Made by a program: the position numbers and the translations under genes. A DNA stretch of 64,000 nucleotides from Candidatus Bathyarchaeota archaeon. Its GTDB lineage: Archaea; Thermoproteota; Bathyarchaeia; Bathyarchaeales; Bathycorpusculaceae. Below the pieces are notes generated by a model. The model did not search any database. It was not told the DNA's origin and saw only the letters and a program-made list of their open reading frames with translations. Shown in pieces: positions 1-64,000 of the stretch (its first letter is position 1; the number at the start of each line of letters is the position of its first letter). Location: NCBI GenBank assembly GCA_963772455.1, contig CAVYXJ010000007.1, forward strand, positions 32,001-96,000, written 5' to 3'.

Positions 1-83
1 TGGGCGTTGTTTTCTTGGTTGCAGGAACAATTTACTACTACGCACAAAGAAAGGTCAAGGACAAAGATGAGAAATTGAATTAG
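1..83 (+). CDS. 3' end of a membrane protein (partial)
   Basis: Open frame from position 3 reads GVVFLVAGTIYYYAQRKVKDKDEKLN*, with TAG at 81-83: a hydrophobic helix followed by a basic tail. Confidence 0.5.
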   Translation, partial: GVVFLVAGTIYYYAQRKVKDKDEKLN

Positions 84-134
84 GGTGCGATAAAGATTTA
101 AAGTTAAAATAGGGTTACGTGACAGGAAAAAGCG

Positions 135-854
135 ATGCCTATTAAAGCAGTCTTATTTGACATGTTCGATACACTCATGCTAATTGAAAAAAATCATGAG
201 TTCTACAGTCCTTCCCTTATTCGAATGTACAATTATCTGCACAAAAACGGCGTTGAGGTTCCCTTCGATAAATTTAATGAAGTGTACATCAAGGTTCGTG
301 ATGCACTTTATGTTGAGGCGGATTTAAATTGGGAAGAACCTCACTTTAATGTTCGCGTTTCAAAGACACTCAAAAACTTAGGCTATGATTATAACGTCTC
401 AAGTCCCATCGTAACTGAAGCTACTTACGAGTTTTGCGAAGAATTCATAAAGTATGTAAGAATAGATCAGAACGCCAAGGTAATGCTTGAGCAATTATTT
501 GGGAAATACAAATTAGGAATCGTTTCCAATTTTGCAATTCCTGAATGTGTTCTTAAACTCCTTAAAACTGAGGGTTTGGATGGGTTATTTAATGCGATAG
601 TGGTTTCTGGAGCAGTTAACAAGCGCAAACCAAGCCCAGAAATCTTTAAAGGCGCTTTGAAAATGCTCGGTGTATCTGCATCTGAAACAGTATTTGTCGG
701 CGACACTATCGATGCAGACGTTGAAGGTCCAAAAGCAATCGGCATGAAAGTAATTTACATAGAACGGCGTGAACAAAAGAAATCTGAGAAGTTTTGCCCT
801 GACCAGACAATTAAGAGCCTAAACGATTTACCTTTAGCGCTTGAGCGTTGCTGA
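135..854 (+). CDS. HAD-superfamily hydrolase
   Basis: Motif I FDMFDTL, IVSN, KPSPEIF and motif IV VGDTIDAD. Confidence 0.92.
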   Translation: MPIKAVLFDMFDTLMLIEKNHEFYSPSLIRMYNYLHKNGVEVPFDKFNEVYIKVRDALYVEADLNWEEPHFNVRVSKTLKNLGYDYNVSSPIVTEATYEFCEEFIKYVRIDQNAKVMLEQLFGKYKLGIVSNFAIPECVLKLLKTEGLDGLFNAIVVSGAVNKRKPSPEIFKGALKMLGVSASETVFVGDTIDADVEGPKAIGMKVIYIERREQKKSEKFCPDQTIKSLNDLPLALERC

Positions 855-1030
855 AATATCCAATTCACTAAATTAATTCTAAGAAAAAAAACTATTTTTA
901 CACCACCGCGGGTTTTTTAATTCCCGTGTTACTTTAGAAATTCTATTCCTTTTTCCAACCACATATAACTCTTCTAAAAAACAGAAAAACTTTATTTCCA
1001 AAGACACGAAAAGACAAAATGTGAAATAAC

Positions 1031-1528
1031 ATGTTGATTGGTGCAATTTCGGATTCGCATGATAATTTACCGCAAGTAGAAAAAGCTGTTCAAACTTTAA
1101 ACAATCAGAAAGTTGGTTTAGTGCTTCATGCCGGCGACTATGTATCTGGATTTGTAATTCCAAAATTTGAGGCTTTAAACTGCAAATTAATCGGTGTTTT
1201 TGGCAACAATGATGGTGACCATGAACTTTTAAAGAAACGTTTTGGCGAGACAAATAACTGTACAATCCACGACCGATTCACCACAGTGACTATAAAAGGC
1301 TACAGAATTGCCTTGCTCCATGGAAACGAAACTGAATTATTAAACGCTATAATCGACAGTGGATCCTTTGACGCAATAATTCATGGGCACTCACACAATT
1401 TGAGCATTGAGCGAAAAGGCAAAACATTATCAATAAACCCAGGGGAACTGTGCGGATACTTAACAACAAGATCCACCTTAGCTATTTTGGACACAGAAGA
1501 AAATGAAGCAATAATAATCGAATTATAA
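1031..1528 (+). CDS. Metallophosphoesterase, YfcE/MJ0936 family
   Basis: SDSHDN, HAGD, GNND, HG, GHSH and INPG motifs. Confidence 0.92.
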   Translation: MLIGAISDSHDNLPQVEKAVQTLNNQKVGLVLHAGDYVSGFVIPKFEALNCKLIGVFGNNDGDHELLKKRFGETNNCTIHDRFTTVTIKGYRIALLHGNETELLNAIIDSGSFDAIIHGHSHNLSIERKGKTLSINPGELCGYLTTRSTLAILDTEENEAIIIEL

Positions 1529-1752
1529 TTCCTCTGCCAAAAGGCTATTTATACCAAAAAACCTACTTTCAACAATTTCAATGGTTCATTATCCATTGAG
1601 AACCAATTAAGCATCCTTTTTGTGTAAACATGCGTAGTAAACCCAATGCTCCCCTAAGAGAAAGTTGCATTCTTTTAGGCGATTACCTATAAATCAAGTC
1701 AACCGTTTGTGTCTTTTCGCTTACTGCCAAACACAAAGGAATTGAAGACATA

Positions 1753-2514
1753 TTGGACCAAAACACAAACAATGAACCTCCAGAATTTATTAAAGCAGCT
1801 ATGAAACTCAAAAATGCCGTAGCCTACGAAAGCACAGGTAAATATGAAAGCGCACTTATGTCCCTTGAAGAAGCTCTAGTTATCCAACCAAACTACATTG
1901 ACGCTTGGATCATAAAAGGAGTAATTTATGGCAAACTAGGCAAGTATAGTGAAGCAATCAAAAGCTATGACAGAATAATAGGAATTGATTCGAATTTTGC
2001 AGATGCTTACCGACTTAAAGCAGCTACATTTACCGCATTGAATCAGAATGAGAAAGCCGTTGAATGCTTCTCAAAAGCCGTAGAGTTGGACCCTGCAAAC
2101 TTGGAGTATAGATTAAGTTTAGCTATCGCTCTTCAAAGACTCAAAAAGTATGAAGATGCACTCAAATGCTATGAAGAAGCGAAAAAACAAAGACCAACCG
2201 ACTCCAGATTCGACTACTACATTGGACTTATGTGGGGAAACCTGGCAGATTACCAAAAAGCGCTAGTTTCTTTTGAGCAAGCATTGCGACTTAACCCTGA
2301 TTTCACTGATGCACTACTTGGAAAAGGAATAATGCTTGCAAGGCTTAACAGAAAAGAAGAAGCAAAAGAATGCGCCGACAAACTATTAGAAAAAAAAGGA
2401 ACACAAGAAAAACAACAGACCATGATATCTCAATCTGAAAATGAATCCATTCGTAATGAATTTAACGCTGCCCAAAAAAGGTTCAAAACCAAATACTCTT
2501 CAAATTCAAGTTAA
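1753..2514 (+). CDS. Tetratricopeptide repeat protein
   Basis: About six 34-aa TPR units (DAW..KG..Y..LG.Y..A); TTG start. Confidence 0.9.
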   Translation: MDQNTNNEPPEFIKAAMKLKNAVAYESTGKYESALMSLEEALVIQPNYIDAWIIKGVIYGKLGKYSEAIKSYDRIIGIDSNFADAYRLKAATFTALNQNEKAVECFSKAVELDPANLEYRLSLAIALQRLKKYEDALKCYEEAKKQRPTDSRFDYYIGLMWGNLADYQKALVSFEQALRLNPDFTDALLGKGIMLARLNRKEEAKECADKLLEKKGTQEKQQTMISQSENESIRNEFNAAQKRFKTKYSSNSS

Positions 2515-2542
2515 TTGAAAACGCTAAACAAACCGACCTAAT

Positions 2543-3481
2543 CTATTGGAGGCCTTTATTGTAAGGCTCTCTTAGCAAGTTGGCTTTAACAAATATCTGT
2601 TTTAGTTCCTCATCGTTCGCTCCTTTGCGAATTGGCGTCAAAATATCAGTTAGATTGTCATTTCTCATCAGGCAGGGCTTAAGTTTGCCATCGCTTGTAA
2701 CGCGAAGTCGAGTGCAATGCATGCAGAAATCAGTATTTTCTATAGGTTTTACAACTTCAACAGTCGCATTTGGCAAATGGTAAATTAGACGGTTGTGCAT
2801 CTGGGGGCGTCTTTCGATTGAGATGGCTTTTTCTCGTAGCATATCTTCTTGTTCGTCGAGGCTTCGGTGGTGTTCGTTGTAGTATTTATCGCCGACGTTT
2901 ACAGGGTCAAGCTCGATAAGTTGTAACACTACGCCTGTTTTTCCCGCGTACTCTATTAAGTCTGGCACGTCACCAACGTTAACGTCTTTTAGAATAACCA
3001 TGTTAAGCTTAACTGGACAAAAACCAGCTTCAATAGCAGCTTTAACACCCTCCAATGCAGCTTCTAATTTTCCACCAGTCAACTTATGATAAGTATCTGG
3101 GTTAAGCGAAGGTAAACTAATATTTACACGCTTGAGCCCGCAGTCACGTAGCTTCTTGGCCATGCCATCTCCAAGCAACAACCCATTAGTTGTCAATGAT
3201 AGATCCTTTAAACCTGAAACCGCACCTATACCCGAAACGATTTCCGGCAGGTCCTTGCGCATGAGCGGTTCCCCGCCAGTCAACTTCACCCGCGAAATGC
3301 CTAAACCGATCGCTATTTTGGCAATATGAACAATTTCTTCAACCGACATTAACTCTGCTGAACGATTTGCCCGTTGCACTTCGCCCTCTCTGTGACAATA
3401 AGCACAGCGATTGTTACATCGTTGGGTAATTGAAATTCGCAGGTTAAGCAGTGGTCGACCACAATTGTCCATTAAATTCAT
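2543..3481 (-). CDS. moaA: GTP 3',8-cyclase (radical SAM)
   Basis: CNNRCAYC radical SAM motif, TGGEPL, C-terminal FCMHCTRLRVTSDGKLKPCL. Confidence 0.96.
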   Translation of the reverse strand: MNLMDNCGRPLLNLRISITQRCNNRCAYCHREGEVQRANRSAELMSVEEIVHIAKIAIGLGISRVKLTGGEPLMRKDLPEIVSGIGAVSGLKDLSLTTNGLLLGDGMAKKLRDCGLKRVNISLPSLNPDTYHKLTGGKLEAALEGVKAAIEAGFCPVKLNMVILKDVNVGDVPDLIEYAGKTGVVLQLIELDPVNVGDKYYNEHHRSLDEQEDMLREKAISIERRPQMHNRLIYHLPNATVEVVKPIENTDFCMHCTRLRVTSDGKLKPCLMRNDNLTDILTPIRKGANDEELKQIFVKANLLREPYNKGLQ

Positions 3482-3483
3482 CG

Positions 3484-4017
3484 TTATTCACGTGCGTGCT
3501 TAACGATGTGAGAAGCCTCGGGCAAAATAAGCATTTCGAGAGCAGTCTTCACAGCGTCAGGTGAACCTGGAATGCAAAAGAACACACGACCTTTAGCAAC
3601 CCCAGCTACCGCACGGGATAGAACCGCAGCTGAACCTACATGGTCAAAGCTTATTCTGCGGAAAAACTCGCCGAATCCCGGCAACGTTTTCTCAAGGAAC
3701 GGTGTCACCGTCTCAATTGTGATGTCGGTAGGGGTAATGCCTGTACCTCCTGAAAAGATGACTACATCCAAATTTTCCAAGCCCAACCCAAACATCGCTG
3801 CATCTTGAATCATAGTTTCATCGTCAGCGATAATCTTTTTAAAAAGGACCTTCTGACCTGCTTTCTCAATCAATTCCACTAACAGATCGCCACCTATGTC
3901 GCTGACTTCTTTTTCACCGGCTTCAATTTTGTTGTAGCGTGAAGTGCTGCAAATAAAAACTCCGAAATTCAATGTTTTAGGGGCTTTTAATTTATGTGAT
4001 TTAGAACTTTCGCTCAT
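3484..4017 (-). CDS. moaB: Molybdopterin adenylyltransferase, MoaB/MogA family
   Basis: SGGTGITPTDIT, LPGFGEFFR, SRAVAG and PGSP motifs; lies in a moa cluster. Confidence 0.92.
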   Translation of the reverse strand: MSESSKSHKLKAPKTLNFGVFICSTSRYNKIEAGEKEVSDIGGDLLVELIEKAGQKVLFKKIIADDETMIQDAAMFGLGLENLDVVIFSGGTGITPTDITIETVTPFLEKTLPGFGEFFRRISFDHVGSAAVLSRAVAGVAKGRVFFCIPGSPDAVKTALEMLILPEASHIVKHARE

Positions 4018-4020
4018 TGA

Positions 4021-4452
4021 TTATGCCTGCTTATATTTTTTAACTACGTGAATATTTTCAATTGCCGTCGAAGGATACTGACCTCCGGCATCTTTTTCAT
4101 ATTGTTTGGTCATGTCCCAAACAGTCAGCAATGCCATGGAAACAGCGGTTAATGCTTCCATCTCAACACCAGTCTGGGCTCTGGTTTTAACCGTAGCTGA
4201 AGCTGTTACTGTGTGTTCATCCTCTACTTTCACTTCTACTTCAACATTAGTTAACGGCAATGGATGACAAAGGGGAATCAAATCGCTAGTTCTTTTAGCC
4301 GCCAATACACCTGCAATCTTTGCCGTATAGAGAGGGTCACCTTTAGCTATTTTTCCATCCTGAACCAAACGAATCGTCTCTGTCTTCAACTTTATCGAGC
4401 CAGTCGCGGTTGCTTCTCTAAAGACCTCCGCTTTGCGTGAAACATCAACCAT
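4021..4452 (-). CDS. moaC: Cyclic pyranopterin monophosphate synthase
   Basis: MVDVS.K, KGD, LIPLCHP and TGVEMEAL. Start placed at ATG 4452; TTG 4458 and the ORF-track start 4482 are alternatives. Confidence 0.95.
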   Translation of the reverse strand: MVDVSRKAEVFREATATGSIKLKTETIRLVQDGKIAKGDPLYTAKIAGVLAAKRTSDLIPLCHPLPLTNVEVEVKVEDEHTVTASATVKTRAQTGVEMEALTAVSMALLTVWDMTKQYEKDAGGQYPSTAIENIHVVKKYKQA

Positions 4453-4471
4453 AGCCAATTTTAAATCAACT

Positions 4472-4738
4472 CTATTTATCATGTTCCCAAGCGTCTATTA
4501 GGTTTTGCACTGCTTTAGCCTTTACTGAGCCTTCATTAAACCTATACATTCGAACTCGACCATATTTGTACTCGCGTAAAATTCCTTCAGACTCAAGAAC
4601 CTTTAAGTGGCCAGAGGTCGAGGCAAAATTGAGTTTTAAGCGCCTAGCAACGTCGGAGACGTTAAGTTGTCCCAGTTGGTAGATGAGTTTTAGGATTTTC
4701 ATTCGGGATTTCGAAGAGAAGACTTCTTCCAGCTCCAT
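4472..4738 (-). CDS. Small winged-helix (ArsR-like) DNA-binding protein
   Basis: SKSRMKIL...LNVSDVARRL...HLKVLESEGIL wHTH pattern; directly follows cdc6. Confidence 0.85.
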   Translation of the reverse strand: MELEEVFSSKSRMKILKLIYQLGQLNVSDVARRLKLNFASTSGHLKVLESEGILREYKYGRVRMYRFNEGSVKAKAVQNLIDAWEHDK

Positions 4739-4739
4739 G

Positions 4740-5930
4740 CTAAGCCCGTCCTTTTTCTGCTTGCAAACTCGCAGATAATTCCTTCTCTAATTCACCTGCA
4801 GGTATGGCTGGCAGGGAAATCCTTGTTGTTCGTCCACGCGTCTCTGCTGTTGTAACCTCAGTTTTTAAAATACCAAGCTTCGAGAGATACTGTGCGTAAT
4901 TCCAAATTTGGGTGTGACCGTTGGGTTTCTCATCGAATTCTTCGCAGGCAACCGCGTAGTCTTTTTCAGTTTCAGATAAAGAAACGTAAGCCTGCTCGTT
5001 TTCCTTGAAGAAACGTGCGACTGCAAGCAGGAACAATTTTTCATGCAGACCCAGAGAAGCCAGCTCGCTTCGACGTAAACTAGGAATAATACTTGAAACC
5101 GCTATCCGCACAAATTCTGGTCCCACACAACCGGCATCTTCAGCATCTGCGTATTTGCCCGATCGCCACAACAACTCAATCCCAAACCTAGCGTTCCCTG
5201 TTTCAGAGAAAGCCAACTCCGAAATCAAATCAACAACATCCTCAGGCACTGTGCCAAGTTCGAAAGCCATTGCAACGCGGTCATTTAGGATGTCAACAAG
5301 CTGAGATTTGCCATACCGATCTAAACAAATGATGCTGCGTTGCAGAGTGCTTCTGGCGCTCTCATCAAGCTGCTCAATCGCTTTCAAGTCACGCATAATA
5401 AAAATAAACGATAACCGCTGGGGTTTGCCTTGCCGCATCTCCTGCAACCGCGTCAATTTGTAAACAGCATCTGAACCTTCCTTCTCAATTAAAGCATCAA
5501 ACTCGTCAAGAGTAAGAATCATTTGTGCGTTTTCTTCATCCAAAACCTGCATCAATGTTCCAAGGATTTCTTCAGAGCCATATCCTCGGGATGGATAGTT
5601 TGGGCGAAAAACAGTGACAGCTCGATGCAAGATTGGCGAGAGACTCCCACGGTACTCGCGGCAATTAACGTGGACATAACGGAATTTCATGCCCCGCTTG
5701 TTGGCTTCGGATGTGATGCTTGAGCCAAAGTGTTGAGCAAGAGCAGTTTTTCCTGTTCCAACATCACCAGTCAAAATGACTCGCTGAGCCATTTTTTCAG
5801 GACACCTCAAGATAAAGTTGAAGAATTCCGATAGGAGTCGATGTTGCGTTTCGCGATGAGGCAACTTGTGTGGAATGTAGTTTATGTCAAGTTTGGATTC
5901 GTCTTTGAAAACGCTTTGTTGCGGAGCCAC
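4740..5930 (-). CDS. cdc6: Orc1/Cdc6 replication initiator
   Basis: YIPHKLPHRE, Walker A GDVGTGKT, HVNC, Walker B LDEFD, GNAR sensor, C-terminal wHTH with RGRT. Confidence 0.95.
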   Translation of the reverse strand: MAPQQSVFKDESKLDINYIPHKLPHRETQHRLLSEFFNFILRCPEKMAQRVILTGDVGTGKTALAQHFGSSITSEANKRGMKFRYVHVNCREYRGSLSPILHRAVTVFRPNYPSRGYGSEEILGTLMQVLDEENAQMILTLDEFDALIEKEGSDAVYKLTRLQEMRQGKPQRLSFIFIMRDLKAIEQLDESARSTLQRSIICLDRYGKSQLVDILNDRVAMAFELGTVPEDVVDLISELAFSETGNARFGIELLWRSGKYADAEDAGCVGPEFVRIAVSSIIPSLRRSELASLGLHEKLFLLAVARFFKENEQAYVSLSETEKDYAVACEEFDEKPNGHTQIWNYAQYLSKLGILKTEVTTAETRGRTTRISLPAIPAGELEKELSASLQAEKGRA

Positions 5931-6032
5931 TTACATTCCTCAAGATACAGTGTATTGTTTTTTGGGTAATATTATGTTTTAAAACAAAAGCCTAATAAAT
6001 ACATTCAGCAATCTCTATTTTCCGACACCGAA

Positions 6033-6599
6033 ATGATACCAAGATACTTCTTTTTCACTAAAGGAGTTGGCAAACATAAAGAGCAACTCCAATCTTTCGA
6101 ATTAGCCCTGCGAGATGCAGGCATACAAATGTGCAACTTGGTTGCTGTATCAAGCATTGTCCCCCCTGGATGCGAATTACTCACACGGGAAAAAGGCTTA
6201 AAGATGATCCAACCCGGCGAAATCACCTTTGTCGTTATCGCCCGTAACGCAACCAATGAACCCCACAGGCTCGTCGCATCTTCAGTCGGCGTCGCTATTC
6301 CCTCAGGCAAAAACCAATATGGTTACCTCTCAGAACACCACTCCAATGGACAAACCGACGAAACCGCGGGCGACTATGCAGAAGACTTAGCAGCAACCAT
6401 GCTGGCAACAACCATGGGTATTCAATTCGATCCTGAAACTGCATGGGACGAACGCAAACAACTTTTCAAAACCACTGGGCTAATCATCAAAACAGCTAAC
6501 ATAACCCAATCCGCAGCAGGCGACAAAAACGGCTTATGGACCACCACTGTAGCAGCAGCAGTTTTTGTTCCGGCAGAAAACAACAAACTAAAAGAATAA
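6033..6599 (+). CDS. pdaD: Pyruvoyl-dependent arginine decarboxylase
   Basis: [22 protein letters not shown] (Ser-Ser self-cleavage site), YGYLSEH. Confidence 0.93.
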
Positions 6600-6753
6600 T
6601 CAAACAAAAGGCAAGGCAATTTTTTCGTAGATCTTGCATATTTTTTGACATTAAGTGATATTGATTTTTTAAAACAATCGTCAGCCATTGAAACGCTTAC
6701 CGTAGAAACTTCTTATCCATCCTCAAGCAATAAGACCAAACGAGGAAGCAAAA

Positions 6754-7200
6754 ATTAGCGAAACCATAGAGTTCCCGAAGAAACTTGTTATATACGGTAA
6801 CTTTGCTGTTGCTCTGTGGATTGTGTTAGATATCATAGGTTTTCTTCTGTTTGACATCGTGGCCAGCGTATTATTTCTCTTGGTTGTAGTAATCGGCATT
6901 TATGGCATCCTAAAATTCCTCGGTTGCCTTAGACCCTGTTACAACTGCAAAAAATGCACATTTGGCATGGGCAGAATAGCTGTATTATATTTTGGGAAAC
7001 GAAGCCTCAAAGACTATACAAAAACATATGGTTTACTAGTAGCTATCTTCTTCTACATTCTGTTGGGTCCATTTCCAGCAGCAGTATCATTCTTTTCCTC
7101 TGTTCAATCGTTTACGATTCTAAAAGTTGGGGTTCTTGCTGGACAACTGTTGATTTCAGTTTATAGCGCATTAACTTGGCGAACAATCAACAAATCGTAA
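6754..7200 (+). CDS. Hypothetical membrane protein with Cys cluster (CxxxCxxCxxC)
   Basis: Several hydrophobic helices and GCLRPCYNCKKC. The ORF track starts at GTG 6823, but the frame is open to ATT 6754, which follows GAGGA. Confidence 0.65.
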   Translation: MSETIEFPKKLVIYGNFAVALWIVLDIIGFLLFDIVASVLFLLVVVIGIYGILKFLGCLRPCYNCKKCTFGMGRIAVLYFGKRSLKDYTKTYGLLVAIFFYILLGPFPAAVSFFSSVQSFTILKVGVLAGQLLISVYSALTWRTINKS

Positions 7201-7216
7201 ACTTTGAATTAAGCCT

Positions 7217-7996
7217 CTATTGGAAGAACTGCTCCAACTTTGAGGTCTCGGTCTTCTTAAGCACTTCAGCACAGACTTTTGGATCCAGCGCCTTATATTC
7301 CAAACCAAGCGTAGCAAGCAACCTTTGGACATCCTTACCCAAACTAGGTGCAACCAACACAGCCCTGACCTCCCTGTTAACTTTAGCTTTGATAGGTTCA
7401 ACATATTTAGCCAACTGAAGGGCAGCCTCTTTGGATGCTGTTTTACGCTTAACTTCCACTATAACGAGTTTGCCGTTTTTATCTTCTCCATAGATATCCA
7501 CAAAGCCAGGCTCAACTTTTTTCTCCCAACTAATCGGCTTAAAGCCTTCTTCAAGAAGTTCAGGTTTAAGAAGAATCGCACGGTGCATATCATCCTCACT
7601 AGCATTTAAGAGAAATTCCCCTGAATCCAGCAGGTTAAGCGAAGAAACCATGAAAACATTGGCGAAGGTCACGCGAACAATTTCACGTGGCTTCTGGCGA
7701 ACTCCATGAACTTCAAGTCCGTCGGACTTGATTTCGACATGGAAGATGCCGCCTGAGGGTTGCCAGTTAACTGGTTCATAACCTACTGGTCGATGGACCA
7801 AGAGTGAGCCGTCGGATTTGATGATAAGGAGACGTTCGCCTTGTTCCAGCGTTGAAGTTGCTCTACCAACGTAGTGCACATGACATGTGCCTGCGACAAC
7901 TAAGGTTCTTCGCTGGGCAAAAGCCTTCTCAATTAGTACTGCGGCTTCTGCTAATGTAGGTTCCGTTAAGACCGCGAGTTTGTTTGGATGTTGCAT
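7217..7996 (-). CDS. nucS: Endonuclease NucS/EndoMS
   Basis: YVGRA, IKSDGSLLVH, PVNWQP, and RecB-like VD...EVKR...QL.KY. Start placed at ATG 7996 to avoid overlap with the divergent gene. Confidence 0.93.
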   Translation of the reverse strand: MQHPNKLAVLTEPTLAEAAVLIEKAFAQRRTLVVAGTCHVHYVGRATSTLEQGERLLIIKSDGSLLVHRPVGYEPVNWQPSGGIFHVEIKSDGLEVHGVRQKPREIVRVTFANVFMVSSLNLLDSGEFLLNASEDDMHRAILLKPELLEEGFKPISWEKKVEPGFVDIYGEDKNGKLVIVEVKRKTASKEAALQLAKYVEPIKAKVNREVRAVLVAPSLGKDVQRLLATLGLEYKALDPKVCAEVLKKTETSKLEQFFQ

Positions 7997-8058
7997 TCTG
8001 TTTTCGCCAACTATTTTAGGCAGGCATTGGGTACATAAGAATTCTTGAAGGATTAGCA

Positions 8059-8607
8059 TTGGCTGATTGGAAAGATAAGCGCAAAATAATGCAGCGTTAT
8101 GATGTAACGGCTGAAATGTACGATGAGCGCTATGCACAAGAGCAGCAAAGAAAGTACAAAAAAGCCTTGGAAAACGTCTATGTGTCTGGCAAGACAGTTT
8201 TGGATGTTGGTTGTGGTTCAGGATTGTTCTTTAAAGAAGTTGCAACTCAAGCAAGTTTGGTTATAGGCGTTGATGTTTCACTTAAACTGCTTCTTAAAGC
8301 CAAAGAGCAAGGCAGAGCTTTTTCAAACGTTGCAGTTTTGCAGGCCGACGCTGACCACTTGCCATTTAGGGATGGATTGTTTGGAGCTGTTTTTGCTTTT
8401 ACGGTGCTCCAGAATGTGCCCAAACCAGCTCAAACCTTAAAAGAGCTAAAGCGAGTTGTCCAAAAAGGCGAAAAGATTGTGGCGACGGGACTTAAAAAGG
8501 CGTTTCCGCTTAATTCTTTTATCGATTTTCTTGATGATTCAGGTTTGATCGTGACTGCTTTTGTGGATGATGAAGCGATTAATTGTTATATCGCAATTTT
8601 AGTATAG
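8059..8607 (+). CDS. Class I SAM-dependent methyltransferase (small-molecule type)
   Basis: VLDVGCGSG, GVDVS, ADADHLPF. Confidence 0.88.
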   Translation: MADWKDKRKIMQRYDVTAEMYDERYAQEQQRKYKKALENVYVSGKTVLDVGCGSGLFFKEVATQASLVIGVDVSLKLLLKAKEQGRAFSNVAVLQADADHLPFRDGLFGAVFAFTVLQNVPKPAQTLKELKRVVQKGEKIVATGLKKAFPLNSFIDFLDDSGLIVTAFVDDEAINCYIAILV

Positions 8608-8624
8608 TTATTTCTTCCCAAGCA

Positions 8625-9245
8625 CTAGTTTTCTTCAGGTTCGGTCTCGTCTTGCTCAGGTTTTGGTTCAGCTGCTTCTTCAGTTTGTTTTTCAGCTGAA
8701 AGCAACATATCGATTAAGGCTTTCTGGTCAACCTCTGCTCTCGTTCTCCAATCCAAGAACAATTGTCCCTTCTCATCTTGCATTAGATAGCCATAGCGAA
8801 TATAGCGGTCAAGGTTTAGTCCAATTTTCCAATTCGGCATCTTCTCTCCCAGCATTTTTTCAACATCTTTTCGTGCCGTTTGCCCTTTTTTACTAATGAT
8901 AAAAGAAATAGTTATTGCTAAACCTGCTAAATCGTCAATACGCCAACCCATCAACTTATCCTTAACTACCGAACCAGTGGATAATGCAACAAAGAATCTT
9001 GCTTTATCAAGCTCTTCGATTGTTGGTTTTTCAGGAGTTTTTTCTTCTTCAAAAACTGTTTTTACCTGCAAATCCAGAGGTTTCAGATAATCTTCAAGTA
9101 AATCGAGCACTTTGGGATAATCTGAACCCAACGCCTTACGCAATTCCCAGCCTTTTACACCGGGTTTTTGATGTCGCTTGTAGAAGAGCATCTGGGTTGC
9201 TTTCTTGACTTTGCTGCTGTAGACGCCTTTTTTCTTGCTGCTCAA
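8625..9245 (-). CDS. Tandem winged-helix KITE-like protein (Nse1/ScpB-like)
   Basis: Third gene of the SMC-like operon. The C-terminal LDRYIRYGYL...GQLFLDWRTRAEVD resembles the Nse1 second wHTH. Start is TTG 9245 after AGGAG, overlapping the upstream stop; the ORF track gives 9275. Confidence 0.6.
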   Translation of the reverse strand: MSSKKKGVYSSKVKKATQMLFYKRHQKPGVKGWELRKALGSDYPKVLDLLEDYLKPLDLQVKTVFEEEKTPEKPTIEELDKARFFVALSTGSVVKDKLMGWRIDDLAGLAITISFIISKKGQTARKDVEKMLGEKMPNWKIGLNLDRYIRYGYLMQDEKGQLFLDWRTRAEVDQKALIDMLLSAEKQTEEAAEPKPEQDETEPEEN

Positions 9246-10069
9246 ATTTGTTCTCCTCGTTTCCATTTTTGCCAATCTTCAACCGATACCGCTAACGCAA
9301 CAGAGGTAGACTGCTCTGTTAATGCTTCTTTGCGGGGTTTATCAAATGGCAGGATGAAGACTGTTTCTTCTAATCGGTCAATCTCCAATGTCGCGTAACC
9401 ATAAGTAATTAAGAAGCTAGTCAAGAATGCGCGTTGCACTGTTTCATCGTATGTGTCTGAGCCGATGAAATTCCAATATGCAATCTTGCCATCTACGCCT
9501 TTTTCAAAAGTTTTGTTTTTCAATTCTTGCCAGTAACATTCCAGTTCCTCAGAAAATTCTTTCTCTCCTAAAACTCGTTGCTTGACAAGTTCACCTCGAC
9601 TAACAGAGCCCATTGCAACTTCTAAGACATCTATGTCTTTCCATCTGTCACCCATAGGAGCCAACGCATTCCAATACAGCAAGCCCTGCGCCAAGCTGTG
9701 AAGGCTAAGTTGCTCAAACTCAATAAGTGGACTCCAAGCACCTAGAAAAACATCAACCATCCCTTGTTTGCTAGTCTGGCGGATTTTCTCTTCCAACAAG
9801 AAAGGATCAGTGTAAAGAGAGTTAGATCTCTGTTTGACCCATTCACTTTGCATCTTTATTACTGAAGCTAAGTGGTGTAAAGCTTCAGCGTCAAGTTTTA
9901 GTTCATCAGGGTTTTCCCAATTCGGAAAATAATCCCTAACTATCTTAATAATTTCGTCAACATTTAATGTGAAGGGTTCAACTGTATGGTTTTCGATGGC
10001 TAAGCACATTTCAATAATGCGTTCCAGCTTTTCTTTTCCTAGCTTCTTATCATGTTTAGTTGTCTGCAT
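9242..10069 (-). CDS. Kleisin-like (ScpA-like) SMC partner
   Basis: N-terminal VEPFTLNVDEI resembles ScpA DPWDIDI, followed by A..L..KS-like SVIKMQSE and a C-terminal wHTH (FLTSFLITYGYATL). Translationally coupled to the SMC gene. Confidence 0.65.
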   Translation of the reverse strand: MQTTKHDKKLGKEKLERIIEMCLAIENHTVEPFTLNVDEIIKIVRDYFPNWENPDELKLDAEALHHLASVIKMQSEWVKQRSNSLYTDPFLLEEKIRQTSKQGMVDVFLGAWSPLIEFEQLSLHSLAQGLLYWNALAPMGDRWKDIDVLEVAMGSVSRGELVKQRVLGEKEFSEELECYWQELKNKTFEKGVDGKIAYWNFIGSDTYDETVQRAFLTSFLITYGYATLEIDRLEETVFILPFDKPRKEALTEQSTSVALAVSVEDWQKWKRGEQI

Positions 10070-11988
10070 TAGACAACCTCACGCACGATTGATTTTCCTT
10101 CGAGGTTCTGAACAGTAATTACATTTGCATCTTTCTGTGCAAATGTAATTTGGCTTGGTGTAATTACGACGTATTGGGCACTCGCGTCTTTAATCATTGC
10201 AACTAAGACTTTGGCTATCATTTCACGGTTTTTTGGATCCATATGAATGTCGTATTCGTCAACTGCACGGAACGGTGAACGTACATGCTGCTGCAAAGCC
10301 AATAAGAAACCCATTGTTGCGGTAGTTCGTTCTCCACCGCTCTGAGTATAAGCATCCAAAGCAACAGGTTTGCTACCCTTGAATCCGACATAAATCTCAA
10401 GCCCCGCAGTCTCTATATCTTGCACGCTTGAAAGTTTCACTTCCCCAGTTGCAAGCGTTTGACCCATAATTTTCTGGTACTCGACATTAACCCGTTCAAG
10501 CAAATTCTCCATAACACTGCGCCAAGACAACATACGAGTTTTAACTTCTTCAAGGGTTTTCTCGCGATTCTCAGCAACCAACTGAGCTTTTTCTTTAAGC
10601 TCTAAATAAAGCTTGGAATAGGATTCATATTGACGCTCTATATCCTCAGAAACGTCAGCTAATGCAGCCAAGTGACCATTAGTTAAGCCGATTTCATCTT
10701 GAATTTCTGCACTACTTTTAAGGACGGCTATTCGATCACCCGAAGGTTGTGCCTTCAGGATTGCCAAGTTAAGGGTCTCTTCAGCTTCCTTAATGGATTT
10801 CTCGATATTCTTCATATCGGCAATTGCGTTTGCCCGCTTAAACTCCAGCAAAGCAAGCTTTACCCGCTTCTCTAAAGCCTCAGCAGTAATTTTATCTGTG
10901 GAATTTTCAAGCTTAATCATTTTTGTTTGGTTCTCTTTAACAAGGTCATTGGATTTGGCGATTTGTTTCTTAGCGGTTTCCAACATTTTTTGGAGGTTTT
11001 CGCTTCTTAGAAGTTTAAGCTGACTTTTAGTTACCATTAAATTCTCTAAAGCTTGAGCTTCAGTTAGAAACTGTTCAATCAAGGATAAAGTAGATTCGTT
11101 CTTTGCAATCTCGCGTTCAAAACTCAAACGTAGATCAAAAACCGATTTAACCTCTCCCTTGAGCGTTTGCTGCTCGGACTGTTGTCCATCCAGCACGCTA
11201 ATAATCATTTGCCGTTCATCTTCTATTTTTCCAAGCGATTGTTGGTTTTTGTTAAAATTCGCCTGTAACCCTTTGATTATAGCTTCCCGACGCTCAACTT
11301 CAGCCCACACCAATTCACGATCTAAAAACCGTCGTTTAAGCTGTAACTGTTTTTTCTCTTGATACTTATCATATTGTTCGTGCCAATAAGCAAGTGTTTG
11401 CTGTGCTTGCTCAAGCAGTTTGCTAACTGACTCTTCTTGGCTAAGAATACGCATAAGTTTGGTTTTGGCTTGCACAACATTTTCTCGAAAAGGCTCAAGC
11501 CCAACAGCAGCTTCCACCATACGAAGTTTTTCTATATTGCTAAGAACGCTAAATTGCTCCACCATGTTTTGGTGCATGATGATAAGCATGTTGTCTGGGT
11601 CAACACCAAATTTACCAAGTAACCGTTCAATATCTTGCTTGCTAGCCACTCGGTTTTCGAGCTCAAAAAAGTATTTTCCGTCCCGACGTAATACTCGAGT
11701 AAGGAATAGTTGGTCTTTGCTGTATTTTGAGACGGGTCGTTTGTTGCCTTGTTTGCTATTGTCTAGAATTAGGGTCACTCTAGCTTGGTCTTTTCCCCAG
11801 CGAATTAAGTCGCTGAGTTTACGGGAACGTTCAGTGTAAGTTTGCCCCAACCCAACAGAGATGGCAAGTAAAAGTGAAGATTTTCCTGCGCCGTTTGGTC
11901 CCCCGATTATGTTCACGCCCTGCTTAAACGGAACTCGGGCGTATTCATAACTCATGAAATTTTCAAGGATAACTTCTTGTATTAACAT
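10069..11988 (-). CDS. Short SMC-family ATPase, Smc5/6-like (archaeal coalescin/ASRP type)
   Basis: LENFMSY, Walker A GPNGAGKSS, Q-loop DPDNMLIIMHQ, central coiled coil, signature QSGGER, Walker B/D-loop SPFRAVDEYDIHMDPKN, and VITP. Confidence 0.9.
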   Translation of the reverse strand: MLIQEVILENFMSYEYARVPFKQGVNIIGGPNGAGKSSLLLAISVGLGQTYTERSRKLSDLIRWGKDQARVTLILDNSKQGNKRPVSKYSKDQLFLTRVLRRDGKYFFELENRVASKQDIERLLGKFGVDPDNMLIIMHQNMVEQFSVLSNIEKLRMVEAAVGLEPFRENVVQAKTKLMRILSQEESVSKLLEQAQQTLAYWHEQYDKYQEKKQLQLKRRFLDRELVWAEVERREAIIKGLQANFNKNQQSLGKIEDERQMIISVLDGQQSEQQTLKGEVKSVFDLRLSFEREIAKNESTLSLIEQFLTEAQALENLMVTKSQLKLLRSENLQKMLETAKKQIAKSNDLVKENQTKMIKLENSTDKITAEALEKRVKLALLEFKRANAIADMKNIEKSIKEAEETLNLAILKAQPSGDRIAVLKSSAEIQDEIGLTNGHLAALADVSEDIERQYESYSKLYLELKEKAQLVAENREKTLEEVKTRMLSWRSVMENLLERVNVEYQKIMGQTLATGEVKLSSVQDIETAGLEIYVGFKGSKPVALDAYTQSGGERTTATMGFLLALQQHVRSPFRAVDEYDIHMDPKNREMIAKVLVAMIKDASAQYVVITPSQITFAQKDANVITVQNLEGKSIVREVV

Positions 11989-12321
11989 AAACGTTTCTTT
12001 GCCTCTAACTTTGAAGCGTTCAAACTATTGAAAAGCGTCTTATTAAAACAATACCAGACTAAAATAAGATAACTCCCGCACCTAATCCTCATTATTTCTC
12101 TTTTGTTTACGCTAATTAAGGCTTTCTTTTGACAAGATGTGTCACCAATTAATGGGTTTCAACTCATCATCAATATTCAGCAATCGCAGAATTATAATTA
12201 CAAAAAGATTATCCATGTAAAAGTATGACTGAATCATCCGAACGTTTAGTTTATGCTAAGCGAAAATGACTAAATCTTCCAATCTTAAATACTGCAAAGA
12301 GAAGAGTCGATGGGCAGCTTT

Positions 12322-13806
12322 TCAAGAATTCGTTAAGTAGGTAAGTCTTCCTTCAACTTGTCTTTTCACGTTTTGGTTGTTTCTAATGTATTCTACTAGA
12401 ACATCTTGGGCGGAGGTGGAAACCAGTTTTGCTTTCCCGACTGAAACAAGTTGTTCTTGGGACATGTTTAAGTTGGCTAATGAATTCTTAAAGTGATATC
12501 CCTGCAAACAAACTGTATAGATGCTGTCGTTGGCTAAGTCAGCTCCGTTGACTTTCAGAGATACAAGCTGTTGGAGCACTATATCATAGGTGGCTTTAAC
12601 GCCGCTACTTACTTGGTAGCATTCCCCTTCGCCGTTGAGATTTTCTGGTCGCATAATATGGCTAAAAATAGTTTTTAAAGAAAGCCCACTTACCGAATAT
12701 CTTGAAAGAGAGTCATCGTATGGAAAACATGTACGAAGATCTTTGAGAGTAATTACAGGACCAATTTCTTTAGATCTAATTGATCCACTGCCAATTAAAG
12801 CAACATCGGATTCGGCCCTTTGCGCAAAAGCGTCCGCAAACAAATTGCCTAAGGAAGTTTCTACCTCACGTTTTGGATGCGTCAGAGCAACTGCAAGTTT
12901 CCCCAAAATTGCGTTGTACTTATTATCTACTTCTTCTTGGAAGCGGCGGATGAATTCTTGCAGTTTCAAGTCGGGTTCAGCTAAATTATTGTCTATCGGA
13001 ATTAATCTCCATGCGTAGCCAATAATTGAGTTTGTGTCATCGTCAACCTCAATGTCCAAACGTCCAATATGGTCGGATCCTACTCCTGCTTGGACAATTA
13101 GTATGTTGTTAACTTTGGCGGGTTCATTAAGAATGGTGTGTGAGTGACCGCCAACTATGAGGTCAACACCTGCTTTTGGGCTAATCAGTTTTGCCAACTC
13201 CAAGTCGGAGTCGAAACCGATATGAGTTAAAATGATCGTTAGGTCTATATCGTCGTTTTTGTATGCGTTGCATATTTTTTCGATTTCCTTGCCGGCTTCC
13301 TCCAAACTAACGAAGCTGCTTATTAGTTCATCTTGTTTTATTGAATCCATAACTTTTTCTGTTATTATACCAGTGAAAAGAACGTCAAATCCTGCTTTCT
13401 TAAGGATTAAATGAGATTGCATTAGTCTTTTGTTGTACTGTTTTATGTACAGGTTAGCATTTACTATTGGAAAATTAGCCATTTTCTCAAGAAACAACAA
13501 ATGAGGCAAACCATAATCGAATTCGTGATTACCTAAAGCGACAACGTCGGGTGATAGGTAATTCATTATTTCTATTGTTGAGATTCCCTTGTATTCGGTA
13601 TCAATAAGGGATCCTTGAACCATGTCTCCTGAAATAACGTAGAACACGTTTTCTTCTTCTTGCCTAACTTTGTTGATATAACCCGACAGGAGAGATAAGC
13701 CGCCAATGAGCTTACCCTGGTGTCCTTGAATTTCCGCTAAAAAGTCACCGTGGATGTCGTTGGAGTGAAGGATTGTAAATTTTTTCGTTGCCATAATACA
13801 ACCCAT
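12322..13806 (-). CDS. Bifunctional metallophosphatase/5'-nucleotidase (cytoplasmic)
   Basis: HSNDIHG, SGD, GNHEFDYG, THIG, GGHSH and a C-terminal 5'-nucleotidase domain; no signal peptide visible. Confidence 0.92.
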   Translation of the reverse strand: MGCIMATKKFTILHSNDIHGDFLAEIQGHQGKLIGGLSLLSGYINKVRQEEENVFYVISGDMVQGSLIDTEYKGISTIEIMNYLSPDVVALGNHEFDYGLPHLLFLEKMANFPIVNANLYIKQYNKRLMQSHLILKKAGFDVLFTGIITEKVMDSIKQDELISSFVSLEEAGKEIEKICNAYKNDDIDLTIILTHIGFDSDLELAKLISPKAGVDLIVGGHSHTILNEPAKVNNILIVQAGVGSDHIGRLDIEVDDDTNSIIGYAWRLIPIDNNLAEPDLKLQEFIRRFQEEVDNKYNAILGKLAVALTHPKREVETSLGNLFADAFAQRAESDVALIGSGSIRSKEIGPVITLKDLRTCFPYDDSLSRYSVSGLSLKTIFSHIMRPENLNGEGECYQVSSGVKATYDIVLQQLVSLKVNGADLANDSIYTVCLQGYHFKNSLANLNMSQEQLVSVGKAKLVSTSAQDVLVEYIRNNQNVKRQVEGRLTYLTNS

Positions 13807-14008
13807 TTAATAAGAATGTAGAGGTTACAATTATGTTTAGTGTTAATTTTAAAAAAAGAAACTAAATTCTCTTGAAAAACTATATTGACACAAATTTTAA
13901 AGTTAAATTTCAGCTTTTTTCAACCAAGTTAAGAAAAAGCCCTTATTTCAACATAAAAAAAAGAGTTAAAGTTAAAAGACTTTTATTGTGATATGTACAA
14001 AGAGTTAA

Positions 14009-14269
14009 GTGGTTAAACTTATGAAATTCGCAGAAATCGCTATTTTACTAAGAGAAATTGTTGACAGGTGCCCCGGGTTAGATGGAAGTACTATCACTTT
14101 GATTCCTCAGAAAGCTATGTATCCACTTTACAATGGGTACCATATTAACATTAAAGCTAATCTTTCTAAGGAGAGTTTAGGGAACCTACGTAAAATTGTG
14201 GAAGGACACGATTTAGTTATGCAGATTAAGTCTGATGCAGTAATTGTGTATGAAACCAGATCTTCATAA
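14009..14269 (+). CDS. Hypothetical protein
   Basis: 86-aa ORF in an AT-rich interval with plausible globular composition. Confidence 0.55.
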   Translation: MVKLMKFAEIAILLREIVDRCPGLDGSTITLIPQKAMYPLYNGYHINIKANLSKESLGNLRKIVEGHDLVMQIKSDAVIVYETRSS

Positions 14270-14483
14270 ATACGTAAGACATTTTTGCAAAACTTAAGAT
14301 TTTTTTATCAGTCCCATTAATTCTTTGAAGAATTAAGCATCAAAAATTTATTATATTTAAAGCACTTCAAAGCCCAAAAATAAAATCTATTTTTTAATGA
14401 TTGAGGGTTTACACTTTAAACAATAAACTTCGTTATTACAAGGCAGCGACGTTTTCATCGCCTAATAGCCAGTTACGGACTGC

Positions 14484-14921
14484 TTAGGTGATGCTGACGT
14501 TCTGAATGTCGAAGTATCGTTTTGCCAAAAAGCGCAAACGTTCGGCGTTCTTGCCGTTTTTACCTATTGCGACGCCCTTATCTTTAGGGTTGACCGTAAT
14601 TACTGCCATCTTTTTGCCATCAGTGCGTTCGGTGACGCGTATTTCGCGTACTGCTGCGGGTTTTAACGCGTTTTTCATGAATGTTGCTGGATCTTCGCTG
14701 TACTCGATGATTTCGTGTTTTTTGCCTGTCATTCGTTCAAGGGTATGAATGTTTCTTCCGCCCTTGCCTATTGCTACTCCGACTTGGCCTGGGTTCACAA
14801 TGAATATTGCTCTTTGCTCGACTTCGTCGACTATGCAGTCTTTTACGCTGGCGCCGCTGATGCTTTCAAATAAGGCAATGTATCGCATTTCGTCGCAGGT
14901 AATTTTTATGCCGGTTGTTAT
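14484..14921 (-). CDS. nusA: Archaeal NusA (KH-domain) protein
   Basis: Two KH GxxG motifs (AIGKGG, AIGKNG); follows rpl30e. The family-type N-terminus IKITCDEMRYIALFE extends to ATA 14921; the ORF track starts at 14888. Confidence 0.92.
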   Translation of the reverse strand: MTTGIKITCDEMRYIALFESISGASVKDCIVDEVEQRAIFIVNPGQVGVAIGKGGRNIHTLERMTGKKHEIIEYSEDPATFMKNALKPAAVREIRVTERTDGKKMAVITVNPKDKGVAIGKNGKNAERLRFLAKRYFDIQNVSIT

Positions 14922-14938
14922 TTTTTTTCCTCCATTTT

Positions 14939-15256
14939 TTATTCTTTAATTTGGTTTTCTTCGGTTACTTTGAGAATATCTGAGTCCCCTGTTTCGCGGA
15001 TGCTTAGCGCAGAGATAATGAAGAGTTTCTTGCAGACCTCAGCTAAATCCATTGATCCACCTTTGTAAGTAATGACGGGAACTTTAGAGATTTCTCCATA
15101 GTATTCTATTTGTTCTTTTATGTCTTTGGGACAGTTTGCGGCTAAAACAATCATTTTAGCTTTGCCGGTTTTGGCGTTTTGCAATGCAACATTGGTTCCA
15201 AAGGATACTTTACCTGTTTTCACTGCGGACGCTAACGATTTATCTATGTCTATCAT
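14939..15256 (-). CDS. rpl30e: 50S ribosomal protein L30e
   Basis: AVKTGKVSFG, AKMIVLAANCP, GDSDIL; canonical position after rpoA. Confidence 0.95.
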   Translation of the reverse strand: MIDIDKSLASAVKTGKVSFGTNVALQNAKTGKAKMIVLAANCPKDIKEQIEYYGEISKVPVITYKGGSMDLAEVCKKLFIISALSIRETGDSDILKVTEENQIKE

Positions 15257-18200
15257 GCTTCGGTTTTTCCTCCATCTTTTTCTTGACGCTCGAAAGTTGA
15301 CATATACAGTTCAACTAAGCCTGTGCCGATTGGTATTGATTGCCCAACTATAACGTTTTCTGTTACTCCGGCTAAAGGATCACTTTCACCTTTCACGGCT
15401 GCTTCAACAATGTTTGGTACAGTGATTTCGAATGCGGCGCGCGCGAGGACACTTGCTTTTTTGCCGCTGATTCCGTGTCTGCCAATTTGTTGCACATCGC
15501 CTGTTGTTGTCATCATGTCTGCAACGAGCATTACGTGGCGTACATCTACGTCTAAGCCTTGATCTTCCAGAACTCCTTTTGCTTCGTGAACGAGTGCGTT
15601 TCTTGAAGCTTCGACCCCGAGAGTCTTAGCTATTTCGTGGATGTTGTTGGTGGTTGTTCGTGAAGTATCAACACCTATGACTTCAAGGACTTTGGATAGG
15701 TTTGAGCCGTCAGTTCGTATTACCCATTCGCCATTCTCTTCAGTTACTAGGACACGTTTAATGTCTGGAACACCTTTAACTTGGTAACCTGGAACTTTAG
15801 CTAACATGCGTTTGAGTTGCTCAGCTTTCTTTGGTTTAATCTCTACGGTTGTGTCAGTGACGGTTACTGTAGCATTTTGGAGTTCCATTCGTTCTTTTAG
15901 CTCTTCCATAGTAATGGCTCTGTCATCCATCATTTGCTTGTTTAATTCAATGATTATTTCTTCGCGAACTGGATCTTCGTAGATTGCTGAAGCCAAGTTC
16001 TCAACTGAAGTATAGATAATGTTACGTGCAACTTCAACTGCGCCTTCTTTGCTCTTTGCGTGGTCACCTTTGAGGTAGATTGTCATGATTGGTGTTGAGG
16101 GAATTCTGCGTGCATCGACAATTTCGATTAGTCTCGGTAAACCTAAAGTGACGTTTTGTTCTTTGACACCAGCGTAGTGGAAGGTTCTAAGAGTCATCTG
16201 CGTTCCTGGCTCGCCGATTGATTGAGCCGCAACGATACCGACAGCTTCTCCAGGCTCCATAAGAGCACGTTTGTACTGTTCGGCTGTTTGGGTTGCAGCT
16301 TTAGTAACTCCTTTGGCTGTGAGCTTGTTCTTTGCAAAGTTCTGTTTTAGTTGGTTTAGCAGGATAGGTGTTAACTGGTTTTCTACGCCTTTGAGTTGCT
16401 TTTTGATGTGATCTGTGGATGCCATTTCGCCTTTTTCGTCGCCAAGTTTTATCTGGTCGATTAGTCGATTGACGTTAACTGCTTTTCCGTGATCGCTCTT
16501 TGCTGGATCAACACCGTCTTCTCCATACCTGAATTGGATAATGTCTCCAGCAGAGTCACGAACTGTACTGTCATATTCTAAACGAATGTGCTCTAACGCG
16601 TTGATTAAGCGTCTTTGCATGTAACCACTTTGTTGTGTGCGTACGGCTGTGTCGACTAGACCTTCTCTGCCTCCCATTGCGTGGAAGAAGAATTCAATCG
16701 CGTCAAGTCCCGTCTGGTAAGAGTTGTATACGAATCCTCTCGCTCTTGGGCTGGGGTCGCCATCGGGGAAGTGGGGCAGTGCTCTTCCTGCGTAACCTCT
16801 TAGGATACGTTTTCCTCGGACTGATTGTTGCCCAACGCAAGCGGCCATTTGACCGATGTTTAGGCTTGAGCCTCTTGCACCTGCTCTTGTCATGACGATG
16901 CCTGCGTTTTCCAATGTGAAGTCTTCGTCTGCTATTTTGCCTGATTCGTCTCGGGCTACTGCAAGTTCGTGCATTACGTAGATTTCGAATGATTCTTCAA
17001 TAGTTTGTCCTGGCAAACGTGGTAGGGTTCCTTTGCGGAAGTTTTCGATGTGTTCATCAATCTTCTTTTGGATTCGGTCCATTGTTTTTGCCATTCGGTT
17101 GCGAGCTCTTGGCGATAGGACTAGTTGGTCATATGTATAACTGAATCCGCGCATTGAGATGAATTGTTTGAGCAAGTGTGTAACTTTGTTTAGGAATTCT
17201 CTTCCAGCTTGAGTGCCGTAGTCTTTAATGATTCTGTGAAGTAAGCTTTCGGATTGTTCTGAACCTATTGATCGTCTGTCGATTACTCCTGAAACAAGTT
17301 GCCCGTTCTTAACAACTACATAAGCATCGTGTTTGCATTCTTCTTCTTCACATTTTGTACAGCCTTGGCAGATGTTAGCTTTTAGTGAGTAATTGAGTGT
17401 TTTAGGTAGGTATAAACTGAAGATTTGTTTGCCTGACCACATGGGTTCGGGTGTCTTGATTTCTGGTTCTGGCACAGGTCCAACATAGTTTGTCGCAGTA
17501 AGCAACCTATTGACTTGGCTTCTATTCACATAGTTGCCTGTTCTTGTAAAGTAATATGCACTTGTTACGAAGTCTCTGATGGCGCCGATGATTGGTCCGC
17601 CAAATCTTGGTGAGAGGATTTGGTCTTGGACCTGCATTAATAGTAAGCTTTCGGTTCGGGCTTCTTCGCTTTGTGGAACGTGTAGGTTCATTTCGTCTCC
17701 ATCAAAGTCTGCGTTGTATGGTGGACAAACGCAAAGGTGAAGTCTGAAGGTCTTGTATGGCAAAACACGAACGTAATGGGCCATGATGGACATGCGGTGA
17801 AGTGAAGGCTGACGGTTAAAGATAGCAATGTCGCCGTTTTTGAGGTGGCGTTCTACTACGAATCCTAATTCCACTGCTTCTGCAATTTTTGTTCTGTCAA
17901 CTACGAATTCGAGTCTGATACGTTTGCCATCTGGTCTGATGATATAGAGGGCGCCTGGATAATTTTCTGGACCGTTAATGACGAATTTTTTCATTTCTTC
18001 GATGTTCCAAGCAGTTACCTTTTCTGGGATAGATAGTCGCATGGCAACATCTTGTGGAACACCAACTTCGTTTATGTCGAGGTTAGGGTCTGGTGAAATG
18101 ACTGTGCGTGCAGAGAAGTCAACACGTTTGCCTGAGAGATTGCTTCTAAAACGCCCTTCTTTGCCTTTCAACCGTTGCGAGAGAGTTTTTAGGGCTCGTC

Positions 18201-19086
18201 CACTGCGGTGTCGTGCTGGCGGAATACCTGATGCCTCGTTGTTAAAGTATGTTGTAACGTGGTACTGTAAAAGTTCAGATAGGTCTTGGATGATAAGGGT
18301 TGGTGCACCTGCTTCCATGTTTTCTTTCAAACGCTGATTAATGCGAATGATGTCTACAAGTTTGTGAGTTAAGTCATCTTCTGAGCGGATACCTGATTCA
18401 AGTGTGATTGATGGACGCACATAAACTGGTGGAACGGGCAGAACTTGAAGAACCATCCATTCTGGACGGGCAACTTTTGGATTAAAGCCTAAAATTTCTA
18501 AGTCTTCGTCTGAAACACGTTCAAGCCTTTCACGAATCATGCTAGGTGTTAGGGGTTCTGAGCCTGCTTCAGTTTGTTCGATGAACTTTGTTGGTTTCTC
18601 GAAGGTGATTTTGAATTGCGCCGCTGCACAGTAAGGACATTGTTTAGCTTTAATGTCGGTTAGAATTTCTTTGTAAATTTCATCAGGGATAGTTCCCAAG
18701 AGTTCATTGAAGCGTTCAAGTCTTTGTAGTGCTTTTTTAGAACCTTCTTCTGAGAGGAGAATGCGACCGCAAGTTCTGCAAGTTGATTTCAAAAGGTCAA
18801 AAATAATCTTTGTGAATTCAATGTGTACAATTGGTACTGCAAGTTCGATGTGACCGAAGTGTCCTGGACAGCGGATGGCGGTGTTGCCGCATGTTTTGCA
18901 TCTTTGTCTTGGTTCAAGAGTGCCTAATCTTCCATCCATTAATCCGGCTGTAATTGGTGCACCGTCTTCGTCATAAGTGTCTGGAGTTTGGATTTCTACG
19001 ACTGATTGTTTACGGAGGTCTTTTGGTGAGATTAAACCAAATGAGATTTCATCTACTATTTTATGTATTAATTCTTCCTGTGCCAT
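15253..19086 (-). CDS. rpoA: DNA-directed RNA polymerase largest subunit, A' and A'' in one chain (Rpo1)
   Basis: CKTC/CPGHFGHIEL zinc site, catalytic YNADFDGDEMN, and trigger loop GEPGTQMTLRTFH in the same 1277-aa ORF. Confidence 0.98.
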   Translation of the reverse strand: MAQEELIHKIVDEISFGLISPKDLRKQSVVEIQTPDTYDEDGAPITAGLMDGRLGTLEPRQRCKTCGNTAIRCPGHFGHIELAVPIVHIEFTKIIFDLLKSTCRTCGRILLSEEGSKKALQRLERFNELLGTIPDEIYKEILTDIKAKQCPYCAAAQFKITFEKPTKFIEQTEAGSEPLTPSMIRERLERVSDEDLEILGFNPKVARPEWMVLQVLPVPPVYVRPSITLESGIRSEDDLTHKLVDIIRINQRLKENMEAGAPTLIIQDLSELLQYHVTTYFNNEASGIPPARHRSGRALKTLSQRLKGKEGRFRSNLSGKRVDFSARTVISPDPNLDINEVGVPQDVAMRLSIPEKVTAWNIEEMKKFVINGPENYPGALYIIRPDGKRIRLEFVVDRTKIAEAVELGFVVERHLKNGDIAIFNRQPSLHRMSIMAHYVRVLPYKTFRLHLCVCPPYNADFDGDEMNLHVPQSEEARTESLLLMQVQDQILSPRFGGPIIGAIRDFVTSAYYFTRTGNYVNRSQVNRLLTATNYVGPVPEPEIKTPEPMWSGKQIFSLYLPKTLNYSLKANICQGCTKCEEEECKHDAYVVVKNGQLVSGVIDRRSIGSEQSESLLHRIIKDYGTQAGREFLNKVTHLLKQFISMRGFSYTYDQLVLSPRARNRMAKTMDRIQKKIDEHIENFRKGTLPRLPGQTIEESFEIYVMHELAVARDESGKIADEDFTLENAGIVMTRAGARGSSLNIGQMAACVGQQSVRGKRILRGYAGRALPHFPDGDPSPRARGFVYNSYQTGLDAIEFFFHAMGGREGLVDTAVRTQQSGYMQRRLINALEHIRLEYDSTVRDSAGDIIQFRYGEDGVDPAKSDHGKAVNVNRLIDQIKLGDEKGEMASTDHIKKQLKGVENQLTPILLNQLKQNFAKNKLTAKGVTKAATQTAEQYKRALMEPGEAVGIVAAQSIGEPGTQMTLRTFHYAGVKEQNVTLGLPRLIEIVDARRIPSTPIMTIYLKGDHAKSKEGAVEVARNIIYTSVENLASAIYEDPVREEIIIELNKQMMDDRAITMEELKERMELQNATVTVTDTTVEIKPKKAEQLKRMLAKVPGYQVKGVPDIKRVLVTEENGEWVIRTDGSNLSKVLEVIGVDTSRTTTNNIHEIAKTLGVEASRNALVHEAKGVLEDQGLDVDVRHVMLVADMMTTTGDVQQIGRHGISGKKASVLARAAFEITVPNIVEAAVKGESDPLAGVTENVIVGQSIPIGTGLVELYMSTFERQEKDGGKTEA

Positions 19087-19087
19087 G

Positions 19088-22000
19088 TTATGCCTTCTCC
19101 TTAAGTCTTAATTTTGGTGTGATGCATAAGCTCTGAAGTTCTTGCAACAGAAGCTTAAAAGCGTAAGACACGATAACTGGTGAGATCTTGGCTTTCTCGT
19201 CGCATATCTTGCAGACATAGCGCCTTTGCTTCATGTCGAAGAAAGCGATTTGTCCGCAGTTCTCACAGATGTATAACGTGTATTTGTCCGATTCTTCCAA
19301 TAGCCTATCTCTTAGAAGCATGGCGGCTCCGTGTCCAATAAGGCAGTCTCGTTCCATTTCTCCGAATCTGAGACCACCACCTCTTGCGCGCCCTTCAGTT
19401 GGCTGGCGTGTGAGCATTTGGACTTGACCTCTAGCTCTGGCGTGGATTTTATCTGCAACCATGTGGTGTAGTTTTTGGTAGTAGACTATACCAACGAATA
19501 TATCTGCGATGAATTTTTCGCCTGTCGTGCCGTTGTAGAAAACTTCGCTTCCCGTTTGGCTAAATCCGAGTTTGACTAGATTTTTGCGAACTTCGTCGGG
19601 TCCTTCGTTTGAGAAAGGTGTACCATCTCCTGGTTTGCCTCTTGCGCATGCTGCTTTGCCTGAGAGTGATTCGATGAATTGTCCGATGGTCATTCTTGAG
19701 GGGATTGCGTGTGGATTGATTATTAAGTCTGGCACAATGCCGTCGTCTGTGAATGGTAGGTCTTCTTGCGCAACGATTAAGCCTATAACTCCTTTTTGTC
19801 CATGGCGTGAAGCAAATTTGTCGCCTAGTTCAGGAACTCTTTGATCTCTTACGCGGACTTTAACGAGTTGACTGCCTTCCCCTGACATTGTTACGAATAT
19901 TCCGTCAACTATGCCTGTTTCGGAGGGACGCATGTCTACTGATGTATCGCGCATTGAGGGTCCTTTAACTTCGAATTCTTTGTATTCTTCAAGGAATCTT
20001 GGAGGACTGATTCTTCCGATTAATACGTCTCCACCGACAACTTGAGATTCTAAACTGATTATTCCGTCAGGTTCTAAAAGACGGTAGTATTGTTCTCCTC
20101 TGTAACCTCTTGTGCCTGGTTCTGGAACAGTGAATTTGTCTTTTAAGCCTCCTAGGTATTGGCGGCATTCTGCTTCGTAGATTCGATAGAATGTTGATCT
20201 GGCTAAGCCGCGTTCTATGGATGCTTTGTTGAAGATGATGGCGTCTTCCATGTTGTAGCCTTCGAAGCTGAGCACTGCGACAACGCAGTTTTGTCCAGTG
20301 GGGCGTTGTTTGTATCCCATGACATCCATGTTTTCGGTTTGAACCATAGGAACTTGTGGGTAATGTAGTATGTGTGAGCGTGAATCTACGCGGTGGTGGA
20401 AGTTTGTTCCGTAAACGCCCAGGGCTTGTTTAGCCATTGCGGCTTGGTAAGAGTTTCTTGGTGACTGGTTATGTTCTGGATATGGGATAGTTGATGCGCA
20501 TATTCCAAGGATTGTGTATGTTGCAATTTCCACATGAGTGTTTTCTGGAGCTATTGCGTCGAAAGTTAAGGAGATGAAAGCGTTTTCTTCTTCTTCAGCA
20601 TCTAAATATTCAACTAAACCGTTTTTGATGACGTCTTCCCATGTCCATTCGCCCAGACCGATCTTTTCAAAATGTTTGGACCCGAGTTTTGAAACACCGT
20701 TTTCAACGATTATGAGAGGGCGTCTGACTCTGCCTTCGTCGCAGTTTGCATGGACTTCTTCTGTTTCAGTTTGGGCTTTAGAGAAGTAAGTTACGTTAAC
20801 TTCTGTTGAGATTTCGCCTGCTCTTCGTTTCTGGCGGAACGATTGCACCATGTCCTTTGGGTTATTACAATAACCAATAATGTTGCCGTCGACGAAAACT
20901 TTGGCACCTGAAATACGTAGCTCAATTGTGGCTTCTGATGCTGGTACTGTGCCCATTTCAAAGAGCAGCTGCTTTATTTTATCTGGATTTACGCCAACAG
21001 CGATGGAGGCTGATAATGCGAGGTTTTTAACAAGACCGCAGTTGGAGCCTTCAGGTGTTTCGTTAGGGCATAAGCGTCCCCAGTGGGTTGGGTGTAAGTC
21101 TCGGGCTTCGAAGTTGGGTTGGCTTCTGCTAAGTGGCGATTGGAGCCTGCGTAGGTGGCTTAGTGTTGAGATGTAATTTGTTCGGTCAAGGAGTTGTGTA
21201 ATGCCGACTCTGCCTCGTCCCCAGTTGCCAGTTGCTAATGCGTGTTGGAATCTTTCGGTGATTATACCTGGGCGCACGGCGGCTGAGACAGTAATGATTG
21301 GTCCTTTAACGCCGATGCGTTCAAGTTGGTATTTTATGTCTCTAGTTAAGTTTCTAAATGAGACACGGAAGAGGTCTGCTAACAATGGACCACCGAGTCT
21401 TAGTCGTTTATTCTTGAAGTGGTCTTTGTCGTCAGGTTGTCTTCTTCCTGTTTTTAGTTGGATTACGCGGTATGCCATTTCGCCAAGGAAAATGGCTTTT
21501 TCTTTGCGGTTTTTGTCGCTTCTTCCAAGGTGTGGAAGGAAGTTTTTGTCTAGCGCGGTTTCTGCTTTTTGAAGGCGGTATTCTTCGACTTGTCCGTGGG
21601 CAACGCGGTTGCCTATGAATAATATGGCGTCGGCTGGTGTGTCTACACCGATGGCTTTTTCGAATGATGCTGATAGTTGGCTTTGGGTGTCGCTGTCGAG
21701 GGAAACGGATTCTGCAATGTCTTTATCTTTTTCCAGGGTCAAGGCGCGCATGATAACGACGAAGGGAATTTCTGTTGGAACTCCTGGCATTGTTACGTAG
21801 ATTGCATCATCTGATTTTAGTTTAAGTTCGATTCTTGCTCGGAATCCGACTGTTGTTGAGAAGATTTTTGCTTGATAAACCGGCGATGTGCCTTTCTCAT
21901 CTATGTCAACAATAACGCGGTTTGGTGCCAAGTCCTCCATAGCAACTATGACACGTTCGCTGCCGTTCACAACAAAGTATCCGCCTGGATCATCTGGATC

Positions 22001-22453
22001 TTCTCCTGCTGCAATGAGTTCTTCTTTGCTGAGTTGACTAAGGAAGCAAAGTTTGCTCTTTAGCATAACAGGGATATTCCCAATGTAAACAAGCTCTGTG
22101 TCTTGTTCTCTACCGTCAACAACGGGAGTCATTTCGAGCGCAATTGGAGCCGAATAAGCTAAGTTGCGTAATCTGGCTTCCATTGGATAAATTTCATGTT
22201 TTGTTCCATCCACTTCAGTGGCATAGGGACCTGTAATTCTGGATTGAGGGTCAATTACCCATATTTGCCCAAGTTTAACTTTGTAGGGACTTTCTGGAAC
22301 TTCAATGGGGATTTCTGCTACTTCATCCACGACTTCTTGAAGTCCGTGGTCAATAAATTCATTATAACTATCAAGATGCTGGGTTACTAGTCCTTTCTCG
22401 TTGAAGAAAGTTTTCAAAAGATAATGGATATCTTCTTTTTGTGGATTAGTCAA
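19088..22453 (-). CDS. rpoB: DNA-directed RNA polymerase subunit B (Rpo2, unsplit)
   Basis: ETPEGSNCGLVKNL, GDKFASRHGQKG, GGLRFGEMERDC and a C-terminal zinc ribbon; TTG start. Confidence 0.98.
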   Translation of the reverse strand: MTNPQKEDIHYLLKTFFNEKGLVTQHLDSYNEFIDHGLQEVVDEVAEIPIEVPESPYKVKLGQIWVIDPQSRITGPYATEVDGTKHEIYPMEARLRNLAYSAPIALEMTPVVDGREQDTELVYIGNIPVMLKSKLCFLSQLSKEELIAAGEDPDDPGGYFVVNGSERVIVAMEDLAPNRVIVDIDEKGTSPVYQAKIFSTTVGFRARIELKLKSDDAIYVTMPGVPTEIPFVVIMRALTLEKDKDIAESVSLDSDTQSQLSASFEKAIGVDTPADAILFIGNRVAHGQVEEYRLQKAETALDKNFLPHLGRSDKNRKEKAIFLGEMAYRVIQLKTGRRQPDDKDHFKNKRLRLGGPLLADLFRVSFRNLTRDIKYQLERIGVKGPIITVSAAVRPGIITERFQHALATGNWGRGRVGITQLLDRTNYISTLSHLRRLQSPLSRSQPNFEARDLHPTHWGRLCPNETPEGSNCGLVKNLALSASIAVGVNPDKIKQLLFEMGTVPASEATIELRISGAKVFVDGNIIGYCNNPKDMVQSFRQKRRAGEISTEVNVTYFSKAQTETEEVHANCDEGRVRRPLIIVENGVSKLGSKHFEKIGLGEWTWEDVIKNGLVEYLDAEEEENAFISLTFDAIAPENTHVEIATYTILGICASTIPYPEHNQSPRNSYQAAMAKQALGVYGTNFHHRVDSRSHILHYPQVPMVQTENMDVMGYKQRPTGQNCVVAVLSFEGYNMEDAIIFNKASIERGLARSTFYRIYEAECRQYLGGLKDKFTVPEPGTRGYRGEQYYRLLEPDGIISLESQVVGGDVLIGRISPPRFLEEYKEFEVKGPSMRDTSVDMRPSETGIVDGIFVTMSGEGSQLVKVRVRDQRVPELGDKFASRHGQKGVIGLIVAQEDLPFTDDGIVPDLIINPHAIPSRMTIGQFIESLSGKAACARGKPGDGTPFSNEGPDEVRKNLVKLGFSQTGSEVFYNGTTGEKFIADIFVGIVYYQKLHHMVADKIHARARGQVQMLTRQPTEGRARGGGLRFGEMERDCLIGHGAAMLLRDRLLEESDKYTLYICENCGQIAFFDMKQRRYVCKICDEKAKISPVIVSYAFKLLLQELQSLCITPKLRLKEKA

Positions 22454-22758
22454 GTTTTCAGTTCTCCCATAAATTTAAGATATAATAATGATTGTGAGTT
22501 TTTGTTAAGCGTGTTTTCACTTTTTCATTTCCTCCGATGCTGGATTGATCCAACTCGAAAAAGGGTTCAGCTAACTTTTCTAAGAGCACAAACACAAGCC
22601 GCGATGCTCGCATATAAACTTTTTTGTACCTCTTGAGTCTAAACTGATTATTTGTTAAACAATAATAAAGCAGTAAAATAAAAAAACTTTACTATCTTCC
22701 GTTTGAATAAATTTTGGAAACTTTGGAACTATAGAGAATGCAGAGACAAAGATGAAAT

Positions 22759-23073
22759 CTAATATCTCGCGATTTTGTAACGAGTTCTACCCATTTGACG
22801 CTGCCGTTTCTCTTGAGCCTCGGTCAATTGAGTTTTACCCGTCTTGACCTCGTAAGTTGTGGGTTCACCAACTTTGTTTCCAAAAAAATCCCGTTTTTGA
22901 ACAACAAAATCTCCATCTTTACGAGTCTTTTGACAATCGTTTCCCATCATTGTTTGATCAAATGCAAAGCGGTCTTTTGCAAGGTTGCCTTTGGCGCGGT
23001 TGCTAGAAAGATTAAATCTTTTTGAAACATTTCCCAGATTTATCGGGTCGTCCTTTAAAGTTCTTTTTACCAT
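22759..23073 (-). CDS. Small PD-(D/E)XK-type nuclease-like protein
   Basis: GDFVV...YEVKTG..QLTEAQ matches the D...EVK and LT..Q pattern of VRR-NUC/HJR-like nucleases. Confidence 0.6.
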   Translation of the reverse strand: MVKRTLKDDPINLGNVSKRFNLSSNRAKGNLAKDRFAFDQTMMGNDCQKTRKDGDFVVQKRDFFGNKVGEPTTYEVKTGKTQLTEAQEKRQRQMGRTRYKIARY

Positions 23074-23133
23074 ACAGAACCTTAGTTTGAAAATACAACG
23101 AGATATTATTTCAACGTTTAGTAAAAAAAAACA

Positions 23134-24027
23134 TCAGTTATTCTTGCGTTTAATTATTTTGATAATTGCTTCTTTTGCGAGATTTTCGGTCTTTTCAGTA
23201 ATAACAGGAAGCAGGTTTAGGTCGGTTTCATATCCTATACTGTTCCTTTCGTTTTGAATTGCTATTTTTGTTGTTGTTCCTGAACCTAAGAATGGATCAA
23301 GTACAAGTTCGCGTTTCACGCTAAACATTCGGATTAGTCTGTGTGCGATTTCTTCAGGATAAGCAGCGGTTCTACGCTCTAAATCGTTTGTTGTCTGTCG
23401 CGTACCTTTGAGTGACCAGATTTGGCTGAACCATTCATCACGTTCTTTTTTGGTGAAAATGCTTTCATATCGTAAAGCATCTTTTGGTGGGAATTTTCGG
23501 AGTTTTCCCTTCCTAAATAACAAAATAAACTCGCAATCAATTGTAATATAAGCGTTTGGTGGAAGGAAACCTGAGCCCAAAAAAGCGCCTTTACCCTTGT
23601 ACATTGGCTTGTTAGTGGGTTTTTTCCAAAGGATATAGGGTAAAGTGGTGAAGCCGATTTTTTCGCACATCTCTGTGATTCGGGAGTGGTTGGGATAGAG
23701 CTGGAATTTGCCGTTTATAGTTCGGGTGGCGTCTCCAATGTTTATGCATGCAATGCCGCCGTCGACTAGGACCCGGTAGGTTTCAGCCCAAACCTTGGCT
23801 AAATAAGCATGCATTGCGGTATAGATTTGATGCACAACATCCTCCTCGCTGATTGCAGCCAATTCACCGAATAATTCTGCAATTCTTGGATCAGCGTTGC
23901 AAAATAGTTCGTCCCACATTGATATCATGGGGTAAGGCGGCGAAGTCACCATTAACTGGACACTTCTGTCCTCAAGTTCACTCATTCGCTGGCTGTTGCC
24001 AAAGATAATTGTATGCTGAGTCTGCAT
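23134..24027 (-). CDS. Site-specific DNA methyltransferase (N4-C/N6-A, beta class)
   Basis: Motif IV VTSPPY near the N-terminus and motif I DPFLGSGTT near the C-terminus. Confidence 0.92.
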   Translation of the reverse strand: MQTQHTIIFGNSQRMSELEDRSVQLMVTSPPYPMISMWDELFCNADPRIAELFGELAAISEEDVVHQIYTAMHAYLAKVWAETYRVLVDGGIACINIGDATRTINGKFQLYPNHSRITEMCEKIGFTTLPYILWKKPTNKPMYKGKGAFLGSGFLPPNAYITIDCEFILLFRKGKLRKFPPKDALRYESIFTKKERDEWFSQIWSLKGTRQTTNDLERRTAAYPEEIAHRLIRMFSVKRELVLDPFLGSGTTTKIAIQNERNSIGYETDLNLLPVITEKTENLAKEAIIKIIKRKNN

Positions 24028-24143
24028 TGCTTCTATGTATCATCGATTGGTGCTTTTACTTTTGCGGTAATATGAATCCAAAGAGAATCCGTTATCACCT
24101 GTTTTCGAAGCAGTTTTTATAAGATAATTTAAATCCGTTACTA

Positions 24144-24815
24144 TTGATGAAAATACCTTATCAGCGAATAATTTACCATCTACCACTTAAAGAACTCAAC
24201 GAAGATGCCGCAATACTTTTAGGACTTCATGCTGGTGACGGATGGCTTTCAGATAAATGGGGAATAAGTTGTGGTCTAAATGATGAAGAAATGCTTGCAA
24301 AAATAATTGAACTTGTTAGAAACGTCTTAGGAGTTGAACCAAACACACCTGTTAATTGTCCTTCAGGTAAAGCTGTGATGATTAGGAGTGGTCAACCTCA
24401 GGCGTTAGAGTTCTTTCGAAATTATGGTTTCCCACAGGGGAGAAAAGCGGGAAAGGTTACTATCCCAAAACAAATCCTTGAATCGAGTGATGAAAGAATA
24501 CATAGAGCTTTTTTATGCGGCCTATTCAGTACAGATGGATGCTTTAGTTTTCAAATAAACCGGGGACCGAGAGTTGAAATCCAAGTTAAAAGCAAAGATC
24601 TCAGAGATGGGTTCACAAATTTAGCTGATAAATTAGAATTCAAATTCCGAACATATGAGTATATGCCACCTAACGGTAAAAATAAATCGCCTCTACACGT
24701 CGCATATACAACTCGGTCGCAACAGGTAATTCGTTGGATGGAGAAGATAGGGTCGATTAAAGATGCGCATAAAATAAGGTATAACAAGTGGAAAATGTTA
24801 AATGACCGAAGTTAA
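24144..24815 (+). CDS. Free-standing double-motif LAGLIDADG endonuclease
   Basis: LLGLHAGDG and FLCGLFSTDG motifs plus GRKA.KVTIP; no intein splicing termini. Confidence 0.85.
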   Translation: MMKIPYQRIIYHLPLKELNEDAAILLGLHAGDGWLSDKWGISCGLNDEEMLAKIIELVRNVLGVEPNTPVNCPSGKAVMIRSGQPQALEFFRNYGFPQGRKAGKVTIPKQILESSDERIHRAFLCGLFSTDGCFSFQINRGPRVEIQVKSKDLRDGFTNLADKLEFKFRTYEYMPPNGKNKSPLHVAYTTRSQQVIRWMEKIGSIKDAHKIRYNKWKMLNDRS

Positions 24816-24835
24816 TTGTTTTTAGCGGTTATTAT

Positions 24836-24986
24836 GCTACGGTAACCAAGCTAGGTCAAAGGTGAAAGAATACGCATTTTGCGTGTTCCACTAAGGACTC
24901 AAGATCTCGACGCTTTGACTCAAGCGCCCAAATGGGAAATCCTTTCCCTCAGGGGTTCGCAGGTTCAAATCCTGCCCGTAGCACCA
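24836..24986 (+). tRNA. tRNA-Leu(CAA) with two introns (24867-24894 at 28/29; 24904-24938 at 37/38), CCA encoded
   Basis: Acceptor GCTACGG/CCGTAGC-A-CCA, T-arm GCAGG-TTCAAAT-CCTGC and a long variable arm. Removing both introns gives AAGGA-CT-CAA-GA-TCCTT. Both introns have BHB-like junctions. Confidence 0.9.
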
Positions 24987-25046
24987 CAAAAAATTTGTAC
25001 TTTTAGAGAAAATTATATACTCCAAAACTTGTAGTATAAGTTTAAT

Positions 25047-25298
25047 TTGGTGACTTGGTTGGTCAGGATAGTTTTCACAGAAGATGAAAGGAGAAACCTC
25101 AAAGTCATAGCTTTGGAACTCTTGGAAATCCGCAAGCTCGTCGTAGAACTTACTGAAACATTGGTAAACGCAAACGACAAAAAACTAATGAAGATGCTTA
25201 ATGGAAGCCAAGATGATCTCAAAGAAAACAAAGTAGATACCTACAAAGAAACTTTGGAAAGACAAATAGACATAGCGGAAAAAGAATTTCGCTCATAG
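25047..25298 (+). CDS. Hypothetical protein, possibly an orphan antitoxin-like protein
   Basis: ETLVNANDKKLMKMLNGSQDDLKENKV resembles the ETL.IL.D.ELM..I..S..D...GRV tail of archaeal RelB/Phd-like antitoxins. Confidence 0.45.
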   Translation: MVTWLVRIVFTEDERRNLKVIALELLEIRKLVVELTETLVNANDKKLMKMLNGSQDDLKENKVDTYKETLERQIDIAEKEFRS

Positions 25299-25490
25299 AC
25301 GATTCATGATCTTTTTTGATAATTCGCAAGCTCTAATCTTGCCCTCATCACGAACCAAATCCTTCGTTCTTATGGAAAGAGATAATACATAGCGTCAATG
25401 AGTATGTTAAGAATACAAATAAGCTGTTTCTCTAGTTGTCAAAACTACGTTTTACGCTTAATTGCAATCTAAAAAATAGGAGAATACACT

Positions 25491-25688
25491 ATGCAGAAAA
25501 TGATCGCATCGATGACTTTAACTTGCCCTCAATGCAACAAGAAATTCGAGTTCGACGCAGTGGGAGAGAACGAGTTCGTTCCTTGCCCTATATGCGGAAC
25601 CAACTTCTTTATAGCTAAAAAAGGCAATAAGTTAATCCTTGAAAGCTTCGAGCAAACCCTGTCTGAAGAATTAGCAATTCTGGTTTAA
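25491..25688 (+). CDS. Small zinc-ribbon protein, LysW-like
   Basis: CPQC and CPICG motifs with LysW-like spacing; lacks the C-terminal EDWGE. Confidence 0.65.
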   Translation: MQKMIASMTLTCPQCNKKFEFDAVGENEFVPCPICGTNFFIAKKGNKLILESFEQTLSEELAILV

Positions 25689-25818
25689 CCAAGATAGCCA
25701 GCTCGGACTAATTTTTTTTTCGATTTTTTTACTTTAACTGACATATTCTTATACGCGGAGCTCTTCAAAACAAAATCCAAATAACCATGCCAACATTATC
25801 CAGTAAGAGGTAGATGCC

Positions 25819-27603
25819 TTGACGGCTAATAATAATGTAACATGGGACTTAACGGAACTTTTCCCAAGCATAACTGACCCCAAAATTGACCAAGCCATTG
25901 CAGAGGTCACAGTAACGGCAAACGAGTTTGAGAAGACTTACCGTTGTAAAATAGCTAGCTTATCATCAGAGGGTCTACTTATGTGCTTACGCGATCTTGA
26001 GGCGTTTGAATTAAAAATTAGCGATTTAACCCTTTATTCTAGCCTTTCATTTGCGATGGACATGACTCAACCCCAGGCGCAGGCATTAAACGACAAGATA
26101 GACAAACTCTCAGCAAACATCAGCAAACAACTCGCGTTTTATTCGCTAGAACTGGGCACATTGGTTAAAACCAACCCTCAAATAATCAAAGAACCAACCC
26201 TTTTCAATTATAGACATACTCTTGAGCGCGTCCAACGCAGAGTAGAACACCAACTCTCTGAAGTGGAAGAACAACTTATCATCGAGAAGGATCAATTTGG
26301 CGTTTATGCTTGGGAGGAATTGCAGAGCAAATGGCTTAACACTCGCCTTTTTGAAGTTGTGGTTTTAGGAGAGAAAAAAACTCTGAGCTACGGAGAAGCT
26401 AACGGTTTGTTACCGCATCATGACCGAGCAACACGGGAATCAGCTAACCGCTCAATCTATGGGTTGCTGGGTAAGGATGGCGAATTGTTCTCGGCAGCAC
26501 TGCGTAATATCTGCAACGATTGGGTAAGTGTGTCTAAACGCAGAAAATATGCTTCACCCATGGAATCTAGTTTTATTAGCAACGACACTGAGAAAGGAAT
26601 CATTGGCAATTTGCTTAAAACCGTCGAAGCAGGCGTAGTAAGTTATCGGCGCTACCTTAAGCTTAAAGCAAAACTCATGAGCTTGCCAGTTTTAGGCAAC
26701 CACGATATCATGGCTTCACTTCCCAAGATGCCAGAATTCAAATTCACGTTCCAACAAGCAGAAGATCTCATTTCCAAAGCCTATGGTCGATTTGATCCCC
26801 AATACGCTGCAGCGGTCAAAGAAATGTTCCAAAAGCACCGTATAGACGCCCAACCAAGATTCGGCAAACGAAACGGCGCCTTCTGTGCAGGCTTCTATAA
26901 AGGCAAATCGGCTTACATCTTGCAAAGTTTCAACGGTACGCTCACAGACGTTTTCACATTAGCTCATGAACTTGGGCACGCCACTCACGACTGGTATGCC
27001 TCGAGAAATCAAACAATGCTCAACATGCACGTTCCGTCCATTGTAGCAGAGACGGCTTCAATTTTTGGTGAGTTGTTACTAACTGATCTGCTTTTGGATG
27101 AAGCAAAATCTGATGAAGAACGCAAAGCACTGCTATGTCTTGTTTTGGATGAGGCAGGTATGACAACGTTCCAAGTTACTGCAAGAGTTTGGTTTGAACA
27201 AGCACTCTACGAGTCCATTGAACGGGGCGAATTCTTGGATTACAAAACCATTTGTAGCCACTGGACTAATAGCCGAGACCGCGTTTTCGGCGATGCAGTC
27301 ACATGGTTCCCAGAAATGCAGGCTGAGTGGACAATGAAACCCCACTACTTCATGGCTAACTACCGATTCTACAATTACCCCTATGTCTACGCCCAAATGT
27401 TCGTTTATTCACTTTATGAGCGGTATTTAGATGAAGGCAAAGCTTTCGTTCCCAAGTTGGTGAAAGTGTTGTCTGCAGGTGGAAGCATGTCCCCAAAAGA
27501 AATCGGTGAAGTCGTCGGCTTGAACGTTGCCGATCCAAACTTCTGGATGGATGGCTTAAAAGTGTTCGATCGCTTAATATGTGACCTCGAAAAAATCATC
27601 TAA
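25819..27603 (+). CDS. pepF: Oligoendopeptidase F (M3B)
   Basis: WDLTELF, GKRNGAFC, TLAHELGHATH, AETAS, HYF...FYNYPY. Confidence 0.93.
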   Translation: MTANNNVTWDLTELFPSITDPKIDQAIAEVTVTANEFEKTYRCKIASLSSEGLLMCLRDLEAFELKISDLTLYSSLSFAMDMTQPQAQALNDKIDKLSANISKQLAFYSLELGTLVKTNPQIIKEPTLFNYRHTLERVQRRVEHQLSEVEEQLIIEKDQFGVYAWEELQSKWLNTRLFEVVVLGEKKTLSYGEANGLLPHHDRATRESANRSIYGLLGKDGELFSAALRNICNDWVSVSKRRKYASPMESSFISNDTEKGIIGNLLKTVEAGVVSYRRYLKLKAKLMSLPVLGNHDIMASLPKMPEFKFTFQQAEDLISKAYGRFDPQYAAAVKEMFQKHRIDAQPRFGKRNGAFCAGFYKGKSAYILQSFNGTLTDVFTLAHELGHATHDWYASRNQTMLNMHVPSIVAETASIFGELLLTDLLLDEAKSDEERKALLCLVLDEAGMTTFQVTARVWFEQALYESIERGEFLDYKTICSHWTNSRDRVFGDAVTWFPEMQAEWTMKPHYFMANYRFYNYPYVYAQMFVYSLYERYLDEGKAFVPKLVKVLSAGGSMSPKEIGEVVGLNVADPNFWMDGLKVFDRLICDLEKII

Positions 27604-28409
27604 AAACCAAGAAGTGCTAATACAATCAATACAATTCCAAGAACAAAAGTGTAGATAGCAAAATAATGAAACCTCTTGGTTAATACTAGCTTTTTCACTA
27701 AAACTATTGCTAAGTAACCTGCTACCATTGCAAATACCAAACCCGCCAAAAGGTTTAATGCACTAACTCCTACACCTTGAGAAAAACTTCCACGTTGCAA
27801 GTAAGCTTCAACTGCTAAGTCGCCTATTATGGCAGGAATCGAAAGTAAAAATGAAAACTTAAAAACAATTTCTCTTTTAACACCTTGCAGCAACCCGCAA
27901 GATATTGTTGCACCACTTCTGGATAGTCCCGGAAAACTTGCAGCCCCTTGTGCTATACCCATGACAAATGCTTTTCGGTAGGATATTTGAGCTTGTTCTT
28001 CCTTTCCGAATTTAGAGAGAACCAGCAAGGTTGCGCCGATGATAAATGTTATACCTATAACTAGGAAAGTTTGGTAGTTGTCGGCTAGATATTGGTTGTA
28101 AAGAAGCCCGATTATTCCTGTTGGAATGGTTGCAACAATTATGAGTGTGATAAGTCGACCGTATTCTGAGTGAAAATCCCGATGAACCAAAGCAGTTAAA
28201 ACCACTTTGATATCATGCCTAAAATAAAATATTACAACTCCAAGTGTACCAAGATGTAAGAATACGTTGAAGAGTGGGGTTGCTTGAAAGCCCAGAAAAT
28301 TCTCAGTAATTCTCAAATGAGCAGTGCTTGATATCGGAAGCCACTCGGTAAAGCCTTGGATTAAACCGAGGATTATTGTTGTTAATAATTGGTCAAGCAA
28401 CACTATCAC
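27600..28409 (-). CDS. uppP: Polyprenyl (undecaprenyl)-diphosphate phosphatase
   Basis: QGFTEWLPISSTAH, LHLGT, PGLSRSG and FSFLLSIP; multi-pass membrane protein. Confidence 0.93.
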   Translation of the reverse strand: MIVLLDQLLTTIILGLIQGFTEWLPISSTAHLRITENFLGFQATPLFNVFLHLGTLGVVIFYFRHDIKVVLTALVHRDFHSEYGRLITLIIVATIPTGIIGLLYNQYLADNYQTFLVIGITFIIGATLLVLSKFGKEEQAQISYRKAFVMGIAQGAASFPGLSRSGATISCGLLQGVKREIVFKFSFLLSIPAIIGDLAVEAYLQRGSFSQGVGVSALNLLAGLVFAMVAGYLAIVLVKKLVLTKRFHYFAIYTFVLGIVLIVLALLGF

Positions 28410-28538
28410 ATAAGGGAGATCAATTTACGGTAATGTTGATTTATTGTTTATTAATAGGTTTTGCAAAAGCTGAATCTTGATTGAATAGATGAAAACAAAA
28501 AGTTTTTTGAAAAATATTATTTGGGCAAAACGCCCTAA

Positions 28539-29039
28539 TTACTTCTTTTCTTCTGGTTCTTGAAAGAGTTTCTTGATTGCACCGATTCTTGATTTCTGTG
28601 CCAAAACATCGCTAGTAACCACTGTAATGGCTTCTTCTGGACACCATTTGACACATTGTGGTCCATCTGCTTTATCTTTGCACATGTCACAAACATAGAC
28701 CACTTTAGTTTCTGGATGCAACATTATTGCACCGTAATCGCATGCTTCTATGCACCAGCCACAGCCATTACATTTGTCCTTGTCTAATACGATGTTTCCT
28801 GTGTCTTCTGATTGTTTAAGCGCATCTCGTGGACATGCTGCTACACAAGCTGGATCTTCACATAGACGACACGTAACAGCCATGTTAGCCAACTGGTTAA
28901 CCCGGACAACTCTAATGCGAGATTTAAGCGGATTAAAGGCTTTTTCCTTGGTAAATGAGCAAGCATACTCGCAGATTTGGCAACCGACACATTTTTCTGG
29001 ATCAGCAGAAACAAATTTTCTCTCATGCATCTTTACCAT
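28539..29039 (-). CDS. 4Fe-4S dicluster-domain protein (AOR electron-transfer partner)
   Basis: Four Cys clusters (CVGCQIC, CRLC...CP, CNGCGWC, CDMC...CP). Confidence 0.92.
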   Translation of the reverse strand: MVKMHERKFVSADPEKCVGCQICEYACSFTKEKAFNPLKSRIRVVRVNQLANMAVTCRLCEDPACVAACPRDALKQSEDTGNIVLDKDKCNGCGWCIEACDYGAIMLHPETKVVYVCDMCKDKADGPQCVKWCPEEAITVVTSDVLAQKSRIGAIKKLFQEPEEKK

Positions 29040-29041
29040 TT

Positions 29042-30898
29042 CTATGCCTCTTTTCCTTCTATAATATTTGAAAAATCTTCTAAGCCAAGTTCTTGTAGCT
29101 TAGCTTTAGTGGGTATACCTTCAACATTCCAGCCGCGAGCTTGATAATAATCATCGAGCAACAGGTCAAGTTCCTCTTGTGTTACAACTGAGCCTTTTGC
29201 AGGTCCCTCGTCTGTAATAGGTTGATTGATTACTTTCCATGGGAGAATATCGTCTTTACGGCTTTTGCCTTCGCGGACATTTATGAGTTTGGCAAGAGTG
29301 TTTATTCGTTCTCCTGCAACATTGAGTTCTTCAGGAGTCATCTCATAGCCTGTCACTAAGTTGTAGAGTTTTGACATATCTGCGAGTTCCTTGTAAAGTG
29401 TTCCTTTGGCGTTCTTGCAGATAATTAGTGAATCAATCAATGCGTAAATGTCCTCTGCGTCTTTTACGAGTTTGCCGCGACCTTTTTCAACTTTCAAGCG
29501 GTCAACTTTGCCTTTCAAATCTATGGTATAAGCACCGCTGCGATTATGGTCTGCTCCACGGAATGAAACTGCAGAGCCTAGAGCAGCAGTTTTGAGACAT
29601 CTCAAATCGTATCCTGTCACTTCCAAACCTTTAATATGCATGGCAAGCCGACTTGAGTTTCTGCCTATCTTTTCTGCAGCTACTTTTACGCCGTCAGCGA
29701 GCATGTCTCCAATACCTTCGCGTTTACCGATTTTTTCAATAAGGTTGATTAATGCATCTGCGTTGCCGAAGTGAGCGTCTAATCCACCAAGGTCTTCGTG
29801 GGTCAATATTCCTTTTTCATGGCAGTCCATTACGAAACTGACAGTTACTCCTGCGCTTGTTGCGTCAAGTCCATAGAAATTGCAGAGTTCAGCTGCTTTG
29901 ATTATTGCATCTAGTTTGTCTACGCCGCAGTTAGGTCCTAGCGCCCAAATATTATCGTATTCCATTCGCGTCATTGTGCCTTTGTATGGTCCTTCACGGA
30001 TAACTGCTTCATGTTCGCATCTCATAGCGCAAGAGTTACAGGCGATTATTTTCGAAATGTAACGCTCATTTAAAGTCTCTGCGCTGACTTTTTCAGCGTT
30101 CTCGAAATGTGCGTTATTGAAGTTGCGTGTCGGCAAACAGAAAAGTGCGTTTTGAATCATTATGTTTTCGGATGTACCAAGAGTGCGGTATTTTTGTGCT
30201 GCTGGCCCTTTCATGCGTTCATGAAATTCTTTAACCATATTCATGAATTCGTCTGGTTTCGCAACAACTATGTCATGGGTGCCCCTTACTGCGATGGCTT
30301 TAAGGTTTTTGCTTCCCATTACAGCGCCAAGACCTGTTCTACCTGCTGCTCTGGTTTTCTCGTTTATAATACATGCGATTTTAGATAATTTTTCGCCTGC
30401 TAAACCAATAGATGCTACGCGAACATAAAAGTCACCGATTTCATTCTTTATGGCATCTTCAGTTTCGCCTGGTGACTTACCCCAAATTTGGGATGCATCA
30501 AGTAACTGGATTGATTCATCGTCAATCCAAAGGTAAACTGGTTTCTCTGCTTTGCCCATTAAAACTACCGCGTCGTATCCTGCACGTTTTAGTTCGGCTC
30601 CAAAAGTACCGTGGCTTACGGCTTCTCCGACACCATTTGTTTCAGGTGATTTAGATATGAATGTATGTCCGTTTCCACCTGTTGGAAACATTGTTCCTGA
30701 AACTGGTCCGTCAGCAAGGATGAGGGGGTTTTCAGAGGTAAGTGGGTCAACACCTGCTTTTGAGTTAGACAGATAAAGTTTCATTCCAAGACCGATGCCA
30801 CCTATGTATTTTTTGGCATCTTCTTCGCTCAGTTTTTCTGTGCGAGTTTTGCCTGTGGCTAAATCAACATATAAGATTGTTCCCGAGTAACCTAGCAA
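29042..30898 (-). CDS. aor: Tungsten-type aldehyde:ferredoxin oxidoreductase family protein
   Basis: YIGGIG, GRTGLGAVMGSKNLKAI, CNSCAMRC, DSLIIC, YYQARGW; TTG start after GGAGG. Confidence 0.93.
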   Translation of the reverse strand: MLGYSGTILYVDLATGKTRTEKLSEEDAKKYIGGIGLGMKLYLSNSKAGVDPLTSENPLILADGPVSGTMFPTGGNGHTFISKSPETNGVGEAVSHGTFGAELKRAGYDAVVLMGKAEKPVYLWIDDESIQLLDASQIWGKSPGETEDAIKNEIGDFYVRVASIGLAGEKLSKIACIINEKTRAAGRTGLGAVMGSKNLKAIAVRGTHDIVVAKPDEFMNMVKEFHERMKGPAAQKYRTLGTSENIMIQNALFCLPTRNFNNAHFENAEKVSAETLNERYISKIIACNSCAMRCEHEAVIREGPYKGTMTRMEYDNIWALGPNCGVDKLDAIIKAAELCNFYGLDATSAGVTVSFVMDCHEKGILTHEDLGGLDAHFGNADALINLIEKIGKREGIGDMLADGVKVAAEKIGRNSSRLAMHIKGLEVTGYDLRCLKTAALGSAVSFRGADHNRSGAYTIDLKGKVDRLKVEKGRGKLVKDAEDIYALIDSLIICKNAKGTLYKELADMSKLYNLVTGYEMTPEELNVAGERINTLAKLINVREGKSRKDDILPWKVINQPITDEGPAKGSVVTQEELDLLLDDYYQARGWNVEGIPTKAKLQELGLEDFSNIIEGKEA

Positions 30899-30941
30899 CC
30901 TTGTTCCTCCAAGAGTTGAAATATTTAGTGCTGTTGAACAA

Positions 30942-30959
30942 TATATTAAGTTAATGGGT
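30942..30959 (-). promoter_or_regulatory. BRE/TATA promoter of the first aor, identical to that of the second
   Basis: ACCCATTAACTTAATATA on the minus strand, about 45-60 nt upstream of the start; exact copy at 34327-34344. Confidence 0.65.
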
Positions 30960-31122
30960 TCTCAGTTTGTTTTTCGACGGGTCTCAAAGCAATTGTGACG
31001 CCGTCATGCACAACCTAACACATCGTTAATGCGGTGTTTTCTAAGGCAAAAATCCGTTTAAACTTAGAAAAGAAATATCAGAACGTAAACACAATCACTA
31101 AATCCGGAGTAGAATCAAAGAC

Positions 31123-31410
31123 ATGCAAATTAAAGTCCACTACATCGGCTTAATAAAATCCTTCACAAACACAAGCCAAGACGAATTCGAGCTATCAAAT
31201 GGTTCTCTACTTTCGGAACTGCTTGACAAAATCGCCCAAGACTTCGGCAAACAATTCATACAAGAAGTCTACGATCCAATCAAGAAGGAGATGAAAGCTT
31301 CTTTTGTTGTGATGGTCAACGGCGTTTTAATGGACCAACTTGAAGGCATAAACACCCCCCTCAAAGACCGCGACAACATCATTTTAATGTCGCTCGTGAC
31401 GGGCGGCTAA
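31123..31410 (+). CDS. MoaD/ThiS/SAMP ubiquitin-like sulfur carrier
   Basis: Beta-grasp pattern, VMVNG, C-terminal VTGG. Confidence 0.9.
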   Translation: MQIKVHYIGLIKSFTNTSQDEFELSNGSLLSELLDKIAQDFGKQFIQEVYDPIKKEMKASFVVMVNGVLMDQLEGINTPLKDRDNIILMSLVTGG

Positions 31411-31459
31411 ATTGCCAAGCATACAACTTAAAAGCGCACACAAGCATATTTTTCGATAG

Positions 31460-31786
31460 ATGAAAATAACACACAAAAGCAAATGGCTCTTTTATTCAGG
31501 GTTCTTCACAATCATCTATGGCTTTTTTATTATTCTAGCATTACTTCTTCGGATTAATTGGTTGAGTCCTATTCTGGTTCTTCTTTTTGCTTCCGGTATT
31601 GCGATACCAATTTACTTTAGACATCATTATCGGCGCTCAAACAAAGCAGAAAAAAACAGGATGATTAACCAAAAAGCCCTCAACAGCTACTATTACAACC
31701 GGTGGTACACCCCAGCTGACTCAACTGAACTAGATTATCAAATTGAAAAAATCAAGAAAAGAAGAAGCCAATTAAGTAAGCTCTAA
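31460..31786 (+). CDS. Hypothetical membrane protein
   Basis: Two N-terminal hydrophobic helices and a basic tail. Confidence 0.55.
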   Translation: MKITHKSKWLFYSGFFTIIYGFFIILALLLRINWLSPILVLLFASGIAIPIYFRHHYRRSNKAEKNRMINQKALNSYYYNRWYTPADSTELDYQIEKIKKRRSQLSKL

Positions 31787-31790
31787 TCAG

Positions 31791-31847
31791 AAAATCAAAA
31801 TACAAAGAAATAAAAATTAGCGCAAAAAGCGCATTTTGATTTTTGCG
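31791..31847. terminator. Inverted repeat between convergent genes (probable terminator)
   Basis: AAAATCAAAAT...ATTTTGATTTT, with an alternative CGCAAAAA...TTTTTGCG pairing. Confidence 0.35.
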
Positions 31848-31850
31848 TGT

Positions 31851-32366
31851 TTATTTTGTTTTATTGGCTTCTGCTTCTACTGATTGAAATAGATTCTTAA
31901 CTGCTTTCTGTCTATACTTCTGAGCTAATGTCTCTGCGCTAACGAATGTTAAGGCTTCTTCAGGGCACCATTTGACGCATTGAGGTTCTTTGGTTTCGTT
32001 GTCAGTGCAACTGTTGCAAGTGAATACGATTTTCTTATCTGGATGCATGTTCATGGCGCCGAATTGGCATGCACTGATACACCATCCACATCCGTTGCAG
32101 GCGTTTTCGTCCACGCGGATTATGCCGCTGTCACATTCCTGTTTTAGGGCATCTCTTGGGCAAGCTGCAACGCAAGACGGGTCTTCACAGTGTCTACACG
32201 TTACTGCAAGGTTGACTAGTGGTCCAAGGCGCATTGCACGTATACGTGATTTGTTTGGGTTGAAGGTGTTTTCGTTAACCATGCTGCAGGCGTATTCGCA
32301 GACTAAGCAACCGATGCATTTGTCTGGATCTGCAGTTACGAATTTTCTGTCTTGGGGTCGCACCAT
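31851..32366 (-). CDS. 4Fe-4S dicluster-domain protein (AOR partner, paralogue of 28539-29039)
   Basis: Same four Cys clusters; RKFV.ADP.KC...KSRIR...CVKWCPEEA is shared with the paralogue. Confidence 0.92.
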   Translation of the reverse strand: MVRPQDRKFVTADPDKCIGCLVCEYACSMVNENTFNPNKSRIRAMRLGPLVNLAVTCRHCEDPSCVAACPRDALKQECDSGIIRVDENACNGCGWCISACQFGAMNMHPDKKIVFTCNSCTDNETKEPQCVKWCPEEALTFVSAETLAQKYRQKAVKNLFQSVEAEANKTK

Positions 32367-32367
32367 T

Positions 32368-34281
32368 TTAGTTACCTCCTACTGTTGCTTTTGGAGCTGC
32401 AGGTTTGGCTTCTTTAGCGGCTTTCATTGCATTTTCAGCAATGTAAGCTAAGTCACCGAGCCCTAACTGTTGTAAGCGTTCAACCGTTGGAATGCCGTCC
32501 GCAGTCCAACCTCGTGAAGCGTAATAGTCATCTAAACCAATTGCCATTTCTTCGTCATTGACACAAACGCCTTTGGCTGGTCCCTCGTCTGGTACTGGGA
32601 AATTCTTTATTTTGTATGGAACGTCGTCGAATTTGCGTGTGCCTTTTCCTTCTCGTATGTTGAAGAGGCGTGCTAGGTTTTCGATTCTGTCTCCGTCTGC
32701 AGTCATTTCTTCGGTTGTGATTGGGATTCCTGTGGCTAAGGTGTAATAGTTTGCAAGGTCTTTCCAACCGTCGTAGTATGTGCCTCTGCTAAATTTGCAA
32801 ACGATAAGTGAGTCAATGATGTTGTACATGTGGCTCTCGTCAGTAATCATTTTGCCTCTGCCTTTCTCGATTTTAAATCGGTTTACTTTACCTTTAACAT
32901 CCGGTGAGTAAGCTCCGTTTCTGAGGTGGCATGCGCCACGGAATGATACTGAGAAGCCTAACGCTGCTGTCTTCAGAGTTCTTAGGTCATATCCTGGAAG
33001 TTCTAATCCTTTGATGTGGCAAGCGTATTTGTAAGCATCTCCGCCGATTAATTCAGCTGCTTTCTCAACTCCTTCTGCAAGAATGTTGCCAAGCCAACCT
33101 TCACGTTTGCCAATCTTGTGAATAATCGCGATTAATGCTTCTGCGTTGCCGAATTTGAGGTCGATTCCGTCGGTTTGTTCTTTGGTGATTATACCGTGTT
33201 CATAGAGATCCATCGCAAAAGCAACTACGACGCCAATTGAGATGCCGTCCATGCCGTATTCGTTGACAATACGCATTGCTTCGATAATTGCGTCTAAACG
33301 GTCAACGCCACATAGTGGTCCCATGCTCCAGAGGCATTCGAATTCTAGTCTTGAAGTTGATCCTTTGTATGGTCCTTCAGGGACAACGGCAATGTGGTCG
33401 CAACGCATACCGCAAGTTGCACATCCCACAATTTTCTTAACATAGTGCTCATTTAGGTATTCGCCGCTGACTTTGTTAGCGCCTTCAAAAGTTGCGTTCG
33501 TCCAGTTTCTTGTAGCTAAAGCTGAAAGCGAGTTCAGGACGAGAACGTTTTCGGGTGTGCCCAAGGTTTTGTATTTCTTGGTTGCTGGACCCTTCATTCG
33601 TTCATGAATCATTTTGATATATTCTTTGAAGCCTTCCATGTTGGCTACGTTAACGTCTTTTGTTCCCCTTACGGCCACTGCCTTAAGGTTTTTGCTGCCC
33701 ATGACTGCGCCCATGCCTGTGCGTCCAATGGCGCGAAACTCATCATTAATAATGGCTGCAAACCTGCAGAGTTTTTCTCCTGCTTCACCAATTGCTGACA
33801 CACGAATATAGAAGTCTCCAAGTTCATCTCGGATTTTATTATCGGTATCGCCAACAGTGGCGTTCTTTAGGAACTCACCATTTCGGATTTCGACCTTGTC
33901 ATCGTCAATCCAAAGGTAAGACAATTTGGGTGCTTTACCAGTAATTACTACAGCGTCGTATCCTGCGCGCTTTAAGTCTGGACCGAAAAACCCATGTGCT
34001 TTGGCTTCACCAACACCGCCAGTGGCAGGTGATTTGGAAACAACAGCATAGCCGTTTCCAGCTGTTGGACCCATGGTCCCGCTAAGTGGACCAGTACAAT
34101 AAATAATCGGGTTGTCTGGATGAAATGCGTCGGTGCCTGGTTTTGAATTATCCATAAGCAAGCGTATGCCTAGACCTATACCGCCGATGTAGCTTTTAGC
34201 CATCTGTTCATTTAATGGCTCTGTTTTTGTTTCCCCTGTTGTGAGGTTAACATGTAAAATTTTTCCTGCGTAAGAGAACAT
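32368..34281 (-). CDS. aor: Tungsten-type aldehyde:ferredoxin oxidoreductase family protein
   Basis: GRTGMGAVMGSKNLKAV, CATCGMRC, GACHL, DSLIVC. Start is ATG 34281 after GAGGG; the ORF track gives 34296. Confidence 0.94.
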   Translation of the reverse strand: MFSYAGKILHVNLTTGETKTEPLNEQMAKSYIGGIGLGIRLLMDNSKPGTDAFHPDNPIIYCTGPLSGTMGPTAGNGYAVVSKSPATGGVGEAKAHGFFGPDLKRAGYDAVVITGKAPKLSYLWIDDDKVEIRNGEFLKNATVGDTDNKIRDELGDFYIRVSAIGEAGEKLCRFAAIINDEFRAIGRTGMGAVMGSKNLKAVAVRGTKDVNVANMEGFKEYIKMIHERMKGPATKKYKTLGTPENVLVLNSLSALATRNWTNATFEGANKVSGEYLNEHYVKKIVGCATCGMRCDHIAVVPEGPYKGSTSRLEFECLWSMGPLCGVDRLDAIIEAMRIVNEYGMDGISIGVVVAFAMDLYEHGIITKEQTDGIDLKFGNAEALIAIIHKIGKREGWLGNILAEGVEKAAELIGGDAYKYACHIKGLELPGYDLRTLKTAALGFSVSFRGACHLRNGAYSPDVKGKVNRFKIEKGRGKMITDESHMYNIIDSLIVCKFSRGTYYDGWKDLANYYTLATGIPITTEEMTADGDRIENLARLFNIREGKGTRKFDDVPYKIKNFPVPDEGPAKGVCVNDEEMAIGLDDYYASRGWTADGIPTVERLQQLGLGDLAYIAENAMKAAKEAKPAAPKATVGGN

Positions 34282-34326
34282 GCTTTTTTCCCTCAAATCT
34301 CGGTAAGTTAGAAGGCTAGTAAAAAC

Positions 34327-34344
34327 TATATTAAGTTAATGGGT
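34327..34344 (-). promoter_or_regulatory. BRE/TATA promoter of the second aor
   Basis: Exact 18-bp match to 30942-30959 at an equivalent distance from the start codon. Confidence 0.65.
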
Positions 34345-34475
34345 AATGGGTTTAGAAAGACACGACTATATACGATTTGTTTTGTTTTACACAACGCAAA
34401 AAACGATAATAAAAAATCGCAGAAGCGAAAACTTAAACCAATCCAAAACCAATCCCTTCCAAGAAGGCGGAAAGA

Positions 34476-35528
34476 TTGAATCGAACCAACGCCCTAAAAC
34501 AAGAAGCAGCAAAACAGGGCAAACCATTGAACTTTTTAATTTTCAACCCAACCAACATACTCTACTTCTCTAATTTTTCAGGAGCAACAGCACTGCTAAT
34601 CCCAGAAAAAGGCGAGAACATTCTTTACGTATCAGGAGTAAACTATGAACAAGCCAAAGAAGAAGTCAAAGGCTTAAATGTTGAACTTTTAAACCGAGGA
34701 GAGAACTTATTTGAGAAAATCGCTCGACGAATACCAAGTCAAAAATTATCAGTTGACACACATCAGATAGAAAGTTGGCGTACCCTTGCAAAAGCAGTCG
34801 GCGGAGAGGAAAAACTCGAATCAGCAAACACCCTCATACGGGATTTGCGCATAATCAAAGATGAAAAAGAAATCGAGTTAATTAGACAAGCATGCAAACT
34901 AGCAGACATCGGTATTAAAACAGCTGCTGAGACCATTCGTCCAGGCATAAAAGAGAAGGAAGTAGCAGCTGAAATCGAATATGCAATGCGTATGGCAGGT
35001 TCAGACGGTGTGGCTTTTGATACAATCGTTGCTTCTGGGTACTGCTGTGCATATCCTCATGGCACTTTTTTAGAAAAGATTATTCAGGAAGACGATTTGG
35101 TGGTAGTTGATTTAGGTGCAATCTATAAGAACTACCGATCTGACATCACTCGAACATTCACGGCAGGTAGAGCTTCAGAGAAACAAACAAGAATTTACCA
35201 AACCGTAAAGTTGGCGCAGCAAAAAGCCTATGAAGCCACCAAACAGGGCGTTTTAGCTAGCGAAGTTGATTTGGCAGCTAGAAGAGTGATTGAGGAAGCG
35301 GGGTTTGGAGAGTTCTTTGTTCATAACCTGGGACACGGCGTTGGGTTGGAGATCCATGAAGCGCCCATTTTGAGTCCAGACAGCAAAGACATCTTAGAAA
35401 TGGGCAATGTTGTTACTATTGAACCTGGAATTTACGTGCCGGGCTTTGGTGGGGTACGAATCGAAGACACTGTGCTGATCACGCGGGGTGTGGCAGAGAA
35501 ATTAACGGTTGCTCCCATCTTACCTTAA
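34476..35528 (+). CDS. Xaa-Pro aminopeptidase/prolidase (M24B)
   Basis: DLG...SDITRT, HNLGHGVGLEIHE, TIEPGIY, GVRIED. Confidence 0.94.
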   Translation: MNRTNALKQEAAKQGKPLNFLIFNPTNILYFSNFSGATALLIPEKGENILYVSGVNYEQAKEEVKGLNVELLNRGENLFEKIARRIPSQKLSVDTHQIESWRTLAKAVGGEEKLESANTLIRDLRIIKDEKEIELIRQACKLADIGIKTAAETIRPGIKEKEVAAEIEYAMRMAGSDGVAFDTIVASGYCCAYPHGTFLEKIIQEDDLVVVDLGAIYKNYRSDITRTFTAGRASEKQTRIYQTVKLAQQKAYEATKQGVLASEVDLAARRVIEEAGFGEFFVHNLGHGVGLEIHEAPILSPDSKDILEMGNVVTIEPGIYVPGFGGVRIEDTVLITRGVAEKLTVAPILP

Positions 35529-35687
35529 CATAAAATTCTTTAGAGGTATCAAATCGTAATCGTCAAAGACGGCATAGAAGCATTCACAACTGTCTACCAA
35601 GAAAGGACTAAAATATTTAGAAAAAGTGTATAGTGCTAAAATTAATGTTAGTAAACAATATAATCCAAGAAATTGTGAAATAATATC

Positions 35688-35897
35688 TTATCTCGAGCCT
35701 TTCTGGCTGCTTTCAGCAATGGCTGCCCCTATAAGTACTCCTATTCCTAAAGCAATAGATGCCAGGGCAAAAGACTCATGGTGAATATCTTCTATCTGGA
35801 ACCAAACTCCAAAAGTTACCTTTTGTTGAAACTGAATCAAAAAGGCCAATACAAAAAATACGATAGCAACAAGAATCGGAACCCAACGATTACTCAC
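35688..35897 (-). CDS. Small membrane protein
   Basis: Two hydrophobic helices around DIHHE; GGTGA SD before the GTG. Confidence 0.6.
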   Translation of the reverse strand: MSNRWVPILVAIVFFVLAFLIQFQQKVTFGVWFQIEDIHHESFALASIALGIGVLIGAAIAESSQKGSR

Positions 35898-35985
35898 TTA
35901 AAATCACCAAACGATAACACACAATCAAGATTTTAAACTTAATTGAATCCAAAAAATATTTTTAACTAAAATAGACTTTTTATAA

Positions 35986-36633
35986 ATGATGAATAGTTTG
36001 ATTAATAATATATTTGCGCAAACTCGGCAACAAAGAAATTACAAAAGCCCAACTGTTCCATATTGTTGAATCGAATTTTGGAATAGTTCCAGAACTGTTA
36101 AGGGGTACTGACTCTCCCAAAGCAACAGTTAGATATGGATGTGGAAAGGTGCTCATTGATCTAAGCGACAAGTATCCAGACATGCTTTATCCATAAATGA
36201 ATAGCTTCATTGAGCTTCTAGATAGTGAACACAGAATTCTAAAGTGGAATGCTATGGCAATAATTTGCAAATCTAACGAAAGTTGACGTAGACCTTAAGT
36301 TTGATGCAAATTTCTACAAATACTACGGCTTTCTTAGTAATGACTACATGGTTACCGTAGCCAATATAGTGAAAAACTCGGCAAAAATTGCGATTGAAAA
36401 GCCCCACCTTATCAAAAAATAATAAATGAACTGCTGAAGGTCCAAAATCTAAAATTGACACCACACCTAACTGAAGAATGTAAACTATTCATAACTGAAC
36501 AAACACTCAAAGCATTCAACATAGTCTTGACCAAGTCGAAGCTAAAAATAAAGTATTAGCCTTCGCTCAAAAACAAATTAACAGTTCAAGAGTGACTTTA
36601 AGAGAAGAAGCACAAAAAATAATAAAAAATTAA
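35986..36633 (+). pseudogene. Degraded HEAT/ARM-repeat-like gene
   Basis: Contiguous protein-like fragments (VRYGCGKVL..LS.KYP.MLYP*MNSFIELLDS..RILKWNA / VTVANIV..SAKIA..KPHL..*INELLKV) are broken by in-frame stops and frameshifts. Confidence 0.65.
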
Positions 36634-36715
36634 AATTAACTGATTGAACCAAGTAAAATAGTCGTCTTTCCAGCCTTTACAAGATTAATTCAATATCGAA
36701 AAGTGTGTGGATGGT

Positions 36716-36793
36716 TGGTGGGCCCGGGGCGATTTGAACACCCGGTCAACAGATTATGAGTCTGGCGCTCTAGCCGGACTGAGCTACGGGCCC
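36716..36793 (-). tRNA. tRNA with CAT anticodon, most likely tRNA-Ile2 (agmatidine-modified); CCA encoded
   Basis: GGGCCCGTAGCTCAG...CCAGA-CT-CAT-AA-TCTGT...GGGTG-TTCAAAT-CGCCC-CGGGCCC-A-CCA. The GGGCCCG acceptor stem is typical of archaeal Ile rather than Met. Confidence 0.88.
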
Positions 36794-36887
36794 ACTTTAC
36801 TATTCTCTAATATTGCTGTTCCAGTACAGATTTAAACATTTTCCGATTTCCATTCTTCAATTTACCGATAACTTAAAATCTTTTAGG

Positions 36888-37142
36888 TTAGGGGTTGCCA
36901 AACCATTTCTCATACCATGCGTTGAACATTGAAAGGCAGTCTTTTTGCCATGCTTGTTCGCCTTCGTCTTTGCGTAGGCAGTTGACGAGTTCCAAGTTAT
37001 GGACAATTTCTGCTTTTGCCTCCTTTATCGCCGCGTCAATGTCATCGAGCATGTCGTTGCCACCTGTAGAATATTCATTGGTAGTTTGTCTTAGGAACAC
37101 TCGTTTATGTTTGATTAATTCTTGAATTTTGCCCTCACTCAT
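36888..37142 (-). CDS. Hypothetical protein
   Basis: ATG 37142 avoids overlap with ogg1; helical composition ending WYEKWFG. Confidence 0.55.
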   Translation of the reverse strand: MSEGKIQELIKHKRVFLRQTTNEYSTGGNDMLDDIDAAIKEAKAEIVHNLELVNCLRKDEGEQAWQKDCLSMFNAWYEKWFGNP

Positions 37143-37179
37143 TGTGCACACCATTAGGGAAGTGCTGTTAGTCGCAATT

Positions 37180-38040
37180 TTAACGTTGTGTTCGCTCAAA
37201 ATGGAAGAGATATTCTTGAGCGTAGCCAGCGTACTGTCCAAAGTAGGACCTTGCGAATTCGCTGATCTTTTGGTATTCGAAGTTGGTTAAGGAGTTGTGA
37301 CTCTGCATTTTTTTGACTATTTCGGCAGGTAGTTGGTTAGCATAATGATTTAGAATAACGCGTTTTATCCAAACGTCCACGGGAAAAGCCTCCATTTTTT
37401 CAAGCGAAAAAAGCAGAACACAATCAGCCACTTTCAAGCCAACCCCAGAGAACTCTATAAGCGCTTTTCTAGCTTCTAAATAGGGTAAAGCCTTCAAATC
37501 TTCAAGATTAAAGGATTCATCGAGGATCTTTTTAGCTGTTTTTCGCACGTACTTAGCCCTATAGCCTAAACCGCATTCAAGCAGACCTTCCTCACTAGCC
37601 TTCGTCAATCGTTCAATAGTTGGAAAAGTATAAAACTCCAAACCATCGAAAAACTTTTTTTCACCATACTTCATTGAGAGTTTCTTAAGCATTAATTCGA
37701 TAGCAGCAATGCTCTTGTAGGTAGCACAAATAAAGCTGATAAGGCATTCCCAAGGCAGTTGCCTTACAATCCGAAGCCCTTCAAACCTTTGCAGAGCGTT
37801 TCGAACATAATCGTCTTTGCCAACACAACTTTTTATTTCATTTAAATTATCGTTTAGCCCAAAATATTTTTGCACAAATTCCCTTTGGACATTCTCAAAC
37901 TCTAACTGCGCACCGCATTGGCGTATCTTAACAACTTGTTCGCCGACGACGCCATACCACCAACCATTAATCTTCCCCCATCTAAAAACCTGACCGCAAC
38001 AAAGCGAAAAATCCAAATCAAATGCAACATCAAGCCGCAA
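37180..38040 (-). CDS. ogg1: 8-oxoguanine DNA glycosylase, OGG1-type HhH-GPD
   Basis: CGQVFRW N-terminal domain, WECLISFI, GLGYRA, GVGLKVADC (catalytic Lys), FPVDVW, AGYAQEYLF. Confidence 0.9.
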   Translation of the reverse strand: MRLDVAFDLDFSLCCGQVFRWGKINGWWYGVVGEQVVKIRQCGAQLEFENVQREFVQKYFGLNDNLNEIKSCVGKDDYVRNALQRFEGLRIVRQLPWECLISFICATYKSIAAIELMLKKLSMKYGEKKFFDGLEFYTFPTIERLTKASEEGLLECGLGYRAKYVRKTAKKILDESFNLEDLKALPYLEARKALIEFSGVGLKVADCVLLFSLEKMEAFPVDVWIKRVILNHYANQLPAEIVKKMQSHNSLTNFEYQKISEFARSYFGQYAGYAQEYLFHFERTQR

Positions 38041-38046
38041 TTCACA

Positions 38047-40185
38047 TTACTCCATAAACTTCTCGGGTTTGGGCACTTCAAGGACTAAGCCTTTTCTTCG
38101 CCGCAAATCACTTACCACTTCTAAAGATGATTTAGAAGGCATTTTTTCCCAATGATCAAAAAACATTTGCCAAAATGCCCTGCCCGAAGTCGTGGATCTT
38201 AGCTCTTTTGAGAAGCCAAAAGTTTCAGAGACAGGAATAAAGCCCGTGATAACTGTGAGGAGCCCTTTTTGTTCAAACAATGTGACTTTTCCGTGGCGGG
38301 TGCTTAGGATTCTTGAAGATTCGCCTGCTAATTCGCTGGCGACTGAGATTATAATTTTGTAAATGGGTTCAAGCAAGACTGGGTCAGCAGTTAGAAAGCT
38401 TCCGAAAACGGCTTTGCCTACGCCACGCATAATTTCTGAGGAACCGTCTTCGCTTTGATTTAATTGTAAATCTTCTAAGTTCACCTGCAAGTGTCGGACA
38501 GGTTCACCACAGAGTGGACCAGCCTTGCAAGCGTATTCAAATCCAGCAATAATCGCTTCTAAATCCTGTTCAGAAATTTGCTCTGTTTTTCCACTGCAAT
38601 CTAAAAGAACGTTCCGTTGTTCATCAACCGAGAGAACGCTTCCCGAATCAGGTTCGGTAGATGTAGTTGAATCCTCTGTTTCAGGCATGACCTGCACCCA
38701 AAAACTATTCTGTTTATTAGGGCTTTTCGCTAAAGCAACTACTCCTCTTTTCTGGACGCTTTCCATATAAACAACTCTTGGCGAAGAGACAGTAACATCG
38801 ATGCCAAAAGTGTTTTTGAGTTCGTGTATGGCTATTTCTAAATGCAATTCACCCATACCGCTGAGTAGATATTCACCAGTTTGCTTATCTGCAGTAATTT
38901 TGAGGTTGGGGTCTTCACTGGCAAGTTTCTCAAGAGCATCGAGCAATAATGGAATGTCTTGGGTTTTTTTAGGTTCAACTGCTAAAGTTACTACTGGTTC
39001 GGAAACATAGCATATGCCTTCAAAGGGCACCATAGAGTTTTTGTGTGTTAAATCCACAAGGGTTTCGCCAGCCTTAACGGTTCCAGTCAACGTGAAAGAA
39101 GCTAAACTTCCAGCTGAAACCTCGGTGACCTCTTCACGAAGTGATCCCATATCAATAGAGACTTCCTTAACTTCTGTTTCAGAAAGAGCAGCTACAAGAT
39201 GCAGTTTATCACCTTTTTTCGTTTTACCGGAGAAAACTCTGCCAGTTGCGACGGTGTCTCCGTTTGGGTCAAAATGCACGTTGGTCACATACATGACCGT
39301 TGGCGCATCGTCTGCACAGAGAACTAACGCTTTGCCCATATTGGAATTAATTTGTCCGTCCCAAATCTTTTCAGTACGATAAGATTGAGCATCCTTTGGA
39401 TTCGGAACTACATTGATTGCCATTTCGAAAATTGCTGTGTATACTGGCAAAGTCGTTTGCAGTTTCATATGTTGGCCAATGGCATACGCTTTCATTATGT
39501 CTGAAAACTTTATGCATTGCTGCTTCGCCATTTTCATTGTGAACCCCCAGCCGTGCAAAGCTGAGCCAAAAGCTACGTTGCCCAATGAGGCATCGATTCT
39601 CCATTGGTTTTTGAATTGAGGTTCTGCGTAGGTTTCTATTAAGTCATTGAATTTGTTGATTATTTGGTCAAGTTTTTTTTGTATCTGTTCCTCATTTAGC
39701 TGAAGCTCAACAATTAGTTTGTCAACTTTATTGATGAATAATACTGGACGGACACGTTCTTCAAGAGCTTGCTTTGTAACTATTTCAGTTTGAGCCATAA
39801 TTTCCTCGACAGCATCCACAACTACAATTGCGCCATCAATAATTCTCAGAGCTCGAGTTACTTTACCAGTAAAATCAACATGCCCTGGCGTGTCAACGAG
39901 GTTTATGATGTACGGGGTGCCTGTGGCTTTGTAGAGGAGACTGATGTTGGCTGTTTTTATAGTGATTTTGCGTTTCTGCTCTTCCTCAAGATAGTCAAGC
40001 ACTCTTGCCATTCCGGCCATTTTGGTCGAAAGCAATCCAACCCCAGCCAACAAAGAATCAGCAAGAGTGGTTTTGCCATGGTCGATATGTGCAATAATTC
40101 CTACGTTTCGTATAAGTTCTTTTTTGCCCATTAATTGTTGAATTTCAAGGATTTGTTTGAAACGAGGCATCTTTTTAACCGTCAA
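38047..40185 (-). CDS. Diverged elongation factor 2 paralogue (aEF-2p-like)
   Basis: AHIDHGKTT, DTPGHVDF, NKVD, GMGELHLE and a full EF-2 layout, but RKITI in place of RGITI and no HRG diphthamide motif. Confidence 0.88.
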   Translation of the reverse strand: MTVKKMPRFKQILEIQQLMGKKELIRNVGIIAHIDHGKTTLADSLLAGVGLLSTKMAGMARVLDYLEEEQKRKITIKTANISLLYKATGTPYIINLVDTPGHVDFTGKVTRALRIIDGAIVVVDAVEEIMAQTEIVTKQALEERVRPVLFINKVDKLIVELQLNEEQIQKKLDQIINKFNDLIETYAEPQFKNQWRIDASLGNVAFGSALHGWGFTMKMAKQQCIKFSDIMKAYAIGQHMKLQTTLPVYTAIFEMAINVVPNPKDAQSYRTEKIWDGQINSNMGKALVLCADDAPTVMYVTNVHFDPNGDTVATGRVFSGKTKKGDKLHLVAALSETEVKEVSIDMGSLREEVTEVSAGSLASFTLTGTVKAGETLVDLTHKNSMVPFEGICYVSEPVVTLAVEPKKTQDIPLLLDALEKLASEDPNLKITADKQTGEYLLSGMGELHLEIAIHELKNTFGIDVTVSSPRVVYMESVQKRGVVALAKSPNKQNSFWVQVMPETEDSTTSTEPDSGSVLSVDEQRNVLLDCSGKTEQISEQDLEAIIAGFEYACKAGPLCGEPVRHLQVNLEDLQLNQSEDGSSEIMRGVGKAVFGSFLTADPVLLEPIYKIIISVASELAGESSRILSTRHGKVTLFEQKGLLTVITGFIPVSETFGFSKELRSTTSGRAFWQMFFDHWEKMPSKSSLEVVSDLRRRKGLVLEVPKPEKFME

Positions 40186-40273
40186 TCAATGCTGTTGACA
40201 TAGATGCTCTTCTTGAATTAATAAGAATAACTAACATCAAACGATTAGTGGATAGATAGGCTTCTATAAAGAA

Positions 40274-41866
40274 TCATCTAAATGCCAAAACGAAGATTCT
40301 TTCAGGAATAACTCCAAACGTCTCAATTAATTTGAATCGACCTGTCCCATTTAACAGTTCAAAAATAGTCTGCTCAGTCAAATTACTTTGGTAATACGGT
40401 ATGTTTCCGCCGTATTCGTAGAGCATGACAATTTTTGTACCGTTGGTTTGGCAGAAGTTAACTAATTCAGTTATGTTAAATTGAGGCGTGTAAGCATCTA
40501 CAGCCAATTCTGGGTATTGATATACAGGCGTTTGGCTTGCGCTCTTGCTGTTTAAGTAAAACCAAACCATGTCTTTGTTGAAGAGATTGTATGGGCAAAG
40601 AACTAAGATAGATTGGTTACTTTGTTGTGTAGACATCGCATACGTTGCCGCTTCTTGAACCGGAATTTGCGGTTGATTCTGCCCCGCCCAAGAGTAAGCA
40701 TCAATAGAACTGTAAAAGATGCCAGCAGCAACGAAAATTATTAAAATCGCCGCGGCGAATTTAGCGAGATGTTTTTTGGTGATGCTACTTTTTGTGGATT
40801 GCCAGGTTTTTTGTAGCCTGCAAATTATTGACGCTACCAGTGCAGATGCAGAAATTGACAACACGGGGAACAGAGGAGTAACATAACGCCATTGCCTGTT
40901 TGGAATTATGGTGAAAACAACGTATATGATAATGAACCAAACCAGCAAAAACTTGTCCTGCGGCTTTCGCCTGAAAGCAAATAAAGCTAAGCCTGCGAGT
41001 CCTAACCCATAAAGCAAGAGCGAAATCGGATGCTTATCGTTGTATGGCCAGACCATTTCGAGAAGATAAAATATGGGGATCGAGAAACGGTTGCTGTACA
41101 ATGTTTGGCCAGTGTTTCCCACCTGCAAAACGTACAACCATACATTCAGCAACCCTGAAGCGTATAATTCAAAGAGCAGAAAAGCCGCAAGAACCGCTAA
41201 CAAAACCCCTAACCAAAGCCTTTTAGAATGTACGAATCTCTCAATGTGGGTTTTCAGAAAGCCTCCTTTACCAAAAGCAAAGACACATGCAACCATAATT
41301 ATGGGTGCCACGACAAGAATTTGATATTTCACAAGTACACCGATCACTAGTGCAACTATGCTCAATGTCAAGTCGCGTTCTCGACTATTTTTTAGCCACC
41401 TAAAGAAAAACAGCATAGAGACGCAGAAAACGAAGATAAGCATGGTTTCAATCAAGGCCATACTGGCTAACCAAACGATTCCCGGCATCACAGCAAACAA
41501 GACACCTGAGAGCAAAGCAGTTTTTTCGCCGTACGTTTCTTTAGCAATCTTGCAAACCACGAAAAAGGAAAGAAGCGAAAACGTCACCGCGACAAGTCGC
41601 CCTGTCAATACACTCGCACCCGCCAAAGCAAAGTAGACTGCAGTCACCAAATTGTACATAGGGGGATAAAACGAGTTTGTAGCAGCGTATTGCCAAATTT
41701 GCCCCCTGATTAGAAGCAAAGCGCCGTTGAAGTGATTCACTTCATCCCACTGCATGGGAATATAATTCAAGTTTAGGATAACAAGAAAAGCGTAAAATAT
41801 CACAAAAACTAAAAAGATAAAATGACATTTGCTAAATTGAAACTGTAACCATGTTGGCAACCTCAA
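40274..41866 (-). CDS. GT-C membrane glycosyltransferase (PMT/ArnT-like)
   Basis: WDE..H, YPP, many transmembrane helices, KY, and QWRY.TP.FP. Confidence 0.85.
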   Translation of the reverse strand: MRLPTWLQFQFSKCHFIFLVFVIFYAFLVILNLNYIPMQWDEVNHFNGALLLIRGQIWQYAATNSFYPPMYNLVTAVYFALAGASVLTGRLVAVTFSLLSFFVVCKIAKETYGEKTALLSGVLFAVMPGIVWLASMALIETMLIFVFCVSMLFFFRWLKNSRERDLTLSIVALVIGVLVKYQILVVAPIIMVACVFAFGKGGFLKTHIERFVHSKRLWLGVLLAVLAAFLLFELYASGLLNVWLYVLQVGNTGQTLYSNRFSIPIFYLLEMVWPYNDKHPISLLLYGLGLAGLALFAFRRKPQDKFLLVWFIIIYVVFTIIPNRQWRYVTPLFPVLSISASALVASIICRLQKTWQSTKSSITKKHLAKFAAAILIIFVAAGIFYSSIDAYSWAGQNQPQIPVQEAATYAMSTQQSNQSILVLCPYNLFNKDMVWFYLNSKSASQTPVYQYPELAVDAYTPQFNITELVNFCQTNGTKIVMLYEYGGNIPYYQSNLTEQTIFELLNGTGRFKLIETFGVIPERIFVLAFR

Positions 41867-41974
41867 TTTTTCCTCTTCCTACCTATAGCCCCAACGCTGA
41901 TCAATTAGATTACGAAAAATGCACTTAAGCTTTAATTAACTAACTCCGCAGCATTAGCCATCAGAGGACAAGAA

Positions 41975-42736
41975 GTGAAACAGCCAAAAATAGTTGCATT
42001 GGAAAACCTAGATGAGGAACCTTACGCCTCAATAGTGTGCTATCCAAGAACAAACCCAACAGAAATCTATCACCGAATAGAGGAAATGCAACAACATGGG
42101 ATTACATCAATTGAATTTGTAGGGAAAACAAATGCTTCAAACATTCCTGTACTTGGCAAAGGTTACGTAGGAGTGGTCGTAGTTGCGAATGCGAAAGACC
42201 AAAAATTTGCGTTGAAAATGCGACGAATCGATGCAGACCGCTTAGACTTTACGCATGAAGCAGAAATGCTCCAGAAAGCCAATGCAATCGGTGTTGGCCC
42301 TAAATTCATTGCTGTGAGCAACAATTTTCTTTTATCCCAACTAATTGACGGTGATTTACTTGAAGATTGGTTGCAAACTCCAAAAGAAAAAGACCTTATC
42401 CGCAAGGTTTTAGTCGAAATTCTGGAGCAATGCTGGAGTCTAGATGAAGCAGGCTTAGACCATGGAGAACTCAGCAAAGCACCTAAACATTTGCTCGTGG
42501 ATAAGATGGATAAGCCTTTCATTGTTGACTTTGAAACTGCAAGCACAATGCGGAAAGTGATTAATGTTACGTCGGTTTGTCAGTTTCTTTTTATGGGAAA
42601 CAGCAGGGCAGCCAAGATGTTAGAAGAAATTTTCGGCAAGAAAAGTAGGTTAGCATTAATTTCTGGTTTGAAAAAATTTAAAAAGAATTCAACTAGAAAG
42701 AATTTTGAAGATTTACTCGATTTGTGCCTTTCATAA
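41975..42736 (+). CDS. Archaeal atypical Ser/Thr protein kinase (RIO/Bud32-related)
   Basis: LGKGYVGVV, ALK, HEAEML, DHGELS, IVDFETAS. Confidence 0.85.
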   Translation: MKQPKIVALENLDEEPYASIVCYPRTNPTEIYHRIEEMQQHGITSIEFVGKTNASNIPVLGKGYVGVVVVANAKDQKFALKMRRIDADRLDFTHEAEMLQKANAIGVGPKFIAVSNNFLLSQLIDGDLLEDWLQTPKEKDLIRKVLVEILEQCWSLDEAGLDHGELSKAPKHLLVDKMDKPFIVDFETASTMRKVINVTSVCQFLFMGNSRAAKMLEEIFGKKSRLALISGLKKFKKNSTRKNFEDLLDLCLS

Positions 42737-42748
42737 GTTGTAGGGAGT

Positions 42749-43834
42749 TTAGGCAAGGATGTCTTGCAGTCTTTTTTGTTTTATGGCTTCTTTAAATTCC
42801 ATTGCTATCCGTCTGCCCATGTACATGTTCTCGCCGTACTTCAGATAGGCGTATGGTGATGTTCCGATTCCAACATTGGTACCTGCAACGATGCGTGCGC
42901 TGATTTCGAATGTATAAATTTTTGCTTCGTCGGTAATTACGGTTTCAAGGCAGAAGGGTCCAATGATTCCGGGTGGCGCAAGTTCACGTGCTTTTTTGTG
43001 GACGTTTTCTCCCATACGCATGATCTCAGGCAACAAAGATTCGCGAAGAACTATTGGGAAGTTGCCGATTACGGTGTATGTGGGGTTTATGTCGATTTCG
43101 AGTTGTTGGCAAGCTGGAATTTTGCCAATCGAGTCCACCGCGGATTCGTAGCGTCTATCAACGCAGAGCATTTCGACGTCATCATTTATGATAGAGCTAA
43201 AGTAGCTTGGGTAAACATTAACGCCCAATGCGTATTCTTGCAAGTGGATATTTGGCAAATCATCCTTTGTGAGCATGCCTCGTTTGACCATTTCGTTGAA
43301 TTGTTTGTAGAAGTTCTTGGGTGAGTTGGCGAGGAAGTATCCTCTACCACCTTTGGCGCCTTGAAGTTTGGCTATGATTAGGCGGTCGATATCTTCAGGG
43401 GTTTTGAATGTTGCTGGCAATAAGAGTCCAGCTTGGCGTAGCCATTCTTCTTGGCTTTTACGGTTTGCTTCCCAATGGAGAAGTTGGCGGTTGCCAAACA
43501 TGGGCACCATAAGTTTGTCAGTCAACTCTTCTGTGCTAAGGTATGCGGTGAATGAGCCGTGTGGAATTAAAACCACGTTGAGCTTGCGGAGTCGCTCCTG
43601 CATTTTTTCTGCCATTAACTCTGTAAAGTCTTTAACAATTATTAGCTCGTCAACCAATGGGTACTTCTTGTACATTATTGCATCTTTTTCTTTGCAGATG
43701 CAGACGGTTCGGAAACCTTCTTCTTTGGCACCCTTGAAAATGTTTAGTGAGCTATGAGAGCCCAATGTGCCGATGGCAAGCTTGCTTTGGTCATATTTGC
43801 CGATGATTTTGCCGATGTCATCGCCTGTTATCAT
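42749..43834 (-). CDS. purP: Formate--phosphoribosylaminoimidazolecarboxamide ligase
   Basis: TLGSHSSL, IPHGSF, GAKGGRGYF, FEISARIVAGTN. Confidence 0.92.
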   Translation of the reverse strand: MITGDDIGKIIGKYDQSKLAIGTLGSHSSLNIFKGAKEEGFRTVCICKEKDAIMYKKYPLVDELIIVKDFTELMAEKMQERLRKLNVVLIPHGSFTAYLSTEELTDKLMVPMFGNRQLLHWEANRKSQEEWLRQAGLLLPATFKTPEDIDRLIIAKLQGAKGGRGYFLANSPKNFYKQFNEMVKRGMLTKDDLPNIHLQEYALGVNVYPSYFSSIINDDVEMLCVDRRYESAVDSIGKIPACQQLEIDINPTYTVIGNFPIVLRESLLPEIMRMGENVHKKARELAPPGIIGPFCLETVITDEAKIYTFEISARIVAGTNVGIGTSPYAYLKYGENMYMGRRIAMEFKEAIKQKRLQDILA

Positions 43835-44928
43835 GTTACCACTTCGGCAAGACGCTTTTTCCTGACTGCACGTTTAATCTCCATGGCGACGCGTTTACCT
43901 GGCCCAACTTCCACACCGTACTTGTATTTCATGTATGGCGAGGTTGGCTCGACGCATGGGCAGCCTGGGACACGGGGACTGACATCGAAAACGCAGAATT
44001 CTAAGTCTTTGGTTATTGCACCCTGAAGTGCAAAAAGCCCAATCATACCGGGCGGGAACTCTTTCTTACATATTTGCACCCAACGCTCTGCAGCTTCAAA
44101 GATTTTTTCAAGTTGACTTTCCCTCATAGTTGCGCCCATATGCCCAATTTCGATGTTCTGTGTGGGTATGTTTAGTTCGAGTTGTTCTTTGGCGGGTAGG
44201 TCAAGAACACCATCAAGATCGGTCTGGATTCGTCTATCGAAACCAAGCAGGTCTATGTCGTCAGTTAAGGGTGACCAGAAATAGTTCGCGTTAAATTTGG
44301 CGCCTATAACGTATTCTTCGATGACGGATTGGTTGAGGGCTTCACGAGTTATGATACCGGCTTTTATCCGTTTTTGGGCTTCCCGCTCATACTCCTCAGG
44401 CGTCGAAGCGTAGAAGAATGCTCGTTCAATTGCGCGACCTTTCTCAGCGACTTTTACTATAGCGGGGCAATCGATGTCTGCTGGTGATTTGAAGGCGCGG
44501 GGAAGTTTTATTCCTGCTTCCTTTAGGAGCCAGAGCTGGTTTTTTGGTGCCGTGCGTTCTTCAGTTTTTAGCAGATACCTGTTTCCCATGAGAGGAACAG
44601 AGAATTTCTGTTCTATGGCTTCGTAGCCTGCATATACGCTAAACGAGCGGTTGGGAACGAAGACTGTGTTTAGTTCGGTTAGTTGCTTTACGACCTCTGG
44701 AGTTGTGATATCTGAGAATTTATCCAGAAAAATAAATTTGTCAAAGATGTTTCGATAGTATCGGGCATAGGTTTTTTCTCTACCTTTTTGGCACACAACT
44801 ACAGTTTTGAAGCCTTCCTGTTTAGCCCCTGAAGCAATTTCTAGGGCCGAATGCGAACCTAAGACGCCTATATAGATTTTCTCTTGGTTATAATCGGCTA
44901 ACGTTTGTTTTATTTTGTCTTGCATCAT
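43831..44928 (-). CDS. PurP-like ATP-grasp paralogue
   Basis: LGSHSALEI, PNRSF, ERAFF, IEIGH, FDVSPRVPG. Confidence 0.88.
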   Translation of the reverse strand: MMQDKIKQTLADYNQEKIYIGVLGSHSALEIASGAKQEGFKTVVVCQKGREKTYARYYRNIFDKFIFLDKFSDITTPEVVKQLTELNTVFVPNRSFSVYAGYEAIEQKFSVPLMGNRYLLKTEERTAPKNQLWLLKEAGIKLPRAFKSPADIDCPAIVKVAEKGRAIERAFFYASTPEEYEREAQKRIKAGIITREALNQSVIEEYVIGAKFNANYFWSPLTDDIDLLGFDRRIQTDLDGVLDLPAKEQLELNIPTQNIEIGHMGATMRESQLEKIFEAAERWVQICKKEFPPGMIGLFALQGAITKDLEFCVFDVSPRVPGCPCVEPTSPYMKYKYGVEVGPGKRVAMEIKRAVRKKRLAEVVT

Positions 44929-45983
44929 GCTTTTTCACCCATAAAGTCCTTGTAAGCGTTAATTACTTTGGCTAGCTTTGGAGTATCAAATAGTTTAATG
45001 TTTGTCATCTCGTTTGCAACTGCCATGTACATTTGGCTGATGATTGTTTTAAGTTTGGAGTCAAGTTTGGGCGGCTGCGATTTGCAGAGAGACTTCCAAT
45101 CTTGGACTCCTTTGGCTTCTGCATCTTTCTTAGCCTGCTCTAAATCGTTGTACCAGCCAGTTTTCTTGTAGAATTGCCTGGCGACCTCTTTGCTGACGTG
45201 GACGCCATCGTAAGTAAAGCGGCATTCATCTAAAGTGCCTAAAACGTCCACGAGCATAAGTTTTCTTTTATCGTCGAACGCCAATTCGATCTTGCCATCC
45301 TCATTCTTCAAACCAGCGTTTGAGGCAGCCTTCGATATTGTTTTATCCGCTTTCAGGAGAACGGCTTTGATATCAGCGAGTTCTAGATCATTTAAGCCAG
45401 CGATTTTCTGTGCCTCTGCCCAAGTGATGTAGCGGTCAGTTTCTTCTAGTTTAGTGCTTACGTCGAAGATTGGTTTGGAGAGAGTTTCGCCTGGTTTGGG
45501 CTGGTGATCTAATCCAAGTTCTTTTAGGGTTACTTTCCCCGTTGCTAGCCGTTTGAATACTGATGAGCCTTCTGGTAAGCCGTTTCTGTAGATTATTTCC
45601 AGCGGAATAAGGCAGTTTTTGAGGACAGACATATACATGCTGTAATCGTGAACTATTTTGCCATTTGCTACAGTTGTTTTTGGCCTGTAAACATTAACCA
45701 GAGCAACTTCCATAGTGCTTGAGGGCGCCATGAGCTCAGCAACTTTGACGGCTTTACCTTTCTCATTAACCAAGCCCTTGTAATGGGTCTTAACTCCAAC
45801 ATTTTCCAGCTGTTCAAAACAGTAAGCACCCATATGACAGAGAGCCGCGCCTTTGCCTTCAATATGATCAGGCATTTCGCCCCAATCAAAAACGCTGTAA
45901 CGATCCGAAAACAGGAATCTGCCTGTGCCCAACTCGGTTTGGGTTGGTTTCTGGATTACATGTAGGTCTTTTACGCTGCCCAT
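44925..45983 (-). CDS. purC: SAICAR synthetase
   Basis: MGSVKD, FSDRYSVFDWG, STKLE, DGKIE, GTLDECRF. Confidence 0.94.
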   Translation of the reverse strand: MGSVKDLHVIQKPTQTELGTGRFLFSDRYSVFDWGEMPDHIEGKGAALCHMGAYCFEQLENVGVKTHYKGLVNEKGKAVKVAELMAPSSTMEVALVNVYRPKTTVANGKIVHDYSMYMSVLKNCLIPLEIIYRNGLPEGSSVFKRLATGKVTLKELGLDHQPKPGETLSKPIFDVSTKLEETDRYITWAEAQKIAGLNDLELADIKAVLLKADKTISKAASNAGLKNEDGKIELAFDDKRKLMLVDVLGTLDECRFTYDGVHVSKEVARQFYKKTGWYNDLEQAKKDAEAKGVQDWKSLCKSQPPKLDSKLKTIISQMYMAVANEMTNIKLFDTPKLAKVINAYKDFMGEKA

Positions 45984-46128
45984 CTTGGTTGCCTCAAATT
46001 ATTTGGTAATTATTGTTTTTGTGCTTATATCGCTTTATCTTACATTCACTTTCAAAACAGACTAAAACTATAGTTATTCAGAAACCGGTCTGTTGGTAAT
46101 TCTTAAAGCTGTTAAAATTTAAAAGAGG

Positions 46129-46608
46129 TCATTTTAGTTTTTTGACTGTTTCGTTGGCTTTTTCGAGTTCTTTCTTTTTGCTTTCTTGGTAAGCCTTCAC
46201 GTTGATTTCCAATTCTTTGTCCTGTAACCCTAAAATTTTTGCAGTTGCGATTGCTGCTCCTTCAGGTTCAATAGTCACAACAGAGCCAATACCGCTTGGC
46301 ACTCTAAGCGATGACAGAATGTCTGCGCCAGCGAATTTGTCGCTGTAAGGCGGACAAGCGATAACGGGTTTTGTAGTGTTGCCATCGATGAAAGCGCTCA
46401 AAGCGTTTGAGCGACCTGCAACTGTGACAAAAACCACGTTTTCCTTTTCAAATTCTCCGATTATTTCAAGTACCATCTGTGGAGTTTTATGGGCAGATGC
46501 AACCCGAAACTCATAGTTTATCCCTAAAAGTTTAAGAAAATTTGCGATTTCACGAGAAAAACCCAAATCTCGTTCTGAACCCATAATTATTACAGCTTTT
46601 CCAGCCAT
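46129..46608 (-). CDS. purE: AIR carboxylase/N5-CAIR mutase
   Basis: IIMGSERD, ASAHKTP, AGRSNAL, PVIACPP. Start placed at ATG 46608; the ORF track gives 46626. Confidence 0.93.
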   Translation of the reverse strand: MAGKAVIIMGSERDLGFSREIANFLKLLGINYEFRVASAHKTPQMVLEIIGEFEKENVVFVTVAGRSNALSAFIDGNTTKPVIACPPYSDKFAGADILSSLRVPSGIGSVVTIEPEGAAIATAKILGLQDKELEINVKAYQESKKKELEKANETVKKLK

Positions 46609-46698
46609 GATTAAATCACTTGACAACTTTAAATCAAAACGGGCTAATTAATATTTAATCAAGCACAAAAAGGAAAGGCGGTTTTTTGTCCTTTGCTG

Positions 46699-47262
46699 CT
46701 AGGTTTCTCCGAAAAATCTTTGCTCAAACCGTTTAACCCACGAAGGAGCCTTAAATAAAGCGTATATCAACGTGCCGAGCAAGCCGAAACCGATGGCGAT
46801 TAACACGGGCATAAGAATGAAAATTATTAGAGGTGCACCTTCAGTTACGAACACATAAGCTAGAAATACCCAGACAGCAGTCAAAACTGCTGACAGCAGA
46901 ATGCTTAATGTTAGGAATGCTTTCACGATGGGTTGGAGACTTGTTTTTTGGGATAAGACAGCGATTTTAACGTAATTCTCGTCTTCAGAGCTGGTTTTTT
47001 GTTCGATCAGGTCAAGGTGCTCGATTGCTTTTTTGCCAAAAGGAGTTAAGACGTAATGTTGGTTGTTGTTTTTTTCGATTAGACCATTCAATTGTTCCAA
47101 ATGGTAATTTAGTTTTCCCGTTGAAATTCCAATTTCAGTGATTAGTTCGGTGTAGGATATTCCTTGGTTTCTCGATTGTACAAGCCTAATTATTGTTCTT
47201 CTGGTTGAGTGAGCCAAAGCTTGGAAAGTAACATTTTCAATTTGTTCAGTTTGGTTCATCAT
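46699..47262 (-). CDS. Membrane-anchored winged-helix transcriptional regulator
   Basis: FQALAHSTRR.II...GKLNYHL wHTH plus two C-terminal transmembrane helices. Confidence 0.8.
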   Translation of the reverse strand: MMNQTEQIENVTFQALAHSTRRTIIRLVQSRNQGISYTELITEIGISTGKLNYHLEQLNGLIEKNNNQHYVLTPFGKKAIEHLDLIEQKTSSEDENYVKIAVLSQKTSLQPIVKAFLTLSILLSAVLTAVWVFLAYVFVTEGAPLIIFILMPVLIAIGFGLLGTLIYALFKAPSWVKRFEQRFFGET

Positions 47263-47505
47263 ATGCTTTTCCTCAGAAACCTAATGTTTAATGAGTGCTT
47301 AAATCGGTTTTTAACAATTATATCTTGACAACTTTTCCGATGCTCACGACCCATGTGGGCGAATGGACAGATGATCAAACGATTGAGTTCTGTTGGAAAG
47401 CATTTCACGAGAAAGAGGATTTGGAAGAAAAATAAATTGTGAACTGGGTTAGTGAAGACCTGATTGAAGTGAAGAAAACAGATCATTCTAAAGACAAAAT
47501 AAAGC

Positions 47506-48027
47506 TTAGCTCCAACTACGTTTTGAGAAGAAAAGAGGACGCTGAACCAGCAACTCAAGAAGCAACTTAGTTAACCGTTCTGCCTGCGCCTCAACTTCAA
47601 CGCTCAAACCTTCACCAAACTCCATATTTTTTGGCTCAATAAGCAACAGACCAATTTTTGCATTTGTCGCTTGTTTTAGATGTTCACAGAAAATCTTCAA
47701 AGGCAATGCATGTGTTGAAATTGCGGAGTAATCCATCATTCGTTCTGCATCTACAAGGCTGGCTTCGCCAGGTTTTAGCTCCAAAAAAGCAGCATCAACC
47801 AATAGGACATGCGTGGGTTTGAATTTCTCTATCTCCGAGAGGTAGTTTTCTGGAACCGTCTCACATTCCAAAAGACAAACAGTCTCTGGAACTTTGCCTC
47901 GCAAATTTTCGACGATTTTTAACCCAACGTAATCGTCTGTGCGAATCGGATTCCCAATGCCGGCTACCACAATTTTTTTGGCATCGGCAAACCAGTTTTT
48001 AAGGTCTTTTTCAACTGCAGTAGACAT
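47506..48027 (-). CDS. hycI: Hydrogenase maturation protease (HycI-like)
   Basis: GIGNPIRTDDYVG, ETVPEN, VDAA, STHALPL. Confidence 0.9.
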   Translation of the reverse strand: MSTAVEKDLKNWFADAKKIVVAGIGNPIRTDDYVGLKIVENLRGKVPETVCLLECETVPENYLSEIEKFKPTHVLLVDAAFLELKPGEASLVDAERMMDYSAISTHALPLKIFCEHLKQATNAKIGLLLIEPKNMEFGEGLSVEVEAQAERLTKLLLELLVQRPLFFSKRSWS

Positions 48028-48103
48028 AAAAACACCTGTTAAGAGAGAATAGAGTTAGGTTAGTAAAAGATTACCTCGAAAGGCTTGATCAAAGTAAATC
48101 TGA

Positions 48104-48577
48104 TTAATTGGCGATGAGAGTTTTGCACCAATCGACAATTTGTTTTTCCGATTCAGTTTTGTTTTCTAAAGCGCTAATTAATGTAAGTTCTCCTATGCAT
48201 TCAGCGTTGGGGATTAAAGCTTTTGTTTCGTCGATGGCTTGAGGTTTTTTGCCTCCTTGAGTGAAGAAAATAGCTACCTTCTTATCTGCAAAATCGTGTT
48301 TTTTAAGGTAGGTTAAGATTGCCGGGGCAGGTCGTCCAGCCCAAACAGGAGTTCCAACAATTACTAAATCATATTCAGCAAGTGACTTCTTGGTTGGAGA
48401 TATTTCGGTCTCTTTTCCACGTCTAGCATCAGAACCCCCGCTTAGATAACCAAGTGCGCCCGTTCGCTTTTTGAGGTCAATAACTTCTTCGACGTCTGCA
48501 CCTATTTCTGCGGCAATTGTTTCAGCGACGAAACGCGCATTGCCAGTACGTGTATAGTAAACGACTAAACTTTTCAA
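48104..48577 (-). CDS. Flavodoxin-like protein
   Basis: VVYYTRTGNA, YDLVIVGTPVW, FFTQGG. Confidence 0.88.
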   Translation of the reverse strand: MKSLVVYYTRTGNARFVAETIAAEIGADVEEVIDLKKRTGALGYLSGGSDARRGKETEISPTKKSLAEYDLVIVGTPVWAGRPAPAILTYLKKHDFADKKVAIFFTQGGKKPQAIDETKALIPNAECIGELTLISALENKTESEKQIVDWCKTLIAN

Positions 48578-48688
48578 GTGAAATCCCTAAACAACGTTAT
48601 ATTCGATTTTAATTGCATATAAGATTTACTTTTAGCTTAAAATTAAAAATAATGAAATAGAGGTTGCCCAAAGAAGAAATGGGCTAAA

Positions 48689-50143
48689 CTATCGAGACAC
48701 TGAGCTGACTAATTGTTTTTGGGCGTTGAAAACTTCAACTGTTAATGGCATTTGCCCGATTGCAGCATGTGTTGCACATCCAAAGCATGGGTCGTATGCT
48801 CGGAAAGCCATTTCAATCCTGTTGAGGATACCTTGGTCTACTTTGCCGTTGTGAATTAGGCCTTTTGCTGCGTCTCTTATGCTCATGCAGATTGCAGGGT
48901 AATTGTTTGTTGTTGCAACAATTAGGTTTACGTCTTTTACGAGTGCGTCTTTGTCTAAGGTGTAGTGGTGGATTAGTGTGCCGCGTGCTGCTTCAACGAT
49001 GCCTACCCCTTCAGTGGGTTCGCCTGGCGTGTTGCGTACGTTTGTGCTTGTGATTTCTGGGTCTTTAATCAATTCCATCGCCCTTTCTGTTGCGTAGAGA
49101 AGTTCAATTAGTCTTGCCCAGTGGAAAGCTAAGGTGCTGTGAACTGGTTTGCCACCTAGCGTCTTGTACATTTCTTGGTATTCTGCTTGTGCAAGTGGAG
49201 TTGCCATTCCGTCGGATGCGTTTAAGCGTGCAAGTGGTCCAACGCGGTAGACGCCACTGTCTACGCCAGCAACTTGTCCTTTCCAGCCGATTGCTTTAAG
49301 GTATGGGAATTTGCTGTATGTCCATTCTTCGACGTGTTCGCCGATGTGATTGAGGTAGTCCTTGGGTTCAAACTTGAGGAATTCCTTGCCTGTTGGGTCG
49401 ACAACTCGGATTTTGCCGTCGTAAAAGTTGACTTTGTTGTTTTTGTCTACCATACCCATGTAATAGGTGGGCATAGTGTAATTGGGGCTTTTTATCATTT
49501 CAACGTATTTTGTGTTGCCCAAAACTATGTCATGGAAGATTTTTAGTGTGAACTGTGCAAAATTGACGCAGGAAGAAGCCATCTTTTCGATTTCTTGCCT
49601 GTTCTCTTCGCTAAGTGCTTTGGAAATTCCGCCTGGTAATCCACAGACTGGGTGGGTTGCTTTGCCACCGATGATTTCAGTTATTTTTTGTCCGTATGCA
49701 CGATGTTTAATGACTTCAGCTGCAATTGGCATACCAACTTTCTCGATTACACCTAAGATGTTGCGTTTTTCTGCTGGAGCGTCCGGTCCAACGATGAAGT
49801 CTGGTCCACCAAGATAGTAAAAGTGCAATGTGTGGTCATAAATGAAATAAGCAGTGTACATTAGTTCTCGAAGTTTCTTTGCTGGTGAGGTCGGTTCAAC
49901 ATTAAACGCTGCGTCTAATGCTTTGGCAGCTGCAAAGTGGTGAGCTACTGGGCAGACACCGCAGATTCGGGTGGTGAGTTGGGGCATGAGTTCTGCTCTT
50001 CTGCCAATGCAGAATTTCTCGAAACCTCTTAGTTCAGGAATTTTGAGGTAAGCGTTCTCGACTTCGCCTTGGTCGTTTAGGAATATGGATACGTTTCCGT
50101 GTCCTTCAAGGCGAGTAATTGGGTCTATTACTATTTCTTTCAT
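48689..50143 (-). CDS. mvhA: [NiFe] hydrogenase large subunit, group 3c (MvhA-like)
   Basis: DPITRLEGH, L1 RICGVCPVAH, L2 YDPCFGCATH and a cleavable C-terminal tail. Confidence 0.94.
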   Translation of the reverse strand: MKEIVIDPITRLEGHGNVSIFLNDQGEVENAYLKIPELRGFEKFCIGRRAELMPQLTTRICGVCPVAHHFAAAKALDAAFNVEPTSPAKKLRELMYTAYFIYDHTLHFYYLGGPDFIVGPDAPAEKRNILGVIEKVGMPIAAEVIKHRAYGQKITEIIGGKATHPVCGLPGGISKALSEENRQEIEKMASSCVNFAQFTLKIFHDIVLGNTKYVEMIKSPNYTMPTYYMGMVDKNNKVNFYDGKIRVVDPTGKEFLKFEPKDYLNHIGEHVEEWTYSKFPYLKAIGWKGQVAGVDSGVYRVGPLARLNASDGMATPLAQAEYQEMYKTLGGKPVHSTLAFHWARLIELLYATERAMELIKDPEITSTNVRNTPGEPTEGVGIVEAARGTLIHHYTLDKDALVKDVNLIVATTNNYPAICMSIRDAAKGLIHNGKVDQGILNRIEMAFRAYDPCFGCATHAAIGQMPLTVEVFNAQKQLVSSVSR

Positions 50144-51126
50144 TTTTGTATCACCTTTCTTTTTAAGATTGAATTTGGCAAACCGTACATGTACACTGTG
50201 CCAACTGGGTCTTTAACTTGGTTGATTAATGTTTCAATTTCTTTTTCAGTGTACTTTGTTTTGCCTTCTACCCCGTCGTAACCTAAAATTGAGGCTAAAG
50301 CGGTTATCATTGCTGCACCTTGCTCTGGCACATTTGGGGCAGGTCCGCCGCATCCCGTGCATGGCATGTCAACTTTTAAGCATTGAGCACCACAGCCGCT
50401 TCTAGTTGCCATTCCCATGCAGATTATGCCTTGTTCCATAAGACATTTTTCTGGTTCAGGAATTTTCTCGTAGACTCTGTAGATTTTATCGATTTTTTTG
50501 TTTTCACGTTTTCTAGGACATTCGTCGCATACTGCTTTGAGTGGTGCAAGTACTGAGCCTTTTGGCGGCAGTTTGTTATTTGCAATTGCATCAACGGCGG
50601 CTGCTATTAGTTTAACTGGAGGAGGGCAACCTGGAAGGAAATAGTCTACGTCTACGGTTTGAGCAAGGGTTTTAACTGTATCGTAGAATTCTGGGATTTT
50701 CAAAGTCCCTTCTTTGACTTGAGTTTGAGTTTTAGGTGTAGTACCTTGCGGGTTGATGTTTGATTTGTCTTTTATGTAAACTTGATCGAAAATTTCTTTT
50801 TTGGTATTTAGATTTGCTAACCCTGGAATGCAACCTTCGTGGGCACATGAGCCAAAGGCAACTAAGGTTTTGGATTTTGCTCTTAGCAATTTAGCCATGT
50901 GTTCTTGTTCTGAGTTGCGAATTGAACCGTTGAAGAATGTTATATCGATGTGTTTGTCTGGTAGAGCTTCGATGTCTTTGTATTTGACATCTATCGCTAC
51001 AGGCCAGAACACTATGTCAGCGAGTTTTACAACGTCAAGGATTTTCTCATTTAAGTCTAAGACGGCTATTTCGCAACCGCCACAGCTTGCAGCCCAATAG
51101 AAGGCTATTTTTAATTTTTCAGTCAC
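50140..51126 (-). CDS. mvhG: [NiFe] hydrogenase small subunit (MvhG-like)
   Basis: AASCGGCE, AFGSCA, PGCPP, CDEC, CLMEQGIICMG, PCTGC. Confidence 0.93.
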   Translation of the reverse strand: MTEKLKIAFYWAASCGGCEIAVLDLNEKILDVVKLADIVFWPVAIDVKYKDIEALPDKHIDITFFNGSIRNSEQEHMAKLLRAKSKTLVAFGSCAHEGCIPGLANLNTKKEIFDQVYIKDKSNINPQGTTPKTQTQVKEGTLKIPEFYDTVKTLAQTVDVDYFLPGCPPPVKLIAAAVDAIANNKLPPKGSVLAPLKAVCDECPRKRENKKIDKIYRVYEKIPEPEKCLMEQGIICMGMATRSGCGAQCLKVDMPCTGCGGPAPNVPEQGAAMITALASILGYDGVEGKTKYTEKEIETLINQVKDPVGTVYMYGLPNSILKRKVIQK

Positions 51127-52016
51127 GGTTTGTTTGCTCCCAGATTCAATTGTTTTAATAGGTTTGATGCATTTACTCGGAGTTCATTGAACGCTAACTC
51201 TTCAGGCGTCATACCCATTGCTAAACCGAGCAGTTGTGGGTAATGAAGTACTGGAATACCATAGGTCTCATTAAACAGTTTTTCTATGCGTAACTCGTTA
51301 GTATCATACATAATGTGGCAAAATGGGCAAATGGTGATTAAAGCTTGGGCTTCAACTTGTTTAACATGATTTAGTTTATCCCTTGCCAATGCCAAAGCAA
51401 CTTTATCACTTACCCCAACACTGGGTGCACCACAACATTCTGTTTCGTCAACATAATCAAGACATGTTGCACCTGTTGCTTCAATGAGAGTTTTTAGAGT
51501 TTGTGGATCTTCTGGATCGTCGAAGCCAATAATTTCTTTAGGTCGCAGAATATGGCAACCATTGTGTTCAGCAACCTTCAAACCCGTCAAGGGTTTAACC
51601 ACTGATGCTTTAATTTTTTCATAGCCAACATCTTCCCTCAGTAGTTGTAAGAGATGTTTTGTTTCAATAGTTCCTTTGAATTCCATACCTACTTCTTTGA
51701 GGTGACTGTTGATTTGCTCCTTGAGGGCTTTGTCTTCTTTTAGGGCTTTGTTAACTTTCTTTAAAGTTCCAGCGCAGCCTGGACAAAGAGTAAGAATGTT
51801 AAGTCCTTGTTGTTCAGCTAACGCCAAGTTTTTTGCAGCTAAAATTAGCATGGTTTCATGACTTACAGGATCAAGAGGTAAACCACAACAATTGAATTCG
51901 GGCATTTCGACAAGTTCAACGCCAAGTTTAGCGAGAACTTTACGTGAAGAAATTTCATAAGATGAAACACGATATGGAATGGCGCATCCTAGAAATATCA
52001 GATATTTATTGCCCAC
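51123..52016 (-). CDS. hdrB: Heterodisulfide reductase subunit B
   Basis: FLGC, two CCG motifs, CPGC, GCH, CPFC. Confidence 0.93.
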   Translation of the reverse strand: MGNKYLIFLGCAIPYRVSSYEISSRKVLAKLGVELVEMPEFNCCGLPLDPVSHETMLILAAKNLALAEQQGLNILTLCPGCAGTLKKVNKALKEDKALKEQINSHLKEVGMEFKGTIETKHLLQLLREDVGYEKIKASVVKPLTGLKVAEHNGCHILRPKEIIGFDDPEDPQTLKTLIEATGATCLDYVDETECCGAPSVGVSDKVALALARDKLNHVKQVEAQALITICPFCHIMYDTNELRIEKLFNETYGIPVLHYPQLLGLAMGMTPEELAFNELRVNASNLLKQLNLGANKP

Positions 52017-52569
52017 TTGGTTTTTCTCCGACAGGTTTCTGGATTTTTTCGATGAATTTTACTCCCTTTAATGTTTTGCAGACTTTTTCCGGGTTGCCTT
52101 TTGGCAGCGGTGGAAGTCCTTGGGATTCACGTTTCTTAACTCTAAGTTCAGGAATTTTGAAGGCGTATCCTGATTCCAGAAGGCTTCCGGCTTGATCTTT
52201 GAATACTTGTGGGAAGCAGCCTTTTTCTGCGGCTAAATTTCGGAATGCACGTATTACGTTTGCGACTTCGATATCTTGGGGGCAACGGTCCGTGCAAGTA
52301 TAACAGGCTGCACAGAGCCATAAGGTATCGCTGTTTAATACGCGATCTTTTAATCCTGTTAGTGCCAAGTGAATAAGTGTTCTGGGACGATAACTGTCGC
52401 TAAAGCGTGCAACTGGGCAATCTGAGGTGCATGTTCCGCACTGGAAACATTTTAGAATTTTTTCGCTTCCGTGGATTTTTACGAGTTCATATTTGAATTT
52501 TGGGTCAAGTTCGGAAGCTTTTATGGGTTGGTCTTTACTTTGTATGGGGGTTGTTGCTACCTCAGACAT
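52006..52569 (-). CDS. hdrC: Heterodisulfide reductase subunit C
   Basis: CFQCGTCTSDCP and LWLCAACYTCTDRCP. Confidence 0.93.
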   Translation of the reverse strand: MSEVATTPIQSKDQPIKASELDPKFKYELVKIHGSEKILKCFQCGTCTSDCPVARFSDSYRPRTLIHLALTGLKDRVLNSDTLWLCAACYTCTDRCPQDIEVANVIRAFRNLAAEKGCFPQVFKDQAGSLLESGYAFKIPELRVKKRESQGLPPLPKGNPEKVCKTLKGVKFIEKIQKPVGEKPSGQ

Positions 52570-52835
52570 TAGTTTTAACCTTGACTATTAATTTTTGATA
52601 GCACCTTATGTGCTTAAACTCAGAAAAGTCCGTATCCACTAATAAAGTTTCAGCCAACCCTTCAATAATTCTTCCTTGTACTTGATGAAAAAACAAAAGG
52701 TTGAGTAGAGAGCAAGAATTTATGGCTCTAAAATCAACATAGAAAATATCGGTTTCCCATGCTATATTAACTTCTACTAAGAAACATGAGATTCAGAGTT
52801 TAACTGAAGTGACATAAAGAAAAAGAAAAAGTTGG

Positions 52836-53117
52836 TTATTCTCTGCATTGCCTGAGGGTACGCAGTTCCTCAATTGTCTTGTTCAAAACTGTCTTATCTG
52901 TGACAGATTCAACTGTGGAGACGGGCAAACAAACCGTTACTTTTCCAAGATAAGGATGCTTGAACCCAAGTTTTTTTGATGCTTCCTCACTTAAGGCGAC
53001 GAATAAATTGATTATTTGCCAATTACTCGTGTCTAATTCTGCGCTATGCACTTCTCCTAAAACAAAACCGTCTGAAGTGACAGCGGGTTTCCAAAATAAT
53101 TTTGTAATTTCAACCAT
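52836..53117 (-). CDS. PRC-barrel domain protein
   Basis: K..VTSDG.VLGEV...ELD...WQI..L...V.LP...V..V.D..VL pattern. Confidence 0.75.
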   Translation of the reverse strand: MVEITKLFWKPAVTSDGFVLGEVHSAELDTSNWQIINLFVALSEEASKKLGFKHPYLGKVTVCLPVSTVESVTDKTVLNKTIEELRTLRQCRE

Positions 53118-53340
53118 AAAAAAACCTTAACTAGTAAATATCAAGCTCTTCTTTATATCTGTTTTTTAGAGTCGGATGGTTATCAGAAAGTTCCAGTGAA
53201 ATCATTGAGGATAATTATATTTATTTTTTTCCGAAGACCTGCCAGTTTTATTTCTCTCCAATGACGCATTTCATAGAATTATTCGGGCACAGAATACTTT
53301 TTTACATTCCTAAACGTAGTAAATTAAGTGGTGTTTTTAG

Positions 53341-53729
53341 TTGTCATCTTCTCAACCCCAATCCAACCTCAAAAAACTCACCCCTGAAGAAGAACAAGTA
53401 ATAATTAAAAAAGGCACGGAAATTCCGTTTACAGGTAAATACTATGCTTTTTGGGAAAAAGGCACCTACGTTTGCAAACGATGTGGAGCAAAACTTTACC
53501 GTTCTGAAAATAAGTTTGAAGCCAATTGCGGCTGGCCAAGCTTCGATGATGAAATTCCAGGCGCATAAAGAGAATACCTGATCCTGATGGAAAACGAACC
53601 GAAATACAATGCACAAATTGCGGCGCGCACCTTGGACACGTTTTCACAGGAGAGCATTTCACAGAAAAAAACACACGTCACTGTGTCAATTCAATGTCGA
53701 TGGATTTTATTCCAGACAAGAACCCATAG
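53341..53729 (+). pseudogene. msrB: Peptide-methionine (R)-S-oxide reductase, frameshifted
   Basis: GTE.PF.GKY, CKRC, GWPSF, then one base missing near 53566. The -1 frame continues [27 protein letters not shown]...RHCVNS to TAG 53729. Confidence 0.88.
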
Positions 53730-53765
53730 CTTCGCGCGAAAGAGTTATAGACGACATAGCGCAAG

Positions 53766-54639
53766 ATGGACATAATAAGTGAAAAACCAGACATGTCTAC
53801 ACCCTTACCAACTACTATACCGGAAACAAATTTTCTAGGAATATCCTTCGGCCTCATTCTTGAGATATTACTCATCGCAGTAATAGCGATAACCTTTGAA
53901 AGATTAATCAGCCGGTATCTCTCACATTTTGCAAAACGCATCAAACTTGAACCCAGCACAGGAAACAACCTAGTCCTGACGTTTAGAATTCTAATTCTAA
54001 TATTTGCTGTTTTATCCATAAGCAGTTTGGGCGGAGTACAAGCCGAATGGTTGCTGTCGGTTTCCGCAATAGGAGGCGCTGCAGTGGGTTTTGCGTCACA
54101 AAAAACTCTGGGCAACTTTATTGCTGGACTTTTTCTTTTAGCGGCACATCCTTTCAAGGTAGGTGACTACGTAAAAATTGGCACTGTTGAAGGCATCGTT
54201 CAAGAAATAACCATGAATTATACTAAAGTGTTAACTTCTGGCAACAACATCGTTTCAGTAACCAATCTCCAAATTTTAGACCGAGACATTACTAATTACC
54301 TCTATGAAAGCTCAAAAAACTAATTGCCTCTACTGCTACACTTTTGAAATCGGGTTTGACCACAGTATTCCAACTGAAAAACTAAATCAGTTGTTCAACC
54401 AAATATTCGATAGTTATTCAAGAGTATTGCCCAGAAGACCAACCAACATGCTTGTTCGCTCGGGCGCCTTGGACAGAGTGTATTTAGTCTATCTTTACGT
54501 TGACAAACCTCAGGACATCTTTACGTTAAGGCCAAGAATTTCTGATGAATTGTTCCAACGTTGGGATGAAGAAAGAACAAAACTAAAAGAATTAACGTTA
54601 CAAGCCCAAAAAATAAGGATTGATTATCATGTCAAGTAA
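53766..54639 (+). pseudogene. MscS-family mechanosensitive channel split by a frameshift (53766-54323 + 54304-54639)
   Basis: GFASQKTLGNFIAG, PFKVGDYV, EGIVQEIT, ITNY. The C-terminal alpha/beta domain lies in the +1 frame after an A6 run. Confidence 0.75.
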
Positions 54640-54961
54640 AAAACAAGAACTAAAAGCAAAAGCGTCAAACCTTTCGAGCTTAATTAATTATCAAGAAGGA
54701 TCCGTTGTTAGCCGTACCTTAATTGACAAGAAAAATGGAACTGTAACGTTATTTGCGTTTGATCTAAATCAGGGGTTAAGTGAACACACGGCACCTTATG
54801 ATGCCATGGTCTACGTATTAGAAGGAGAAGTTGAAGTTAGAATATCAGGAAAACCCGTAATTCTAAAGCAGGGGGAAATAACGATTATGCCTGCCAATGA
54901 ACCTCATGCGTTATCAGCGAAAACAAAGTTCAAGATGCTCTTAACCATGATAAAATCCTAA
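54629..54961 (+). CDS. Cupin domain protein
   Basis: VTLFAFD..QGLSEHTAP, VLEGE, MPANEPHAL. Confidence 0.9.
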   Translation: MSSKKQELKAKASNLSSLINYQEGSVVSRTLIDKKNGTVTLFAFDLNQGLSEHTAPYDAMVYVLEGEVEVRISGKPVILKQGEITIMPANEPHALSAKTKFKMLLTMIKS

Positions 54962-55569
54962 AGCGGTTTGCCCCAAATATCTACAAAACAATAGCCTTCA
55001 AGAACTTTTTTTATAGGCACCTTCGGTTTTTCAGCTGGATACCCCATAACCACAAACGCTTGAGGCTCCACTTCATTGGGAATTTTTATGATTTTTCTTA
55101 CGGTTTCTTTGCAAAATCCTGGTGCACAGAACCAACAAGCCCCTAAACCTTTCGCATGTGCGGCTAAAAGTAGATTTTGTAGTGCTGCTCCGAAACTTTG
55201 CACAGCCAAATCCCGCTCACACATTTGCCTTTCAGAATCTGGAAATTTCCGCAGATCAACCACGGTTAAACAAGCTAACACAAGAACTGGGGCAGTTGCG
55301 AACCGTTCAACCCGCTCCGTGCGCTTATCTGATTCAACCATTATTCCATCTCTTTGCAAGTCTTTTACCCATGCATCAGCCATGGCATCAGCCAACCTTC
55401 GCTTGACAGAATCATCGGCTAAAACTATGAAACGCCATGGTTGAGAATTATGGGCTGAGGGCGCCCAGCCAGCGGCAGCTAAAACTTCTTTCACAATGTC
55501 TTTGGGAACTTGGCGTGGCAAGTATTTTCTTATGCTTCGGCGTTTTTTAATTGCATCGCTAAGTGACAT
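54958..55569 (-). CDS. Nitroreductase family protein (FbiB C-terminal-like)
   Basis: RRSIRKY, WAPSAHNSQPWRF, QNLLLAAH..GLGACW. Confidence 0.9.
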   Translation of the reverse strand: MSLSDAIKKRRSIRKYLPRQVPKDIVKEVLAAAGWAPSAHNSQPWRFIVLADDSVKRRLADAMADAWVKDLQRDGIMVESDKRTERVERFATAPVLVLACLTVVDLRKFPDSERQMCERDLAVQSFGAALQNLLLAAHAKGLGACWFCAPGFCKETVRKIIKIPNEVEPQAFVVMGYPAEKPKVPIKKVLEGYCFVDIWGKPL

Positions 55570-55744
55570 GACCTTTTGTATGTCAATTTAGGTTTTTATC
55601 TCTATGTTTTAACTGAGCAATTGTCACAATGAAGCTTTGGGAATTACAGACTGAGATTTCTGTTGGAAAAATAGATCTTCTTAATCCCTAGTTGTACCAA
55701 GTTTTTTTAGGAGGAGCAAAAGTCGTTTATATCAACAATTAGAG

Positions 55745-56773
55745 TTAAATCTTGTTTGGCTCCAGAATGACCTTAAGAGAAGACCCTGCTTCAGCCATTA
55801 ACCGGAAACCTTCCTGTGCCTCACGCAAACTAAGCCTGTGAGTAATCATGTCTTTAACGTTCAATTGCCCAGTCGCTAAAACTTTCATTGAATCCTCCAG
55901 ATCATTTGGGGCTGCACCATAGCTTGTGCGCATTGTAATTTCGTTTCGCCAAAACTGGTTAATAGGAACTGGAAGCTTCACAGTTGGATCTGGAACAGCA
56001 AAAAATAGAATAGTTCCGCCGCTTTCTACACAATCCATGGCTGAAATTGCCGCAGAGCTTGCACCGGTGCAAACAATCACTTGATCCGCTAAGCGTCCGT
56101 CATTTATTTCTTTGAGCGATTGGGAAAGATTATCTTTTGCGTTTAAGGCGTGATTTGCACCGAATTTTTTGGCAAGTTCCAGCCGATATGGGTTAATATC
56201 GGCTACAATGATGTTTTCTATTCCCTTGAATTTGGCAAGTTGAGCATGCAGTATTCCTGATATGCCACTACCGATTATGAGTAATGTATCGTCTTTTTGC
56301 AAGTTTGCCAACCTTTGACCCCTTGAAACACATGCTAAGGGTTCTATGAAGGTGCCTTCCTCAAAACTCATGGCGTCAGGTAGATTGTATATTCCGCTTT
56401 GGATATTGATTTTGGGAATTTGGATGTATTGTGAAAATCCGCCTGGGTAGTAGTTGGTTGTGTGCAGTGTGTGACATGCGGTGTGATTTCCTCTTTGGCA
56501 GTGTCGACATTGGTTACATGGGACATGGTGCGAGACGAAAACGCGGTCACCAACTTTAACGCTCTTTACTTGGTTCCCGACTTTGCTTATAACGCCTGTT
56601 GCTTCATGGCCAAGTACTCGTGGAGCTTTAGGAATACGATACCATTCTAAGACGTCACTGCCGCAGATGCCGCTCGCCATTACTTTAAGCAATGCTTCTT
56701 CTTCACTGATGCTTGGAACAGGAATTTCTTCGACTCGGACGTCATGATTGTTGTAATAAAAGGCGGCAAGCAA
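55745..56773 (-). CDS. Zinc-dependent (sugar) alcohol dehydrogenase, MDR family
   Basis: GICGSD, GHE, structural zinc C..C..C...C, IEPLAC, GSGISG. Confidence 0.92.
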   Translation of the reverse strand: MLAAFYYNNHDVRVEEIPVPSISEEEALLKVMASGICGSDVLEWYRIPKAPRVLGHEATGVISKVGNQVKSVKVGDRVFVSHHVPCNQCRHCQRGNHTACHTLHTTNYYPGGFSQYIQIPKINIQSGIYNLPDAMSFEEGTFIEPLACVSRGQRLANLQKDDTLLIIGSGISGILHAQLAKFKGIENIIVADINPYRLELAKKFGANHALNAKDNLSQSLKEINDGRLADQVIVCTGASSAAISAMDCVESGGTILFFAVPDPTVKLPVPINQFWRNEITMRTSYGAAPNDLEDSMKVLATGQLNVKDMITHRLSLREAQEGFRLMAEAGSSLKVILEPNKI

Positions 56774-56797
56774 AAAAGTTCACCAAAAAAAAGAGTT

Positions 56798-57596
56798 TTA
56801 GGCTTTGCCTGCGATTGCTTGTTTGTAGAGGTCGTCGGCTTCTTGGGGATTAAAGCCTTCATGAATTATAGCGCGGATTGCTTTGATTGAGGCAACAGGA
56901 TATTGGGTTTGCCAAATGTTGCGACCTAAATTCACGCCTATAGCGCCTTTCTGCATGCCGTCGTAAACGAAGTCAAAGACTTCTTTCTGAGTTTCAGTCT
57001 TGGGTCCGCCCGCCATGACAACTGGCACCGGGCAACCGTCTACGACTTTCTCAAAGTTCTCTTTGCAATAGTAAGTCTTCACAACTCTAGCGCCAATTTC
57101 AGCTGAGATACGTGCAGCTAACGCGAGGTAGCGGGCTTCTCGTTTTTCAAGTTCTTTACCAACAGCCGAAACTGCCATTACGGGAATTCCGTATTCTTCG
57201 CATTCGTCAACAAGTTTGGCAAGGTTGCTTAAGCTTTTGTTTTCGTATTTGGTTCCTACAAAAACTGACATGGATACTGCGGAAGCGTTTAATCTGAGTA
57301 TTTCTTCGATAGATGTGACAACACTCTCATTTGCTAAGTCTTCTCCTACCACGGATACAGCTCCTGAAACACGCATGATGATTGGCTTCTCAATTGCTGG
57401 GTCAATACAGTTGCGCAAAACGCCGCGAGTTAACATTAAACCATCAGCGTACTGTGATGATTGGCTTAATGGTTTCTTCTGGATGCTCAAGACCATGTGT
57501 TGGACCCTGGAAATATCCATGGTCAATAGGTAAAAAGAGGGCTTTGCCATCTTTCTGGATAAGTCTACTTAAGCGGTTCTTCATTCCCCAATCCAT
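56798..57596 (-). pseudogene. lsrF: LsrF-like class I aldolase/thiolase, frameshifted
   Basis: MDWGMKNRL...DHGYFQGP in one frame and YADGLMLTRG...AEIGARVVKTYY...AGGPK...GRNIWQ in another; one extra base near 57455. Confidence 0.8.
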
Positions 57597-57598
57597 AA

Positions 57599-57823
57599 TC
57601 ATTTCTCCGTGGAAGCTTTTGGTTTTAGAATTAAATAACCTTTTTCTATGAGCCAATGGTGAAATTGCCATGTGGTGTATAGGCACGCGGCGCCGCATTT
57701 TTGGCGTGTCTGCTCGTATGCTGGGCAACCTTCCTTTTGGATTTCTAATTCATTTTGTATAGGGCATTTGATGTCTTTGCAGAATTCTCGACGTTTGTAC
57801 TCAACGTATCCTTGAGGAACCAT
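57599..57823 (-). CDS. Small Cys/His-rich probable metal-binding protein
   Basis: FCKDIKCP...CGAAC...FHHWL; first gene of the lsrF-ADH operon. Confidence 0.7.
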   Translation of the reverse strand: MVPQGYVEYKRREFCKDIKCPIQNELEIQKEGCPAYEQTRQKCGAACLYTTWQFHHWLIEKGYLILKPKASTEK

Positions 57824-58033
57824 TCTTCATCAGTGTCTCAATCACTTCTTTAATGGATATTAATTCTTCGCAAATAAAAATCGGCAACATAGATGAGAAG
57901 TTGTTGCAACTTACACCCTGCACAGCTAGCTGCAACAATCACACATTAAGCATACGATTTCAGCTTGCAAAAACCCATTTTTAACATTCAGTTTAAGGTT
58001 AACTTTTTTAATCTATAAAACCTCAAAACTTGT

Positions 58034-58711
58034 ATGCCCAAATATTATCTGTTAGGCGGCGAAAACACCCATAAAAGAGATGCAAAAGAAATAAATCAAA
58101 AAGCCTTCAACGATGCTGGAAAATCACCTCGAGTTCTAGTGTTTTCTTGGGCCAGAGCGTCCTTTGACAAAACGTATCCAAAGAGCCAATTGATGTTTGA
58201 TTATTTCAGAAGTTTAGGCGCGAGTACTGTAAACAACGTTGATTATTCCTGTACAATTGAAGAGATCAGAGAAAAAATCTCTGAATCAGATCTTATTTAT
58301 CTAACAGGTGGCGTGCCAACGGTTTTAATTGAGCGATTAAAGAAAGCGGGCATTCGAAGTTTGCTTAGGGATTTTAAAGGAATTATTGTTGGCAGAAGCG
58401 CAGGTGCGTTAGCTCTTTGCCGAAAATGCGTAATCACTTGCCGAAGAACCTCAGAAATTCAAACTATTGATGGATTGGGACTTGTGGATTTAACTCTTAA
58501 GGCACATTATAAGTTAGGAAAAGATGAAAAATTAGATAGATTATCGAAAACTGAAGATATTTTTGCGGTGCCAAAAGACTCAGCTATTGTTTACGATTAT
58601 GGAAAACTATCTTTCATAAATAACGTTTATTTTTTTAGAGATGGCATTAGACAAATTATAAGTGAAAAATCGTTAGAACCAGAACCTTGGAAATTGAATA
58701 ATAGTGAATAG
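58034..58711 (+). CDS. Peptidase S51 (dipeptidase E-like)
   Basis: DLIYLTGG, nucleophile elbow GRSAGA, GLGL...AHY. Confidence 0.85.
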   Translation: MPKYYLLGGENTHKRDAKEINQKAFNDAGKSPRVLVFSWARASFDKTYPKSQLMFDYFRSLGASTVNNVDYSCTIEEIREKISESDLIYLTGGVPTVLIERLKKAGIRSLLRDFKGIIVGRSAGALALCRKCVITCRRTSEIQTIDGLGLVDLTLKAHYKLGKDEKLDRLSKTEDIFAVPKDSAIVYDYGKLSFINNVYFFRDGIRQIISEKSLEPEPWKLNNSE

Positions 58712-58726
58712 GTGATGACCGAATTT

Positions 58727-58963
58727 TCATGTGTCATTAGTTTTTTTTCTTTGAAAAGTAGCTACAATAATTGTTGCAAGCACCAAAACTAGAAGAACTA
58801 TACCTAGAATGCTAAGTGGAATTCTAAAGGCAGCTAAGTTATGCAACACATTCGTCGAGGGCAAACCACCCAAATATGCTGCTAAGAAAAGCCCGACAAA
58901 TAACGCGCCAACTCCTTGAGTGACAAATAAAAAGTTTGATACTCGTTTATCAGTTAGCCGCAA
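58727..58963 (-). CDS. Small membrane protein
   Basis: Two transmembrane helices; GTGAGGT SD before the TTG. Confidence 0.65.
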   Translation of the reverse strand: MRLTDKRVSNFLFVTQGVGALFVGLFLAAYLGGLPSTNVLHNLAAFRIPLSILGIVLLVLVLATIIVATFQRKKTNDT

Positions 58964-59103
58964 ACAAAGACCTCACTTACAGTAAAGTAAATTCCTTATT
59001 TAACATTAACCATTTCATAGTTATTCATTGTAACGCACCTTCTAACCGCAAGTATAATATACGAAACCAACGAATTTTATTTTGATCATAATCGGTTGAT
59101 TTT

Positions 59104-60060
59104 ATGTCAGAGCAGAAATTCATTACTCCATTAAAAGTGGGTTTACTGATAGTTGTTATCTCATATTTCCTGTTTACTTTGCACGGTATGTTTACGCTCT
59201 CATGGATTGGCGAGTGGGATCGCATGGGAGGAGGAGCCTTTGGCACCATGATACTTGTCGAAGACATCTCCGCAACCATTGGATTGGTTTTCAGATTCGC
59301 CGCCAGTATTTTAGCGATGGTAGGGATTGGAGTTTACTTTATCAAAAAAAGCATTTCAAAACCCGTGACCTACAAAGTAGTTAGATTGGTTCTGATTTTT
59401 GAAGGAATATACTGGCTAGGACTTAGTGCCACTGCAGGCTATAGCATTCTAAGTTTTGGATTAACACTTCTACAATTTCGATCAATAGAAACTGTATTAA
59501 ACTCCCTATTTCTAAGTGCCATTCCAACTATAATTGAAGCAATTGTTCTCCCAATTGTCTTATTTGTTTTCGCCTTCAAACTAAACCCAAACAAACCATT
59601 GAAAACACCGATAAAGTGGGGATTAATCACCGGCACAATTTACATTGTAGTTTTCTGGCTAATCAACACAAGCATTTGGGAAGGGGTTGTATGGGGGGGT
59701 TTGCACCCAAAAGGAATAGAATACTTGACGGCTAACCCAGAAAACCTTGTAAGTTTCATTCTGACTGTATTTGGTTTGCTAGCTTTAGTAATTTACTCAT
59801 CATACATTACCAAGAAGTCAAGTGGAGTAGAAACTTTGCAGGACTTGAAATTCGGAGCTATCGGAGGAATAACCTTGGCTCTTGGAATGTACTTTTTGTG
59901 GAACTACTTGAGTTGGGTCATTCTTGCAGGTGATAAATGGAATAATTGGTATGCATGGTTCCTTGGACACAACATGGACTTATGGATGCTATCTTTGCCG
60001 CTGGTTGCTTTGCCATTGCTCTTCTACAAATCACTAAAAAAACAACCAGAGACTCAATAG
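59104..60060 (+). CDS. Hypothetical multi-pass membrane protein
   Basis: About eight hydrophobic segments over 318 aa. Confidence 0.75.
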   Translation: MSEQKFITPLKVGLLIVVISYFLFTLHGMFTLSWIGEWDRMGGGAFGTMILVEDISATIGLVFRFAASILAMVGIGVYFIKKSISKPVTYKVVRLVLIFEGIYWLGLSATAGYSILSFGLTLLQFRSIETVLNSLFLSAIPTIIEAIVLPIVLFVFAFKLNPNKPLKTPIKWGLITGTIYIVVFWLINTSIWEGVVWGGLHPKGIEYLTANPENLVSFILTVFGLLALVIYSSYITKKSSGVETLQDLKFGAIGGITLALGMYFLWNYLSWVILAGDKWNNWYAWFLGHNMDLWMLSLPLVALPLLFYKSLKKQPETQ

Positions 60061-60149
60061 TCAGATCGAATATTAGAAAAAGTTTAAGTTAAAAAATCTA
60101 TTATTTTTTTGTTTGTGAATATAATAAAAAACTATTGAAGAAAAAAAGG

Positions 60150-60452
60150 TCAGTCCTTCTTTTCTAACTTGACGATGTAGACTTCTTTGTTGCGTACTCT
60201 GAGCGCTAAGTTGAATTTTCTTTCTGGTATTCGGTTGAATTTTTTTACTCTGAATGTGAATGGTGCGTACATTGACCGTACGGTTTTGCCTTCGACTTCA
60301 AGTTTGAACATTTTTTCAGGGCTTTCAATGACTTGTTTGAAGAGTACATCGTATTCGGGGATTTTGGCGATTTTTCTTCCTTCGGGGATTTCTTTGACTG
60401 GAGTGGCTTTAGCAACTATATGCTTGTTCTTGATTTTTTCTTGTTTAGACAT
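60150..60452 (-). CDS. Small basic hypothetical protein
   Basis: 100 aa, Lys-rich, globular beta-rich pattern. Confidence 0.6.
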   Translation of the reverse strand: MSKQEKIKNKHIVAKATPVKEIPEGRKIAKIPEYDVLFKQVIESPEKMFKLEVEGKTVRSMYAPFTFRVKKFNRIPERKFNLALRVRNKEVYIVKLEKKD

Positions 60453-60584
60453 CTTTAGTCACACTATATATACTGTAGACTCACTATATAACACTTACAT
60501 TAACATTGTTAAAATAATAATGGTTAAGTTATAATAATATCCACTTATATAGAAACACTGAGAATATAATTGGGTTAATTTGTC

Positions 60585-60743
60585 TTATTCGCCTCTGGTA
60601 TCATTACGATTGCATTCTGCTTTTGGACGATACTCAACTTTTTTATGTCGTTCTTTAAAATGCTTCTCACATTCTTTTACACGCACAAGCATCCACTCGT
60701 TTTCTTCGTATACACATCCACAAAGCAAAGTTTTAGTCGTCAA
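60585..60743 (-). CDS. Small Cys/His protein (52 aa, below the ORF-track cut-off)
   Basis: MTTKTLLCGCVYEENEWMLVRVKECEKHFKERHKKVEYRPKAECNRNDTRGE; AAGGT SD-like element before the TTG. Confidence 0.5.
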   Translation of the reverse strand: MTTKTLLCGCVYEENEWMLVRVKECEKHFKERHKKVEYRPKAECNRNDTRGE

Positions 60744-60943
60744 GATTACTACCTTCAAACAAATTGGCTTTATCTAATCAATGTATCAGTAATCAATTAC
60801 TCATAATGATTTCTCTCACAGTTAACCTTTCTAATATGGACTTTTTATACAGCTTTAACTAAAAGAAGAGATTATTGTCTTTGTTTAAAAGAGTAACATT
60901 TTAGAGTATGTATTGGTTTCTTGTTTGCTTGTAGTGTCGAAAT

Positions 60944-61069
60944 ATGAGCGTTATGAGTAGAAAAAATAAAAATACACAGATTGAACAAAAAAAGAAACTG
61001 GAACGAGAAAAAGAAGCAAAAAAGAAAGCATTGAAGAATCAACTTCCACCTAAAGGAAAAAAGAAATAA
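60944..61069 (+). CDS. Very small Lys-rich peptide (41 aa)
   Basis: MSVMSRKNKNTQIEQKKKLEREKEAKKKALKNQLPPKGKKK*. Confidence 0.4.
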   Translation: MSVMSRKNKNTQIEQKKKLEREKEAKKKALKNQLPPKGKKK

Positions 61070-61090
61070 CTTCCTTAGCTTTAGTTGGAA

Positions 61091-61537
61091 CTACCAATCA
61101 TCTCGTTTGCTAAATTGCTCTTTCTTTGTTGTTTTTTCAATATCTCGATAAAGATCTTTTTCCGACTCAGAGATAACTGCTAAATCATTTCCTGTAACGC
61201 TTTTGACACTTGGAACTTTAATCAATCTGGATTCACGTGTTATAGGCACATAATCCACGGTTACTTCTTTGAAAGTCTGTAGAAGCTTTTCATCCGAAGA
61301 CCATAATTCATACATTTCAATTTTTATGCTATGCTGGCCGGCAGGTATGCCTTTCATATCCAGCACAGGCTTCAATTCAAATTCATCTTTTGCCAAAGGA
61401 CTTTGAGGAATCATTACTGAAAAGGATTTGATTTGTTGGTTATCAAACCATAAGTCCAACTTTACCTTTGAAAACAAGTTTTTTGATGGAATTAGAGTGA
61501 AACTGACTTTAAGTTCTAACTCATCCTCTTTGGTCAA
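61091..61537 (-). CDS. Hypothetical beta-rich protein
   Basis: 148-aa ORF with Ig-like alternating patterns; the true start may lie further upstream. Confidence 0.65.
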   Translation of the reverse strand: MTKEDELELKVSFTLIPSKNLFSKVKLDLWFDNQQIKSFSVMIPQSPLAKDEFELKPVLDMKGIPAGQHSIKIEMYELWSSDEKLLQTFKEVTVDYVPITRESRLIKVPSVKSVTGNDLAVISESEKDLYRDIEKTTKKEQFSKRDDW

Positions 61538-61670
61538 GGTGTCAATTTCAGTTATAATTATGCTGTTTTGTTGTAATCATTGAAGGCATTTGAATTGGTT
61601 TTTCTTTGGCGTTAGGCAGGTTGTCAAGAGTTAATTGTTTGTGTATTTTGGGGTTTGGCGACATTTTTCT

Positions 61671-61874
61671 TCAGTTAACGGTTTTCTTTATTTTTTTCTT
61701 TTCCTTGATGTTTTCCTTTGTTAGCTCCTCTTCAATAACTTGAATTGCGCTTTTTATTCGAAGAAGAGTGTTTCTAAGAGCAGTCTGCTTGTTTTCCAGT
61801 TCGGCGAGAGCTTTTTGACCTGACGCGTATTCTGCTCTAAGTTCTGTTAGACGTTGTTCAAGTTGTTGATTCAA
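61671..61874 (-). CDS. Small coiled-coil protein
   Basis: Heptad pattern QLEQRLTEL..EY..GQ..LAELE...TLLRI..AIQV; GGTG SD. Confidence 0.7.
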   Translation of the reverse strand: MNQQLEQRLTELRAEYASGQKALAELENKQTALRNTLLRIKSAIQVIEEELTKENIKEKKKIKKTVN

Positions 61875-61938
61875 GAAGACACCAAGTTAGAAAGGAGTGA
61901 ATACTTTTAAAATCTCTTCCTATCGTTGCACACTTTTA

Positions 61939-62488
61939 TTAAACTGGTAAATTCTGTTGTTTTTTGAATATTTCTTCTCGCCACTTATGCTCCCAACTAG
62001 CCCAACCAGTCTTTACTAAGACTCTCCCTTAAATGAGGTTTTTCAGCAACCCATTCAATAAACCTATAGAATCGCCTATTATCCTGCAAAATTTCTTCAG
62101 GCACACCTTTTTCAACGCACCATCTAACGTACGCTTTTTCAACCAATGGCTTAAGTTCCCCTGTTGATTCGACCTTTTGAACTTTGAAACCTTGGTCTTG
62201 TAAGTAAACAACGACACTGGATAAGACGTATTCTGAGCAAACTTTGAAGCATGTTTCAGAGTCAGGCTGCATTACAGTTATTATTTCGTTCGCAATTTTG
62301 ACGGCGTCTTCTAAATATTTCTTATTTTTGAAGTTTGGCGGTTGAAAAGATGCGGTGGGGATTCGTCGTTCCATTAGCATAGGATGGGGAGGTTTGAGGG
62401 CACCAACCACAACGCCCAATAAGAGATCGCTCCATCCTGAAGCCTCAATAAGAATGGTTTTGTCAGGTAGAAAACAGTCCAACGCCAA
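61939..62488 (-). pseudogene. Hypothetical RNase H-like-fold protein with a probable 3' frameshift
   Basis: N-terminal ILIEASGWSDLL.GVVVG. One extra base near 62017; the shifted frame continues VKTGWASWEHKWREEIF to TAA 61939. Confidence 0.5.
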
Positions 62489-62681
62489 ACAGTATCACTC
62501 AACGTTTAGAGATACTATGTTTTTGTTTTTCTACCTTTTGTTTAATAAGTGTAATTGTTGGATTTAGAACCACTTTAATAAGAATCTTTTATTAAAAAAT
62601 ATTCTTCACCAAGAGAAGCAGTAATCTAGTTGAAATTTGTAACAATGACTACTACTAAAACTCAATCAAACAGAGTTAAAA

Positions 62682-62722
62682 GAAGAACAACAACACAGAT
62701 TTTTCAACTGTTGTTGTTCTTC
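62682..62722. repeat. Perfect 14-bp inverted repeat
   Basis: GAAGAACAACAACA-N13-TGTTGTTGTTCTTC. Confidence 0.7.
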
Positions 62723-62991
62723 AAACCTTGACACAATCTGTAGTTAGAAAAAAAACTAAAAAATGTATCTCATAGAAGTTGTACAAGACGAATTTTCAGG
62801 TGAACAATTACTTCTACCTTAAATTGCACCAGAAATATAGAAGCATGTTGGCACGATCCAATGCAATCGCTATGAACATAGCAAAATTAGGACACACTTC
62901 AACTATGGTATAATTAAATGCTATTCTAAATGATGCAAGAAATTTATGAAAAATCAACCTAAAATAATATGAATTCACACCTGGGAAAAAG

Positions 62992-63064
62992 TAGCCCGGG
63001 GGAGATTCGAACTCCCGTCGGTGGGTCCAAAGCCCACTATGCTTGACCACTACACCACCGGGCT
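62992..63064 (-). tRNA. tRNA-Gln(TTG)
   Basis: AGCCCGG/CCGGGCT-A acceptor (A1-U72), GTGGG-CT-TTG-GA-CCCAC anticodon arm, GGGAG-TTCGAAT-CTCCC T-arm. Confidence 0.95.
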
Positions 63065-63305
63065 GCACGGTTTGAATTAGCACTTGTTTTATTTATTGTT
63101 AGAGGTGTAGGGTGGCTTTTTTGTTAATAAGCGTTCTCACTGTAAAGTGGTTTATTTTATTTTTGAATTGAGATTAATGAAGCAAGCCTACGTTTTATGT
63201 GAGCGCGGTTATGTTGTTTTTTACACTTTTTTATGTTATTTTCCATAAGTGTTTTATTCATGTATTGGGGATTTCGAGCCCATTATGTGCAATAGGTTTA
63301 ATAAA

Positions 63306-63321
63306 CCACAAAGCTTAAATA
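63306..63321 (+). promoter_or_regulatory. Probable BRE/TATA promoter upstream of tfb
   Basis: CCACAAAG-CTTAAATA about 105 nt before the TTG start. Confidence 0.45.
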
Positions 63322-63426
63322 CTAAATCAATTCCTTTGGTAAGTTTGCGCGGGCCGAATGTACTATTTTCTAGCCAGAATGGCCTATGGTGACGGTTCTA
63401 CGCACATCAATTGAGGTAGAAGAGAA

Positions 63427-64000
63427 TTGAGCAAAAAAGAAACACCTAAGACAACCCAGCGCTTACAAGATAAGTGCCCAGAGTGCGGTAGCGATAATTT
63501 AGTTCACGATTACGATACAGGAGAGACAGTCTGCGGTGACTGTGGATTAGTAGTTTACGAACAAATGATGGATAAAGGACCCGAATGGCGTGCTTTCACC
63601 CAAGAAGAAAAAGCTTCAAGGAGCCGAGTTGGAGTCCCAACTTCTTATTCTGTTCATGACAAAGGATTATCCACAGCCATCAGCCAAGTTGATAGAGATG
63701 CATTTGGAAGAAAATTACCCCTTTCCACAAGATTGCAGATGTGGCGTCTACGTAAATGGCAAATACGCAGCAGAGTTCATTCATCCATAGATCGCAACCT
63801 TGCACAAGCCATGGCTGAACTTGACCGCTTGTCGGATAAAGTCTACATACCCCCACCAATTAAAGAGAAAGCCGCTGTCGTCTACAGAAAAGCATTAGAC
63901 AAAGGATTAGTTCGCGGCAGATCAATAGCTGCCATAGCTGCAGCTGCGTTGTATGCTGCTTGCCGAGGAAGCGGAACACCACGCACTCTACGCGAAATCG
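63427..64000 (+). CDS. tfb: Transcription initiation factor IIB (5' part, runs off the window)
   Basis: TTG after GAGGT; CPECGS...GETVCGDCGLV, GPEWRAF, HDKGLST, RLRKWQ, GLVRGRS. Confidence 0.96.
   Translation, partial: MSKKETPKTTQRLQDKCPECGSDNLVHDYDTGETVCGDCGLVVYEQMMDKGPEWRAFTQEEKASRSRVGVPTSYSVHDKGLSTAISQVDRDAFGRKLPLSTRLQMWRLRKWQIRSRVHSSIDRNLAQAMAELDRLSDKVYIPPPIKEKAAVVYRKALDKGLVRGRSIAAIAAAALYAACRGSGTPRTLREI

Follow-up and report, generated by a model that had tools for sequence, protein, structure and literature searches.

A free-standing LAGLIDADG gene overlapping the likely promoter of a two-intron archaeal tRNA-Leu(CAA) gene: a probable homing element of tRNA-Leu genes

A free-standing gene for a single-chain LAGLIDADG protein, ending just upstream of a twice-interrupted tRNA-Leu(CAA) gene of a Candidatus Bathyarchaeota archaeon, is probably a homing endonuclease gene of a selfish family that resides at tRNA-Leu(UUR) genes. 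The window analysed is a stretch of 64,000 nucleotides (contig CAVYXJ010000007.1, positions 32,001 to 96,000), and HEG denotes throughout the LAGLIDADG ORF 24147..24815 (+) and its homologues. The HEG protein is predicted to cut HEG-less tRNA-Leu alleles, the repair of which from the carrier allele would copy HEG; insertion upstream of the promoter, with the promoter box kept, would leave the tRNA unharmed. The best candidate for the cut site would be the tRNA body around the D arm and anticodon stem, the alternative being the promoter-proximal insertion point.

How introns, split genes and fragments of archaeal tRNAs originate and spread has yet to be settled. The published models that we found invoke integrases or RNA-level events, homing nucleases not being among them. 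The locus described here offers a testable DNA-level link between mobile nucleases and interrupted archaeal tRNA genes, as the enzyme family is faithful to tRNA-Leu genes across two archaeal classes. Moreover, the system is compact and assayable, with one 222-aa enzyme and, in the genus, alleles with and without HEG and with and without intron 1.

The endonuclease gene and its predicted protein

HEG is located between a divergent methylase gene and tRNA-Leu(CAA) (Table 1). The 222-aa form given by the ATG start matches the N-termini of the homologues, and an alternative TTG start at 24144 would give an ORF of 223 aa (24144..24815, +).

Table 1. Features of the HEG/tRNA-Leu(CAA) locus (window positions; residues in 222-aa numbering)
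Feature	Positions	Strand	Remarks
Left end of inserted segment	24070..24146	+	HEG's own upstream region; TATA-like run at 24114-24123
HEG	24147..24815	+	ATG start, 222 aa
LAGLIDADG motif 1 of HEG	24216-24242	+	D31 codon 24237-24239
LAGLIDADG motif 2 of HEG	24510-24542	+	D130 codon 24534-24536
BRE/TATA-like box, likely tRNA promoter	24790..24806	+	Within the last HEG codons, at -46..-30 of the tRNA
Spacer (tRNA 5' leader), 20 nt	24816..24835	+	Between HEG stop (ends 24815) and tRNA start (24836)
tRNA-Leu(CAA) gene	24836..24986	+	CCA included
Exon 1	24836..24866	+	Acceptor 5' strand, D arm, nt 26-28
Intron 1, 28 nt, non-canonical 28/29	24867..24894	+	Relaxed bulge-helix-bulge
Exon 2, 9 nt	24895..24903	+	tRNA nt 29-37 with anticodon CAA, in the spliced product
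Intron 2, 35 nt, canonical 37/38	24904..24938	+	Central helix CUCA/UGGG, bulges AGA and AAA
Exon 3	24939..24986	+	nt 38-76, long variable arm, T arm, acceptor 3' strand, encoded CCA

By its motifs, its Pfam profile and its predicted double fold, the HEG product is a single-chain, two-motif LAGLIDADG protein. Both motifs carry the acidic residue, D31 being invariant and D130 at least 90% conserved in an alignment of 51 homologues. The Pfam family LAGLIDADG_3 matches residues 120-202 (E 6.9e-12, 45.9 bits, cut-off 22.5), so that the profile covers the second half of the protein only, and Hom_end scores below its own cut-off. The AlphaFold model (pLDDT 92.1, pTM 0.90) consists of two alpha-beta-beta-alpha-beta-beta-alpha halves, with the motif helices at residues 19-31 and 116-130 and beta hairpins after each. 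In Foldseek searches 140 PDB chains resembled the model at E<=0.001, with known LAGLIDADG enzymes ranking first: the top matches are the TliVMA intein endonuclease, PI-SceI, I-Tsp061I and I-DmoI, and WhiA and the bI3 maturase are found among the matches at similar scores. The intact double-motif gene with both catalytic Asp residues, as described from the sequence alone, is thus borne out.

The same holds for its free-standing status, given its own start, its own upstream region and a complete tRNA downstream. No extein or intron context was found around HEG, which has its own start and an intergenic upstream region, and no longer protein (390-2000 aa) matched the HEG protein at E<=1e-10, which counts as weak evidence. 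Searches for group I introns or other RNA families gave no match around the gene (24000-25300, E<=10) or, at gathering scores, in the window. HEG is single-copy in its genome by tblastn. Two nearby ORFs (22759..23073 and 25047..25298) were assigned no family in the searches. Some Nitrososphaerota homologues have an additional N-terminal segment of about 50-80 aa, with no Pfam match.

The tRNA gene and its two introns

The tRNA-Leu(CAA) gene is overlooked by default ARAGORN, by ARAGORN with introns allowed and by Rfam. When 24867..24894 and 24904..24938 are removed, however, ARAGORN reads the 88-nt product as tRNA-Leu(caa). Genomes of this kind would therefore be annotated as lacking tRNA-Leu(CAA) by default tRNA finders.

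The two introns are archaeal bulge-helix-bulge tRNA introns, with splicing predicted from the sequence, and both are ORF-less. The minimum free energy fold of intron 1 shows a 4-bp helix (GGUG/CACU), a 3-nt bulge (AAA), a 3x3 loop and a distal helix of 8-9 bp, in which compensatory changes are found (RNAalifold, 22 distinct sequences); its boundaries can be moved left by 1-2 nt with an identical product. The motif of intron 2 rests on inspection, because the minimum free energy fold of the isolated arm lacks the central helix. Natural alleles fix the boundaries. In 80 genomes of the genus the junction is exactly that without intron 1, and two HEG-carrying loci with neither intron (L017 and L021) show the junction predicted for intron 2. 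Two interruptions 9 nt apart in the mature RNA had been proposed from the window itself and are thereby confirmed, at 28/29 and 37/38.

A tRNA with two introns is unusual in this genome, since only about 8 of its roughly 47 tRNA genes have any intron. Introns in the 5' half occur in three of the five tRNA-Leu isoacceptors, most other intron-bearing tRNA genes having an intron at the canonical site only. One further tRNA of 151-154 nt in the same genome, probably with two introns, was left unparsed. Within the genus, intron 2 is apparently present whether or not HEG is there (some 30 genomes, inferred from match spacing).

In a search of sequencing runs the best one contained at most 0.23 of the sampled words, and four runs were compared with the locus. 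Run X1 (marked DNA with a query; contigs only) gave two HEG pieces at >=99% identity. Contigs from RNA libraries cover only 24893-24986; they derive from relatives that lack intron 1 and differ in their flanks, and intron 2 is retained in them.

Insertion point and promoter overlap

The left junction of the insertion lies at 24069/24070 and is identical in another carrier of the genus (G067). In HEG-less relatives the shared flank, which extends to the window's 24069, passes directly into the native tRNA promoter. The distance from the BRE/TATA-like box to the tRNA in the window allele equals that of the native box in HEG-less alleles, and a nearly identical box stands upstream of tRNA-Met(CAT) in the same genome. 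The box 24790-24806 is therefore likely, as judged by sequence and position, to be the promoter of tRNA-Leu(CAA), and the earlier suggestion that the tRNA promoter lies inside the endonuclease gene appears to be correct. Likewise, the 20-nt gap between the HEG stop and the tRNA is confirmed. This leader is conserved among the HEG-bearing alleles of the genus and is unlike that of HEG-less alleles.

The HEG reading frame passes through the promoter-like box and terminates in the tRNA leader, so that the last codons of a presumably selfish gene would serve as promoter of the accompanying tRNA, an unusual overlap. In decayed relatives only the promoter-overlapping 3' tail survives; it outlives the rest of the gene presumably because the last codons overlap the likely tRNA promoter.

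A family tied to tRNA-Leu genes

The family was examined at 22 loci of species genomes and 80 metagenome loci (102 in all), four of the contigs ending at HEG. Every one of the 98 loci that could be assessed, in Bathyarchaeia and Nitrososphaerota, has a whole or fragmentary tRNA-Leu(CAA/UAA) gene within about 140 nt of HEG, a count that overstates the number of independent lineages because the metagenome loci are partly redundant. These linked loci comprise 80 in tandem form, 3 composite and 15 of a sister type. We read the family as specialised on the tRNA-Leu(UUR) locus of the two groups.

The phylogeny of the copies points to exchange between tRNA contexts. In the tree, HEG copies that precede a type-B tRNA body are interspersed with those that precede type A, and well-supported branches force at least three switches between the two body types. 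HEG is always inserted at one place, the 5' edge of the BRE/TATA box, whether the locus is of type A, of type B or from Nitrososphaerota.

In the sister lineage HEG is inserted within a tRNA-Leu gene, with an intact second tRNA-Leu copy alongside. At 16 of 17 loci (by eye) the directly adjoining sequence is the 5' part of a tRNA-Leu gene, broken off at about nt 27-31; in L017 the fragment ends at about nt 23/24. Since the sister insertion lies inside tRNA-Leu at this position, the tRNA body is a plausible target. In addition, at L154 the linked tRNA is followed by an isolated 3' piece of tRNA-Leu. A split tRNA or one with a giant intron was considered for the sister-type loci and rejected: no 3' half matching the 5' fragment was found in L017, L019 or L021, and the neighbouring tRNA is complete alone.

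The candidate target and the role of the introns

If the tRNA body is the target, intron-1-less tRNA-Leu(CAA) might be cut near nt 28-31, intron 1 protecting the carrier and being co-converted. Such collaborative homing, a special case of the homing reading and close to what the sequence-only reading had proposed, is possible but tentative. The correlation between HEG and introns on which it would depend was indeed found. Intron 1 is present in 4/4 HEG carriers of the genus against 23/103 non-carriers (Fisher one-sided p 0.003) and, among the 14 nearest genomes, ranked by upstream-gene identity as a rough proxy of relatedness, in 3/3 carriers against 1/11 non-carriers (p 0.011); in the Nitrososphaerota family a D-loop intron occurs in 9/9 linked carriers and 14/22 non-carriers (p 0.04), all three tables treating related genomes as independent. 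What the correlation means is less firm, because the intron lies only about 50 nt from HEG and the genomes are related, so that linkage (hitchhiking) or kinship and shared descent alone would yield the same table. Furthermore, intron 1 occurs without HEG in 23 genomes of the genus, where the promoter is the native one and no remnant is seen. The D-loop intron of the type-A lineage is uninformative, being found in 28/28 genomes with or without HEG.

The tandem loci lead to a similar balance. None of the 80 tandem-linked tRNAs is intron-free, and 75 of the 80 have an insert between the D loop and the anticodon loop (by heuristic parsing, with six loci read by eye). The expectation that HEG would not stand beside an intron-less tRNA-Leu thus holds for the tandem form, but in the sister lineage the adjoining intact tRNA is often intron-free. 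Against protection by a 5'-half intron, five tandem loci have no intron in that half and only one in the 37/38 region; and if a 37/38 intron were sufficient for protection, all alleles of the genus would already be immune via intron 2. The idea of intron-borne immunity is supported only in part: the four carriers all have intron 1, but many intron-bearing alleles are without HEG.

Several further observations are consistent with a cut near nt 28-31. Around the site, carrier and intron-less alleles do not differ in exon sequence, and only the intron could therefore protect the carrier. The leader of the carrier alleles is their own as far as the tRNA start, which is what a break to the right of the leader would produce. 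The position of the sister-lineage insertion and the 5'-half introns in the tRNA-Leu isoacceptors of the window's genome point in the same direction.

At the level of the family, the nucleases may attack tRNA-Leu(UUR) bodies near the D arm and anticodon stem and so shape these genes at the DNA level, a suggestion that we make with reserve. Introns at these places (D loop, 28/29 and about 31/32) would persist and spread by splitting the target, and the sister lineage would have destroyed one tRNA-Leu(CAA) at nt 27-31 and would travel with an intact, differently sequenced copy (cut-and-replace). If true, this would be the first DNA-level mechanism of mobility and selection for archaeal protein-spliced tRNA introns and for the fragmentation of tRNA genes.

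Canonical LAGLIDADG genes reside within their own recognition site. By this rule the target of HEG would be the promoter-proximal insertion point, where insertion destroys the site, and the tRNA introns would be incidental, an account that we consider doubtful. In its favour, besides the constant insertion point at the box described above, L063-type loci switch between tRNA contexts exactly at the box. However, no sequence conservation between lineages is seen on the left side of the box, and the box cannot explain the exclusive residence at tRNA-Leu, because similar boxes stand at other tRNA genes. Moreover, the carrier and non-carrier haplotypes of the genus differ across the whole leader too.

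Presence, decay and selection

HEG is present in 4 of 120 genomes of the genus, at a single site each time, two of the four copies being decayed (stops and frameshifts in G067 and G118), and in 10 of 97 genomes of the Nitrososphaerota family. The empty site was read in eight relatives (G071, G011, G059, G001, G002, G113, G115 and G080). At the species-genome loci HEG is broken in 7 of 22, some of the broken copies coming from assemblies with possible indel errors, and only 3' remnants are left in G196, G257, G145, G195 and G186. As in homing elements, there is presence/absence polymorphism at one homologous site, together with decay and loss; recent invasion was not seen.

In this last respect the DNA-level spread proposed earlier receives no support within the genus. 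Comparison of HEG with its flank gave 0.78 vs 0.83, 0.74 vs 0.74 and 0.77 vs 0.77; divergence is as large in HEG as in the flanks, so that there is no sign of recent HEG transfer. Such co-divergence fits old vertical descent with loss equally well as homing, and must be counted against the preferred reading. The tRNA alleles, for their part, are 97-99% identical where the flanks of the genomes are 73-77% identical, a contrast that favours the tRNA body as a site of breaks.

The dN/dS of intact HEG copies is 0.06-0.11 (19 pairs with usable dS). The window's HEG compared with L003 gives 0.06 at a saturated synonymous distance, which implies long-lasting selection on the protein. Strong purifying selection of this kind would also be expected for a protein useful to the host. 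The protein might thus have been domesticated, either as a regulator of tRNA-Leu transcription (WhiA-like) or as a helper in the folding or splicing of pre-tRNA-Leu (bI3-like). Besides dN/dS and co-divergence, this agrees with the constant position of HEG beside tRNA-Leu, in the tandem form always an intron-bearing one, with the presence of WhiA and bI3 among the fold matches and with the N-terminal segment of some Nitrososphaerota homologues. Both proteins have a fold in common with HEG, which like them might act on a nucleic acid encoded close by; to our knowledge, WhiA and the bI3 maturase are devoid of catalytic residues or cleavage activity. Unlike them, HEG has retained the Asp of each motif, and it is not fixed but patchily distributed and in decay, as its low frequency in both groups and the repeated pseudogenisation or deletion of copies show; the same tRNA with the same introns also exists without HEG in 23 genomes. 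Domestication is on these grounds improbable.

Finally, that HEG is an inactive relic of a past invasion, with decay still to come, would suit the two broken genus copies and the missing sign of recent transfer, but it is very improbable in view of the window's intact frame with all conserved residues and its dN/dS of 0.06.

Relation to known systems

The arrangement proposed in the homing reading has a counterpart in phages. According to the available text of PMC6083498, which credits the work to Zeng, Bonocora and Shub 2009, F-CphI is encoded beside the intron-containing psbA of cyanophage S-PM2; self-cleavage is prevented by the intron, and it is the intron-less homologue that the enzyme cuts. 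In both cases a free-standing endonuclease gene adjoins a gene with an ORF-less intron. The F-CphI system, as presented there, involves a phage, an Endo VII-type nuclease, a self-splicing group I intron and a protein-coding target, whereas the window locus, known from sequence alone, belongs to an archaeal cell and combines a LAGLIDADG protein with protein-spliced bulge-helix-bulge introns in a tRNA gene. SegB, in turn, is a free-standing GIY-YIG endonuclease of the phage T4 tRNA gene cluster that promotes inheritance of the tRNA region (PMC2330249, available text). It resembles HEG as a free-standing homing endonuclease gene among tRNA genes, and differs, as far as that text goes, in its phage host, in its nuclease family, in having no introns and in having no family-wide fidelity to one tRNA identity.

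For Caldiarchaeum, a model of integrase-driven tRNA gene disruption has been proposed to account for split tRNA genes and intron gain (PMC3293823, available part). The two situations share a mobile element tied to a tRNA gene, fragments beside an intact copy and an intron presence that varies among close relatives. The model, as set out in that part, relies on site-specific integrases and att sites at tRNA ends, whereas here there is no integrase and a nuclease gene stands instead; the word 'homing' does not occur in the available part of that paper.

With regard to the protein itself, the TliVMA and PhoVMA inteins and PI-SceI are the closest to HEG (profile E 1e-13, fold TMq 0.65-0.69), all being of the LAGLIDADG_3 type; unlike these, HEG is found without a splicing (Hint) domain or a surrounding host protein. 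I-DmoI and I-Tsp061I share with it the single-chain two-motif fold and a length of about 180-220 aa (TM 0.62-0.73, normalised to target), as well as archaeal hosts and an association with stable-RNA genes with bulge-helix-bulge introns, at a sequence identity of only 15-17%. Their genes lie inside the mobilised rRNA intron, whereas HEG is placed outside the RNA gene, upstream of its promoter.

The endonuclease gene and its product

The LAGLIDADG endonuclease gene (HEG) is present as a single copy in the window's genome. Read from the ATG at 24147, it encodes a protein of 222 aa, which matches Pfam LAGLIDADG_3 (E 6.9e-12) and has an N-terminus that agrees with those of its homologues in alignment. 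The sequence-only reading of an intact double-motif gene with both catalytic Asp residues is borne out: D31 is invariant and D130 at least 90% conserved among 51 homologues. The AlphaFold model obtained with the alignment of these 51 homologues is confident (pLDDT 92.1, pTM 0.90) and contains two alpha-beta-beta-alpha-beta-beta-alpha halves. Among PDB structures, Foldseek ranks highest the TliVMA intein and PI-SceI (endonuclease domains), together with the archaeal rRNA-intron enzymes I-Tsp061I and I-DmoI; the domesticated WhiA and bI3 maturase rank lower. A PDB sequence profile search was concordant. No larger protein containing the domain was found at E<=1e-10, which is weak evidence. Moreover, several Nitrososphaerota-type homologues (P0079, P0081, P0100, P0103 and P0111) carry an additional N-terminal segment of ~50-80 aa with a conserved stretch inside, which had no match in a Pfam search.

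Endonuclease gene and tRNA introns in the window
Feature	Position	Strand	Length and site	Remarks
LAGLIDADG ORF	24144..24815	+		ORF call; genuine
Intron 1	24867..24894	+	28 nt, site 28/29	relaxed bulge-helix-bulge fold
Intron 2	24904..24938	+	35 nt, canonical 37/38	central helix CUCA/UGGG, by inspection only

The adjacent tRNA-Leu(CAA) and its introns

The HEG stop codon ends at 24815 and tRNA-Leu(CAA) begins at 24836 on the same strand, so that the close juxtaposition first described holds, as do the two introns. The tRNA was missed by default ARAGORN, by ARAGORN with introns and by Rfam; after excision of both introns, the remaining 88 nt are called by ARAGORN as tRNA-Leu(caa), with the CCA encoded. 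Both junctions are confirmed by natural alleles, since 80 genomes of the genus show the exact intron-1-less junction and two loci (L017 and L021) combine a HEG with a tRNA lacking any intron. In the fold of intron 1, an outer helix (GGUC/GACU) is followed by a 3x3 loop, a helix of 4 bp (GGUG/CACU), a bulge of 3 nt and a distal helix of 8-9 bp, in which compensatory changes are found among 22 distinct sequences of the genus. The intron 2 sequences at the 37/38 site fall, in different genomes of the genus, into two or more unrelated families.

Introns interrupt ~8 of roughly 47 tRNA genes in the window's genome, and three of the five tRNA-Leu isoacceptors have them in the 5' half (CAA at 28/29, CAG at 29/30, UAA in the D loop). 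Outside the window, tRNA-Leu(CAG) (G000:C5:12224-12336), with its single non-canonical intron, is mis-called as tRNA-Thr by ARAGORN, while the two copies of tRNA-Leu(UAA) (G000:C10:435039-435161 and C17, minus strand), with D-loop introns of ~35 nt, were undetected by both ARAGORN and Rfam. A further tRNA gene of 151-154 nt (G000:C11:76299-76452; Rfam 38 bits) probably has two introns, and its ARAGORN reading (Arg cct, 62-nt intron) looks unreliable.

Residence of the family at tRNA-Leu genes

Relatives of the window protein number 125 at E<=0.001 among 226 candidates, their named sources being Bathyarchaeia and Nitrososphaerales. The loci examined comprise 22 with a full-length match from one-genome-per-species contigs (a 23rd, L025, holds a 40-aa fragment only) and 80 from metagenome contigs, which are partly redundant; introns were parsed heuristically, six loci being read by eye. 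The contig ends at the HEG in four loci, and in 98 of the 98 others the HEG has a tRNA-Leu gene or fragment at most ~140 nt away.

The tandem arrangement of the window recurs in 80 loci, where the tRNA starts no more than ~90 nt past the end of the endonuclease match and, where read, 15-52 nt beyond the stop codon; Bathyarchaeia have the anticodon CAA there, and most Nitrososphaerota-like loci have UAA. A sister lineage, HEG-2 (15 loci), has an intact tRNA-Leu(CAA) 125-136 nt upstream on the opposite strand, and the 3' end of the gene abuts a 5' tRNA-Leu fragment, of a second body type and in antisense orientation. In three composite loci, both genes converge on a tRNA-Leu 5' fragment. Maximum-likelihood analysis of 68 distinct proteins recovers three supported clades, namely HEG-2 (99/87), the Nitrososphaerota-like proteins (98/91) and the tandem type of Bathyarchaeia (100/97). 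Within the last, HEGs upstream of body type B, that of the window's tRNA-Leu(CAA), are scattered among those upstream of type A, with at least three switches.

Insertion site and overlap with a putative promoter

Only 4 of 120 genomes of the window's genus carry the HEG; two other weak hits were other LAGLIDADG proteins. In all four, the HEG lies between the tRNA and a methylase gene that is the same in each. At the empty site of eight relatives read, the shared flank extends to 24069, and the 52 nt that follow contain the native BRE/TATA box, ~40 nt ahead of the tRNA. In carriers the last HEG codons (24790-24806) contain a comparable box, equally far from the tRNA, and a near-identical one precedes tRNA-Met(CAT) in the window's genome. 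Type A and Nitrososphaerota loci show the overlap between C-terminal tail and box as well, and type A genes without HEG have the box too. Position and homology support the sequence-only inference of a tRNA promoter within the HEG and make this box the putative one.

The methylase (22759-24027, minus strand; N4/N6 DNA methylase, Pfam 5e-38) is accompanied, just downstream, by an ORF of 104 aa that belongs to no known family. Relatives without the HEG keep this pair beside the tRNA as well, so it does not belong to the element. No restriction enzyme partnering the methylase was identified.

Decay, selection and possible allele exchange

Broken HEG copies are found in 7 of 22 species-genome loci, some of which may be assembly errors. 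Stops and frameshifts occur in G067 and G118. In the type A clade, the HEG of G196 is short of ~550 nt and four genomes (G257, G145, G195 and G186) retain only 3' remnants beside the tRNA, the gene having decayed to its promoter tail. Intact copies are under purifying selection (dN/dS 0.06-0.11; 19 pairs with estimable dS).

Within the genus, HEG and flank identities to the window are 0.78 vs 0.83, 0.74 vs 0.74 and 0.77 vs 0.77; as gene identity equals flank identity, the four copies look old, and no recent transfer was seen by this comparison among the genus carriers. The two-intron tRNA (24836-24986; also compared with L032, L033 and L031), in turn, is 97-99% identical to those of G113, G118 and G002, whose flanks are 73-77% identical, yet only 90% identical to that of G067, with the closest flanks, which suggests that tRNA-Leu(CAA) alleles have passed between species.

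Association with introns and proposed mechanism

The HEG is statistically associated with 5'-half introns. In the genus, 80 intron-1-less junctions were counted, and intron 1 was found in 25 genomes by exact pattern and in G100 and G133 by alignment; no genome has both forms. Intron 1 is present in 4/4 carriers vs 23/103 non-carriers (one-sided Fisher p 0.003) and, among the 14 genomes nearest by upstream gene, in 3/3 carriers vs 1/11 (p 0.011). Among the 97 genomes of one Nitrososphaerota family, 32 matched the tRNA-Leu(UAA) pattern, 24 with a D-loop insert and 8 without. Ten genomes carry the HEG: nine copies adjoin an insert-bearing UAA tRNA, and the tenth (G494) lies beside a tRNA-Leu(CAA) with inserts at ~31/32 and 37/38. 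The D-loop insert occurs in 9/9 carriers linked to the UAA tRNA vs 14/22 non-carriers (p 0.04), and in 28/28 matched type A genomes, with or without HEG. No intron-free tRNA was found among the 80 tandem loci, 75 having an insert between D loop and anticodon loop and 5 only an intron in the 37/38 region.

Overall, the HEG is probably a selfish nuclease. Its protein would be active and cut HEG-less tRNA-Leu loci, and repair of the break would copy the HEG into them. As to the target, it is possible, albeit doubtful, that the tRNA body is cut and an intron protects it, as the sequence-only reading proposed. Several points weaken a causal reading of the association across genomes: related genomes are non-independent, intron 1 is linked to the HEG at only ~50 nt, 23 intron-1 alleles have neither HEG nor visible remnant, and intron 2 is apparently genus-wide (from match spacing for part of the genomes). 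A target at the promoter edge is only slightly less likely; in L063-type loci the body type switches exactly at the promoter box. A domesticated protein with a host role is improbable.

Of the systems described, the nearest is F-CphI of cyanophage S-PM2, next to a psbA gene whose intron prevents self-cleavage, the intron-less gene being cut (PMC6083498); T4 SegB is a free-standing endonuclease amid tRNA genes (PMC2330249). LAGLIDADG ORFs are reported from archaeal introns of the group I and bulge-helix-bulge kinds in rRNA genes, which host all 39 archaeal group I introns of PMC6125680, and a model of archaeal tRNA intron gain relies on integrases (PMC3293823). In the literature searched, whose coverage was incomplete, no paper was found that describes linkage between a LAGLIDADG gene and tRNA-Leu in archaea; the words homing, LAGLIDADG and Bathyarch are all absent from a 2026 preprint on Asgard tRNA introns.

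Fragments of tRNA-Leu genes

The tRNA fragment of HEG-2 and composite loci retains promoter, acceptor strand, D arm and D-loop intron, and ends within a few bases of the HEG stop codon, at ~nt 27-31 in 16 of 17 loci (by eye) and at ~nt 23/24 in L017. The intact tRNA-Leu(CAA) next to it is of the other body type and is intron-free in seven of these loci. One-ended repair of a break near nt 30 would produce such a pattern; other histories are possible.

The composite loci L080, L082 and L091 have the order tandem-type HEG, tRNA-Leu 5' fragment (end ~nt 29), antisense sister-type HEG and intact tRNA-Leu(CAA), again of the other body type. L017 also contains, at ~5491-5597 (minus strand) and ~0.8 kb from the HEG, a degenerate extra tRNA-Leu(CAA)-like gene that has an intron at 37/38 and whose acceptor and D stems are mismatched (Rfam 21.7 bits, under the cut-off). 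Finally, in L154 (the locus of G494; positions in reverse-complement view), the 3' part of a second tRNA-Leu, a stray fragment from anticodon loop to acceptor end, lies directly behind the intact HEG-linked tRNA-Leu(CAA), ~40-170 nt past it.
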